A DNA stretch of 63,875 nt from Octopus bimaculoides (taxonomy: Eukaryota): positions 58,702,420-58,766,294 of the forward strand of contig NC_068983.1 of the NCBI RefSeq assembly GCF_001194135.2, in the 5' to 3' direction. The position numbers and the translations under genes were made by a program. Positions 1 to 63,875 of this stretch are shown here, in pieces. The notes below the pieces were generated by a model that did no database searches, was not told the origin of the DNA, and was given only the letters and a program-made list of their open reading frames with translations. Positions within the stretch are counted from its first letter, which is position 1, and each line of letters begins with the position of its first letter.

Positions 1-67
<67 letters not shown>
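1..67. repeat. (TG)n microsatellite
   Basis: Pure TG dinucleotide run at the window start. Confidence 0.98.
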
Positions 68-68
<1 letters not shown>

Positions 69-1084
69 GGAGTTAAAATTGACAGTTTGTATAAAAGAAA
101 AAGATAACACAATATCTCATCCCAGAACAAAAGTATTTTAAAAACAACAGAAGATGCCAACCAGCTTGTGGTTGAAAGATAACAGTCTATTCAAAGCAGC
201 CACCCTCAACTTTAACTACGGCCTGAAGATGGCTGTGGAACCTGGTGTAAGTATTCCTCTTTGTCACTCTTGAAGAACGTTGAAACACCTCCCTATTTTT
301 GGCCACCAGCTTGTCAGTGGTATTACAGACACACCAGTTGGGGTCTTTCTCAACCGCACTCCATACTTAATAATCCATGGAAATACAATTGTGGCAGGGG
401 TGGGGATCAGGATGCCAGAAATTGGGTTGGTGATGTCGTAAAAATTCTCCAACAGCCACTTTTGATTCTTTTTACCTCCAAATTCTTCGTTTTTTAAAGA
501 ATGTGTAATTGAAACAAACAGGCAATATGGCTATGGAAAAGTTAAACCAACTGATTCTCCTTCATTATTTAACTTTTACCGTTAAGTAGTTTTATTATTG
601 TGGTTTAATTTAAACATGAGACTTGATAACAGAAGACAGCAAATATTTGCAAGATAGATCATTGACTCCATGCTAATCCTAGCAGCAACAGAGAGATATC
701 CATTTTTCTTTGTCCTCGGTGAATGTCAAGTCACGGTATTGACTAAGCTGTCATCCGTCAATATATTATCGACACCAGATCACTGTATTTCTATATTGAT
801 TGATTCCAGTTCTACATGTTGCTGTTCTCTGAAGATTTCCGAATCTTATACTTACAGATTCGATTCATATACGACTGTTTCAAAAGCTATGTGAAGCATG
901 TTGGCTTCAGTTTCAGGTCGGCAGAAAGCAGATATGGATTTTTATTGATTTTTATGAGTTAACATTAGTATTTTCTAATCAAATATTGATATTTGATTTA
1001 TATTACGAGCAAATATCATTATTTTCATCATCATCGTTATAATCTTCATCAGCATCAAGCAACAGCTTGAAATAATACGAAATA

Positions 1085-1330
1085 TCTATGAACAACTTGC
1101 AGGTACAGACATGGCTTTGTGGTTAAGAGGTTTTACTTGCAACACGTGGGTTTTAGTTCAAATCTGATTCACAGTATCTGGGAATGTAAAGAGCTTGAAA
1201 AAATGCCTCATGGCATTTCATCTGGTTCTTTACATTTTGAGTTCAAATCCCTCGAAGGTCAATTTTACTTTTGATCTCTTTGGGGGTTGATAAAATAAAA
1301 TACCACTCAAGTACTGACATCTATGGTATC
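1085..1330 (+). mobile_element. SINE family D, degenerate copy
   Basis: Contains GAGTTCAAATCC (B-box-like), then ggtcaattttacttttgatctctttgggggttgataaaataaaataccactcaagtactg. This aligns by eye with the family D body at 3248-3460. Confidence 0.6.
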
Positions 1331-1384
1331 AAATATTTCTTCACAAAAATGCTGGCTTTTTGCCTAAATCAGAAACTTCATGCG

Positions 1385-1444
1385 TCCACGTATATGTATA
1401 TGTATATAGATAATTTATACATATATACATACATACATACATAC

Positions 1445-1536
<92 letters not shown>
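1385..1536. repeat. compound (TA)/(TACA)/(TG)n microsatellite
   Basis: Directly visible in the sequence. Confidence 0.95.
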
Positions 1537-1538
<2 letters not shown>

Positions 1539-1545
1539 GTATTTA

Positions 1546-1655
1546 TTCTTTCATTTTTTACTTGTTTAAGTCATTTAACTGCGGACATGCTGGAGCACTG
1601 CCTTTAGTTGAGCAAATCGCCCCAGGACTTATTATTTGTAAACTTAGTACTTTAA
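1546..1655 (-). mobile_element. SINE family A, 3' half fragment
   Basis: acttgtttaagtcatttaactgcggacatgctggagcactgcctttagttgagcaaatcgccccaggacttatt matches the 3' part of the full copies at 6262-6660 and 26301-26760. Confidence 0.75.
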
Positions 1656-2104
1656 AAACTGACATAATCACTAGTGTTGATACCTTCACATAATTCATTT
1701 GAAAGTTCTGCTCCAGCATGGCTATATTCCTGAGATTGAAACCGGTAAAAGACTGGTTGCTGTTCATGTCCCTTTATTGATTTCTGTTCTTTTTACTCAT
1801 GAACACAATTCCTTATAAATTCCATTTTTAATCATCAAAACGAAGTTATTACTCCTATGTTATAACCATCTGTATTTATAGTTGGTTTATAGTCGATAAG
1901 GCATCCCAAAAATCCAATATTTGTTATGTCATAAATTGTTGTGATATCGTGCAAGGTCCTAAGACATACAAGCAGTAAAAATAAGTAAATAAATAAAATA
2001 CCTTTACCAGGAATTAAAAACATTTCTTACATTGAAAAATATTTTAATATAGATTACAATAAGTAAGGTTGATACATGAACAGCGAAAATTAATAATACA
2101 TCAA

Positions 2105-2106
<2 letters not shown>

Positions 2107-2152
<46 letters not shown>

Positions 2153-2200
2153 TCCCTCTCTCTTTCTTTCTTTCTTTCACTCTTTTCCTTTCCATTTCCT
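2107..2200. repeat. (TC)n / pyrimidine tract
   Basis: Directly visible in the sequence. Confidence 0.9.
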
Positions 2201-3247
2201 TCCCTCGTACTTGCGGTATTATGGTCTCTTTCACTCGCTTTCTCTCCCTCTGTCTCTTATTCTCTCTACTTCTCTAAATACTTTGAAAAGGAGTTTTTAA
2301 CTCAAAATATCACAACTAATTAAATAATATTCTCAACATAACTTCTAAATACCTTAATTATTGATATTTCTGATATTTAATGTTTTGTCCACATCGCTCT
2401 CATCTTCTAAAAACACCAGTGATTTCTCACACGTTCCACAATGCTTCAAGCAACCTACAACACTCTTCTCTTTTATCAATTTATCTTCCTGTTCCCATCC
2501 TTATTCACTGACAGAATCTTATAGTTGAACGCTATTTCTTCTATTCACCTCACACGCAAAATAAGCGATGAGTGAATCTGTCTGTATGTGTTGCACTTAC
2601 AAATTCATAACTACTTTAACTATTTAGCCACCATATTTCTTTATATAGTTGTTGATTTGTTTTCTTTTTCTCTCGGTTCTTTTTGCTTTTTGTTTTTACA
2701 CAAACAGCTATTGTCAATAACTTGTATCCGTTATGTGTATTGATGTAACAAGTCTATTGGAATTTCATGGATATTGGATAGATTGTGTTGCTGTATCATT
2801 GATCTCATCATGAAAATGACTATTGACACTGGTTTAATGCTGGAGATAAATGGTGGAAATTTATTGACACCTAACATAACAAGTGTTAGTCTTTCATGGC
2901 AACAGACAGCATTTGTTGCATATATAACATATAACTCTCGTAGAATGGTCGGTACTACAAGCAGACGACATTTTTTTGGCTTTTTTTTCAATATTCTCAG
3001 ACACTACAGCTACTCGGCATGTTACTGAATTTCAATCTTTTACTTTCCTCTCTAATCTTTGCTCTCCAATTTATATTAGAAGCAGTTATTTTTTTTAATA
3101 TTTTATCTTTTATCTTTCTTTTATTTTTCGGTCACGGTACAGTGGCCATGCTGGAGCACTGACTTGCAAGGTTTAGCAAAACGGATCAACTCCAGGACTT
3201 GTTTCAAGTCTGGTGCTTTTACCAAATTGTTTACTTATGGAGACGTA

Positions 3248-3460
3248 AGGTGGTGAGCTGGCAGAGACGATGGGACGCCCGGCGAAATGCTTAGTAGTAT
3301 TTCGTCTGTCTTTACATTCTAAGTTCAAATTCCGTTGAGGTCGTCTTTGCCTTTTATCCTTTTGAGGTCAATAAATTAAGCACCAGTTGCACACTGGGGT
3401 CAATCTAATTGACAACAACCCCTCCCCACAAATTTCGAGCCTTATGCCCAGAGAAAAAAA
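3248..3460 (+). mobile_element. SINE family D (tRNA-like head GGTGGTGAGCTGGCAG...AAGTTCAAATTCC)
   Basis: A/B-box-like head followed by gcctttt/catcctttt/cgaggtcaataaattaagcaccag. The reverse-complement copy is at 43337-43556, with further partial copies elsewhere in the window. Confidence 0.8.
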
Positions 3461-3524
3461 TGTTTATTTATGGAAACATAAAGAAAACAGCAGTTGTTAA
3501 GTGGCAGGGATGAGACAACATGCA

Positions 3525-3732
3525 CACACTCAGACATACACACACACTCTCTCTCTCTCACTCACTCAGCGGCACAACCACGCACTCGCATGCACGCATG
3601 CACTCACACACACACACACAGACACACACACACACGCATGCACTCGCTCACACCTGCACTTGTGCACACACACACAACACACACGCACTCGTGCACTCTC
3701 CTAAATATGCATGCATAATGGTGCTGGGGGAC

Positions 3733-3812
<80 letters not shown>
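3525..3812. repeat. compound (CA)n/(TA)n microsatellite
   Basis: Directly visible; it is the source of the H/T- and I/Y-rich spurious ORFs. Confidence 0.9.
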
Positions 3813-3814
<2 letters not shown>

Positions 3815-4067
3815 TTTATTCCATACGTTTTGAAAAACAATGGAGAATTTAGTGAACTGACCTTGTCATTATTTTTCTAGTGTTTGGAAATTTTGATGGA
3901 AGGTTTTTAACTTAAATCACTTTAAACGAACAGGTCCCATTAAGAAAGCACTGGTGCCAGCCAAACGTAAAAGAGTACTGGTGCCAGTGCCATGTGAAGT
4001 AGCATTTGTGCAGGGGCCACATAGATGATAAGCACCTTTGCCAGTGTCACATAGAATAAGCACCTGT

Positions 4068-4234
4068 GCAGCGTGGGCTACTAACCCCAAGATTCTAAGT
4101 TCGATTCCAGGCAGTGACCGGAATAATAATAACATCGAAAAATATGTTAGGAATGAGAACCCAGGTTCGAAATTTCCCCAAGACACCTGAAGAAGGCTGG
4201 AGGGTATATCAGCCGAAACGTAAATAATGTACAT
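4068..4234 (+). mobile_element. SINE family H (tRNA head + hammerhead-like module), copy 1
   Basis: Head gcgtgggctactaaccccaagattctaagttcgattccaggcagtg with a B-box, an (AAT)n spacer, then body ttaggaatgagaacccaggttcgaaatttccccaagacac. Homologous to 23573-23805 and 15350-15585. Confidence 0.75.
4182..4222 (+). ncRNA. putative minimal type I hammerhead ribozyme core (3' strand of stem I deleted in this copy)
   Basis: GACAC-CUGAAGA-A-GGCUG(10 nt)CAGCC-GAAACGU: intact CUGANGA and GAAA boxes and a perfect 5-bp stem II. Confidence 0.55.
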
Positions 4235-4440
4235 CTATAAATAGTTAGGGTGGAAGAGATTTAATGAATTCATAAACTTCCGATAATTAAAGAGACTAAG
4301 CTCAAAGCATACAGCAGAGTCACTGCTAGCAGACATGGAGCATACACCACATTAGAATCGTTACTATCCCAATTTCCTCGAAATAATATCCGCTTATCTT
4401 AAAGGAGAACACACTCGGTGATATATTCCTAGACATATGG

Positions 4441-4556
4441 CATAGGAGTGGCTGTGTGGTAAGTAGCACCTAGGGCAAGTGTCTTCTACTATAGCCTCGG
4501 GCCAACCAAAGCCTTGTGAGTGGATTTGGTTGACGGAAACTGAAAGAAGCCCGTTG

Positions 4557-4595
<39 letters not shown>

Positions 4596-4702
4596 CTCTG
4601 TGTGTCCCCACCAACATCGCTTGACAACTGATGCTGGTGTGTTTATGTCCCCGTAACTTAGTGGTTTGGCAAAAGAGACTGATAGAATAAGTACTAGGCT
4701 TC
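4441..4702 (+). mobile_element. SINE family A with internal deletion of the tRNA head
   Basis: ataggagtggctgtgtggtaagtagc joined directly to acctagggcaagtgtcttctactatagcc, then internal (TA)(TG)n and the 3' half. Confidence 0.85.
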
Positions 4703-5043
4703 TGAAGACTAAATACCAATGACTGAAGCGGTTAAAGATTACCTAAGACATTTCTAATGTTCTTTACAAAGACGACAGATTAACTAATTCACCAACTTTT
4801 AGAAATTAAAGTGGCTAAAAAAAGCTGATTCGCGACTTACAGATATTGTACATTCCCTACATAAGCATGGTCTTACACCAAATTTCCCTGAAATTACACT
4901 GTAACAGAATGAGAGTAGCCTAAGAGAGGGCAAGTTACTGAAAAGGTCACGAGTAGTGATGAAAGGACTTTGACTAACAAATAAAATAATGAATTGTTTA
5001 ACCAGCTCATTAAACAAATGATCGATTGGTTAGATATTTAACC

Positions 5044-5426
5044 GTGGAGGCGCAATGACCTAGTGGTTAGGGCAGCTGACTCGTGGTCGTAGGATCGCGG
5101 TTTCGATTCCCAGACCGGATGTTGTGAGTGTTTATTGAGCGAAAGCGCCTAACGCTCCACGAGGCTCCGGCAGGGGATGGTGGCAAACCCTGCTGTACTC
5201 TTTCACCACAACTTTCTCTCATTCTTTCTTTTTGTTGTACCTGTATTTCAAAGGGCCAGCCTTGTCACGCTCTGTGTCACGCTGAATCTCCCCTCGAGAA
5301 CTACGTGAAGGGTACACGTGTCTGTGGAGTGTTCAGCCACTTACACGTTAATTTCATGAGCAGGCTGTTCCATTGATCAGATCAACTGGAACACTCGTCG
5401 TCGTAACCGACGGAGTGCCAACAACA
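5044..5426 (+). mobile_element. SINE family B (tRNA-Arg-like head), full length
   Basis: Head ggaggcgcaatgacctagtggttagggcagctgactcgtggtcgtaggatcgcggtttcgattccc. Near-identical copies at 15886-16262(-), 38144-38531(+) and 44940-45319(-). Confidence 0.9.
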
Positions 5427-6261
5427 GATATTTAACTAATTGACTAACGGTTAAGAAGTAATAATGAACCCATGCGTGTATTATTATTATTGGCGTAATG
5501 ACCCTCCCAAGACACAATAGTTACTTAAAGGCTATATTGAAGAATAGTCCTGAATAGAATTCAAAAATATCAAGGTGGTCAGTCGGTATGCTTTTGATCG
5601 GTCAGTCTACCTCATCGAACTTCACTCAGAGCTAAAAAAAAAAGATATAACAAATACAGGCAAACTGTATAATTGGAATTAAAGATGTATTATTGTTATT
5701 TTTTTTATTTGTTCTATTCGGATTGTGCCTTTTAGTTGTTTTTTTTCTCCTTTGATTCCCTATTGATCTTTTTTCATGTTAAAACAAACAATAAAGGGGG
5801 AAGTCAAGCAACAACAAACTGTCATTGGGATTAAAGACAATTTGTGATATTCCCCCCCAATAACACAAGATGAGGAGGCGGAAGATGAGGAGGTGGAGGA
5901 GGAGGAAGAATGAGTGGGGGACTGAGGGAAAGTGCTCACATTTCATTGATATTTGCTACATCGATTGATATTTCATGGGCTCCCATAACACATAATGACA
6001 ATATTACGTTTCCATGCTTGTGCTCTATTCCTACTTCGATATTGTTTTAAGTAGTCATTGACATTTCTATGGTAGCACAGAGGTGATGTTATTTTGTATT
6101 TATGAGATAGAAACACACACACACAGACACACACATACACACACACACACATGCACGGGTGATTGCACACATGCATACACATGAACGCTCACACAGATAT
6201 ACGCAAACCCAAACACAGACACTGAAATCTGAACGATAAAGTCCACCGTAATGTACCATAC

Positions 6262-6660
6262 ACTCTTTTACTTGTTTCAGTCATTTGACTGTGGCCATGC
6301 TGGAGCACCGCCTTTAGTCATGCAAATCGACCCCAGGACTTATTCTTTGTAAGCCTAGTACTTATTTTATCGGTGTCTTTTGCCGAACCGCTAAGTTACG
6401 GGGATGTAAACACACCAGCATCGGTTGTCAAGCGATGGTGGGGGACAAACACAGACACACAAACATATCACAAACATACATATATATACATATATACAAT
6501 GTGCTTATTTCAGTTTCCGTCTACCAAATCCACTCACAAGGCTTTGGTCAGCCCAAGGTTATAGTAGAAGACACTTGCCCAAGGTGCCACGCAGTGGGAC
6601 TGAACCCGGAACCATGTGGTTGGTAAGCAAGCTACTTACTACACAGCCACTCCGCCTATA
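6262..6660 (-). mobile_element. SINE family A, full length
   Basis: Minus strand reads ggagtggctgtgtagtaagtagcttgcttaccaaccacatggttccgggttcagtccc (tRNA head), then CCTTGGGCAAG (CORE-like start), an internal microsatellite and the tail gactgaaacaagtaaaagag. Confidence 0.9.
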
Positions 6661-6715
6661 TATTCATTAAAATGTTCTTATTTTAGTCAATAATAATAAT
6701 AATGATAATGATAGC

Positions 6716-7263
6716 CCTGATGCAATACCAGGCAGTGGCTCTCATGGCTTCTCATCTTAACTGATCGGGAGTGTTATCATGTACATTGTTTTGTCTTGGT
6801 ATAAAAGATGGGCTGCAGCAAATATTCTGCTCAATACCACAGATTTGCTTGTCAGTTGCTTGACCTTAACCAGTTGAGCATGTCCCTTGGTGGCTGACAA
6901 TATGTGCATCTCTGATCATGAGCAGAAGTAGTGGTGGAACATCATAGCCATGTGTTGAGATGAATTCTTTGGGTATTGAATAATTCACCTTTGGAAACAT
7001 GGGTGTTTCGTTCAACATCCTGAAACAACCCTTATTCAGGGTCCTTTTGAGTGGGATGGGCTACTCGACGTAAAGAAAATTCTAACTGGGCCTCATCTGC
7101 AAGGTCATGCACTGTTTATCCTGATATGAAATCACCATGTCGCACACATGTGGTTATGATGCACATGCTTGATGTACCCTTATCGGACGGGTAGTCGTGA
7201 TGGGTATACTGGGCTTCGTATAATTGTACCCATGTCATTTTGATTGGCATGCACTGCTCTCTC

Positions 7264-7267
<4 letters not shown>
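6716..7267 (+). mobile_element. unclassified ~550-bp repeat flanked by (AAT)n, possibly a LINE 3' UTR
   Basis: A more GC-rich block with (AAT)n on both sides. It is single-copy in this window, so its repeat status comes from recollection of octopus repeats and is not demonstrated here. Confidence 0.35.
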
Positions 7268-7310
<43 letters not shown>

Positions 7311-7502
7311 GTAATAATGTAATACTACTACTAATAATAATAATGATAATAATGTAATAATAATAATAATGTAATAATAATAATGATGATAATGTAATAA
7401 TAATAATAATGATAATAATGTAATAATAATGATAATGATAATAATGTAATACTACTACTTACTAATAATAATAACAATGTAACAACAACAACAATAATAA
7501 TA

Positions 7503-7576
<74 letters not shown>
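7268..7576. repeat. (AAT)n followed by (ATT)n (mutually inverted microsatellites)
   Basis: Directly visible in the sequence. Confidence 0.95.
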
Positions 7577-7577
<1 letters not shown>

Positions 7578-8227
7578 ACGTAATAAATATTTTACAGATA
7601 TTTCCCAAAACTAAGCAACAATATTTCATTTACGATATCTTGGCAAGACATGACCTTTTGTCTGATCTGAAGATAATTCCAAATAATCTCTCTTTTATTT
7701 TTTAACATATAAAAATAAGAGAACTTTGATTGTTGATAGCAATGCTAAAGTCAAAAACTTTGATGTATTTAATAAAACGAAATTATTATATTTGATGTTA
7801 TAATTTAGTCAAACATTCAACTAACAGTATTATGTTTGATTTTAATATCTTGTTAGACATCAAGATAAAAATGTCAACACAATGATAAAAACACTGAACT
7901 CGTATTACCCCGCAAATGTATCCCCTTTTCAAAATGCTATGTCACAACCTTGACTAAGATATTCATCTCTCTTTGGCTGGAATTACTCTCATATATCATT
8001 TACGCAGAACAAACCTGAGATACTTGACTATAAAAGATCTCCAACATACTTATAGGAATGCATTTTGCTGCTGTCGCTTGATCTAATTTATGCAGAAATT
8101 TTTGTTGGGTGTTCCGTTTCCACGCCTATCCCCATCTCTAGCTGTCTGTCATACTCTCTTCACACCCTTATGAACTTACTTACTCACCCTGCCCTTTCAG
8201 ATTCTCTATCCTTATTCCCTCTTTTGT

Positions 8228-8530
8228 GAAGGCACGTGACTTAGTGGTTTAGATATTCGTCTCACGATCGTAAGGCCATGAGTTCAATTCCCAGCAGTGC
8301 ATTGTACCTTTGGGCAAGACACTTTATATAATGTTTGTCTAGTCTACCTGACTGGTAAAAATGACTATTACCTGTAATTTAAAGGTACTATCACACTGAA
8401 TCTTCCTGAGGTCAACGTTAAGGGTACATGTGTCTGTGGAGTGCTCAGCCACTTGTACATTAATTTCATGAGCAGGCTGTTGCATTGAGTGAACCAATTG
8501 GAACACTCGTCACCATAACCAACAGAGTAC
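8228..8530 (+). mobile_element. SINE family B' (different tRNA head + CORE-like segment, family B 3' module)
   Basis: Head gaaggcacgtgacttagtggtt...gagttcaattccc, then cctttgggcaagacacttt, then the same ggagtgctcagccacttgtacattaatttcatgagcaggctg module as family B. Confidence 0.75.
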
Positions 8531-8587
8531 TTGTGTGTGTGTGTGTGACTGAAGATGTGTGCTTTAGTGGTCTGGATATTTGGACCA

Positions 8588-8908
8588 CGAAATCGTGATG
8601 GCACCTGTGTCCAGCGTCGCCTTTCTGGCACTTGTGCCCGCAGCATGTTTAAGGACCTTCGAGTGAGATCGTTGCCAGTGCCCCTGGACTGGCTCTTGTG
8701 CGGGTGGCACATAAAATACACCATTGTGAGCGTGGCCGTTGCCAGTACCGCCTGACTGGCCTTCGTAGGATTTTCGAGCGAGATCGTTGCCAGTGCCCCT
8801 GGACTGGCTCTTGTACGGGTGACACATAAAACACACCATTTTGAGCGTGGCCGTTGCCAGTACCGCCTGACTGGCCTTCGTGCGAGTGACACGTAAAAGC
8901 ACCCACTA
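8588..8908 (+). mobile_element. SINE family C (tandem hairpin array), 3'-truncated
   Basis: Starts cgaaatcgtgatggcacc as at 42870 and contains four GCCAGT-N8-ACTGGC units. It ends at gcacccactac before (GAT)n(CAT)n. Confidence 0.8.
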
Positions 8909-8949
8909 CGATGATGATGATGATCATCATCATCATCATCATCATAAGG

Positions 8950-9215
8950 TTATGGAGTCAATTCCCAGCAGCACATAGTGTCCTTGAGCAAGACACTTCA
9001 TTTTAACATTTCTCCAGTCCACTCATCTAGCAAAATTAAGTTGTACATGTATTTCAAAGGGGCTAGTATTATCACATTCTGTGTCTTGCTGAACCTTCCC
9101 GAGAATTGCATTAAGGATACATGTGTCTGTGGAGTGCTCAGCCACTTGCACATTAATTTCATGAGCTGACTGTTGCATTGATCGAATCAACAGCAACACT
9201 CGTCGTCCTAACCTG
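8950..9215 (+). mobile_element. SINE family B', 5'-truncated
   Basis: gagtcaattcccagcagcacatagtgtccttgagcaagacac followed by the shared B 3' module. Confidence 0.7.
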
Positions 9216-9334
9216 ACTGAATACCAATTACCTTCTTGTGCCTTGCGGATATGCCCTGACACCTAATCACTACCATTTTTTTCCCTTTCCAGCTGGAGTA
9301 GTTATGTATCTCTGGCAAGACATATCATACTTCA

Positions 9335-9498
9335 ACTGCTCTACCCTTGGCAAAAAAAGCCCAATGCATTCTGTAAAATGGTTAATGGTAGGAAAGGCAT
9401 TCAACCATAAAAAAAAACATACAAAAGCAGACACTGAAGCTCAACACACTTCTCTGGTTTACCAGGTCCTGTCAAGCCATCCAATTCATTCCATTTGG

Positions 9499-9541
<43 letters not shown>

Positions 9542-9860
9542 TATCATCGTCGTCATTACCGTCATCATCATCATCATATAATGCCTGTTTTCCATGCTGG
9601 CATGGGCTGAATGGTTGAAAAGGAGGTGGCAACGCCAGAAGCCACACCAGGTTCCATTGTCTGTTTCAAGCATGTTTTCTAAGGCTGGATGCCCTTCCTA
9701 ATGCGAACCACTCTACAGACTGTACTGAGTACTATTTTTACGTAGCACCAGCACCGACTGAGTTACCAAGTACCTCGGTCGACAAAAATCCCTCATCTGA
9801 GAGGAAGGGGGAAAATCGATGTTAAATGATGTCAGTGATGATGATGATGATCCAGTTAAT
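9335..9860. mobile_element. two diverged family C/RTE-tail fragments, tail to tail around an (ATC)n run
   Basis: Plus-strand ggtaggaaaggcattcaaccat at ~9387 and minus-strand ggctggatgcccttcctaatgc at ~9683 are both variants of the family C motif ttaggaagggcatccagc. Confidence 0.55.
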
Positions 9861-9933
9861 TTGCTAAACACCTATTCATGCTAACATCAAACATGTTAAC
9901 GTCTGGCATATGAAGGAGATATGCCTGTTATTT

Positions 9934-10589
9934 TTAGCAGATTGAGTTGTTTCTGTTATTGTTGTTATTGTTGTTACTGTTCTTGTTATTGATCTTGTGG
10001 TTCATATTGATCTTCTTGTTCATATCACTGTTGTTGTTGATAATGATGACAACAACAATGATTAGGATGATGATGATGATGATGAGGATGATGATGATGA
10101 GAGCGATGATGATGATGAGGAGGAGGAGGAGGAGGACAATGACGACAATGATGATGATGACGACAATGACGATGATGAGGATAACAGTGATGACGACGAC
10201 GTCGACGATGAGGAGGAGGATAATGACGATGACGTGGACAATGACGACAATGAGGGGGAAGACAATGTCGATGATGATGAGGACGACGATGACAATGAAG
10301 TTGATGACGGCAGTGATGAGGATGACGACGATGATAAGGACAAGAACGATGACGACAGTGATGACAACAATGGTGACGATGAAGATGGTAACCGTGACAG
10401 GGATGAGACTAACGACGACAACAACGACAATGAGAATGATAATGACGATGATGATTATGATCATGATGATGATAGCAATGATGATGATGATGATGTCGAC
10501 AACTACAACGATTCCAAAGATGAAGAGGGGAATATTGATGATGTTGATGACGACACCGACCACGATAACAACAACAATGATGGTGATAA

Positions 10590-10623
<34 letters not shown>

Positions 10624-10654
10624 GGTGGTGGTGGTGGTAATGGTGGTGGTGGTA

Positions 10655-10687
<33 letters not shown>

Positions 10688-10695
10688 GTGTTTAA
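9934..10695. repeat. ~760-bp degenerate trinucleotide tract (GTT, then GAT/GAC/AAT/GAG/GGT)
   Basis: Strict period-3 low-complexity sequence. One plus frame is open as a D/E/N/G-rich peptide from 10066 to 10695. Confidence 0.9.
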
Positions 10696-10944
10696 CGCTT
10701 TAGTCTTCAGGAAATTAATTTTCACATTGTCTGATAATTAAATCAGGCATTCTAAAAAATTTCGAAGCTTCATTTGCATCCAATTTAATCCTGTTACTTC
10801 CATCTAATGAAAAACTCAGTAAATTTATATTCTACGGGTACCTGACAGTGAAGCAGTAAGGTCGAAGGTTCATATCCTGATTCTGACATTTTGTTGTATC
10901 CATGTCCAGAATGGTTAACTGTAAACGGTCAAGATCACCCGAAA

Positions 10945-10980
<36 letters not shown>

Positions 10981-11667
10981 TTGTTGATAATATCCTTGCT
11001 GTTGTTTAAGTGTTGTTTGAATACATCCCCATCATCATCTCAGAGATAACTGAAGTTTCTTGGTAAAGTATACAAAAGCCCTGGGCCCTTCAATACTGAG
11101 TTGCAAGAGAAATAGGTCCTTATTCTAAAGGAGGAACATGTGGTATTATTCAGTTGTGTCCCATTCAGCTGGGTTGGTATAGCTTTCAGTCCTGAAGTTA
11201 AGTACTAGACCATTCAGGATCTTATATATATGTAGAACAGTGGTGCTGGGGGCATGACTGCAGCTTTGAAGATGAAACAGTTTAAAGATTTAAAGATATA
11301 TATGAATAATACATAGGGGTGCTGAATAAGACAGTAAAAGAAAATGCAGGAGACTCAGTTAATTGTGATTTTTCTCAACTTATTCAAACAATTATTGCCG
11401 TGGTCCTTCAGTTTTTCTAAGCCTTGTGAATGCAATTAATAGGAAGAAGAATACATAGAGAGGGATAAGCATTTTGTTAGCAGTGTTTTTTGTTCATTAG
11501 CATTACGATTTTGACACTGGAAATCTGGAATCATTCATTCATTTAGAAAGCACAAGGCATAAAAAATATTAACAAAACTGATTCAAGATTGAGGATTAAA
11601 AGTACAGTGGCATGTAGCATAAGGCAGGGATAAAAAATATAGACAAATATTTAGAAATGTATTAGTT

Positions 11668-12022
11668 ACAAGAGCATTTAGAGAGTACAAACCTCCACCA
11701 AGGCAATACCAACGTCCACTCAACGATTAGCCAGAGATGATTTTTAAAATGAGAATATCTGAAATAAACGTGACTGCTCTCACAAATGAGAATGCTAAAT
11801 ATGAACCCAACAGCTCTCAAAACTTAAGTAAAAAAACAGGAAAATTAATCCAGATTCTTTGTCTAATATTGGATCGATCCCAAATCTAATCAGTTTGTGC
11901 CAGTTATGAGGCCAAATATCCCTAGAAGTTTCATCCGAATCCATCCAGGGATATCTTGTTTAGTGACAAACAAACAAAGAAACACAAGTGGAAACAATAT
12001 CTTCGCTAAGGTGGAGGTAATA
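11668..12022 (-). mobile_element. Helentron/DINE-1-like non-autonomous element
   Basis: Subterminal inverted repeat (acctccaccaagg near 11691 and aaggtggaggt near 12008) and internal (AAAC)n. The reverse-complement homolog is at 34925-35290. The class assignment is inferred from the architecture. Confidence 0.6.
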
Positions 12023-12158
12023 AAGGAGTTTATCGAAGATTTGAGCCAGAAACAGAGGATATGTTATCTTAAAGGAAATTCCAAAAAGTTTCGTATGTGT
12101 ATTTCGTGTGCAAGATTCTTAATGTGGATACGTGTGTTGAAAGAAATACAATTAAACC

Positions 12159-12409
12159 TTGGGAGAGGCATTATGCCGGTAATAAACACACGCACTGGTT
12201 CAGTCCTTTATTAATTTATATAGTTTTTTTGTTAAATTATTTCATTGCACTCATGCAATCTCTTCAGTAACTTGTCTCTCCGGAAGTGGAGAGACAAGTT
12301 ACTGAAGAGATTGCAAGAGTGCAATGAAATAATTTAACAAAAAACTATATAAATTAATAAAGGACTGAACCAGTGCATGTGTTTATTACCGGCATAATGC
12401 CTCTTCCAA
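12159..12409. repeat. long near-perfect inverted repeat (123/122-bp arms, 6-nt loop)
   Basis: Arm 12159-12281 is the reverse complement of 12288-12409 with about 3 substitutions and 1 homopolymer indel. The loop is GGAAGT. Confidence 0.95.
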
Positions 12410-13326
12410 AAAGTTTTTCATCAAAATACAACCTGATGGCTAGAGAGAGATTGTAAATGTACGCAGTCTAGGTGATGCTTGGGAGAATAAAGGAGAGAAA
12501 GGTGTAGGGGAGTTAGCTGGAGCATGTTGTATGAAAGTGAGTGTGGGGAAGAGGTAGTAAAAGACTAGTGGAGAGAGGCTGAGAGTGAGAGGGTAAAATA
12601 AAGCAAGAGAAACAATGTTATACACACACACACACACATGCACATATATGTAATATATACATATACACACTCACATATACTCGCAGTTATGCATATGTAA
12701 GTGTATATATACACATATATGTATGTATGTGCATGTATGCATATATATGTATTTTATATATGTACATGCATAAAATATCAGCTATATTAATGCATTGTCT
12801 CTAACTCATGAACTCTCCTTTTTCTCTCTCTTTTTTCTTCACCTTTCCTCAGTTCTCTCCCCTCCCTCTTACCACCCCTCCCTTTTTCTTTATTCCTCAC
12901 CCTCTTTCTTTCTCTTTCCCCTCAACATTTATTACATTAACATTGCTTCCTTTACTGAGATTAATCATGATTTATTTTTTAACCAGCAGAAAACTATAAA
13001 GAAACATAAAATAAAATACAACTTTGATTTAAAAAAATACCCACAGAAAATTGAAAAGTTCCCCTATTTTTTTTTTTTGTTAGCTTGATAGAGAATTTTT
13101 CTTAGAGTGGAACCAATTCTAGCAAGAATGCAAGTAGGGAAATTTGGATATTTCTACTTCCCAATCTCTGTTGCATGCAATAAATTTTAGGGAGATAAAA
13201 AGACTCTTCTGAATTGTTACTCTTTTGTCAACTAATAGTTAATTTAGAAATGTTTCTTTACTATGGGTCTCTCTCTTTCTCTCTCATTCGTTTTATATCT
13301 TTCATTTACCTTATTTTTCTTTTTCC

Positions 13327-13429
<103 letters not shown>

Positions 13430-13922
13430 ATTTCTATCAAAATGCGAGAATTTTCAAGCTCCAGTCAAAAGCAAGACAGTTGTGGCATAGACATATAGCT
13501 TTCTATCAACTTTTCAAAATCAGAAAGATCTGTGAAAGCCTTCAAATATAAACCATCTAAAAGAAAATGCATTATTTTCAATTTATTGCTTGCCTGCATA
13601 CGCATGTGTGTGCTTGTGTCTGTGTTTGTGCATGGAAATATATCATCGTCATTTAACGTCGTTTTTTGATGCTGATGTGGGTTGGATTATCCAACAGGAA
13701 CCAATGAGTCAAAGGGCTGTGCCACCCTACAATAACTGTTTTGACATGATTTCTACGGCAGGATGCCCTTCCTAACAGCAACCACTTTCTAGAATGTGCT
13801 GGGTTCTCGTTGATGCTAGTTGGGTTACCAAGTACTCGCAAGGGAAATCGCATTGACAAAATAGGATATAGTATTGAAAGATGTGAAAATATGTATGTGT
13901 GAGCATGTGACTGTCTAGAATA

Positions 13923-13967
<45 letters not shown>

Positions 13968-14059
13968 TACTTGCATTAATTTGAATTTATAAATATGAAC
14001 ACATGTATGTCCATGCATACAATGTGCACATACATATACTAGTTCACATAACGACACCT

Positions 14060-14210
14060 TCTGGGTTCAAATTTCGGTGAGGTCGACTTTGCCTTTCATT
14101 CTTTCGGGGTCGATAAATAAAGTACCAGTTGTGTACTGAGGTCTAATCTAATCGACTGGCCCCCTCCCCCAAAATTTGGGGCCTTGTGCCTAGAGTAGAA
14201 AAGAAATTAT
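14060..14210 (+). mobile_element. SINE family D, 5'-truncated
   Basis: ttctgggttcaaatttcggtgaggtcgactttgcctttcattctttcggggtcgataaataaagtaccag...gccttgtgcctagagtagaaaag. Confidence 0.85.
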
Positions 14211-14389
14211 TCTACATTTAAAGGGGCACCTTTCTAATTTGGCAGTGTAGTATGGAACAGCTTTTTTGAAAGTAGCTTTATCAGCGGATAGGCTCGAAAA
14301 GAGCTTGTTAATATTATAAACTAATTGTTTATGGTGATATATATAGATATGTGTGTATATATACGTGAGTGTGTGTGTGTGTGTGTGTG

Positions 14390-14546
14390 NNNNNNNNNNN
14401 NNNNNNNNNNNNNNNNNNNNNNNNNNNNNNNNNNNNNNNNNNNNNNNNNNNNNNNNNNNNNNNNNNNNNNNNNNNNNNNNNNNNNNNNNNNNNNNNNNNN
14501 NNNNNNNNNNNNNNNNNNNNNNNNNNNNNNNNNNNNNNNNNNNNNN
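14390..14546. other. assembly gap (N)
   Basis: N run. Other gaps: 16778-16787, 17772-17781, 33175-33184, 51950-51959, 52968-53102, 59552-59567, 62483-62981. Confidence 1.
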
Positions 14547-14589
14547 GCCTTGAAGTACTTTTCATCAAATGAATTGATCCCAGTACTTA

Positions 14590-14895
14590 ATATTTTTTAA
14601 AGCCTTATACTTACTCTATCAGTAACGTTTGCCGAACCACTAAGTTAGGGGGACGTAAACACGATAGTAACAGTTGTCAAGCGGTGGGGGGGGGGACAAA
14701 CACAGACACAAAGATACATTGATATATACATATGATAGGTTTCTTTCAGTTTCTGTCTACTAAATCCACTCACAATGCTTTGGTTGGCCAGGGCTATAGT
14801 AGAAGGTACTCACCCAAGGTGCCATGCAGTGGGACTGAACCCAGAAACATGCGATTGGAAAGGAAGCTTCTTACCACACAGCCACGCCTGCGCCT
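14590..14895 (-). mobile_element. SINE family A, partial
   Basis: Both the head (cacacagccacgcctgcgcct) and the 3'-half motifs (tttgccgaaccactaagtt) are present. Confidence 0.85.
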
Positions 14896-15187
14896 AAGGT
14901 TTATTATGAGGCATGTTTCAACGAATAAGTGCAATGGCATAATGGTATGTATTTGAAAATGTACCTGTAATATCGGTAGCAATATTAAACAGTATGGGAA
15001 TTTGGCAGAATTTTCTTTTTAGTAGATCTTTTGGTCTATTAATATTATCAAGAAGTTACTGAAAGTGACAAATGGGAAAAATTGTTACAATATCGGGCAA
15101 TATGCTTAGGAGCATCAATTTACTCCTTCCCCTATCTTGCTGGCCTTATGCCCACCTACAGTTTGGAACCCATATATAGAACAATAT

Positions 15188-15345
15188 TTACATTGGACAG
15201 ACAGGTGTCCTTACTTTGTTGTTACCCCAGTGTTTCAGCTGATGTACTCTCCAGCCTTCATCAGGTGGTGGTCTGGTGGAATTTCAAACCCAACCCTTTA
15301 TTTGACTACTGGGGTACTCTCTTCTCATTCCTAAGATATTTCTTG
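15188..15345 (-). mobile_element. family H-related divergent unit (headless) with hammerhead-like module at 15224-15269
   Basis: Minus strand reads aaatatcttaggaatgagaa...ACCAC-CUGAUGA-A-GGCUG(10 nt)CAGCU-GAAACACU-GGGGU...aatgtaaatattgt. Confidence 0.6.
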
Positions 15346-15349
15346 TTGT

Positions 15350-15585
15350 TGTTATTATTTACATTATTTACTATTGACGGATATTTCTTCTCATCTTGTT
15401 TGTTGTTAACTCAACGTTTCAGCTGATATACCCTCTGCCCTTCATCAAGTGTCTTGAGGAAATTTCGAACTTGGGTTCTCATTCCTAAGGTATTTTTCAA
15501 TGATATTATTATTACTATTATTATAATTATAATTATTAGTATTCAGGTCAGTCAGAATCTTGGTGTTAGTAGCCTGCACTCTTGT
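15350..15585 (-). mobile_element. SINE family H copy with hammerhead-like module at 15408-15453
   Basis: Minus strand: partial head aagagtgcaggctactaacaccaagattc, (AAT)n spacer, ccttaggaatgagaaccc...GACAC-UUGAUGA-A-GGGCAG..CAGCU-GAAACGUU-GAGUU. Confidence 0.7.
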
Positions 15586-15885
15586 TTGGCGGTAGGTTCC
15601 AGAAGCTGGCTCTTGTTTAACCACTGTTTAAGTATGATAGAATTGTGGAAAAATATCTCCTTTGGATTATTATTTGTTATGATCCAAGGTTCACATCCTG
15701 GGCTCACAACGCTTCATCAACTAAGGGGAGGTGGAAACTTTCATGAAGATCTTCGTCTCAAAGGGCAATAACTGATATCAGTATGAGATCAAAGAACTGA
15801 CAGAATGGTGACTACAGATGGTGCAACACAATGGCTTCTACTTTGAATGCTAGACTACTTTTGGTGAAACCTAATGAATGAAGTG

Positions 15886-16262
15886 TGGCACTCTATCGGT
15901 TGCGACAATGAGGGTTCCAGTTGATCCGATCAGTGGAACAGCCTGCTGTGAAATTAATGTACAAGTGGCTGAGCACCCCACAGACACTACCCTTAATGTA
16001 ATTCTCAGGGAGATTCAACATGACACAAAGTGTTACAAGGCTGGCCCTTTGAAATACAGGTACAACAGAAGCAGGAAGAAAGAGTGAGAGAAAGTTGTGG
16101 TGGAAGAGTACAACAGGGTTCGCCACCATCCCCTGCCGGAGCCTCGTGGAGATTTAGGTGTTTTCGCTCAATAAATACTCACAACGCCCGGTCTGGGAAT
16201 TGAAACCGCGATCCTACGACTGCGAGTCCGCTGCCCTAACCACTGGGCCATTGCGCCTCCAC
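15886..16262 (-). mobile_element. SINE family B, full length
   Basis: Reverse complement of 5044-5426. Confidence 0.9.
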
Positions 16263-16742
16263 ACCTGATGAATAAAGCATATAAGTTACCAAAATATTAC
16301 AAAACTTCTGACTCAGCATAATAGTTTATGGTGAAATGATTTAGAAACTTGAGAGGAAATCTCTTAGAAAAATCTCTGATAAGCAGTTTGGGGCATAACT
16401 GTAGATTCATAACATTGTTAGCAGCCATTTTAATTTACAATCCATAATTTGATTTAATTGTGAAAAATAGAGTTGTTCCTGTGAAACAGCCATGTCATTG
16501 TAAAGAATAGAAATACGTAATAATGGATCGCACATTGGAGGCCTCTACGAGCGATCGTTTGTATAATTTGTATTTTACAAGTAATTTTAATAATCTCTGT
16601 TTAAACACTTCTCAGACTGCCAAACCATGTGCACATGCACAGACTCACACACATATACATGCACACATACATAATGTCACACACACACATTCTCACACAC
16701 ACAAACATACACTCACACTCTCTCTCCCTCACACACACGTTT

Positions 16743-16777
<35 letters not shown>

Positions 16778-17399
16778 NNNNNNNNNNTTTCCAAAACATA
16801 TTTTCTGTGTAATCATTACAGAAATAACACATTATCTTACAAGTTAGACCTAATTATTTTGATTAACTTCATCTCGATAATCATTCGTGTTAACAACCAA
16901 GCAAATATTCCGATGAGAAATTAATGGAAATAGTAACTGCTGCAATACTGAACAGCATTTAGAACTTAAGTCGCCAGACATTTTGTCACCGCAATTTTTT
17001 TTATTTTTTTTATTTTAAAATATAATTTAATTGTTGGAAAATTCAGCTTTTTTTTTTTGCATTAACTTTATTTTCATTGAAATACTGAAGAAAACTATAC
17101 TCATAAAATGCAGGGCAATCTCCCGTAGCTAGTAATAGTAATAAATGTGAACTAACATAGGACGAGCAACGACTAATTTTAAATATTTCTTCGTGATACC
17201 GATGGCTGTTTAGAGATTTAAATGGAAGCTCGCTGTTTGAACAGTGAGATTATTCAAACTTTATAAATCCTTTATACGCTGAAGCAAACAAACGAAGGTA
17301 GAATGGAATTGTCAGCTTAACATAATATCATTAGTGTTAGAAAAAGAAGCCTACTTCCGTTAAATCAAAATACTTTTAGATTATTATCATTATATTATT

Positions 17400-17735
17400 A
17401 GTATTATCATTCAGTAGTCTTATTTTTATCACGTGCTTTCACTGCACTACCGAACACAGCTCTGTGTGCCTTGGATATGTCCTGTGGTTTGTTGTGATGC
17501 TCTTATTGTTACTGTATTGAAAGTGTTTTATGTAGGATGTTTGCAGTGCCTTGTAATGCTGTTTTCTGTATGTTATATGTTTGTTGGCCCTGGTGTTTTT
17601 GCTATGTATTTGTCTGAGTATTTTTTCATCATACCTAATGCACCTATTATGATAGGAATTGTTTCTGCTTTTCGGCTCCACAATCGAGTTACCTCCATTG
17701 CCAGGTTTTTGTATTTTGAAAGCTTACTCTCTTTT
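17400..17735 (-). mobile_element. RLE-type (R4/Dong-like) non-LTR retrotransposon, decayed 3' end
   Basis: Minus translation KESKLSKYKNLAMEVTRLWSRKAETIPIIIGALG matches the conserved C-terminal restriction-like endonuclease segment. ATT-rich flank. Confidence 0.7.
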
Positions 17736-17736
17736 A

Positions 17737-18006
17737 CTCTTTTACTTGTTTCAGTCATTTGACTGTGGCCANNNNNNNNNNATTCTTTTATTCTTTTATT
17801 TGTTTCAGTCATTTGACTGCGACCATGCTGGGGCACCGCGTTTAGTCGAACGAATCGACCCCAGGACTTATTCTTTGTAATCCTAAGACTTATTCTCTCA
17901 GTCTCTTTTGCTGAACTGCTAGATTATGGGGATGTAATCACACCAACATCGGTGTCAACTGATGGTAGGGGGACAAACACAGATACACAAAAACACACAC
18001 ATACAT

Positions 18007-18037
<31 letters not shown>

Positions 18038-18192
18038 CGATGAACTTCTTTCAGTTTCCATCTACCCAATCCACTCAAAAGGCATTGGTCGGCCTGAGGC
18101 TACAGTAGAAGAGACTTGCCCAAGGTGCCATGCAGTGGGACTGAACCCGGAACCATGTGGTTGGGAAGCAAGCTTCTTACCCACACAGCCAC
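17737..18192 (-). mobile_element. SINE family A, full length (spans a 10-N gap)
   Basis: Same motifs as 6262-6660. Confidence 0.85.
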
Positions 18193-18851
18193 TATATAAC
18201 GTTTATAGTTTTCCTTTTTGATACACATGACTTACTGCTGCCTAAATTTATCTGTATACACATTAGCGATTCACTAAATCATCCTTGGATTTCTATGGTG
18301 TAGACATATATGCTTGCAGTGATCGTCAAACTGGAACAACTGAGTCAGGCCGATCCCACTGCTAGCAATGTACTTCTGGAAGTTCTTACTCTTCGATCAC
18401 TATCACAAACAGCAGTAACTTTCTTCAGCTGAATACACATCATTGATTGGTTAAAGTTATCCAAATACGACAACTTTAATGTGAAATAACTTCTAAAATA
18501 TAAAATTTTGTCAAAAATGTTGAAAGTATACATGTTCAACATGAGAAATTACACCAGTATACGAAGTTTCAAACTGTTTAGTTAAAAAAAAATAATTAAA
18601 AAATCTGTCAGACAAACTGAAGAGATCCAAATTGAACCTGGTTCAGCTTGAGGCTTAACAGATCCTGTCAAACCGTCTAACCCATGTCTGCTTGGAAAAC
18701 AGGCGTTAAATGACAAGGATAATAATATTAGTAGTGGTGGTGGTAGTAGTGGTGGTAGTACATGGAATGTTTGATGTACTTGAAGAAAATTGGTTTCTAA
18801 ATAATAATCTGAAATTCTGTAATAATAAAAGCGACATTTATCTGAAACAAC

Positions 18852-18914
18852 CAGCGAAGACAGCCAGTTCTGATAGCTTTGGCACCAAATCCATTAGATT
18901 ATGTTCTAGTAAAA
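18852..18914 (-). CDS. candidate exon 7 of an unidentified spliced gene (phase 1; V-LLEHNLMDLVPKLSELAVFA)
   Basis: Strong acceptor ttttttgttctctttcag. The only open frame matches the phase of the preceding candidate exon. The donor is weak (G/GTTGTT), or the exon is terminal (read-through GCFR*). Confidence 0.35.
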
Positions 18915-19072
18915 CTGAAAGAGAACAAAAAATATGTTCAAAATGTAAAACTATACAAAAATAATATGTAATTTGGAATATGTAAGAGGAAAATATATGG
19001 AAAAAAAAACTAATAGAATTAGCTTGAAAGTAACAATGCCAACAGCATGACTAATAATAATAATAATAATGG

Positions 19073-19118
<46 letters not shown>

Positions 19119-19347
19119 TAGCATCATCATTGTCGTAATCAATCATAGTTACTGTATTTCCTATAAATCTTCTTTGCTTTTTTGGTTTCTTTTATTTATT
19201 TATTTTTGCAGAAGTGCTGATGGATTATATAAATGAATGGTTGAGAGGAATTCATGTAGTAATAATTGCATTCTCTGAAATTTAGAAGAATTAACCATTT
19301 GTTGTTCCTGAAAGTGATCCAGCATAAATATTCAACTTATTGACTTG

Positions 19348-19830
19348 CTTCTTCTTCTTCTTCTTCTTCTTCTTCTTCTTCTTCTTCTTCTTCTTCTTCT
19401 TCTTCTCCTTTTTACTTTTCTTCTCTTTCTTTCTTCTCTTTCTTTCTTCTCTTTTTCTTTTCTCTTTTCTCTTTTCTTTCCTTTTTTCTCCTTTTCTCAT
19501 CTCCTTTTTCTTCTCCCTCTCCTCTCTCTCCTCCTTTTTCTTCTCCCTCTCCTCTCCCTCCTCCTCATTCTCATTCACCTTCTCTTCCTCCCTTTTCTCC
19601 TTCTCCTTCTCCTCCTTCTCTTTTCCTTTTTTCATTATTCTTCTCTTCCTCCTCTTTCTTTCCTTCTTCCCTTCCTCCTTCTTCATCTCCAATCCTCCTC
19701 CTTCATTTCCACTCTTCCAACTCATTCTGTTTCTCTTTTTTTTGTTTTTCCCTCTTCCCCCTTCTTGTTCTTTTCTTCATTTTTCTTATTCTTCTGCTCC
19801 TCTTCTCTTTTCCCTTCTTCTTCTCCTCTC
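19348..19830. repeat. (TTC)n plus ~430-bp degenerate polypyrimidine tract
   Basis: Almost purine-free plus strand. Confidence 0.95.
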
Positions 19831-20016
19831 ATCAAGCAGAACCATGATTAAATTCCAGCTGTACCTTGATCTACATTACCCCATGTCCCTCTTTTCTTAA
19901 GATGGTAAAGGATGATTTTAGGGATTTTTGCATCTATTTTCAGCTGATCAAATGACTATAATAAACTCCCTCGTTTATTCAATCATGCTCTGTTGATTAC
20001 AAACACACAGACACAC

Positions 20017-20100
20017 CTTTAAATCTGTATTTTTGTGATGAGAGTTTGACTAGCTGAGTCAGAAACAGAATAGCAGCAACCAGGATCACTTTTAGGACAT
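20017..20100 (-). CDS. candidate exon 6 (84 nt, phase 1-1; Y-VLKVILVAAILFLTQLVKLSSQKYRFK)
   Basis: Acceptor ccattccatttctcagttttag, donor AAG/GTGTGT, one open frame. Confidence 0.35.
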
Positions 20101-20616
20101 CTAAAACTGAGAAATGGAATGGAATGGTGGAATCCACCTTGAATGCTTGCAACAGAAAGAATGCTAAACTAGGAAACAGCTTTAGTCTGCCCTCCAAGAT
20201 GATAAACAACCTCTTTGAATGTGTTGTATACAGTTTTCCATAGTCCATATTTAATTAGTGAAACCCAGCCTGAATGCTTGCAAACAAGTCGATTACATTG
20301 GGTTATATTTATATTAAGAAGACACTTGCCCCAGATGACATGCAGTGTGACTGAACTCAAAATTACATGGTCTGGAAGAAAGCTTGTTACCCACACAGCC
20401 ATATTCACACCACGTGAAGCAATTGCCTTTATAGCAATCACTTCTGGAAACAGATAAAGTCTGTTTTAAACCAGCCATGCAAAACTGAGCAAAGAGATGT
20501 ATATTGGCTCAAAAGTTCCCCTGAATGGTTTGTGGGGTTCATACAGTTTGAACCCATAACACTGTAGTCAGTGGTCTAGAGATTTTTCCGAACAGCGATT
20601 GTGTCTATAACCTTAC

Positions 20617-20668
20617 ATTTATTCTCCAATAATACTTGGAAATTTCTAAAGGATTCTTCTAGGAATAG
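20617..20668 (-). CDS. candidate exon 5 (52 nt, phase 0-1; LFLEESFRNFQVLLENK)
   Basis: Donor AAT/GTAAGG. The acceptor cacacag has a poor pyrimidine tract. Its phases bridge exons 4 and 6. Confidence 0.28.
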
Positions 20669-20699
20669 CTGTGTGTGTGACTCACACATATACATTCTC

Positions 20700-20757
20700 A
20701 TTAAGACACACACCCACACATACACTCATGCACGTACACGCACATACACACGTGCAT

Positions 20758-20803
<46 letters not shown>

Positions 20804-21015
20804 TCACATATCTACACACTGACTCTCATTCGAATGCCTACACACACACACACTCACACACACACATACACACATTTCACATGCACTCACACATTCTCTC
20901 TCTTACACACGCACGTACACTTTAGCATACATATACACACACACCAGCACACATATACACTTTCTCTCTCTCATATACACACACACACAAACACATGCAT
21001 ACACGCACACAAACA
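20700..21015. repeat. degenerate (CA)n tract
   Basis: Directly visible in the sequence. Confidence 0.9.
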
Positions 21016-21125
21016 TATCTCTTTTATCTCTCGTTATCTCCGCTAATTGGAGCTATGCTGTAAGTCCCTATTTCCATACTTATGCTGCAGGGTAGATTCC
21101 CGTGCTTTGTGATGTAAATTCTCAC

Positions 21126-21188
21126 CAAATATTTCTCAAAGTCGGCATCAATATTTGTCAATATTGATATGAATGGCTTTGTTATTAC
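21126..21188 (-). CDS. candidate exon 4 (63 nt, phase 0-0; VITKPFISILTNIDADFEKYL)
   Basis: Acceptor ctctttaatgtctctcag/G, donor TTG/GTGAGA; only frame 0 is open. Confidence 0.4.
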
Positions 21189-21548
21189 CTGAGAGACATT
21201 AAAGAGATAGCCGAGAGATCTTTAGGTGCCTTGATTGGAAATGTGGGAGGGTAGATTGACAGGGCATCATAATAACTAGCCAGAAGCTCTGTAGGTAGTT
21301 ATGCATTACTTGTGTATTTGGTGAATGGACAAGACATTTAACAAGGCATATAACCGGCCTCAAATGGTATATTCTACCAAGTAATAAATAACTATTACAT
21401 GGCAGGACTAATTCATTGTTGTAAGCAGTAGAAACACGGTAAGTTTAAGAGCGTTTTGTTAATTCTTTTACTGTCTTCAAACATCTTGTGTGGTCATAAA
21501 TTACATAATGTCGTGACAAGGATACACATACACAAACATATATATATA

Positions 21549-22795
21549 TTGGGTCATCCCATAAATAACGTGGTTTTGTATGCTTCTCTTACTTTTCAAA
21601 ATAAGATAAACAACGTTCTTTTTTAATCTAAAATATACTCTCCTTCATTTTCTACAATGCTCTTCCATCCATCTGGTAGACTTGCAAGGCCCCTCTTCCA
21701 AAATTCACTTCGTCATCATCATCATCATCATCATCCTTTAACGTCCGCTTTCCATGCTAGCATGGGTTGGACGACTTCACTGAGGACTGGTGAAACCGGA
21801 TGGCAACACCAGGCTCCAATCTAAATTTGGCAGAGTTTCTACAGCTGGATGCCCTTCCTAACGCCAACCACTCAGAGAGTGTAGTAGGTGCTTTTACGTG
21901 TCACCTGCACGAAGGCCAGTCTGGCGATACTGGTAACGGCCACGCTCGAAATGGTGTCTTTTATGTGCCACCCGCACAAGCCAGTCCAGGGGCACTGGCA
22001 ACGATCTCGCTCGAAAATCCTACGGAGGCCAGTCAGGTGGTACTGGCAACGGCCACGACAAAAAAATACTCCTCCAGTACTGCTTTGACCTCGTCTACAG
22101 AATTCATATTTTTTCCATGCAAATGATTTTGAAGACTGCGGAATAAATGATAATCAGATGGGGCAGTGTATGGCAAATATGGTGGGTAGGGCATCGTTTC
22201 CCATTCAAATTGCTCCAGCCTTTGGAATGTCATCCTTGCTGTATGTGGCCAAGCATTATCCTGACAGAAGAACACCTTTTGTCTTGAAACCAAAGATGGT
22301 TGTTTTCCAATGGTACGCAGGTGTCAATGAATGGTTGAATGATCAAATCCAAGCTTCTCTGCTATTTCCTCAACAGTTACGATGGGATTTTGTTCCACCA
22401 GGGTTTGCAAGACCTCCTTGTCAAACTCTACAGATCTTCCAGGATGAGGCTTGTCTTCTAGGCTGTAGTTTCTGGCTCAGAATTCCTGGAACCACCTTAT
22501 TCTTACTGTCCAATTCCCATATGCTGCATTAATATTCCTCACACTTTCTGTTGCATCGTTGCCTTTATTGAACTCATAAAGCAAAATATGCTGAATATAC
22601 TCCTTTGTCACTTCCATTATACCTTTGAAAAAAATAACTGTTAAAATGGAACTGCACTCTTCAAAACTTGCACTAAGAATAAGGTAAAATTACTACCTGC
22701 TTTTAGAGCAAGTTGATGCAAGTAGTTTATCCTGTCCCCTTCCAACTTTTAGTTCATGCGACTGAAAAAACCACATTATTTATGGAATGACCCAA
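21549..22795 (-). mobile_element. decayed mariner (DD34D) transposon with TIRs, internally deleted
   Basis: ~25-bp TIRs TTGGGTCATCCCATAAATAACGTGG / ccacattatttatggaatgacccaa with TA on both sides. The transposase runs from ATG 22617 (MEVTKEYIQHILLYEF) through QDNAWPH and APSDYHLFRSLQNHL to stop 21623-21625, with stops and a deletion of the first catalytic-D region. Confidence 0.9.
21712..22058 (-). mobile_element. SINE family C inserted into the mariner transposase
   Basis: (ATC)n tail, tttaacgtccgctttccatgctagcatgggttggacg and hairpin units interrupt the transposase between EEYF and SEFWKRGL. Confidence 0.9.
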
Positions 22796-23159
22796 TATTT
22801 TTATAACAGGCTTCTTTAAGTTTCCATCCACCAACATATGTGTGTGTGTGTGTGTATGTGCGTGCATGTATGTATGTGTGTGTATGTGTGTGAATTATTA
22901 AGGTGGTAATCCACAATTTAAAAACCAAAAGGCACAAGTATGAGTGCTGAAGAGTTCCTGGCTTTGAGTAAGAGAAGATATACAGGAGAATTAGTTGATT
23001 ATGGTTCTATTCAACATATTACCCTTTCAGATTCACACACTTATTGCAGCAGTCCTTCAATTTTTTTAAGCCCTGTAAAAGAACTCCTCAGAAGTTTGGG
23101 GCTCCAGCCAGGCTTTTTGTAACACCTTTATAGTCAGGAACTTTTCACGACTTCCTCAT

Positions 23160-23325
23160 ATACGATGGGCTTCTTTCAGTTACCATCTACCAAATCAATC
23201 CATTCACAAAGCTTTGGTCAGTCTGAAGTTATTTATAACAGAAAACAGTTGCTGAAAGTGTCACACTGTGGGACTGAACTCATGACCATGTAGTAGGGAA
23301 GTAAGCTTTGTACTACACAGCCACA
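23160..23325 (-). mobile_element. SINE family A head, degenerate
   Basis: tacgatgggcttctttcagtt...gtgggactgaactcatgaccatgtag...cacacagccac. Confidence 0.65.
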
Positions 23326-23471
23326 TATGGATTTATGAATTACATTAGATTATATTTTTCAGAAGTTCTTCCTTATGATCCAGTAATGCTAATTGGGTCT
23401 AATTACTTCTGCAGCCCACAAGTCTAGAAGTTAATTTGTTAATTTGTACCTTCCAAACATTAGCAGTTATA

Positions 23472-23872
23472 CAGGGTGGCCCAAAAGTAAATTTACAGTT
23501 ATTCAACTCTTTCACATTCAAATATTAACTGTTTAGATCTTAATTATGAAAAAAACATGAAACCATTATTCTACGTGTATGGTTAAGAGTGCAGGCTGCT
23601 AACCCCAAGATTCCAAGTTCGATTCCAAGCAGTGATCTGAACAATAATAATAGTAATAATAACAACATCAAAGAAAACCTTAGGAATGAGAACCCAGGTT
23701 CGAAATTTCCCCAAGACACCTGAAGAAGGTTGGAGAGTATATCAGCCAATCAGTGTTAGCAACAAACGAGATGAGGACAAATATCCGTCAAATGTAAATA
23801 ATGTAATAAAACGTTTTAAAGAAATTCAAAGTGCCTAGATGATAACTGTAAACCTACTTTTGGGCCAGCCTG
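23472..23872. mobile_element. Tc1/mariner-type MITE with TA flanks (hosts a family H SINE)
   Basis: TIRs CAGGGTGGCCCAAAAGTAAATTTACAGTTAT / ataactgtaaacctacttttgggccagcctg with TA at 23470-23471 and 23873-23874. A copy of one end is at 59916-59990. Confidence 0.8.
23573..23805 (+). mobile_element. SINE family H, most complete copy (hammerhead-like module 23715-23757, GAAA box mutated)
   Basis: Head gtgtatggttaagagtgcaggctgctaaccccaagattccaagttcgattcc resembles tRNA-Ser(GCU) (TGGTTAAG, CTGCTAA, B-box). Then GACAC-CUGAAGA-A-GGUUG..CAGCC-aatca-GUGUU and the tail aatgtaaataatgt. Confidence 0.8.
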
Positions 23873-24056
23873 TATAACATTTGGTATTCATCACAGTGTG
23901 TCTACCCTCTGCATAGTAATAAATTAGTCCTTGTATAATGAATTTGGTCCTTCCCATAAATGGAATAAGATTAATTCTAAAATATGTATAAAGATAGGTA
24001 TATCCAGATTTAGGTAAAGAGTAATTAGATCCAACAATAAGTGTGTTTGTGCGAGT

Positions 24057-24059
<3 letters not shown>

Positions 24060-24130
<71 letters not shown>
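24060..24130. repeat. (TG)n microsatellite
   Basis: Directly visible in the sequence. Confidence 0.95.
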
Positions 24131-24132
<2 letters not shown>

Positions 24133-25534
24133 ATATTATGATGAAAAATGAATATAGAGGTTTTGCTCTCCCTATTTCAGCAAATACATGAAATGTAGGT
24201 CTTGCTGATGAGGTTCAGAATATAAATGAAATATGTCAGGAATTGTCTCCTCTTCTTTCTGGGAAAACAGAAATAATAACAATCAACAAGTATGTATTCA
24301 GCTTTTTGATAGTTTTTGTATTAAATTTGTTAATGCTCTTCTTGTCAACAACCTTTATACTTTATTTAAACTTTCCCTGTAGCCTGTCTGTTATTCTCAA
24401 GATTAGTTCCTGGAATTAAAAATTATTGCCTAATATTCACCTTCAGCATGAGAGATTTTAAGATATTATAAACAGAGCAAAATATTCGTAACAAAATAGA
24501 ATTTTTGTAAAAGACAAAAAAAAAAAATAAACAAATATATTCTCTTAGGGAATTTTTTGCTACAGTTTTCCGTAAATAATATATGTTTGCACTAATATAT
24601 TGTGCTATTTGTTATTATTTCAGAATCTTTCTAACTTTACAGGTAAATATTATTAAATAATTCTTTAATTCCAGGTATTTTGGGTACTTTATTCACTACA
24701 TATTTCCTTAATATGATATATTTTATAATAGTATCTTTTTGTTTTTACCTGATGCAGAAGAGGTAGTAGCTCAGAGAAAAATATTTTGTTCCATTTTCTG
24801 GGATTATTTCTATAATATTTTTTTTCCTACAGTGTGTGTTTATTTCTTCCATTGTAAGAAATATTAATCTGAAGTCTGCCTGTTTATTTACTTATGATAT
24901 CAGTAAACAGAAAAACATAGCATTGGTGAATTATTTTTGAGAATTGGCAGAATTAGCTAAGGATAGAATCAAGGACCTTGCTGTATCTAGTTGTGTCTCT
25001 TGATGTTCTGAGTTTAAATTCCACCAAGGTTAATTAATGCCTTTCATTAAAATCTTGCAATAATTCTTCCCTTTCCTCTTCCAGGAAAATCTTTTATTTC
25101 TTTTATGACATAATTGGTAATGAAAAAGAATTTGGTTTCGTTCTGTAAATAGGAACTTTAGAACATTTGGATGTCTGCTTCATTAGCTGGCACAGAAGTG
25201 ATATCTGTCTTTTATACATTATACTATTGTTTTATAAAAAAATGGTTACCGGTAATTTAATATGCCTTCTTCTCTGAGAGTAGGAAGAAATACAAGCAAC
25301 AGCTGAGGCAGTATTGTTATGCTTCCAAATAAAGTAATTGATAACAATAGTATGGAGTTAAAGAAAGAGAAAAAGTAAAATGAATTTTGAATAACATTAA
25401 TACTAATGACAATAGCAGCAATATTGCAACTGTTGCTCATCTGGAGAAGTTCATTGATAAAGTCATATGGAAAAGAAAAGAACTTGGATGATGCATGTTA
25501 CAAAGGCCAGTGCTTCTTTGCCCAAGATTAATTC

Positions 25535-25800
25535 AAGATGGTGGCACGTAAAAAGCACCATTCAAGCATAGTCATTGCCAGTACTGCCTGACTGGTCCCA
25601 TGCTGGTGGCACATAAAAAGCACCCACTACACTCTCAGAGTGGGTGGCATTAGAAAGGGTATCCAGCTGTAGAAACTTTTCCAGGTCAGACTGGAGCCTT
25701 GTGCAGCCTTCTGGCTTGCCAGTCCTCAGTCAAACCGTCCAACCTATGCCAGCATGGAAAGCGGACGTTAAACAACGATGATGATGGTGATGATGATGAT
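25535..25800 (+). mobile_element. SINE family C
   Basis: ggtggcacgtaaaaagcacc, one hairpin unit, gcacccactacactctc...cagcatggaaagcggacgttaaac and a (GAT)n tail. Confidence 0.85.
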
Positions 25801-26300
25801 CAGGCATAGAGAAGAGTTGCATATCTCTGTTTTTCCAAAAATGAAGTTTCTATGTGACCTAACATGTGCAGTTGGAAATAACCCTAGCCATCAACTGGGA
25901 TAAAGCATACAGAAGATTGTGCTTGGTCTTTAAAACTCAGGTTAAAGTGAGGCAATGTGTTAAATTGATGCATCCCCACACCTGCCAACAGGTTGGTGCT
26001 GTAATATGAAAGGAGATGAAACACAAAGATCACAGCTAGGGACATTAATAGCGGTATTAATTTTAGGGTTGTAATGTTTGCAACACAACCATACAAACAG
26101 AAGATGAAGACAAAAGCTAAATATCCTATCACCTCTATATAACCTAAATACACACACACGCGTGTATCAATTAGGTAAAACCAATCTCCACTATCTTGAG
26201 GCCTTGACAGTTGGATACCTGAAGATGTGGAAGACATTTGTTTATTACATAATGCATGTATAATCAAGAAAAGGCCTGTCTACTGAAACATATATAATAT

Positions 26301-26527
26301 TCTTTTATACTCTTTTACTCTTTACTCTTTTACTTGTTTCAGTCCTTTGACTGTGGCCATGCTGGAGCACCGCCTTTAGTCGAGCAAATCAACCCCAGGA
26401 CTTATTCTTTCTAAGCCTAGTACTTATTCTATCGCCCTCATTTGCCGAACCGCTAAGTTACGGGGACGTAAACACACCAGCATCAGTCGTCAAGCAATGT
26501 TGGAGGGGGACAAACACAGATACATAA

Positions 26528-26570
<43 letters not shown>

Positions 26571-26760
26571 CACACATATATATATACATATACACGATGG
26601 GCTTCTTTCAGTTTCCGTCTACCAAATCCACTCACAAGGCTTTGGTCGACCAAAGGCTATAGTAGAAGACACTTGCCCAAGGTGCCACGCAGTGGGACTG
26701 AACCCGGAACCATGTGATTGGTAAGCAAGCTGCTTACCACACAGCCACTCCTACGCCTAT
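26301..26760 (-). mobile_element. SINE family A, full length, low divergence
   Basis: Consensus-like copy with a (TACTCTTT)n tail repeat and internal (CA)n(TA)n. Confidence 0.92.
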
Positions 26761-27296
26761 GAAATATTTTATAATTATATACGTAAATATAATTGTAATC
26801 AGGGGTCAGCTAATTGCTTCGCCACACACCAGCTGACTACCTGATAAAATTATTAATTGTCAATCAATTAATTAATTGATTAATTAATTGATTAATCAAT
26901 CTTACCCTGTATTATTATTATTTTAATATTCTTTTATATATAAACACATACATGCATACATGCACACACATATCTCAATTTATGAAAGGCTAAAGATTTC
27001 ATTAGCTTACAACTGTTTCTTCTGTAAGAAGCATTGCACTCCGGGCTGTTGTTTCATTTACATATATGTATGTGCCTATAAATGTGAAGTGATATGTATT
27101 TTTATATGTATCTCTATGTGTTTGCATAGATATATGCTTGTTTATTATGTAGAATGTATGAATAGATATGTATTTGTGCATCTATGTACTTTTGGAGGGA
27201 TTTTTCACCAAAAGACTCCATTATATTTCTTTACATATCTGATTCTGCATGTAACCAACTCTATGTGTTTTGATACTTTTTGAAATAAACACACAC

Positions 27297-27377
27297 TTCA
27301 TCTAAATAACTCCAAAGGAACTCATATGCTACACAAGCACTTAGCTCTGAGTGTAATGCTTCTTTTAGCAGAAACAA
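27297..27377 (-). CDS. candidate exon 3 (81 nt, phase 0-0; LFLLKEALHSELSACVAYEFLWSYLDE)
   Basis: Acceptor ctttcattagcttacag, donor GAA/GTGTGT. A 72-nt GT-AG intron separates it from exon 2. Confidence 0.38.
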
Positions 27378-27449
27378 CTGTAAGCTAATGAAAGTGACCA
27401 CCTGACTCTTGTTCTTTTGTATTTCATTCATATTACACTCTGTACTCAC

Positions 27450-27495
27450 CAAATGTATGTTGAGTTCTAACAACTGGTTATTAATATCACAATGC
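27450..27495 (-). CDS. candidate exon 2 (46 nt, phase 2-0; R-HCDINNQLLELNIHL)
   Basis: Consensus donor TTG/GTGAGT, acceptor cacttag/G. Confidence 0.38.
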
Positions 27496-27514
27496 CTAAG
27501 TGTATTTATTATAT

Positions 27515-27558
<44 letters not shown>

Positions 27559-28599
27559 TTATGAATATGAGTATATTTAAACACTGGGAAGACACATAAG
27601 CATGCAATTTCATAACAGAGTTTTTATTAGAGTTCACTCTTTTTCAAATGAGTAATATAAACAATATAAGAGAATAGGAAAAGCTTCTCTCATACCTTAT
27701 TTTACCTCTCATACCTTCTCTTTACCTTATTTTACAATAACTAAAATCTATGTAGTTATGTTGTAATATACATTACATGACAAAATATATTTAAATTCCA
27801 TTATCTGTTCATGAAATAACCATATGAATATCAGAACATAATAGAAATATCTATTCTAAGTTAAATTCCTAAATGAGTTTTTTATGAAAAGTGAACAAAA
27901 GTACTTTTCAATTTCCATGACCCCATCAAAAGAAATTAAGGTAGCTGTGTGGTACAAATGATAGTACTCTATCCTTTTTCTGTGTTCAAATCCAAACTGT
28001 GCCAATTTTGTGTTGCTTTTGTCCTGATGTCAATAAAGTTAGGATTGTAATTAAGTCATTTCAATCAATTGTTTTTTTTAACATTTCACTTAAGAGGAAA
28101 GACAGGGCATGTTACCTGTTAACAAATGATGGATATTGTTGCAATGTATGAACTGCTGTGCTACTTTGTTGAATGTACCACTTTAACATAAGTGTAATTC
28201 ATCAATGAGCATGACCATTGTCTTAGATTCTAAGTGTATAAAATTTGGAAATAATACTTCAGCAAGATCAGGATTAATATAAAGAGCTTCATCTTCAGTT
28301 AATAAATTCTAAATGACTTCATATTTACAACTAAATGAGTACAAGATGTGCACTAGTCCTATGATGCCTGTCAGTCCTTATTTTTGAAATCCTCTCGTTT
28401 TACCACAATCTACCCAGGGCCATATCAGGACAAAATGAGCTCCAGGGTATGCAATGTTACATGAGAGAAACTGCCATAATATTTCATAACAAGAGACAAA
28501 AAATTCATGTGATTATAATTATAATTGTTGATTATACTATTGAAGAGCCTCTTACTGGTTATGGAGCAAGAGAGTGGAGTTAAGCTGGAAGTTGGGAGA

Positions 28600-30170
28600 A
28601 GATAAGGAGCAGTGGTTTAGCCAACTCTGCAGACCCACCAATGGGTGGGTGTTACAGTTCAGGGTTGAAACACCCAATAATCTTTGGATACCATCTAATG
28701 ACATGAGCTTCTCCTGGCCAAAGCTCCATTGACTTTGGTGAGAAGAAAAGAAACACCTTCTTCTAGGTGTTATCAATAACAATAAGCTTAATATTTATGA
28801 TAAATCTGCCATCTTTGATAGGAGTGCAGTGTCTGTATATCACACTAAGAATATATTCGTATTGTCAATCTATAATACCTCAAACTGGTGCTTATAATAT
28901 CTAACATTGTTTATAGCAAAGCCATAGCAATTAATTCATAGCAAGAAATCAATATTGCTGTCTAAAAATCCGTGTTCTTCTAGTCATAATATCTTTCCAA
29001 AATCTAAAGATCTATGCCTAAGTAAACAGTTGAAGACAGCTATGTATCTGATCCACATCTATCCATAAATCTCTTGTCTACTTTAGAGAAAGCAACAGGA
29101 AACCATATCAATGTATCCAAACTCAGAATCCCCAGCTGTCATATCATTAGTCATAAAACAAACAGAATGTTTCAGTAACATTGTCCTCATCAGAACAGAT
29201 GTTTGATATAGTAAAACCCATTAAGAACAGCTATTATGTGGTACTGTTGCCTGGTTTAACACCACCACATTCCCCTTGGGAAACTTTAACAGAATTTGCT
29301 TCTCTATTGAAAGCATTGAGACTCTGTCAGAGGATAATTTGATGTCTTGCTGAAGTTCTTTCAACAATTCCTTCTCATGAGTAACGCCAGTCTGTTAGAG
29401 CATTCAAGCATAAGTGGTTCTCTAAAAGAAACGCATCACCAGATATGACTGGCACTCAGCTCCATGAGTAACACCTTAAGGGCTATCCTATTTGCTTGTT
29501 GGTGCACCCAAGGGCTATTGCCTTTCAACTGAGTAGCTTACATAAATTGTAGTCAAGGTTGGCAAAAACATTAATGATGTGCCACCTTTTCCCTACAAGT
29601 ATCAGAGGCCTTGAAAAGGGTATAGGAATGGCTCGTTTCTCAGGAAGAATCTTCAACTAGAAGACCAGCAATCCCATGCGAATATCTCACTGTGACGTCT
29701 TCAATTGTGATAATTTCTCTTGATATGTCCTGGAGGGTTGGTTATAGTACTTGATGTCTGGATCACTTCCTGAAGCAAAGAAATGCTATTGGGTTTTGCA
29801 AAAAACCTTATATATTAAACCTTTTTTCCTTCCAACTGTAAAGATAAAAAATTGTTTGTTCATTTAGTGTCAAGGCAAGGTTTGTTTCCTTAAGGCTTAA
29901 ATTCTTTTCTTACATATGGGCTGATAAAAACTTTCATCAGTGAACAACTTCAAATTTGAATAAGAGAGATGTTTCATCATACCATGAGCAAGGCACCGCC
30001 CATCCTTGCCCCTGGTCAATTCCGATAGCATCCATGTATAATCAAATCCAATTAATCCATAACAATCATGATCTTTTATTTTTTTTGCAGGTGGTTTGTT
30101 ATCCTGGAGTAGATTCTTATCTCCAACATGTCCAACTGCATTTTACATTAATTAGGCGTAATATCCTCTT
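28600..30170 (-). pseudogene. heavily decayed CR1/Jockey-group LINE ORF2 relic
   Basis: Scattered minus-strand remnants resembling the K.A.IPI.K and G.V.QG motifs, with many stops and frameshifts. Recognised by eye only. Confidence 0.3.
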
Positions 30171-30515
30171 TGATCTTTTACTTGTTTCAATTACTGAACT
30201 GTGGCTATGCTGGAGCACTGCCCTGAAGGGCTTAGTCAAACAAATCAACACCAGAACTTTTTTAAATCTGGTAATTATTTCATCAGTCACTTTTTAGCAA
30301 ACCACTAAGTTATAGGGATATATATACATACATGCGTGTGTGTGTGTGTGTGTGTGTGTTTGACACCCCTCCACTGGCCATCACTTGACAACCAATGCTG
30401 GCAAGTTTATGTCCCCGTAACTAAGCAGTTTGGCAAAAGAGACAAATAGAATAAGTACTAGGCTTACAAAGTACTCCAACATGACCACAGTCAAGTGACT
30501 GAAACAAGTAAAAGA
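30170..30515. mobile_element. two family A 3' halves in inverted orientation around a microsatellite
   Basis: 30170-30325 is on the minus strand and 30360-30515 on the plus strand. Both carry the ctggagcac and gactgaaacaagtaaaag motifs. Confidence 0.65.
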
Positions 30516-30518
30516 ATA

Positions 30519-30586
<68 letters not shown>

Positions 30587-30615
30587 ATATATATATATAA
30601 TATATATATATCAAA

Positions 30616-31996
30616 TTGTTGGATCAGGTAATGAAAGTCATGGAGAGGGTCATATACCAACTAATTAGGGAGAAATTTAGTTTAGATGAGATGCAGTTTT
30701 GGTTTGTGCCATGGAGAAGCACCACTGAAACAATATTTCTGGTAAGACAGCTGCAGGAAAAATTCCTAGCCAAAAAAAAACCTCTGTACTTAGCTTTTGT
30801 TGACATGGAGAAAGCCTTTGACAGGGTCCCCCAATCCCTTATCTGGTGGTCAATGCAGAAACTAGTGATAGAGGAGTGGTTGGTAAGAGCTGTACAAGCC
30901 ATGTACAGGGATGCTGTCTGTAAGGTGGGGGTTGACAATGAATATAGTGAAGAATTCCGGGTATAAGTAAGGGTTCACTAAGGATCAGTCCTCAGCCCCC
31001 TCTTGTTCATCATCGTACTCCACGCAATAGCAGAGAAATTCAAGACAGGCTGCCCCTGGGAGTTCCTCTATACTGATGACCTTGCTCTAATAGCTGAGTC
31101 ACTACCAGAACTAGAGAAGTTTCAGGTGTGGAAGCAAGGTCTAGAATCGAAGGGCCTTAGAGTCAATCTAGCAAAGACCAAAGTCTTAGAAAGTAGTAAT
31201 GTGGACAAATCAAAAAACCCTTTAGATAGATGGCCTTGCTCAATCTGTAGAAAAGGCAAAGGTAGAAACTCCATAAGATGTACTCAGTGTAATCTATGGA
31301 CACATAAGAGATGCAGCGATATCAAAGGAAGGTCAACAGGGAAGATAGTTTTTGTGTGTGAAAGATGCACAGGTGCAATTAACACTGGAAACAGATTAGA
31401 TCATATGCCAGGAGAAAAAAACTAGAAGTAGTTGATAGCTACCATTACCTAGGTGACCAAGTCAGTAGTGGGGTGGATGCTCTGAGAACATAGCTACTAG
31501 AATAAGAATAGGCTGAGCATAGTTCAGAGAGCTCCTACCTCTGCTGGTAACAAAGGGCCTCTCACTCAGAGTAAAAGGTAGACTGTATGATGCCTGTGTG
31601 TGAACAGCCATGCTACATGGCAGTGAAACGTGGGCTGAGACTGCTTAGGACATGCATAGGCTTGTAAGAAATGAAGCCAGTATGATCTGCTGGATGTGTA
31701 ATGTCAGTGTGCATCATTCGAGTGTGGCCAATGTCAGTGCTGACTGGCACGTAAAAAGCACCATTTGAGCATGGCTGATGCCAGTGCTGCCTGACTGGCT
31801 CCCATGTCAGTGGCACGTAAAAAGCACCCACTACACTCTCAGAGAGTGGTTGGTGTCAGGAAGAGCATCCAGCTGAAGAAAACCTTGTCAAATCAGATTG
31901 GAACCTGGTGCAGCCTCCCAGCTTGCCAGTTCTTAGTCAAATCATCCAACCCATCTCAGCATGGAAAGTGGACATTAAGTGATGACGATGATGATG

Positions 31997-31998
<2 letters not shown>
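30616..31998 (+). mobile_element. RTE-clade LINE, 5'-truncated and decayed (RT, Cys-rich finger, 3' UTR, (GAT)n tail)
   Basis: Motifs QFWFVPWRSTTETIF, LYLAFVDMEKAFDRVP, *GSVLSPLLF, YTDDLALIAES, LRVNLAKTKV and PCSICRKG...CTQC...HKRC...CERC. The 3' UTR is homologous to SINE family C. Confidence 0.92.
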
Positions 31999-32037
<39 letters not shown>

Positions 32038-32038
<1 letters not shown>

Positions 32039-32185
32039 TTACAGTAGGCTTCCACACAGTTTCTGTCTATGAAATTCACTCACAAGGCATTGTTTCACCT
32101 AGGGCTATAGTAGAAGACATTATTTGCCCAAGGTACCATGCAGTGAGACTGAACCTGAGTTCCTGTGGTTGCAAGCCATACCTGC
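32038..32185 (-). mobile_element. SINE family A head
   Basis: cacagtttctgtctatgaaattcactcacaaggc...gtgagactgaacc. Confidence 0.7.
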
Positions 32186-32824
32186 ACACCTATGAGGGAA
32201 CATTGGTTGTTATTTCTAGAAAGCTGAACAAGATATTCTCTCATTGGTTCATAGTAAGAACCATTATTTGTGTAGAAGAAAACAATAAGACCATTTGCAA
32301 AAAGAATAGTCACTTTATGTTGTGATTTGATGAAAAACCTCCAATAAGTTTTGAAGAACAAAATGTTGTAATTGCTGCGTAAGGAAAGATAAAGTAGTCA
32401 GGACACAGAAGATGTGTTGGTGTCTTGTTGTGTCTACCAACACAGACGTATAAGCACTTCGTATTTAGTAGATATATACATAAACACATACACATGCACC
32501 ATTCTATACATACATAGAAGAAATGCATACACAAATCTACACATACATATATAGAAAATGAGATAGATTGATAGATACATATATACATATTAAGATATAT
32601 TTTAATAAGAATTACTGCACCATTACAAAAAGATTTGTCTGAGAAATTAATTCTGTTTTGGCAGGTTGTTGTTTTCCTGAAAAATTATTGAATACCATTC
32701 TTCTGTCACACATAATCATCTCCAAGCTCCAAGAACATCTCTTGGGCATTTAGTTTCTGTCTCAGTCTTTAATGTCTATTCTTTGTCAGGTATGAAATGT
32801 GGTGGCCTATTCTTGTTGCTGTTG

Positions 32825-32872
32825 TTGTTATCATCATCATCATCATCATCATCATTATTATTATTATTACTA

Positions 32873-32928
<56 letters not shown>

Positions 32929-32935
32929 CATCATC
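32825..32935. repeat. (ATC)n(ATT)n microsatellite
   Basis: Directly visible in the sequence. Confidence 0.95.
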
Positions 32936-33032
32936 TTTCAAGTCCGTTTCCATTTCTTGCCGAGTATCTTCTTGACACCTAGGGCAGAGAAACGCACTTC
33001 ATACATTGGTAGGCCATTAAAATAAACACATC

Positions 33033-33510
33033 AGGTGCAGGAGTGGCTGTATGGTAAGTAGCTTGCTTACCAGCCGCATGGTTCCAGGTTCAGTCCCACT
33101 GTGTGGCATCTTGGGCAAGTGTCTTCTACTATAGTCTCGGGCCGACCAAAGCCTTGTGAGTGGATTTGGTAGACNNNNNNNNNNGTGTCTTCTACTATAG
33201 TCTCGGGCCGACCAAAGCCTTGTGAGTGGATTTGGTAGACAGAAACTGAAAAGAAGCCCATCGTATATATGTATATATATATTTATATATATATATGTGT
33301 GTGTGTGTTTGTGCATCTATGTTTGTCCCCCTAGCATTGCTTGACAACCGATGCTGGTGTGTTTATGTTCTCGTCACTTAGTGGATCGGCAAAAGAGACC
33401 AATAAAATAAGTACTAGGCTTACAAAGAATAAGTGCCGGGGTCGATTTGCTCGACTAAAGGTGGTGCTCCAGCATGGCCGCAGTCAAATGACTGAAACAA
33501 GTAAAAAAAG
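33033..33510 (+). mobile_element. SINE family A, full length (56-bp duplication across a 10-N gap)
   Basis: Head aggtgcaggagtggctgtatggtaag through the tail gactgaaacaagtaaaa. Confidence 0.9.
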
Positions 33511-33608
33511 ATAAAGAAAAAGGGGAAGAAAGAGAGAGAAGAAAAGAAAAAAGAGAAGATGAAAAAGAAGTAAACAAAGAAAATAAAAGGGAAAAAAGGA
33601 AAGAACAT

Positions 33609-33840
33609 TTACAGTGACAATGCTCTTCTCAATACATGTGACATATCATTTAAGACAATCTTTTGCACTTTCTGCATGGATGGTAGGGCAGGGACCATTC
33701 TTAAATAATTTTTAGTTCCTTTTATGATCATTCCAACTGTTCCTACAATCATTGGTATTGTAACCGTTTTGAAATGCCACATCTTTTTGATTTCGATTAG
33801 CAAATCTTTATATTTTCTGAGCTTATGATCATCTTAAGAA
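33609..33840 (-). mobile_element. RLE-type LINE 3' fragment starting right after an (AAT)n run
   Basis: KYKDLLIEIKKMWHFKTVTIPMIVGTVG...QKIVL...HVLRRAL*. Confidence 0.75.
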
Positions 33841-33844
33841 GCCA

Positions 33845-33912
<68 letters not shown>

Positions 33913-33913
<1 letters not shown>

Positions 33914-34640
33914 GACGTCGCACAGTATACAATATCGTGAGGTTGTTGATTGAAGATATCGTGTCTACCAGGGGTTTGTACTGTTTGTCATGTCACAAGG
34001 ATCTCAGATAGAAAGTACTTTACTCAATGTGTGCAGTTCCAAGTAATGCCAATTTTTGCAATACATCTAGATTGTAAGGTATCTCTAAGGTTTTCAGATG
34101 TTTTTTTTTTTCGCATTGGTTGGTATTGAACCCAATGCTTCAATGGCAATAGGGATAACCTTTATGTTCAACTCTCGTAGCTGCCACATCTTAGTGATCT
34201 CAATTCTCAGGTCTCCATATTTATCAACCTTTTCTCTTTCTGTCATGATGAGATGTTGATCTCCTCGCACTGCTGCGTTGTTTATTAGGCACTCTTGTTT
34301 GTCCCTCCAAAAGGTTACTATATCTGGCCTTCGGTGCTCTAAACCTTGTCTGTCTGGAAGTCAAAATCCCAGAGAACTTTTGCCTTCCCCTTTCCTTCCT
34401 TCACCTTTTCTGGTGTATGTTGGTAGCAAGCACCCATAACCTCATATCCATACTTACAGCATAGTAGCCAGTGACGGTTCTGGGCTACCTTGTTGTGTCT
34501 ACATTTGTACTCTTTCTGTGCAAGACCTTCACAAACACTAACAATGTGAGTCACACTTTCAACCCTCTTCCCACACATTCTGCAGAAGTCCGTTACACTT
34601 GTGTGGTATATATTCTTTTTCAGAGTTGTTATTCAATGCC
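33913..34640 (-). mobile_element. RLE-type (R4/Dong-like) LINE C-terminal fragment with (AAT)n tail
   Basis: CCHC knuckle CG..VESVTHIVSVC, then LAQKEY..RH.KVA, VLWDFDFQTDK and RPDIV (PD..D/E nuclease motif). (AAT)n lies at both ends on the element strand. Confidence 0.85.
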
Positions 34641-34696
34641 TGATCCTGGGCAGCAATTATTACTATTATTATCATTAGTATTATTATTATTGTTTG

Positions 34697-34800
34697 GTAG
34701 CAGAGCTGGTAGAATCGTTGGTGTATTGGACAAAATGTTCAGTAGAATTTCTTCCAGGTTTTTATTTCCTGAATTCAGGTACTACTAAGGTCGATTTTGC
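34697..34800 (+). mobile_element. SINE family D head fragment
   Basis: gagctggtagaatcgttgg...gaattcagg...aaggtcgattttg. Confidence 0.5.
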
Positions 34801-34924
34801 TGATACAATCATTTTGCACCCCACTGAAAAAAAAATTGCTCACCTTGTGCCAATATTTTAACCATTCCTCTTCTTCTGTTTGTGATTCTCCATTTATTTA
34901 TCATTGTTGTTATTGTTGCTGTTA

Positions 34925-35285
34925 TTACCTCTGCCTAAGAAAAGGTGGAGGTATTGTTTCAGTTACATTTGTTTGTTTGTTTGACTGTGTACAAGATAGC
35001 TCAAGAACCGCTGGATGGATTGGAATAAAATTTTCAGGGATGTCTGGCCTCATGATTGGTACAAACTGATTAGAATTTGGGATCGATCCAGTACTGGACA
35101 AGGATTCTGGATTATTTTCCTATTTCTTTACTTAATTTTTGAGAGCAGTTGGATTCATTTTTAGTATTCTCACTTGTGAGTGCATTCAAGTATTTCAGAT
35201 ATTCACATTTTAAAAATCATCTCTGGTTAATCATTGAGAGGACATTGGTGTTGCCTTGGCAGAGGTTTGTGTTCTGTAAGTGTTC

Positions 35286-35290
<5 letters not shown>
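34925..35290 (+). mobile_element. Helentron/DINE-1-like non-autonomous element
   Basis: Subterminal inverted repeat acctctgcctaag / cttggcagaggt and (TTTG)n. Homologous to 11668-12022 in reverse orientation. Confidence 0.65.
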
Positions 35291-35338
<48 letters not shown>

Positions 35339-35364
35339 ATTATTATTATTACTAAAGCTAATAC

Positions 35365-35560
35365 AGCCAGCTGGTAGAATCGTAACTGCAACAGATAAAA
35401 TATTTAGAATTTCTTCTAGCTTTACATTTTGAATTCAAATGTCACCAGGGTTGACTTCGCTTTTCATTCTTTTGGGGTTGCTGAAATAAGTACCAGCTGA
35501 GCAATAAGATCAAAATAATCAACAAGCCCCTTAGGATCAAGTTTTGGTCCTTGCATTTAT
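35365..35560 (+). mobile_element. SINE family D, degenerate
   Basis: cagctggtagaatcg...gaattcaaat...gttgacttcgcttttcattcttttggggttgctgaaataagtaccag. Confidence 0.6.
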
Positions 35561-35589
35561 AGTGTTAAAGGATTATTATTATTAAAGCT

Positions 35590-36020
35590 GTTACATGTTA
35601 TTTTATTTGGAACGGACGTTTTCTTGAGGTTTGGTGACAACAAGTCTTTTCAAATCTCAAGAAACTTTCTTAAGATTCATACAAGATACAAGAGGGTATT
35701 TTTCTAAAAGCTGACAATACAAATCTCGATTCCAATATCCTCTAATTTCTTCAATAACAGTTTGGGTTAAGTGAAACTATCAAAGGAACAAATATCACCT
35801 TTGCCTTCTAAAATCTCTTCATCTATTCGTCAGTTTTGTCAATTCATTTCGTATCCACTTTACTGTTATATGGTATTGCCCATGTCTACGATCTGACTTT
35901 TTTTTTTGTTTTCTATCATCAGTTCTGGTTTTCTTGCTTCTATAGCACGGTCAGTCATTATGGAGAAATCCAATAATATCGCCTAATTATTATCTCCCAT
36001 CATAGCCTTTGGCTTGTGCT
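35590..36020 (-). mobile_element. RLE-type LINE C-terminal relic
   Basis: EHKPK...ILLDFSIMTDRAIEARKPEL...IVDMAIP resembles the WDF.I.TD...RPD segment. Confidence 0.55.
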
Positions 36021-36207
36021 CATGCCACTTTTCTGTTACTTTAAATCCAAAGAAATAACTAATATCTCAATGCACTCCTATGCCAGTTCTTATACTCTTT
36101 TTGTGCTAGCTTACTGCATTCAATACTTTAGTATCCTTTTCCAAAAGATTCCGCTTTTGCTTTCTGATGGCGTTTTATCAATCCTTATCATCATCATCAT
36201 CATCATC

Positions 36208-36286
<79 letters not shown>

Positions 36287-36289
36287 TGT

Positions 36290-36560
36290 ATTTGTTCGGC
36301 AGTAGTGTTTGTAATATAATACATCTGCTTTCTTCACAGATCATCAAGCTACTTCTCGTATGCTTTCCATCATGTTATTAATATGTAGTTAACTGTTACA
36401 CTTATCATAGAAAGCTATTTGGTCATTTTTTTCAAACACTGTACCAAGTGATCCTGTAATCACTGACCATTACCTTTCTGCAGTTCCAAAGCCTTTTTCG
36501 TTCTCACTTTAGATGACAGTATTTTAACCAATCATCATAGTTTCGTTTCCCTTCTCCTTT
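36290..36560 (-). mobile_element. RLE-type LINE extreme 3' relic next to (ATT)n
   Basis: VITGSLGTV and IILQTLL remnants; on the minus strand an (AAT)n tail follows. Confidence 0.4.
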
Positions 36561-36738
36561 GCATCAAAAGGGCAGGCTAGGATACTTGCTGAAATCTAGA
36601 AAACTCCTGTATATTTTTCCCATTCCACTTAGAGTTTGAATTTGCAGATATCAGCTGTTTGCTTTCTTTGCCTGCAAACCCAATGATATGTATGTAATTT
36701 TTCTGTATGTATGTATGTATATATATATATATATATAT

Positions 36739-36785
<47 letters not shown>

Positions 36786-37471
36786 ATATGCATAAATGCA
36801 TGTATTTTTATTAATGCATGGATAGATGCACTGGTGAATGCATTTATGGATGGATGGATGCGTGTATGTATCTATGTATACATCGAATTGTGATTTATCT
36901 ATACATATATATGCAAGTATGTATATGTTCATGAAAGTGTTTTATGCATACATGTGTCTATACATGAATCTATTACTTTATATATGTAAGAATGTATGCA
37001 TACATACATGAATATATGCATGTATACATGCTTGTATATATATTTCTATTTTGTGGTCTGTGTTCTGCTTCAGTGTTTTGTATATGTATGTAAATGAATA
37101 AAATATATTGTATTATGTGCATTTGTGTGTGTTGTATATGTAAGACTATCATTATATGGGCGTGTTTCATTGTATGCATATATGTGTTAATGTGTATGTT
37201 ATTCCTTTAATGTGTTTGTGTTCAAGGCAGACACTTTCGTTTTAACACATGCATACAGGTATTATTTACATCCAAACACTAATGTAACAGCATTCACATA
37301 TGACCTGATACAACATCTTCATGTTGTTTTATTATATTTATTCAAATGTATACATGACATACCAGAATTACGATAAGACTTTCTGTCATGACTTCCATCT
37401 TGTTTATGCATTTTCCCTTTACCAAATCAATCACTCCATATACTTCCCTATGCAATGCTATCTGTTTTTAC

Positions 37472-37525
37472 CTCCTTCTAAGACAGTGAACAAGATTTAG
37501 CAGAAGAGTTCCACATAGTAATTTC
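37472..37525 (-). CDS. candidate exon 1 of those found (54 nt, phase 2-2; KLLCGTLLLNLVHCLRR)
   Basis: Acceptor ttattttgctgctattatatag/G, strong donor GAG/GTAAAA, a single open frame. Confidence 0.38.
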
Positions 37526-38143
37526 CTATATAATAGCAGCAAAATAAGCAGAGAAATTAGGCAGTTTCACTTTCCAAAGAAATCAGTAGTTTTTCTTTTT
37601 CTTTTCTTTTTTTTCTCCATATTTTAGCATGCTAAATGGAAAAGTCAAAGCAAACCAAGTTAAATAGGGAGTTTGAATAGCTGCCAAAGAGTTAACAGTT
37701 TGTAAATTATTGCCAGTGCTGCAATATGTTCATAGCCAAGACATTTGGCACCGTAACGACACAGTCCACCTTACTGAAATTAGCTACTATACAATATACA
37801 ACATACTGCTGTAAACAGTGGATGCACTCTAAATTTGATGTGTGCTTTTATGACTAACATTGCTTGATTCAGTTTGAGAGAAGAATATATCTTGAAAAGA
37901 GAAATACTCACCCAAGCTGGTTTGCTAAAGATTAAAATTCATTGAAGATGATGTTCGTAGTTGTTCGTAGATTTTGAACAGATTTAGAGGGTATTTATGC
38001 CTACTAATTACGTGGATAATGAATGATTGAAGGGAAAATGTCAGTGTCTACTTCGACATGATTTTTCTATGGTTAGATACCCTAATGCTAACCACTTTAC
38101 TGGGTGTGCTACGTGTTTTATATTAGACGTATTGTATATATGA

Positions 38144-38531
38144 GTGGAGGTGCAATGGCCCAGTGGTTAGGGCAGCGGACTCGCGGTCATAGGATCGCGG
38201 TTTCGATTCCCAGACCTGACGTTGTGAGTGTTTATTCAGCGAAAACACCTAAAAGCTCCACGAGGCTCCGGCAGGGGATGGTGGCGAACCCTGCTGTACT
38301 CTTTCACCACAACTTTCTCTCACTCTTAACTTCCTGTTTCTGTTGTGCCTGTAATTCAAAAGGCCAGCCTTGTCACACTGTGTCACGCTGAATATCTCCG
38401 AGAACTACGTTAAGGGTACACGTGTCTGTGGAGTGCTCAGCCACCTGCACGTTAATTTCACGAGCAGGCTGTTCTGTTGGTTGGATCAACTGGAACCCTC
38501 GACGTCATAAGCGACGGAGTGCCAACAACAA
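38144..38531 (+). mobile_element. SINE family B, full length
   Basis: Homologous to 5044-5426. Confidence 0.9.
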
Positions 38532-39167
38532 CATTGTATATATGAGACCGTCCAGCATTTTCTATTTAATGTGTCCCCCCTGACACAACATCAACACTGT
38601 TTTATCTCTTTTACCAAGTTTAACCCTGTTATTCTTACCCACTCGTTTTATAGAAACGATGTAGCTCCTCAACAGAAAGAAACTGTTCCAGATCCTTTTT
38701 TCTTGCAGTAATGTTGCATCTCCCAGCATAAAACCGCATCCTTCTCTGTTCATAGGTGATATTAGCCTTGCAAGCTGCATGGCAACCTCATTAATGCTGG
38801 TGCCATGAATAAAAGACCCAGTACATACTGCAAAGTGGCTGATTTTAGAAGAGGCATCCACATGTGCTGGTACGCCCGGGCATATTAACTCCTGATTTTA
38901 CATGCCATGAGTATATAAGACACTGGACTGGCTAACTGACACACCTTCCTTCCAAGCGAATACATGGTGTTGATAACATCGAAGTCCATCACTCCCAAAT
39001 GGGATTGAGGGTGAGTTATCTCACCTGTCCATCACTCTAAGGTGCTTTAACACCAGCGACATGAGAATTATATACTCTGCTACGCCATTGCAGCCACCAG
39101 AAAATACACAAAGCAAATACATTAGTATATATACTTAACAATTTTATTATACTAGAGCTGTTTTTAC

Positions 39168-39211
<44 letters not shown>

Positions 39212-39213
<2 letters not shown>

Positions 39214-40140
39214 AAAATTCCCAGACTAGTTGTGTAGCAAGCCAACAGGTGGCAGCATGCGGTTGCATGTGCGGTGAGAGCTAGCAATGATCTTCATGAA
39301 ATAGTGTGCCAAGTGACATCACTGCGTTTACTTTACAAGTTGTGAAGTTCGTGTTTTTATGATCATGTGTATGCTGTAGTCAGCAATTTTGTCATGAACA
39401 AAAGAACATCGGTTCAAAGTCCATCGAGATCTCCGTCAGTGTGTTGCTCATGACTCATCCTTCATGTCGGATATCATCACAGATGACGAGAGTTGGGTCA
39501 ACAGGTATGACTTTGTGATGAAGCAGCAGTGTTGTCATAATGGAAGAGGCCTTTGTCTCCACGACCGAAGAAGGCATGACAGAGCTGCAGCTCAATGAAG
39601 AGCATGCTTATCATTTTTTTTTTGTTCACATCTGCGGTATTGTGCATCAAGAGCATTCATCCCCCAAAGCCAGAACATCAACTGAGAGTTCTACTGCAAA
39701 ATTTTGAAGCGTTTGAGGGAGGACATTCGGTGAAAATGACCGGATCTGTGGAATTGGATTCTTGATGACAAATCACTCTGTCATCAAACTCTCCTTACTT
39801 ATGACTTTCTCACCAGAAGCAACATTGTATTGCTTCTGTACCCACCCTATTCACAAGATTTAGCACCAGCAGACGACTTCCATCTCTTCCCCAAGATGAA
39901 AATACACATCAGAGGTCGCCATTTTAACACCACTGTCAAGATCCAGAGTGAATCACAGAAAGTCATCGACTCGCTTGCAGAAAATGACTTCCAGACCGGA
40001 TTCCAAAAGTGGCAGAAACACTGGAACCGGTGTATTGCTGTGCAAGGTGACTATTTCAAAGGAAATGATGTTAAAACTTAGGTAAATAAGTTATTTTTTA
40101 TTAAACATAACTAGTTCAGGAACTGTTTGATACCACCTCA
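39212..40140 (+). mobile_element. decayed mariner (DD34D) transposon, second family
   Basis: Remnants ITDDESWV and HPPYSQDLAPADDFHLFPKMK...QGDYFKG. The right TIR ggaactgtttgataccacctca is followed by TA; the left TIR is partly replaced by (TA)n (caaaaattcccagactagtt). Confidence 0.85.
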
Positions 40141-40394
40141 TATATATAATTCTTAAACAAGACTATCATTAACAATGACTTTGAGATTTTGGCCAGTTAG
40201 TTCATCATTGGACAGCAGTTTGATGATACCTTAACAGGCTGAAACTTCGAAGTCACTACCATTAATATGCTACTTTAAGAATAATAAATTTGTACTCTCT
40301 AAAAGTATAGAATAATCCATCAAATTAATGCAAAATTGTTTTTATTATAACTGAACAAAAAACAAACATTAACACACACACACACATGCTTATA

Positions 40395-40548
40395 TGGTGG
40401 TCTTCTTTCAGTTTTTATCTACTTAGTCCATTCACAAGGTTTCTTTCAGGTTTATAATAGATGATACTTTCCCAAAGTATCATAAAGTGGGACTGAACCT
40501 AAAACCAAGTATTTGAGAAACAAACTTGTTAACCGCCCAGCCATGCCA
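40395..40548 (-). mobile_element. SINE family A head, degenerate
   Basis: cttctttcagttt...ccattcacaagg...gtgggactgaacc...cagccatgcc. Confidence 0.6.
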
Positions 40549-41159
40549 CAATCAAATCATACATGCAATCTCCCATAAAAATTTGTACAGCAATTCAGGG
40601 CAGAAAAATATCGTTAAAATTTGATTTTTTTAAAGATTAATTTAAATTTGACAATTTTAATTTAATTATTTATTTTTTTGTAAATTTGACTTTAATTTAA
40701 TGCCTGCCTTTTAGTCCATTAAGTCTTCAGCGTGGAGAAGAACTGTTCAGGTGTTAAAGTGATGTGATAGTTAAATAGAATTGGTTCGGTTGATTGTTTT
40801 AAAGTCATTACATTTTTGTGAATAAATGAACTGGAAAGAAGTTTACATTTAAAAATAAAAAATAAAAAAACTATATGTTGTTTACAGAGAATTACTGAAT
40901 ATAATGCTGTAGGGATTTCAATGATGCTGTCATCCTTGGGAAACATATAAATTATGGATCTAAAATATCACCTGAAAATTAATTCATTTCTCCATTATCA
41001 AAGAATGCAGCCTTTGTTCTTTACATGAAACAACAATCTGTACCGAATATTTTTTTGTCAATATTGTTATTTTGCTGTGAAGTTAAACAAATCATGATAG
41101 AGACAGAAACAACATTATTAATCCCGTTAATGAACCTGGAAAATAATGATTCCTAATTC

Positions 41160-41395
41160 AGATCCACGGCCAGCAATTTTGAAGGACGACGTAAGTCGAT
41201 ATCATCAACCTCAGTTCTTGATTGCTATTTTTATTTTATCGACTGTGAAAAGATAAAAAGGCATAGTTGCCATAGGCGGGATTTGAACTCAGAATATAAA
41301 GAGTTGGAACAAAACATACTGCAAAACATCCTTTTAGTTTATTTATTTATTTATTTATTTTTGCTAATGTTTTAGTAATTCTGCCAGCTCTTGGA
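41160..41395 (-). mobile_element. SINE family D, degenerate
   Basis: atttgaactcagaat and ctgccagctc motifs. Confidence 0.55.
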
Positions 41396-42861
41396 TAATA
41401 CAAAAATCAATTGGCATTGAAAAATGTTTTCTATTATCATTTTTCTAAAAGAATATATATCTTAATAATAGCTTCAAGTTTTGCCACAAGGGCACTGTAA
41501 CTGTCCGGTGCTGCCATAAGGCACTGTAACTGCCCAGTGTTGCCCTCTATTGGATTCTCAGATGTGTTTCTAGCTCTTTAGCTGTTATCAATGTTTCAGA
41601 TTTGTACAAATTATTTAAAAAAAACTGAAGACAGGGACAGGTGAGGGAACAACAAACAAGGTGTATTGGTTTAACACCCAGGAAAAATAGAAGAGTCTTT
41701 GATGCTTTGAGCATACACTCTTCAACAGGAAGGGATAAAAAGAGAAAGCAGACAGAGAGAGGGAAAAAAAACATGTGTCCACTTATAAAGATGTACATAT
41801 GTAGGGACAATACAATTAGTTTCTGCAAGATGATCTGACAGTGGACGATTGGAAAATCAAGAGAAACATTGTACTTTTGATAAGGGTTTAGTAAAGAGAG
41901 AGGCAAGCCTCACTGGACTTACTTCCCCACAATGCAATGCAAGAAGATAAGACCTTTTATTATTAAAAACTCACTGCTGCTCATCTATGGAGATTTATGG
42001 AGATGTTACAAGTGAGTCATTAATATAAATTGGAAGGAATGTCTCCTATGTGTAATGTGTTTGAGTTGTAACATAATGTGTGTAATTAGCATTTTCTTTT
42101 AAAGACAGTTCATAGAAAGAATCCATTTTCAGTGATTTCTTGAGGAGGCATGAATAAAGAATATTCAGAAAGCAAATTTATAAAACGAAAACATTGAAAT
42201 TTATTCAGTGGTGTAATGAGTGCTAGCAAGTGGTAACAAGGATTAGTCTTGCATCTGAATGGGAACTAAATATATGTGTATGAGAGACAGGAAAAATCGC
42301 ATGACTTAATATATACACTGAGGTTTATATGAAGCAGGGTAGAAGCAGATATTGATCAAATGAGTTGGTGGTGGACATAGAAAACGTGGCATGTTGAAGA
42401 GAGTGATGTTGCTTCCATGCCATCAAATCTGAAACTCTCAAGCTATTCCAAAAAGGCACACGATAATACTGGGCGGAAGTTGCTATTTGTATTATTACGC
42501 CTCCAGCTCTGATTGTTTGGCGTATGCCAAAGCACAACTGAACTAAGCCACAGCAACAAAATAGATCGTTCTTGTCTCGCTACAGAGAAAATTCAGTTCC
42601 ATTTCCATTTGACATTTATATTAATTGTACAATCTGGAAAAAAATTTTATGATGAAATTCTATCTTTGAAAACGTGTAAGCAATGCCTAAGTATAAGAAA
42701 CATTAATGCTAAAGACCAATTTAGATGCAGATCAATTGTGATTTATGACCCACAGCAAATATAAACATCTGAAACAATAATGAAAGAATTCTTAGATACT
42801 GGTACCAGTAAATAAGAGACTAAGAAAAAAAATCTACCAAAGATTTGGACTGCTTTACACG

Positions 42862-43335
42862 GCAAGCGAAAGCGAAATCGTGATGGCACCTGTACCAGTA
42901 CATCCCTAAGAGCACCGTCTGAGCGTGATCATTGCCAAAGCACCAGCTATCTGGCTTCCGTGCCGGGGGCACGTAAATAGCACCATTTGAGCGTGATCGT
43001 TACCAACGTCACCTTCCTGGCACTTGTGCCAGTAACACGTGAAAAGACATTCGAGCGAGTTCGTTGCCAGTACCGCTGGACTGGCTCCTGTGTAGGTGGC
43101 ACGTAAAATACACCATTTCGAGTGTGGCCGTTGCCAGTACCTCCTGACTGGCCTTCGTGCCGGTGTCACGTAAAAGCACTCACTACACTCTCGGACTGGT
43201 CGGCGTTAGGAAGGGCATCCAGCTGTAGAAACTCTGCCAAATCAGATTGGAGCCTGGTGTAGCCATCTGGTTCACCAGTCCTCAGTCAAATCGTCCAACC
43301 CATGCTAGCATGGAAAGCGGACGGTAAACGATGAT
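42862..43335 (+). mobile_element. SINE family C, near full length
   Basis: 5' aagcgaaagcgaaatcgtgatggcacc, tandem hairpin units, then the RTE-type tail ending gcggacggtaaacgatgat. Confidence 0.9.
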
Positions 43336-43336
43336 A

Positions 43337-43556
43337 CTTTTCTATTCTAGGCACAAGGCCTGAAATTTTTTTTTTTTTTGTGATGGGGTCAGTCAATTAG
43401 ATCGACCGCAGTACACAACTGGTACTTAATTTATCGACTCTGAAATGATGAAAGGCAAAGTCAACCTCAGCAGAATTTGAACTCAGAACGTGTAGACAGA
43501 CAAAATAGTGCTAAGCATTTTACCCAGAATGCTAACGTTTCTGCCAGCTCACCACT
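43337..43556 (-). mobile_element. SINE family D, full length
   Basis: Reverse complement of 3248-3460. Confidence 0.85.
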
Positions 43557-43636
43557 GTAACAAATTAACCTGTTTCAAGCCAGAAAATATCTTTCCTTTT
43601 GTTTATCCAATCAAAAATCTTTCTGATTTCTTTCAA

Positions 43637-44025
43637 CTCTTTTATTTTGTATCTTTTACTTTTTTCAGTCATTAGGTTGCGGCCATGCTGGAGCACCGCC
43701 TTGAAGAATTTGTTAGTACTTATTTTTTGTAGCCTAATACTTATTCTATTGGTCTCTTTCCCCCAGACTGCTAGGTTATGAGGACATAAAAGCTCTAACA
43801 CTGGTTGTCAAGTGCTGTTGGAAGACACAGTCTCACACACACATATATGATACATACATACGACAGGCTTCTTTCAGTTTCTGTCTATCAAATCCACTCA
43901 CAAGGCTTTGGATGGCTCGAGGCAATAGTAGAAGATACTTGCTCAAGGTGCCACACACTGGGATTGAACCCAGAACCCAGTGGTTGGAAAGCAAACTTCT
44001 TACCTCACAGACATGTTTACACCTA
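43637..44025 (-). mobile_element. SINE family A
   Basis: All family A modules present, moderately diverged. Confidence 0.85.
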
Positions 44026-44188
44026 CATCAAAATATCATTCAAACTGATTTCTTTTTAATCTGCTACAACTTTTGAAATTATATCTACTTACTTAAATTC
44101 GTTGTTGCTTCAATCAAAATACTTCCTAACACAAATTTCAATACTTGACCAAATTCAGTACAGGTCCTAATTGGGTAGACAAAAATCG

Positions 44189-44593
44189 TAGGTGCAGGAG
44201 TGGCTGTGTAGTAAGTAACTTGCTTATCAACCACATGGTTCTGGGTTCAGTCCCACTGCGTGGCACCTTGGGCAGATATCTTCTACTATAGCCTCGGGCC
44301 AACCAAAGCCTTGAGAGTGGATTTGGTAGACAGAAACTGAAAGAAGCCCGTCGTATATATGTATATATATGTATGTGTGTGTGTGTGTATGTTTGTGTAT
44401 CTGTGTTTGTCCCCCAACATCACTTGACAACCCATGCTGGTGTGGTCACGTTCCTGTAACTTAGCGGTTCGGCAAAACAGACTGATAGAATAAGTACTAC
44501 GCTTATGAAGAATAAGTCCTAGTGTCGATTTCTTTGACTAAAGGTGGTGCTCCAGCATGGCCACAGTCAAATGACTGAAACAAGTAAAAGAGT
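44189..44593 (+). mobile_element. SINE family A, full length
   Basis: taggtgcaggagtggctgtgtagtaag...gactgaaacaagtaaaagagt. Confidence 0.92.
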
Positions 44594-44599
44594 AATTCA

Positions 44600-47350
44600 A
44601 GATCCAGCATAGGGTCTGAACCCCAGCTTATCTACAATCTCATATTGGAACTTTGGGAAGAACTGAAAGTACACACATAATTAAGGGAGCGAAACTTGCT
44701 TAGGGGATTCAAACCCAGGTTTTCAACAGGATGTTCAAAATGTTTTCATTGTCCATCATCAAAAAAAAAAAATTAGGGGGTGCACTTGCAACCTCTCACC
44801 CCCTGTTTCTAAGCCAATGAACACACTGGTGTAGAAACTCCAGGTACATCAAATGTATTTTGAATAATCCTGAGAGTCCTCAATTTTGGAACACATGAAT
44901 CACCAATGATACGATTTCAATTTGGGTGTTGTGTGTGTGTTGGGACTCCGTCGCTTACAACGACGAGGGTTCCAGTTGATCTGATCAATGAAACAGCCTG
45001 CTCGTGAAATTAACGTGCAAGTGGCTGAGCACTCCACAGACACGTGTACCCTTAACGTAGTTCTCGTGGATATTCAGCGTGACACAGTGTGACAAGGCTG
45101 ACCCTTTGAATTACAGGCACAACAGAAACAGGAAGTAAGAGTGAGAGAAAGTTGTGGTGGAAGAGTGCAGCAGGGTTCGCCACCATCCCCTGCTGTAACC
45201 TCGTTGAACTTTAGGTGTTTTCGCTCAATAAACACTCACAACACCTGGTCTGGGAATCAAAACCACGATCCTATGACCGCGAGTCCCCTGCCCTAACCAC
45301 TGAGCCATTGCGCCTCGACACTGATTTCGGGTAACTCACAAGAAATCTTTGTTTCTGGAAGGAAACTTAAATAGAGGTGATTGATAAGTCAGCTGGCTGA
45401 ATCAAAAAGTGTCCCGCTACTGGTTGTATTCTGAAGATGAAGCATGGCCAAATAGTTCAGAAATTTGCTTTTCAATCATGAGGGTCTGAATTCAATCCAG
45501 ATTTGAAGTATCTTAGGAAAGAGAAATTTATCATAACTTCAGGTCAACCCAAGGCATGTTAGTGAAATATGGTAGATGGAAACTATACAGAAGCTCATTG
45601 AGTGGATTACGCCAGTAATTCAAGAGTAAGCCCTTGTACTATGCTGGTTCTATCTGGTAATTCCAAGATACAACTGTCTGTGGAGTACTCAGCCTCTTAA
45701 ATGCTGAATAGAATATCAAGGAGTTCAGTTGATTAGACAACTGAATGCTTATTAAAACCACCAGAAACCAAAGCACTTGGTGGACCTGTCCACTTAGACG
45801 TAACAGTAGGCAACAAGAAAATCGAAAGTAGCATCAAACCTTTCATATAGGTTTAATATGGAGATAGAAAGGCAATCCTCATTGAACGAACTTACATACA
45901 ATGCACTGCAAGATAAGAGCCTTTATGTGCATAGAACCCACTTCTTATTTCTGTAGATTTATGGAGAAAATTCAGTTTTGTTTCCATTTGACATTTATAT
46001 TAATTGTACAGTCTGTTTGGAAAAATATTTATGATGAAATTCAATCTTCAAAAAACGTGTAAGCAATGCCTGTGTATAAGAAACATTAATGTTAAGACCA
46101 ATTTCGATACAGATCAACTGAGATTTATGAGCCACAGCAAACATAAATGTCTGAAACAATAATGAGAGAATCATGGGATATTGGCACCAGTAAATGAGAG
46201 ACTGAGAAAAAAAATCTACTCAAGACCTGGAGTGTTTTACAATAAAATGATATATTGAAGCCATAAAACAAAATATCAAGTCGCTGGTCTATGAATTTTT
46301 ACCCAGTGAGATTAATTAAACAGAATCACTTTACAACATCATTTATGTAGCTATGGTTCATTGACAATATAAACATCAGCTTCAATTATGCCAACGAAAT
46401 TTCACACTGTCAGTACGCTGAGGTGTAAAACACTTCTAAAGCCTCATATAATGTGGTAGATGTTAAGGTAATTGTAGAAAACAAGAATAAATTAATACTT
46501 GCAGTTTCATGATTGGCCTGCAATTCCCAGTTCAAATCCAACTGAAGGCAATTCGATATTTTATTATGTCTAGTGATTGATCATATAACTTAAATGCATT
46601 CAGATTTCTAAGCCTAATGTTTGGCAACCTATTTACATTGTATTTGATCGTGAAACGCTATCAAGTTTTAATAGTCACAGCTAACTCATATATATCTCAT
46701 TTAATGTCATTAAATGATATTTATTTTTCACTAGATGGAGGGCTTTTTGTTGATCTTACCTTAACGAAAGAGTAAACTACACACACACACATACACATAT
46801 ATGTGTGTATGTGTGTGTGCGTGTGTGTATGTGTGCTTGTGTGTGTCTGTGCGTGTGTATATACAAAGTACATTCAAGAAGTTTTGAGACTCTTTTAGTT
46901 GAGAGAGTTGTAATTGTCCTAGATTATTATGATTTTAGTACATCAGCGAACTGATTAATCAGTCACCTCCAACAAAGTATACCTTTCAGAAACGGTGATT
47001 TGCTGTGGATTATTTAGCTACCTGAGTTCAAATCATGTCATTGGTGCTTTCGTGTGTTCCAAAACTGAGGACTCTTAGGGTTATTCTAAATACATTTGAT
47101 GCACCTGGAGTTATTGCACCAGTGTACTCATAGGCTCAGAAACAGGGAGTGCAGGGGTGCAAGCGCAGCCCCTAAATTTTTTTTTCTGGAAGGGTCGGGG
47201 GCAATATAAATGCGTTGAACATCCTCCTGAGAAACTGGGTCTGTGTCCCCTCAGAAAACTTCGTTCTAGTACATATGAATAATATTCTCAGTTTTTCTCA
47301 AAGTTCCAACATGAGATTGTAAATAGTCCAAGAGTTCAGCTTGAGTGCTG
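44600..47350. repeat. old inverted duplication (arms ~44600-45410, interrupted by a SINE, and ~46935-47350)
   Basis: For example, 44821-44925 is the reverse complement of 47030-47127. The alignment continues on both sides of the family B insertion. Confidence 0.75.
44940..45319 (-). mobile_element. SINE family B, full length
   Basis: Reverse complement of 38144-38531. Confidence 0.9.
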
Positions 47351-47538
47351 ACTTCATTTTGTATTTTTTCATAGCACACACAAATCACATTTGACATTTT
47401 TCAGTTCCAATAACAGAGAATATTCACCATATTTTCCTCATACCATTCTATTGACAAATATACAAGCGCGTATCTTTTCTGACTAATGGTCTGTTAGACG
47501 ATGAAGATATATATATAAAATGTGTGTGGTGCGTAGTG

Positions 47539-47637
47539 TGTGTGCAGGCAGGCAGGCAGGCAGACAGGCAGGCAGACAGGCAGGCAGTTAGGTAGGCAGG
47601 TAGATTGGTAGACAGACAGACAGGCAGGCAGACAGAC

Positions 47638-47699
<62 letters not shown>

Positions 47700-47795
47700 G
47701 CAGGCAGACAGAGAGACAGAAAGACAGATAGATAGACAGACAGAGAGAGAGAGACAGGCAGGCAGACAGACAGACAGGCAGGCAGACAGACAGAC

Positions 47796-47842
<47 letters not shown>

Positions 47843-47915
47843 CAGAAACAGACAGACAGGCAGGCAGGTAGACAGGCAGGCAGGCAGACACATAGACAGA
47901 CAGAGACAGACAGAC

Positions 47916-47976
<61 letters not shown>
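47539..47976. repeat. compound (GGCA)/(GACA)/(GATA)n microsatellite
   Basis: Directly visible; abuts the 3' end of the Tx1-like LINE. Confidence 0.97.
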
Positions 47977-48308
47977 TGTTTCTTTATTGGCCACACAGGA
48001 CTGAACACAGAGGGGACAAAATACAATGTAGAGCTTTTCTTTTTTGGGAAGAAGAGAAGAAAAGAAGAAAGTGAATCAAATTTTGATCAAAAGGGATCGT
48101 GGAAGAAAAAAAAGGGTGTGGCTGATCAATAGGGATCATGTATCACAGAAATGTCAATGTAAAAAGGGAAAACAGATTAGGTTAATCCGTGGAAAGAAAA
48201 GCCTGCAGAAAAGACCACGGGAACCTTGGGCAATAGTGTAATGCAAGAAAAAATAACACGTTACAGTAAGTGGCTCTCTTTTTTCTTTTCTTTTTTTTTT
48301 TTTTTGGT

Positions 48309-50064
48309 TTATAGGACTATGCTCAAGCATATTAAGACCAATGCCACCCTTGCTACATTCAGCCATCTTATTTTGAAACATTCACTTGACAAAACTTCCC
48401 TCTCTACTCTCACCTTCCTCTTCAAGTGATACTTGAAGAAGTTGATGAGAGATTCACCAGAGAGGAAAGTGTTTGTCTCTAGACATTTCAGATGCGTCCA
48501 CCATACACATTCTTTCGCCATAGCCACAAGTACGATGAAAATAGCTCTTCCTTCCCGTTTCAAGGAAGGAAGCGCGACAATATTCACGATAGACTCGGTT
48601 GATGAACCGACTCGTCCCACATGCGACAGCAGTGGTTTGACATAGGCCCACAGGTCATAAATGGTTGGACACTGTATGAGTGAGTGAAGGACGGTTTCGG
48701 CGCTCTGACTGCATCTCGGACAAGACGTCTCCAAACAAGTCTAGCATACAACTGTAAAGTTCGTAGGGTAGACCATCCAAACCCAGCGATTTGTCCTTCG
48801 AGCATTCTGCCATCGCGTCCCGCACTTCCGCTGCCGTGATGGCACCTTCGCAGCACCCTGCCTCTCTTGTCGAGAGTCATGGCAGGCTGTGCAGGCAGGC
48901 ACTGAAGTCCACCCTGCGTTCTTGCTCACCACTCATCCCGAACACTCGAGCAAAATGCTGTTGAAAGGCATGTGATGGTGGTGGTACTGGCATTCATGTT
49001 TACGTCTGTATTCATTCTTTTTAAATTCCCCTCCTCCGTCCTTCTTTCATCGACATGTGGTGTGGGGAGTGGTGGAAAATCCGTCAAAACGTTGGATGCG
49101 ATGCCACTTCTAATCATCTCTTCTAGCTTCTTAACTAGGTCACCCTCTACTCTGTTTCTATCTATGGCTAGTGCTTTGCTTTACCTAATCACTTCTGCTT
49201 TTGTTGCTCTCTTGAGGGCAAACCACCATTTGTTGTTGATGATGGCTCCCATCAAAGCCCTCTTTACTAGCATGCTAATCTGGTCTCTGAAAATCTGTCT
49301 CGATGGGAAAGACGCGTTTAGTTTCCAGTACCTGAGACCCTGCCTATGTGTCTTATCTAAGTCTAGCGTACACGTCACAAGTTTGTGATCCGTGTAGCTG
49401 ACTATGTGGAATTGTGGACACCCTACGCTATCACTATCTACTGTCCTACATAGTATCCTATCTAGATACGATCTCAACGACCCGATGCGGTTGCTCCATG
49501 TCCATGTTGGCACATTCGGGTGGTCAAATTGGTACCTCTCAGACAGTTGAAAGCATCTGAGCAGGTCTCTGAGGCATTTACAGCCTTATCTATTCCTATC
49601 TCTGCCCATGTAGTCTACATGTGTGTCCAAGGTAGTATTCTAATCCCCCACTAAAAGTAAGGGACGAGACATTCCTAGGAATAGTTCTAGACGTCAAAAG
49701 AAATCCAGCCGACCTGTTAAAGGTGGTGCGTAGACTGATACGAGTCAAAAAGTATACCCATTGCTGCCGTTGATATCCAGGATGATCAGTCTACTCTCCA
49801 GGTCTACAAATATTGTCTTTACTTCGAGATCCAGACTCTTGTGGAAAAGTACTGCCGTGCCACTACCGCCCATTCTCGGCAGACAGGGAGAAAATAAATG
49901 TTAAACTGTCCGCCAAACATGGAGTTTAGGGCCCATGGATTATGGAGTCTGGTCTCACTTATGGTTATGATTTCTAACTTGTGTGACTTTATGTCATTTA
50001 AGAGTTACCCTTGTTTCCAAGGGGACCCCAAGCCATGCACATTCACACAACCAATCTTGATCAT
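48309..50064 (-). pseudogene. ORF2 of the Tx1-like LINE: endonuclease plus C-terminal zinc finger, RT domain absent
   Basis: ATG at 50064 (MIKIGCVNVHGLG). ORFs 49181-49513 and 48309-48734. No RT motif (e.g. YADD) is visible between them. Confidence 0.85.
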
Positions 50065-50076
50065 AATCCTAGTGAG

Positions 50077-52270
50077 TTAAAACACAAATGAAAGGAACAG
50101 AGGGTTGCTTACTGCTCGAAAGTTTTTGCTTTCTCCTCCTTTGGTTTGTCGTCGAGGAGATCCCAATAAAGTTTTTTTCGAAAGGTATTTCTGGCATTTA
50201 CCAACCGCACCGGGGAACATGCCTTTTAGTGTGTGGTGCAGGCTTCGTGAGATGTGTAGTATTTTGATGTGCTTCGGTGGTGTTGTGTATGGGTGGTTGT
50301 TTGTTTTTATGTCATCTTTTGTTAGGTTTGTTTTTGATTTGAAGTATTCCATCAACTCTGTGTTTTTAGTGTCTATGGCTGTGAGCATTTTGCTGTATGT
50401 ATTTTTGTGGTGTTGGCGTTTTTGTTGCTATTGTTTGTGGTAGGTTTCGAAATGTCTTCGGGAATTGTATATCTCCCTGCTTTGTTCTCGTTTGCATTTG
50501 ATTTGGTTCTTTTTTTTTTTTTGCTCCTTTTCTTCCTTCCTTTTCTGGCTATTTGCCATTCCTCACTGCTTTCATCTTCCAACAAAATTTCTGGGGAATC
50601 AGAAGTGGGTAGGGCCATGTTGTAGGCTTCTATGTATGTTTGTGTAAGTGATTGTGTTGTTGCTTTCGTTGATGTTGGTTGTTGATTGTTTGTGTGTGGT
50701 GTGTGCGGTATAGGGATGGGAAATTAGTTTTTGTATCTTTAGTTTGTTTTTCTGTTTCTTTGGCTCTTGCTGTTGTTGGTGATGTTGGTATTTTCTCAGG
50801 TATTTTTTCAGGTGTTGTATTATTTTTGATTGTTGATAGATTTGCTTGGTGTGCTTCAGTGTTGATGGTGTGCTTCTTGTCATTTTCTGTGTTGATTGTG
50901 GTGTGGGTAGTTGTGCTTTTTTCTCGGAGTGTTTTGGTTGTGGTGGTGGTTGTTGTTGTTGCTCTTGTTGTGCTGTGGTTGGACAATTCTTTTCAAATGT
51001 GTTTCGCTGCCGCACAGATAGCAGCGTGGCCGCCTGCCTGCCACCATTACATACAGTAGCTTTCTGGCAGTTCTATAGCAGTGGGTATCTTCTCTGTTGA
51101 TGTTTCACCAATTTGAAGAAGTAATAGAATTGTTTTTCCTTCCCAGTTTTGCTGTTCTAGAACAGCGATTTCGAGAATGCTTGTCTCTGCCATTTCAAAG
51201 CAGATGGCAGAGACCAGCCATTGTGTTCCTACTTCAGATGGCACATTTTTTATTGTGACTTTCGTCACCCTCTGGTCTAAATATGTCGGTATCATCACCA
51301 AGTCATCTGTATGCAGAGCCAATGTGGAAAATCTTTTCGCTAGATTTTCATTGTGGAAACGTATTTGGACTGTGCCAAATTTATACTACCAATTGACGTA
51401 TTCCTTGTAAGCCCATACAGGGCAAAGGCATGTTTCTATTTTTTGCTGTGGTACAATTTCTGGTCGTTTTGTCTTCATGTTGATAACTTTGTATATGATT
51501 GGAATTTTTGTGTGTGTTCTCCATGATGTGTTGTGGAATGTGGAGATATAAACTATCTCCTTCCTTGGTGAGAAGCGCTTTTGTGTTGTTTATTTCTTGT
51601 GCAGTGAATTTTATGATGGTTCTCTTTTGTTTTATCGATTCTACAAAGTTTGTTTTGTCTTTGGTGGTGGTGGTGGTGGTGGTGGTGGTGTTGGTAGCAG
51701 AGGTGTCAGTTGTAGAAGTTGAAGTTGGGCGGTGCTGTCTTTGGTGGACGGCTTTGTGCTGATTTCATTGTTGTTATTGTTGGTGATGGTGGTGGTACTG
51801 GCATTCATGTTTACGTCGTCTGTATTTGTTCTTTTTAAATTCCTCTCCTCCATCCTTCTTTCATCGATATGTGGTGTGGGGAGTGGAGGAAAATCTAAGT
51901 TGATGTCTTTGGTGGCGGTGATGGTGGATGGCCTTGCAGCATTAGTTTTNNNNNNNNNNGATTCTACAAAGTTTGTTTTGTCTTTGGTGGTGGTGGTGGT
52001 GGTGGTGGTGGTGTTGGTAGCAGAGGTGTCAGTTGTAGAAGTTGAAGTTGGGCGGTGCTGTCTTTGGTGGACGGCTTTGTGCTGATTTCATTGTTGTTAT
52101 TGTTGGTGATGGTGGTGGTACTGGCATTCATGTTTACGTCGTCTGTATTTGTTCTTTTTAAATTCCTCTCCTCCATCCTTCTTTCATCGATATGTGGTGT
52201 GGGGAGTGGAGGAAAATCTAAGTTGATGTCTTTGGTGGCGGTGATGGTGGATGGCCTTGCAGCATTAGTT

Positions 52271-52302
<32 letters not shown>

Positions 52303-52392
52303 GGCGGTGGTGGTGACAGCAGTGTTCAAGCTGTGAGGTTCAGCAGCTAATGGCAGTGATAGCACCTCGCTAGTGTTCCTCATGACTTGCAT
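50077..52392 (-). pseudogene. ORF1 (gag-like, CX2CX4HX4C knuckle) of the Tx1-like LINE, disrupted
   Basis: Pieces in the ORF track at 51964-52392, 51047-51322, 50373-50618 and 50077-50388. The knuckle is near 50990-51050. Confidence 0.75.
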
Positions 52393-52638
52393 GCTAGCCA
52401 GTGGTTTCCAGTCACCATTTTCGAAATGAAAGATGGCTAAAATGAAACCAAGAAAGCCTTCAAAATTTTGGAAATTTTGCCCACACAGGGGCGAAATTCT
52501 ATTCTATGTAAATATTTATCTGGTTTTGTAGTGAATGTTCTTGCACAACTTTTAAACACAAAATATTTGACAATCAAGAGTTTTAAACATGTATAAGGCC
52601 AACTTAGGTGGCGCCCATTTGACTAGCGTCCATCAGGC

Positions 52639-52639
52639 G

Positions 52640-52703
<64 letters not shown>

Positions 52704-52716
52704 GGATAGATAGATG
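52639..52716. repeat. (GATA)n microsatellite
   Basis: Directly visible; abuts the 5' end of the Tx1-like LINE. Confidence 0.97.
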
Positions 52717-53429
52717 CAAAATTGATGGTGTTATCTTATTCTTACTTGATATTAATTTTCAAATAAACTGTTCTTTAACTGTGTTCATATAATGTACAGC
52801 TTTTGTATCACAGATTCCCCACTTGTTGGCAAAAATGGGAGAATTCTAACTTCAATTATTTCAATTATTGAAATGTAACTTGAGGTAGCTAACATGTCCC
52901 TTTAAATTTGCTTGTTTAAAACATCAATTTCTTTTACACCAAACTCATATGCGTGGGATGAACATATNNNNNNNNNNNNNNNNNNNNNNNNNNNNNNNNN
53001 NNNNNNNNNNNNNNNNNNNNNNNNNNNNNNNNNNNNNNNNNNNNNNNNNNNNNNNNNNNNNNNNNNNNNNNNNNNNNNNNNNNNNNNNNNNNNNNNNNNN
53101 NNATATATATATATATATATATATAATACAAATAAGAGAGAGAGAGAGATTCTTACCTACATGCATACACACACACATTATTATTCAATTATTTAGTTTT
53201 ACTTCTAGGTTTCCTACAATTGAGAAAGGGTCAACTGGTTTCTAACCTAAAATCAAAAGCCCCTTCAATAAAATTTCAAAAATGTCAGCAGAGTACTTGT
53301 GCATATATTTGTGTATATGCACGCGTATTTGGAGACATGTATGCATACATGTGTGTTTAAAATATGGACTGTAGGGCGACATGCCATGCCTGAGGAGACC
53401 TATTGAGTCAAATACATCAACATTGAATG

Positions 53430-53857
53430 AAATCAAATCACAATCAAATGGAAATTGCAGTTGTGGTTCACATGCCAGTACATAAAAAGCACCATCGGAA
53501 CGTGGTCGATGCTAGCCCCTCACCTCAACTGGCTTCTGTGCCTGTGGCACGTAAAGAGCCCCATCTGAATGTGGCCGATGACAGCACCACCTTGACTAGC
53601 TCTTGTGCCGGTGGCACATAAAAGCACCATCCAATTGTGGTTGATGCCAGCCCTCTCTGGCCCCTGTGCTGGTGGCACGTAAAAAAGAACCCACTAGACT
53701 CTTGGAGTGGTTGGCGTTAGGAAGGGCATCCAGCTGTAGAAACATTGCCAGATCATATTGGAGCCTGGTGTAGCCATCTGGTTCACCAGTCCTCAGTCAA
53801 ATCGTCCAACCCATGCTAGTATGGAAAGCTACGTTAAACGATGATGTTGATGATGAT
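53430..53857 (+). mobile_element. SINE family C variant
   Basis: Three to four diverged units ending ggtggcacgtaaaaaag, then acccactagactcttggagtggttggcgttaggaagggcatccagctg... and a (GAT) tail. Confidence 0.85.
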
Positions 53858-53899
53858 ATATATATATATATATATATACTCTCTGCTGTTTTTAATTCT

Positions 53900-54750
53900 T
53901 TGAATTCTTCGCCTGAAGAAGGAGATGGTTTCTAACAAAGATATAGATGTCCATCACTGGAATGTCACATTTTAGACTTGAGTAAAGTCTTGCAGAGTTT
54001 TACTGTTCCACATTTGTATTTGTAATGTGCAAGTTAAATTTCTTTTGGTAAATTTGTTGGTAAATTTCTTTTTCTGAAAATCCTAGCTTGTCTAGAATGT
54101 CACTTAGACATTTACTAAAAAAATAAGTGTACTAATTATTATTGCTATAAAAGTGAATTTATAATCTCGATATAGAAGCTGGAGGTTTTGGAGCAGCTGT
54201 CCATAGATAATCTCTTCCCTTTGATTTTCAAAGAGATATTCTCACCAGCAGTAAAGCAAACCTCTATGACAGTACATGCCTTTTCTTGTCTGTTATGTTT
54301 ACCCATGGACATGTTTTGATAGCAATGTTTCACCTGAGTTCCTTGTGATAACACGTGTTATTCTCTATATTTATTCCAGAACAGTTTTTTTTTACTGAAT
54401 AGCATGTCATGTTGTTTTTGCCATAACGTTGTGTAACATATGGAGGTAGTACCTTGACATTTTTGTGTTGCAGCTAATGGCATGTGTGATGTCTTCCACT
54501 TAAATATGATATAATCTACATTTACGGTTGCATCATGGAGCTCCGAGAGCTTTACTGTCTCTTTTGTTTATTAGGTATTTCGTAACAATCTCCTGTTCCT
54601 GGATTGCAAATGCATAACCTTCAAAGTGTGATGTGATGTAGCGGTCATGAATTCAAGTGACGCTACGCTTCACGTCAATATTACTATCTTCTTCAAGCTC
54701 TCGGTAAACATACCCCTGCATAGTCTTTTTTGTTTTGTTTTGGAATGCTG
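53900..54750 (-). mobile_element. RLE-type LINE (second subfamily), C-terminal ~850 bp, decayed
   Basis: ITSHFEGYAFAIQEQEIVTKY, KCRL...VEDITHAISC...RYYL...HNVMAK, CTVIEV, and GTVKLCKTL. Confidence 0.8.
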
Positions 54751-54764
54751 AGCGATTCACATTG

Positions 54765-54798
<34 letters not shown>

Positions 54799-54831
54799 TG
54801 TATGTATATATGTATGTATGTATATATGTTA

Positions 54832-55366
54832 TCAATCAGTTTCATTTCTGTATTTCTTGTCCATAGAGAAAGAGCCGGACTCTAACAGATTCAAGGCTCC
54901 TTCATTGGAACGTTTATCAACATCATCTAGGTATTTGTGCATATGTGTGTGTGTGCAGTATTTGGTGTTAGTGTATGCGCAGATTTGTATGTTTGTTTTA
55001 TGGATGCGTTTTATGTATATATTTTCATGTCATGGCGTATGCATATGTATTTATGCGCAGATTTGTATGTTTGTTTTATGGATGCGTTTTTATGTATATA
55101 TTTTCATGTCTAGATGCATGCATATGTATTTATGTGCTAAATTTTTGGAAAGTTTTACATATCTTTACAGTTCCATTGATGGCTTGAATCTGTAGTCTTC
55201 TAATCAGCCTTTTTCTTTCAGGTTTTGAGAACCCTGATTTTTCCAGGTTTTTGTTGAGGCAGTTCGTTACATATCCCAATGCCCCAACAATCACGGGTAT
55301 GAATCTGAACTTGTAGTCTGGGTGGAGTATCTGCAAATTTCTCAGTAGCTCGGCGTAGTTGTTCTC
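54832..55366 (-). mobile_element. RLE-type LINE (second subfamily) 3' end with 3' UTR, between (ATAC)n runs
   Basis: ENNYAELLRNLQILHPDYKFRFIPVIVGALG...GTVKICKTFQKFST*. The 3' UTR contains a ~76-bp tandem duplication (54973-55125). (TATG)n lies at 54765-54830 and 55367-55410. Confidence 0.85.
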
Positions 55367-55671
55367 TGTATGTATGTATGTATGTATGTATGTATGTATG
55401 TATGTATATGTGAATTGTGTGTGAAAGTGTAAGGCCGTGCGTTGAAAACGTGACTGTTTTTCTTCTGTTTTAAATGCATAATTTCTTAGATATATTGATT
55501 TCATCCTTTATTGCTTGTATTGAAATGGTAAAAACTGAACTGTTATTTTTGATCCCTTGGCAACATCTGATTAAGCAGACGTATGATCAAAGGCGTCCCA
55601 GCCGTGAGCATCCTGTCGTTCTATATTGTTTGTTAGACAACATTATTCGATGTCTTTTCTGTATTCTGAAT

Positions 55672-55880
55672 TAACTCTTTTAATGTTTGAGTCATTGAAC
55701 TGCGGCCATACAAATTAACTGCCTTGTATTGTTGGCTGAACACATCGTCTCCAGTATTTATCTTAAGTCTGGTACTTATTCCACTGGTCTCTTTTGTCAA
55801 ACCGCTAAGCTACGGTGAGATAAACAAACCATCAGTTGCCGAGCAGTGGGGGTGGAGGGATAAACACAAATATACTTACA
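55672..55880 (-). mobile_element. SINE family A, 3' half, degenerate
   Basis: gtcttttgtcaaaccgctaagctacgg and gagggataaacac motifs. Confidence 0.6.
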
Positions 55881-55895
55881 TGAACAAACAAACAA

Positions 55896-55927
<32 letters not shown>

Positions 55928-56872
55928 ACACACATACATACATACGTACGTACGTACGTACATACATACATACATACATACATATATACATACATACAAA
56001 CATACAGACATACATATATACGTACATACATATATATGAATAAAATCAACATAAGCAACAGGATATCAAATAGTGATGCAGTACGACCGTTTCAAGCGGC
56101 TTCATTTAATTGAGCAATGGAATCATTACATCAATTTAAATGCAGTGCCATCTTCAGCTGCACAAATAAACAAATAGAATTTAAACAAGTAAGACACATT
56201 AATATAATTTTTCTCAAATATTTTATCAGAGCGAGAAGATGGAAGAAATTCGTGTTGTCACTATTGTAGCTGAGAATAAACTACACTTCCAAGAATTGCA
56301 TGAAACCTATTGGGGTCATAGTAATGTAAGGGACTGTAATTCACTTCTAATTCATTTCTCGCTTTATCAACTACTAAATCTAAGACTAGAAGACTATGTC
56401 TATTTTGAATAAAGAACAAGAGTGAGTTGACAGCCCATGGCTAGGTATGGTCATAAATATTATCATATATGTATATATGTGTGTACGTGTGTGTATAAGA
56501 AGGCAAGTACTTGAAAAGGTAAATACAGATTACATATGTAACTCGTAACACATACAAAAGAAATTTACATATTAAGCTTAGCTTTGAAGCATATGTAGTC
56601 ATTATTTAACTTTTCCATTCCATACACTCTTTGTTTTATATTCACATCATGGGCAATTTTCGTTGCTAAACTGTGAGTTGTATGGTGGCTGTCGACCTAT
56701 TGAAATTTCCCTCCATTGTGATATGGGGCAAAGTACATAACATACGTCAGTTATCAAAATTTCTTCATCATATATTATCCAGTTTTTGTCATCGATACAG
56801 GCTGCATGCATGCTTGATATTTATTCACTTCCTGTACCACGATCATTTAGGATCGTGCTCCGCTATAGCTCA

Positions 56873-57432
56873 GTCTGTGTATGTGTGTATGCATATATAT
56901 GTGAGTGTATATGTGTATATGTACATATATGTGGGTATGTGTGAATATATGTGTGTGTGTGTGTGTATGTGCATATATGTGTGTATATATATGTGTGTGT
57001 ATGTATGTCTATGTATATACATGTGTGTGTATGTATTTGTTTATATGCATATGTGTGTGTATATATGTGTGTGTGTGTGTGTGTATATGTATGTGTGTGT
57101 ATATGTATTTGTATATATGTGTGTGTGTTTGTATGTGTGTATATGTATATATGTGTGTGTATATGTGTGTATATATGTATATATATATATGTGTGTGTGT
57201 GCGTGTGTGTGTGTGTTTATCTGTGTATGTGTGTATACGCATACACATATATGTTTGTCTTTGTGTGCATGTGTATATGCACGTGTTTGTGTATGTATAT
57301 ATCTGTATCTGTATTTATGTATGTATACGTATATGCGTATGTGTGTGCATGTGTGCATATGTATATACGTCTGTGTATGTATGTATGTATGTATGTATGT
57401 ATGTATGTACGTATGTATGTATGTATGTACGT
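56873..57432. repeat. long compound (TG)/(TA)/(TATG)n tract
   Basis: Directly visible; it is the source of the 56673-57696 spurious ORFs. Confidence 0.95.
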
Positions 57433-57565
57433 GACGGGCTTCTTACAGGTTCCAACTACCAAATTCATTCCTTCACAAGGCATTGGTCAACAGGGGGTTA
57501 TAGCAGAATATACTTATCCCAGAAGCCATGCTTAAGAATCGAACCTTATAATCACACAGCCATGC
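57433..57565 (-). mobile_element. SINE family A head, degenerate
   Basis: gacgggcttctt...cacaaggcattggtc...cacacagccatgcc. Confidence 0.6.
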
Positions 57566-58109
57566 CTTCACCCAACCCATTTAAGACTATAGAATGTGAT
57601 TTTGAGAGAGATTTAGCTGTTAATTCTTGCAGATTGCATGTCCTGTATAGAGATTCCATCACTGTCCTAAATACAAAGGTGTTTCACATAAAATAGCTGT
57701 GCTTTGTGTATTCAATACACAGAATTAATTTCGAAATTTCTGTATGTGCTCTCCAGATATGAATGAATATTGTCTATTGTTTCTGCCTGCTCCGGTTTGA
57801 CGTCACATTCCACTTGACCTATAGATTTTAAAAGTCATACATGAGACTATTGTTGTTTTAAAGCATCAGCTGTTGTCTTCTGAATGTTGGCAACTCTTAT
57901 GAGGACAGGACACAGTTGTTGTTGTTGTTGTCGTTGTCGTTTTTCTTATAATGAAACATGGTTTCTACACTGTTTCTGTGTGGTATTTGTTGACGCTGTT
58001 TAACCTCAGCTATTCACCTCTGATCAAGAAGACTGATCAAATATATTTCAGCTGTGATCATTCTCTCTTCAGTCTTTTGTGCTGAGAACCAAAGAGTATA
58101 TGGATTTCA

Positions 58110-58290
58110 AATTTTAGCACAAGGCCAGCAATTACGGGAGAGCGGACTCGAATTGTAGTTATTTTATCAACACGGATGGATTGAAAGGTAAAGTTGACCT
58201 CGATGGAATTTGAACTCAGAACATAAAGACGGATGAAATGCTGCTAAGCATTTTGCCCGGTGATCTAACGATTCAGCCAGATCACCAACT
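58110..58290 (-). mobile_element. SINE family D
   Basis: aaagttgacctcgatggaatttgaactcagaacataaagacggatgaaatgctgctaagcattttgcccgg. Confidence 0.75.
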
Positions 58291-58350
58291 TCACCCAAGA
58301 ATATATTACTCTAATGTGTCCATTTCTAAAATACAAGACTATCATAAACA

Positions 58351-58512
58351 AGCGCTGGTGTGGCTGTGTGGTAAGTAGCTTGCTTACCAACCACATGGTT
58401 CCAGGTTCATTCCCACAGCGTGGCACCTTGAGCAAGTGTCTTCTACCACAGCCTCGGGCCAACCGAAGCCTTGAGAGTGGATTTGGTAGACGGAAACTGA
58501 AAGAAGCCCGTC
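58351..58512 (+). mobile_element. SINE family A, 5' half ending in (TA)(TG)n
   Basis: Head and CORE-like body are intact; the 3' half is absent after the microsatellite (58540-58650). Confidence 0.85.
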
Positions 58513-58534
58513 CTATATATGTATATATGTATAC

Positions 58535-58639
<105 letters not shown>

Positions 58640-58864
58640 CGTGTGTATATAGACCCAGCCTTTCCTCTGCGTGTTGTATTAGTTGAGGCAGGATTTGCAC
58701 CCTGACCTCGTAAAACCCTCACTGGCAACGACTACCTAAACGGAATCATGGATTTGAGGGTTGCTGCCTGAGTTGTGCAAAGGTATCGTCCGCAAACAGT
58801 AGAGAAACACCAACAAATAGTGGATGCAGCAACATGTTGTTAAAGCACATGCCTTCGTACTTCT

Positions 58865-58871
58865 GCTGCTG

Positions 58872-58904
<33 letters not shown>

Positions 58905-58938
58905 ATACTAATACTACTACTACTACTAATAATAATAC

Positions 58939-58970
<32 letters not shown>
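58865..58970. repeat. (CTA)/(ATA)n microsatellite
   Basis: Directly visible in the sequence. Confidence 0.9.
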
Positions 58971-59657
58971 TCCAGCTCAATATGCCATTTCTGTACCAGT
59001 GTTGAGTTACAACATATTATCCAAGCAGGGATAGGATATAGACTGTTATAAACATGAGTAAGTATAATATTAGAATAATCACAAAATTAATTGCTGTAAA
59101 TTTGAATCGACCATTATACTTCATTTGCCAAAAGAGAAGAGAAGATTATGCAAATAAGAATTTGTTAAATAACCACTTGAAATGTGCGTATTAAATGTAT
59201 TTGAAACAACAGTGTTTGGTTTTCTGATCATTCTAATGCACGTACGCACCCATCTACACACACACAAACACACACACACAAACACACACACACAAACACA
59301 CACACACAAACACACACACACACACAAACACACACGTATATATGTATATGTGTATGTATGCGTGCACAATATACGTGTACGTGCATGCATACATATAAAT
59401 GTGTAAGCTCTAATGTTTAAAATTAAAATTTATGTCTCAATTTTTGTAACATCATGTAAACGCATATATTTATAAAATCCTTACGCAAAGGAGCATAAAG
59501 TATTTTATAAGGAACAAGCAGAAAAACAATGTTCGGATATCTTGGTGGGGGNNNNNNNNNNNNNNNNGGGGGGGGGGGGTCATGAATATCATATATTCAT
59601 AGATAAGTACAGCAAATCATTGAATTCTCTACAAACCCCCCTCTAGAATTATACAAA

Positions 59658-59696
<39 letters not shown>

Positions 59697-59846
59697 TGAT
59701 GTATGTATATATTTACATATGTATGTATTGACAGATATGTAGGTAAGTAGGTGGGTTGGTGTTATAAGTTTATGCATGGAGATGTTTGTATGTATATGTG
59801 TAGGCATATCCATACACATACACAAACACATGCATATATATATATC

Positions 59847-59896
<50 letters not shown>

Positions 59897-59915
59897 GTGT
59901 GTATACATCCATATA

Positions 59916-59990
59916 CAGAGTGGCCCCAAAGTAGGTTTACAGTTATCCCGTAGGCACTTTAGAATTTTTTTAAAACATTTTATTACATTA
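59916..59990. mobile_element. one end of the 23472-23872 MITE family
   Basis: TA-cagagtggccccaaagtaggtttacagttatcccgtaggcactttagaa...aaaacattttattacatt matches the reverse complement of 23800-23872. Confidence 0.75.
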
Positions 59991-60139
59991 AAATTTCTAT
60001 CTTGCAAGGGTTCTTTACTGTGGCCCCGGGCCGACCACTGCGTTGTAAGTGAATTTGTTTGACAGAATGAGTGTGGAATCCTTTTGTGTATATTATACAC
60101 ACGTGAATGTGTGTGTGTCTCTTACTATCTGTCTTTAAC

Positions 60140-60330
60140 ACCAACTCGCCATTTGTCAACCGGTGCTGGTTTGTTTACCTTCCCATAACATAGCGGTTCG
60201 GCAAAAGAACACAATAGAATAAACACCAGTCTTTAAAAACGAGTAGGTACTGGAATCGACTTGTTCAACTAAAACCCTCCAAGTCGGTGCCCCAGCATGG
60301 GCTACGGTCCAATGAGTGAAACAAATAAAA
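60140..60330 (+). mobile_element. SINE family A, 3' half
   Basis: ttgtcaaccggtgctgg...gcggttcggcaaaaga...ccagcatgg...gtgaaacaaataaaag. Confidence 0.75.
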
Positions 60331-60379
60331 GATAACACGCGCATACATGCATACGTTGGTGCGCATACTAACTCGTATA

Positions 60380-60570
60380 TTATATTTATTTCTTTATTGC
60401 TCACAAGGAACTAAACATAGACGGAACAAACAAGGACAGACAAAGGGATTAAGTCGATTACATCGATCCCAGTGTATAGCTGGTACTTATTTAATCGATC
60501 CTGAAAGGATGAAAGACAAAGTCGACCTTGGCAGAATTTGAACTCAGAATGTAGCGACAGACGAAAATAT
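60380..60570 (-). mobile_element. SINE family D variant with a different tail
   Basis: ctggtacttatttaatcgatcctgaaaggatgaaagacaaagtcgaccttggcagaatttgaactcagaa. Confidence 0.75.
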
Positions 60571-61289
60571 TAATAAGGGTTTTAATGAGAGTGAGTTCCC
60601 GTAATGTAACTCTTTTTTTTTCTTTTATAAATACACGAGAAGTGAGTGAAGACTATTTATACGGTACAAAACTCATATCAAACTCGAAGATTTTACACAA
60701 AGTTTTAAACAAAATTTTATTGGTCGTTTGAAAATCAACTAAAAATCTTAAGAATCGTATCAGAATGATCAAAAGATCTCTTGAATGAATAAACTAAAGA
60801 GAAAATTAACTGTAATGGTACTCAAAATTACCAATTATACACATTAAGATACTAAGAATTATGCACTCTTTTACGTCCTTCTAAGTTAATAGGACCTTAT
60901 TTCAGCAAAAAGCTTGCAAGGTTTTCGGTGTTGTGGGAAGCAATCTATTTTGTTAGTCCCTAATACTAAATTAGTATTTTGTGTTAGTTATCACTCCAAG
61001 AGATATATAATGCAAAGTTGACCTCATCGAGATTTGAAATCAGCACTTAAAGAGTCAGAAGGAAAAACGATAAATCTTTCTGCCCCAAACGATTTTGCCA
61101 GCTCGCCACGGATAATAATAACTCTTGCTGTTTATTTGCATCTATCATATTCGATCGATTACCTTTGTTACGATAAAGATCCCTAAAATCTGTTTGAAAT
61201 TTTTTTTATAAAAGAATATATTTATCGTAAACAAAAAAAAAAAAAAAACACCGAGATAGCTTATTGTTTTCGAACTAGGTATAATAGAA

Positions 61290-61720
61290 GTCATTATCGT
61301 GGGCTCTTTGATGTCAGCTTATCATCGTGTGGTGTGGTCGCCGTCCATCAATTGTTTGGTCAGCTTTTGGCTTTCCTACCACCTGTTGATTGGCACCTTT
61401 TGTGTCCGGTCTGGTGTCTGCCGTTTGTCAGTAGTGGCTAAAATGTGCTGAACATATAGTAGTGGTCTTGCTCAGATATAGTGTGCCAAAGATGAAGCTG
61501 CTTTTAGATCCGTTTCTACATGAATGGTTGAATTTTTTATGACTTTGGTAATATTCTAGCGAACCGTGATCGTATTCTAGAGTTTCTTTTGTTTTGTTTT
61601 TCTTTTCTTTACATCGGATAGACTGATCCGGGTTCGATTACTAAATATTCTTGCTACCTTTCTACATCTCACTCATAAAATCTTAAGGAGATGTTCAAGT
61701 CGTTTATTGTATGCTGGTGT
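61290..61720 (-). pseudogene. possible decayed LINE C-terminal relic
   Basis: Minus-strand remnants loosely resembling the RTE-type GRP...W.D end; weak. Confidence 0.2.
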
Positions 61721-63875
61721 TTTTTCTGTAATATTTGTACGTTTTGTGCTGCTTTGTAGCTGTTTGTTTGTCTGTGCTGTCCCTCCACATTTGAGGAGAG
61801 ATGGCTAAATCTTTAGCGAAAAACATGTTCTATTCAGACCCAAATGTGTCAGAACTATCGTCATCCAAGGAGATTGTAAGAGCAGTAGAAGTAATGGACA
61901 AGTGCCGAAAGAAGAAAAGTTTCGTAGAGGTAACAGAGGTTTCTAAAAAAAAGAGGTAGATCTGAAAAATTTAAGGAATTTCGAAAAAATGTAAGAGAAG
62001 TTGGTGACGTGAAATTGTCACTACCTCAGGAAATTATAAGAAACATGGAAGAAACGAAAATAGTGCATAAGGTTTATTCAGTTAAAGAAAAAGAAAATCG
62101 AAAGTGAACCTACGGAAGTGATAGAAAAGGCCAATCTTTCAAGATATGTTATTTTGTTTATTTTTTAAAAAAATGTTGCCAAAAACACCCGTTTTCGGAT
62201 ACGGAGGTTCCGGAAAATTGCCAAAAAACGGCATTGTTAAATTTCCCCCTTCCCCCCAAATTCTTCAATTTTGACTTTTTTCCCAAACACTAACCCTAAA
62301 ACCCTAACCGTACCTACAGAGATGTTTTGAAATTTTTGTCAGAATCGTGATGTCCGTATTTTTCTGCATATTTAGAAAGAAAAAAAATTCTTTAAAAATC
62401 ATTTTACCAAACTTTTTGAAAATTTCTGAAAAAAGTAAAAAATGAAGGAAATGGGAGTGGTAATTTAAAAATGCCTATTTTTNNNNNNNNNNNNNNNNNN
62501 NNNNNNNNNNNNNNNNNNNNNNNNNNNNNNNNNNNNNNNNNNNNNNNNNNNNNNNNNNNNNNNNNNNNNNNNNNNNNNNNNNNNNNNNNNNNNNNNNNNN
62601 NNNNNNNNNNNNNNNNNNNNNNNNNNNNNNNNNNNNNNNNNNNNNNNNNNNNNNNNNNNNNNNNNNNNNNNNNNNNNNNNNNNNNNNNNNNNNNNNNNNN
62701 NNNNNNNNNNNNNNNNNNNNNNNNNNNNNNNNNNNNNNNNNNNNNNNNNNNNNNNNNNNNNNNNNNNNNNNNNNNNNNNNNNNNNNNNNNNNNNNNNNNN
62801 NNNNNNNNNNNNNNNNNNNNNNNNNNNNNNNNNNNNNNNNNNNNNNNNNNNNNNNNNNNNNNNNNNNNNNNNNNNNNNNNNNNNNNNNNNNNNNNNNNNN
62901 NNNNNNNNNNNNNNNNNNNNNNNNNNNNNNNNNNNNNNNNNNNNNNNNNNNNNNNNNNNNNNNNNNNNNNNNNNNNNNNNNCATTTTCATTGTCATTCAT
63001 ATTTATCATATTTTTTAATTGTTATATGTCCCCACGTCTTGTATTGTCCCGTCTGCGTGCGCCCCTTGTGGGTAATAAAAAATCACACTCTTAAAAAAAT
63101 AAACTCTTGCTACACCTTCGTCACAGTTACACACATCACAGTACTGCATTGTATATTAGTTCTATGTCTATAGATCTGTTTAGTTCATTCAAGGTAGTTC
63201 AAAGGTGTATATATAAAATCTATGAACGAAAATGACAGATATCGTTGAGGAAAAATGAATTCGTCAGCAATTGAAATCTCGTAGGTTTTTATCGTAATTA
63301 CATGGTAAACCTTGAATATTTTAAATGTAAAAAAAGTATTAAAATCCTGTGCAATAATATTGTTCATCATGTTCAGCAGTAAATGGGCCTTCCTAATCAT
63401 TACAGTGAGTAATATTATTGTATAGAACCTCTTAATTATCATGGTTGTTAATTATAGTCTGCACACCATCATCTGCTATTCGCTCAGCATCATATCGTTC
63501 AACAAGATTTTCGTCTTCTTTGCTATACAGTACAATTCAAAATTCCAAATTTCTTGAGTGATGATAATTATATCACATCTGTTAATGTTATTAATAATTC
63601 ATTATTATTATGGAGGTGTGTGTGTGTGTATGAATGAATGAGAGGTACAGGGTTCGATTCTCTGAATAAAGACCTGCTGACTGCTTTTTTTCCGTTTTCT
63701 AATGGGAATATAACTGATTTACTAAACTGTCTTCACAGCCATCCTGCATTCGAGAATTCCTTTATTTCCCACACACGCGAATCATCTATTTCCTATGTGC
63801 AAATCGTCTAAGAGACTAGAAGTCAGGGAGATCAGCTGTGATAGGTATTTAATACTATAAATTTCGGATTATATA

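What the first reader, a model, noticed from the sequence alone, without database searches (positions are those of the whole stretch)
23573..23805. tRNA-headed SINE family carrying a minimal, dimer-type hammerhead ribozyme (4 related units in the window)
Seen: copies at 4068-4234(+), 23573-23805(+), 15350-15585(-) and a headless unit at 15188-15345(-). The headed copies join a Pol III-type tRNA head (tRNA-Ser-like TGGTTAAG, CTGCTAA, GTTCGATTCC) via (AAT)n to a module. The consensus I reconstruct from three copies is GACAC-CUGA(A/U)GA-A-GGCUG(10 nt)CAGCC-GAAAC-GUU-GUGUU, i.e. stem I (GACAC/GUGUU), the CUGANGA box, a 5-bp stem II and the GAAA box. A palindromic ACGU replaces a foldable stem III, with cleavage predicted after GUU. 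The divergent unit shifts stem I to ACCAC/G(G)GGU, a compensatory A-U to C-G change plus one mismatch. Established: minimal type I hammerheads with a vestigial palindromic stem III are associated with Penelope-like elements and cleave as dimers; an extra A after A9 is tolerated (chrysanthemum chlorotic mottle viroid plus strand); Schistosoma Sm-alpha is a SINE-like hammerhead repeat. Inference: a self-cleaving SINE or retrozyme-like family, possibly mobilised by a Penelope-like RT. I do not know of one described in cephalopods. No single copy here is fully intact.
Basis: partly seen in the sequence, partly recalled or inferred. Interest (0 to 1): 0.85.

Follow-up and report, generated by a model that had tools for sequence, protein, structure and literature searches.

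The report
Decayed octopus SINE with hammerhead-like motif
Four worn-out copies of a short octopus retroposon descend from a sequence that carried a minimal hammerhead-ribozyme motif of the type known from Penelope-like retroelements, but no copy here could still cut itself and activity is untested.

Summary
Three have a head, an (AAT)n-type linker and a ~145-nt body. The fourth is a headless body directly downstream of unit C.

The majority-rule consensus spells a minimal type I hammerhead: GACAC / CUGANGA / extra A / 6-8-bp helix II / GAAA / palindromic ACGU / U / G?GUU. It meets a relaxed min-HHR descriptor. About 0.001 chance matches are expected per window in 3096 shuffles.

The limits are real:
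- No single copy is intact.
- Rfam finds no hammerhead or tRNA, even at E<=10.
- Covariation on four rows is not significant.
- The helix I 3' strand is ambiguous.
- The tRNA head rests on box-like motifs only.
- No PLE partner lies in the window.

I could not fetch more octopus DNA. Verdict: a probable relic of a PLE-type hammerhead in a SINE-like family, a new member of a known kind, with function unproven.

The parts
23573..23637 (+). Unit B head: tRNA-like segment with A-box-like TGGTTAAG, anticodon-loop-like CTGCTAA and B-box-like GTTCGATTCC
   Evidence: Sequence read; aligned with A and C heads. ARAGORN finds only a weak fold at ps70. No Rfam tRNA hit.
23638..23666 (+). Unit B internal (AAT/AAC)n linker
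   Evidence: Linker length differs between A, B and C.
23667..23805 (+). Unit B body and 3' tail (..GTAAATAATGTA). The last 7 nt coincide with the host MITE's own TAATGTA.
23715..23759 (+). Unit B hammerhead-like segment, dead. It reads GACAC CUGAAGA A GGUUGGAG-AGUA-UAUCAGCC, then AAUCAGU in place of GAAACGUU.
4066..4133 (+). Unit A head remnant (CTACTAA, GTTCGATTCC; 5' part replaced or truncated) plus a short linker
   Evidence: ARAGORN gives a weak tRNA-like fold at 4046-4119 at ps80 only.
4134..4231 (+). Unit A body, with a ~44-nt internal deletion joining GAAACGT directly to the AAATAATGTA tail
4182..4221 (+). Unit A hammerhead-like segment: helix I 5' strand, CUGAAGA, extra A, helix II GGCUGGAG-GGUA-UAUCAGCC, GAAA and CGU. 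The helix I 3' strand is lost.
   Evidence: It is the only window sequence that passes core + helix II + GAAA + palindromic ACGU (level 2).
15360..15626 (-). Unit C. The head lacks the B-box region. A possible partial duplicate of the head with AGTGGTTAA lies upstream at 15626-15596. A long linker, the body and the tail follow.
15408..15453 (-). Unit C hammerhead-like segment: GACAC UUGAUGA A GGGCAG..CAGCU GAAA CGU U GAGUU. C3 is U and helix II is damaged. The predicted cleavage site lies between 15413 and 15412.
15181..15359 (-). Unit D: a headless unit (linker, body with a 27-nt insertion, tail) directly downstream of C
15224..15269 (-). Unit D hammerhead-like segment: ACCAC CUGAUGA A GGCUGGAG-AGUA-CAUCAGCU GAAA CAC U GGGGU. 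Both core boxes are intact, but ACGU has become ACAC. It lies 184 nt downstream of C's motif.

Best explanation
These are four old, neutrally decayed copies of one octopus short retroposon family. A unit has a tRNA-like head, an internal (AAT)n tract, a ~145-nt body and a short ..GTAAATAATGTA end.

The ancestral body carried a minimal type I hammerhead of the kind found in the terminal repeats of Penelope-like elements (PLEs). Its parts, in order:
- a 5-bp helix I;
- CUGANGA;
- one unpaired A;
- a 6-8-bp helix II closed by G10.1-C11.1;
- GAAA;
- no helix III of its own, but a palindromic A-C-G-U;
- cleavage predicted after GUU.

In transcripts of source copies, two such motifs would pair through ACGU to build helix III and cut. 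The two motifs could come from two units in tandem or from two RNAs. The module was most likely taken over from a PLE terminal region.

Shown: the family exists, the motif is in the consensus, it is improbable by chance, and it fits the published min-HHR traits. Inferred: hammerhead ancestry, dimer cleavage, the PLE origin and Pol III transcription from the head. The four copies in this window cannot cleave.
For: - Four units and no more; composite order head-linker-body in three of them, and in an O. bimaculoides copy.
- Every core position is supported by at least 3 of 4 copies.
- The consensus passes the min-HHR descriptor. Chance expectation is about 0.001 per window with one helix I mismatch and 0 in 3096 shuffles with none.
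- Traits not imposed by the core search agree with PMC4209133: a nucleotide between 9 and 10.1 in 4 of 4 copies, G10.1 paired with C (or U) at 11.1, C15.2-G16.2 palindromic in A and C, a helix II of 6 bp extendable to 8, and a helix I of 5.
- The isolated 52-nt consensus folds at minimum free energy into exactly helices I and II.
- One double compensatory change in helix I (A-U to C-G in D). One-sided changes keep the pair at three helix II positions.
- Min-HHRs number thousands per metazoan genome (PMC4209133). On that figure a genuine one in a 64-kb window is far more likely a priori than a chance one (inference).
Against: - No copy is intact.
- Rfam hammerhead models give nothing at E<=10, even on 200-320-nt stretches.
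- Covariation is not significant with four rows (144 of 500 shuffles).
- The fourth helix I pair is mismatched in C and D. In the context of the whole body, the minimum-free-energy fold replaces helix I with another hairpin.
- No PLE sequence is in the window.
- The core is no better conserved than the upstream CTTAGGAATGAGAA block.
- A motif ~50 nt from the 3' end would cut off the tail that a LINE-type reverse transcriptase would need.
- The number of windows the first stage scanned is unknown, so a look-elsewhere effect applies.
Confidence: 0.5

Rival explanations
1. Chance resemblance. This is an ordinary LINE-dependent tRNA-type SINE. Its body contains a plain hairpin (GGCUGG..UCAGCC), perhaps a recognition stem-loop for a reverse transcriptase, that happens to be flanked by CUGANGA and GAAA. 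No hammerhead ancestry or function is involved.
For: - Rfam hammerhead models do not match.
- There is no significant covariation.
- Helix I is weak and mismatched in two copies.
- The 3' end (ATGTA-type short repeats) looks like a LINE-type tail (sequence).
- Core-plus-hairpin motifs do occur elsewhere in the window, for example at 45431.
- The number of windows screened is unknown.
Against: - The full descriptor is expected only ~0.001 times per window.
- Several unforced details match the published PLE min-HHR description: the extra nucleotide, G10.1-C11.1, the ACGU palindrome, a non-G at position 17, and the helix lengths.
Confidence: 0.2
2. Two elements, not one. A simple tRNA-derived SINE ends in an (AAT)n tail. 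A separate PLE-derived non-autonomous module, a solo min-HHR unit or retrozyme monomer, inserts preferentially into (AAT)n tracts or next to earlier copies.
For: - Unit D is a body without a head, sitting on a linker-like AAT/AAC tract right after C.
- PLEs show insertion bias for microsatellites and insert next to pre-existing copies (PMC8557442; PMC6765202).
- Linker length varies between copies.
Against: - All three heads in the window have a body. The O. bimaculoides copy in P0083 has the same head-linker-body order.
- Several other (AAT)n tracts in the window (7268-7578, 32850-32950, 33845-33913, 35281-35354, 36232-36286) carry neither head nor body.
- D can equally be a 5'-truncated copy.
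Confidence: 0.15
3. A currently active retrozyme-like family. Tandem units are transcribed, cleaved at successive hammerheads ~184 nt apart, and circularised by a tRNA ligase into small circRNAs that are reverse-transcribed by a PLE enzyme.
For: - The C-D motif spacing of 184 nt lies in the 170-400-nt range of metazoan retrozyme RNAs.
- No TTTT occurs inside any unit.
- The ACGU palindrome allows dimer formation.
Against: - Only one tandem pair is present, and its units are 73-76% alike.
- All four motifs are mutated.
- A and B are solitary.
- Absence of TTTT is unremarkable: 23-28% of equal-length windows lack it.
- No expression data could be consulted.
Confidence: 0.1

Closest known systems
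Minimal type I hammerheads (min-HHRs) of Penelope-like elements (Cervera & de la Pena 2014, PMC4209133; Lunse, Weinberg & Breaker 2017, as cited in PMC6765202)
   Same: CUGANGA/GAAA core. [quoted passage not shown] A G10.1-C11.1 closing pair. A long helix II (6-8 bp) and a short helix I (4-5 bp). No real helix III, with palindromic 15.2-16.2 implying action as a dimer. Occurrence as scattered, variable, mostly solitary copies in an invertebrate genome.
   Different: It lies in a ~235-nt unit with a tRNA-like head rather than in the pLTR of a reverse-transcriptase-encoding element. No PLE was found nearby. Only a reconstructed consensus fits. Activity is unknown.
Sm-alpha / Sj-alpha SINE-like hammerhead elements of Schistosoma (Ferbeyre et al. 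1998; Laha et al. 2000; summarised in PMC6765202)
   Same: A short non-autonomous retroposon with a Pol III-type promoter region followed by a type I hammerhead. Tandem copies matter for cleavage and propagation.
   Different: Sm-alpha carries a canonical, experimentally active hammerhead with loop-loop contacts and matches Rfam-type models. Here the motif is the minimal PLE type, decayed, and in a mollusc. The head here is not verified as tRNA-derived by any tool.
Metazoan non-LTR retrozymes (Cervera & de la Pena 2020, PMC7229834; Li, Clavereau & Pollet 2026 preprint, 10.64898/2026.07.22.740005)
   Same: AT-rich units of 170-400 nt with type I hammerheads. Some need dimers to cleave. They are proposed to be non-autonomous PLE derivatives. 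The C-D spacing here is 184 nt.
   Different: Retrozymes are defined by tandem arrays and circRNA expression. Here there is one diverged tandem pair and two solitary units, a promoter-like head that retrozymes lack, and no expression evidence.
Octopus tRNA-derived SINEs OK, OR1 and OR2 (Ohshima & Okada 1994; OR1/OR2 cited as CORE-SINEs in PMC4824008 and PMC4758252)
   Same: The host group, the size class, and the head/body/tail logic.
   Different: I could not compare sequences because the consensus sequences are not held in the tools. By my own recollection of the CORE domain the body here does not resemble it (memory, not a test). No hammerhead has been reported for those families in the papers I could search.

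Membership tests
Hammerhead ribozyme, minimal type I (PLE min-HHR) | Conserved core boxes C3-U4-G5-A6-N7-G8-A9 and G12-A13-A14 (+A15.1) | tested here: met
   Met in the majority consensus and in copies A and D. B has G12A and A14U; C has C3U. Every core position is supported by at least 3 of 4 copies.
Hammerhead ribozyme, minimal type I (PLE min-HHR) | Helix II closed by G10.1-C11.1, usually long (6-8 bp), with an unpaired nucleotide between 9 and 10.1 | tested here: met
   The extra A is present in 4 of 4 copies. G10.1-C11.1 is present in A and B, and G-U in C and D. GGCUGG/UCAGCC gives 6 bp, extendable to 8 with an A.A mismatch. The trait is described in PMC4209133.
Hammerhead ribozyme, minimal type I (PLE min-HHR) | A15.1-U16.1 with palindromic 15.2-16.2 and a non-G at position 17 | tested here: met
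   ACGU is present in A and C, followed by U17 in C. D has ACAC and B is deleted or mutated. The feature is met in the consensus only.
Hammerhead ribozyme, minimal type I (PLE min-HHR) | Helix I of 4-5 bp flanking the motif | tested here: inconclusive
   4 of 5 pairs form in C and D. It is perfect only if B's GUGUU is aligned to that position. One double compensatory change is present.
Hammerhead ribozyme, minimal type I (PLE min-HHR) | Family-wide covariation supporting helices I and II | tested here: inconclusive
   With four rows, 81.6% of cells are paired against 21-45% for slid controls. The covariation score is reached by 144 of 500 shuffles.
Hammerhead ribozyme (Rfam Hammerhead_1 and related models) | Match to a curated covariance model | tested here: not met
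   No hammerhead hit at gathering score or at E<=10 on the window or on short stretches. To my recollection (not checked here), the Rfam models expect a helix III hairpin, which min-HHRs lack.
Hammerhead ribozyme | Site-specific Mg2+-dependent self-cleavage giving 2',3'-cyclic phosphate and 5'-OH ends | not testable with these tools
   Needs in vitro transcription of the consensus monomer and dimer.
Penelope-like element derivative | Module shared with the pLTR or 3' end of a PLE that encodes RT and GIY-YIG endonuclease | not testable with these tools
   No PLE domain was found in the window ORFs scanned; only RVT_1+PHD and zf-RVT LINE fragments appeared.
tRNA-derived SINE | 5' head recognisable as a tRNA with A and B boxes | tested here: inconclusive
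   ARAGORN finds none at default settings and only weak folds at ps70-80. The Rfam tRNA model gives no hit. Box-like strings are present: TGGTTAA in B (and upstream of C), GTTCGATTCC in A and B.
tRNA-derived SINE | Short, non-coding, dispersed in multiple copies with variable 5' truncation | tested here: met
   Four units of 160-270 nt lie at three loci. Their 5' ends differ by ~20 nt. A further copy sits in an O. bimaculoides gene model.
tRNA-derived SINE | 3' tail shared with a partner LINE; target-site duplications | tested here: inconclusive
   No sequence in the window shares the tail. The empty site for B could not be reconstructed because the second MITE copy is partial.
Metazoan non-LTR retrozyme | Tandem arrays of 170-400-nt units, each with a type I hammerhead, expressed as circRNA | tested here: inconclusive
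   There is one tandem pair (C-D, 184-nt spacing, 73-76% identity), and A and B are solitary. Expression is not testable.

The most novel reading that the evidence does not exclude
Octopus genomes may harbour a hybrid retroposon lineage. A Pol III tRNA-type head would drive transcription of a PLE-derived module whose minimal hammerheads dimerise, cleave and release ~180-nt RNAs that are circularised and copied by a Penelope-like reverse transcriptase. That would be the first SINE shown to depend on a PLE, linking SINEs, retrozymes and PLEs in cephalopods.
Probability: 0.1. Interest if true: 0.7.

Novelty: new member of a known kind. Interest (0 to 1): 0.4.

Why it matters
If the genome-wide consensus confirms the motif, this would be a SINE-like element outside flatworms that carries a hammerhead, and one of the minimal PLE type. 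It would bear on whether PLE reverse transcriptases mobilise short non-autonomous partners in the way LINEs mobilise SINEs. A 2026 preprint proposes this for retrozymes (10.64898/2026.07.22.740005). It could also show how min-HHRs become so numerous in invertebrate genomes. SINEs are abundant in octopus genomes, so a ribozyme-bearing family would be a handy natural data set for hammerhead covariation. If the motif is only a relic or a coincidence, the locus is ordinary repeat DNA.

Tried and rejected
1. Rfam at gathering and at E<=10, on the whole window and on three short stretches, gave no hammerhead or tRNA hit. The many sub-threshold miRNA hits are microsatellite or inverted-repeat artefacts.

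2. Several routes to more copies all failed:
- Exact-protein look-up of a window ORF found nothing on record.
- Homologues of the window's RT fragment led to ENA contigs L001-L003. These share only the RT at 68-72% DNA identity and carry no SINE, so they are not octopus.
- A protein search with concatenated six-frame translations of the SINE consensus found one protein only, the O. bimaculoides NUP42 model P0083.
- A metagenome scan with the most conserved 24-mer gave 0 hits.

I judged further scans of viral, bacterial or metagenome collections, and the representative-protein search, unlikely to add octopus DNA, and did not run them.

3. I tried to define B's exact ends and target-site duplication from the mariner-like MITE it sits in. 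The second MITE copy (59820-60110) covers only the 3' part, so no empty site could be reconstructed.

4. The absence of TTTT inside units was rejected as evidence for Pol III transcription. 23-28% of same-size windows also lack it.

5. RNAcofold of two motifs gave an uninformative extended duplex.

6. A literature search for the element's own sequence strings found nothing relevant. Searches combining octopus, cephalopod, SINE and hammerhead found no description of this family.

7. P0083 residues 137-145 (SERFQDY) might be an antisense reading of the GAAACG region. I considered this and set it aside as too ambiguous.

Full report
**What is in the sequence**

I read the three loci. BLASTN of each unit against the window finds four related units and nothing else except (AAT)n microsatellites. 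The units are:
- A, ~4066-4231 (+)
- B, 23573-23805 (+)
- C, ~15585-15360 (-), possibly starting at 15626
- D, 15359-15181 (-)

MAFFT aligns them. A, B and C share this order:
- a ~55-65-nt head;
- an (AAT/AAC)n linker of variable length;
- a ~145-nt body ending ..GTAAATAATGT(A).

D starts with the linker directly after C's last base and has no head. It also has a 27-nt insertion in the body. Pairwise identities are 73-88%, so these are old copies.

A has a ~44-nt internal deletion that joins GAAACGT to the tail. C lacks the B-box part of the head, and it may carry a partial duplicate of the head's 5' part with AGTGGTTAA upstream at 15626-15596.

B lies inside a mariner-like MITE whose inverted ends are at 23470-23489 and 23855-23874. 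This fixes B's 5' end near 23573 and shows that the unit is short.

**Organism**

The window's LINE reverse-transcriptase fragment has its named relatives in Octopus bimaculoides. An O. bimaculoides gene model (P0083, 'NUP42') ends in 49 residues that are the antisense translation of head, linker and 5' body. These residues are 76-84% identical to A and B. The composite unit therefore exists as such elsewhere in an octopus genome.

**The hammerhead-like module**

Trimmed to the motif, the four copies align without ambiguity up to GAAAC. The majority consensus reads:

GACAC | CUGA(A/U)GA | A | GGCUGGAG-GGUA-UAUCAGC(C/U) | GAAA | C G U | U | G?GUU

Every core position is supported by at least three of four copies. 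None of the four is intact:
- A loses the helix I 3' strand to its deletion.
- B has G12A and A14U, and a 3-nt deletion.
- C has C3U and a scrambled helix II 5' strand.
- D has both boxes, but ACGU has become ACAC.

C has GAGUU and D has GGGGU. The fourth helix I pair is therefore mismatched in both copies that MAFFT aligns there.

**Is it more than chance?**

I wrote a relaxed min-HHR descriptor with these requirements:
- CUGANGA;
- 0-1 extra nucleotide;
- a helix II of 4-8 bp with a 3-16-nt loop;
- GAAA;
- a Watson-Crick 15.2-16.2 pair with an optional palindromic loop;
- U16.1 and a non-G at position 17;
- a 5-bp helix I.

The consensus passes. No real sequence in the window does.

In 3096 dinucleotide-preserving shuffles of the window, both strands, the descriptor hit 0 times with a perfect helix I. 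It hit 3 times with one mismatch allowed, about 0.001 per window.

The weaker pattern of core + helix II + GAAA occurs five times against 0.26 expected. The five are A, D, both arms of an inverted repeat at 12.2-12.4 kb, and one poor case at 45431.

I do not know how many windows the first stage screened. For one window, though, a chance origin of the consensus motif is unlikely.

**Fit to known hammerheads**

Cervera and de la Pena (PMC4209133) list traits of PLE min-HHRs that emerged without being part of their search descriptor:
- the conserved G10.1-C11.1 pair;
- palindromic 15.2-16.2;
- a helix II longer than usual (6-8 bp);
- a short helix I (4-5 bp).

The octopus consensus has all of these. 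They report thousands of such motifs per animal genome, mostly solitary, and low in vitro activity that needs dimers.

PMC6765202 summarises the dimer requirement and the Schistosoma SINE-like hammerhead elements.

These matches are the main reason I rate hammerhead ancestry above coincidence. With thousands of genuine min-HHRs per genome, one in a 64-kb window is far more probable a priori than a 0.001 chance event (inference).

**Evidence on the other side**

- Rfam finds no hammerhead at the gathering score. It also finds none at E<=10 on the window or on the A, B and C/D stretches. To my recollection (not checked here), the curated models include a helix III hairpin, so this is expected for min-HHRs. 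It is still a failed test.
- On four rows, 81.6% of cells pair against 21-45% in slid controls. There is only one double compensatory change (A-U to C-G in D's helix I), and 144 of 500 shuffles score as high.
- The isolated 52-nt consensus folds at minimum free energy into exactly helices I and II (-13 kcal/mol). In the whole body, helix I is displaced by a GUUGU/ACAAC hairpin.
- Among the copies, the invariant block is CTTAGGAATGAGAA upstream, not the core. Dispersed copies decay neutrally, so this says little about the source copies.

**The head**

- ARAGORN finds no tRNA at default settings, and only weak tRNA-like folds in A and B at 70-80% thresholds.
- Rfam's tRNA model gives nothing.
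- What remains are box-like strings: TGGTTAA(G) in B (and upstream of C), CT(G/A)CTAA, and GTTCGATTCC in A and B.

A tRNA-related Pol III head is plausible but not demonstrated, and the tRNA-Ser assignment rests on memory. No TTTT lies inside any unit, but 23-28% of windows of that size also lack one.

**How it most likely works**

My best reading (confidence 0.5) is a SINE-like family whose ancestral body carried a PLE-type minimal hammerhead, probably captured from a PLE terminal region. In source transcripts, two motifs would pair through the ACGU palindrome to form helix III and cleave after GUU. In unit C this site lies between 15413 and 15412.

The C-D pair shows the arrangement in which this could happen, with motifs 184 nt apart. 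That spacing is within the 170-400-nt size of animal retrozyme RNAs. It is a single pair, however, and the two units have diverged.

One difficulty remains. In a monomer, cleavage would remove the last ~50 nt, which a LINE-type enzyme would need. This favours PLE-style or tandem-dependent propagation, or a motif that was merely inherited.

I could not look for a PLE partner. The window ORFs I scanned show only RVT_1+PHD and zf-RVT LINE fragments. None of the reachable collections holds octopus DNA.

**Rivals**

- Coincidence in an ordinary SINE: 0.2.
- Two separate elements, with a PLE-derived module inserting into (AAT)n tails: 0.15.
- A currently active retrozyme-like family: 0.1.

**Novelty and verdict**

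- Hammerhead matches in a cephalopod are on record: 235 Rfam Hammerhead_1 hits in the giant squid (PMC6962438).
- PLE remnants are also reported in cephalopods (PMC8557442).
- SINE-like hammerhead elements are known from Schistosoma.
- I found no description of a tRNA-headed octopus SINE with a minimal hammerhead.

If confirmed, this is a new member of a known kind. The decisive work is a genome-wide census plus a cleavage assay.

Noticed in passing
window 12167-12401: A near-perfect ~235-nt foldback (inverted repeat with a 6-nt spacer). Rfam matches it below threshold as the plant MITE-derived MIR2630 (115 bits against a gathering score of 144). Each arm carries a hammerhead-core-like string, GUUA-CUGAAGA-G-AUUGCA-agag-UGCAAU-GAAA-uaaU-U-UAAC, at 12302(+) and 12267(-). 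It has an extra nucleotide after A9 and a 6-bp helix II with a tetraloop. However, it has A10.1-U11.1 and no palindromic helix III. It could be a MITE by coincidence or a PLE-style inverted terminal fragment.
   Followed up: partly
window 23470-23874 and 59820-60110: Unit B is nested in a mariner-like MITE, with inverted ends TACAGGGTGGCCCAAAAGTA at 23470-23489 and its complement at 23855-23874. A second, partial copy lies on the minus strand near 59914-59990. The SINE's last 7 nt (TAATGTA) coincide with the MITE sequence at the junction, suggesting microhomology at the insertion site.
   Followed up: partly
P0083 (O. bimaculoides 'Nucleoporin NUP42' model), residues 146-194: The C-terminal 49 residues of this gene model are an antisense translation of the SINE (head, linker, 5' body). 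This is either exonisation of a SINE or an annotation artefact.
   Followed up: partly
window 30616-31425 (+): A frameshifted LINE fragment encoding a reverse-transcriptase domain followed by a PHD finger (Pfam RVT_1, PHD). Relatives occur in O. bimaculoides, and the same RT+PHD order is seen in unidentified ENA eukaryotic contigs.
   Followed up: partly
window 48309-49513 (-): Fragments of a second LINE ORF2 with a weak zf-RVT match, adjacent to serine/threonine-rich low-complexity ORFs at 50.1-52.4 kb.
   Followed up: no
window 3950-4066: Just upstream of unit A there are two or three tandem ~35-nt repeats of the form GCCAGTG(Y)CACATAGAWNATAAGCACCT. They may belong to another octopus repeat family, so A's 5' end is a junction with another repeat.
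   Followed up: no
window 7268-7578, 32850-32950, 33845-33913, 35281-35354, 36232-36286; also 1380-1490, 54770-57440, 59290-59910: Long (AAT)n and (TG/TA/CA)n-type microsatellites. The latter produce dozens of sub-threshold Rfam miRNA hits (mir-297, mir-3149, mir-1277) that are artefacts.
   Followed up: no
window 14390-14546, 52968-53102, 62483-62981 and five 10-16-nt runs: Assembly gaps (847 N in total). The window is from a draft-quality scaffold.
   Followed up: no
window 15596-15626 (-): Upstream of unit C there is a stretch (CAGTGGTTAAACAAGAGCCAGCTTCTGGAACC) resembling the 5' part of the head, including an A-box-like AGTGGTTAA.
   Followed up: partly
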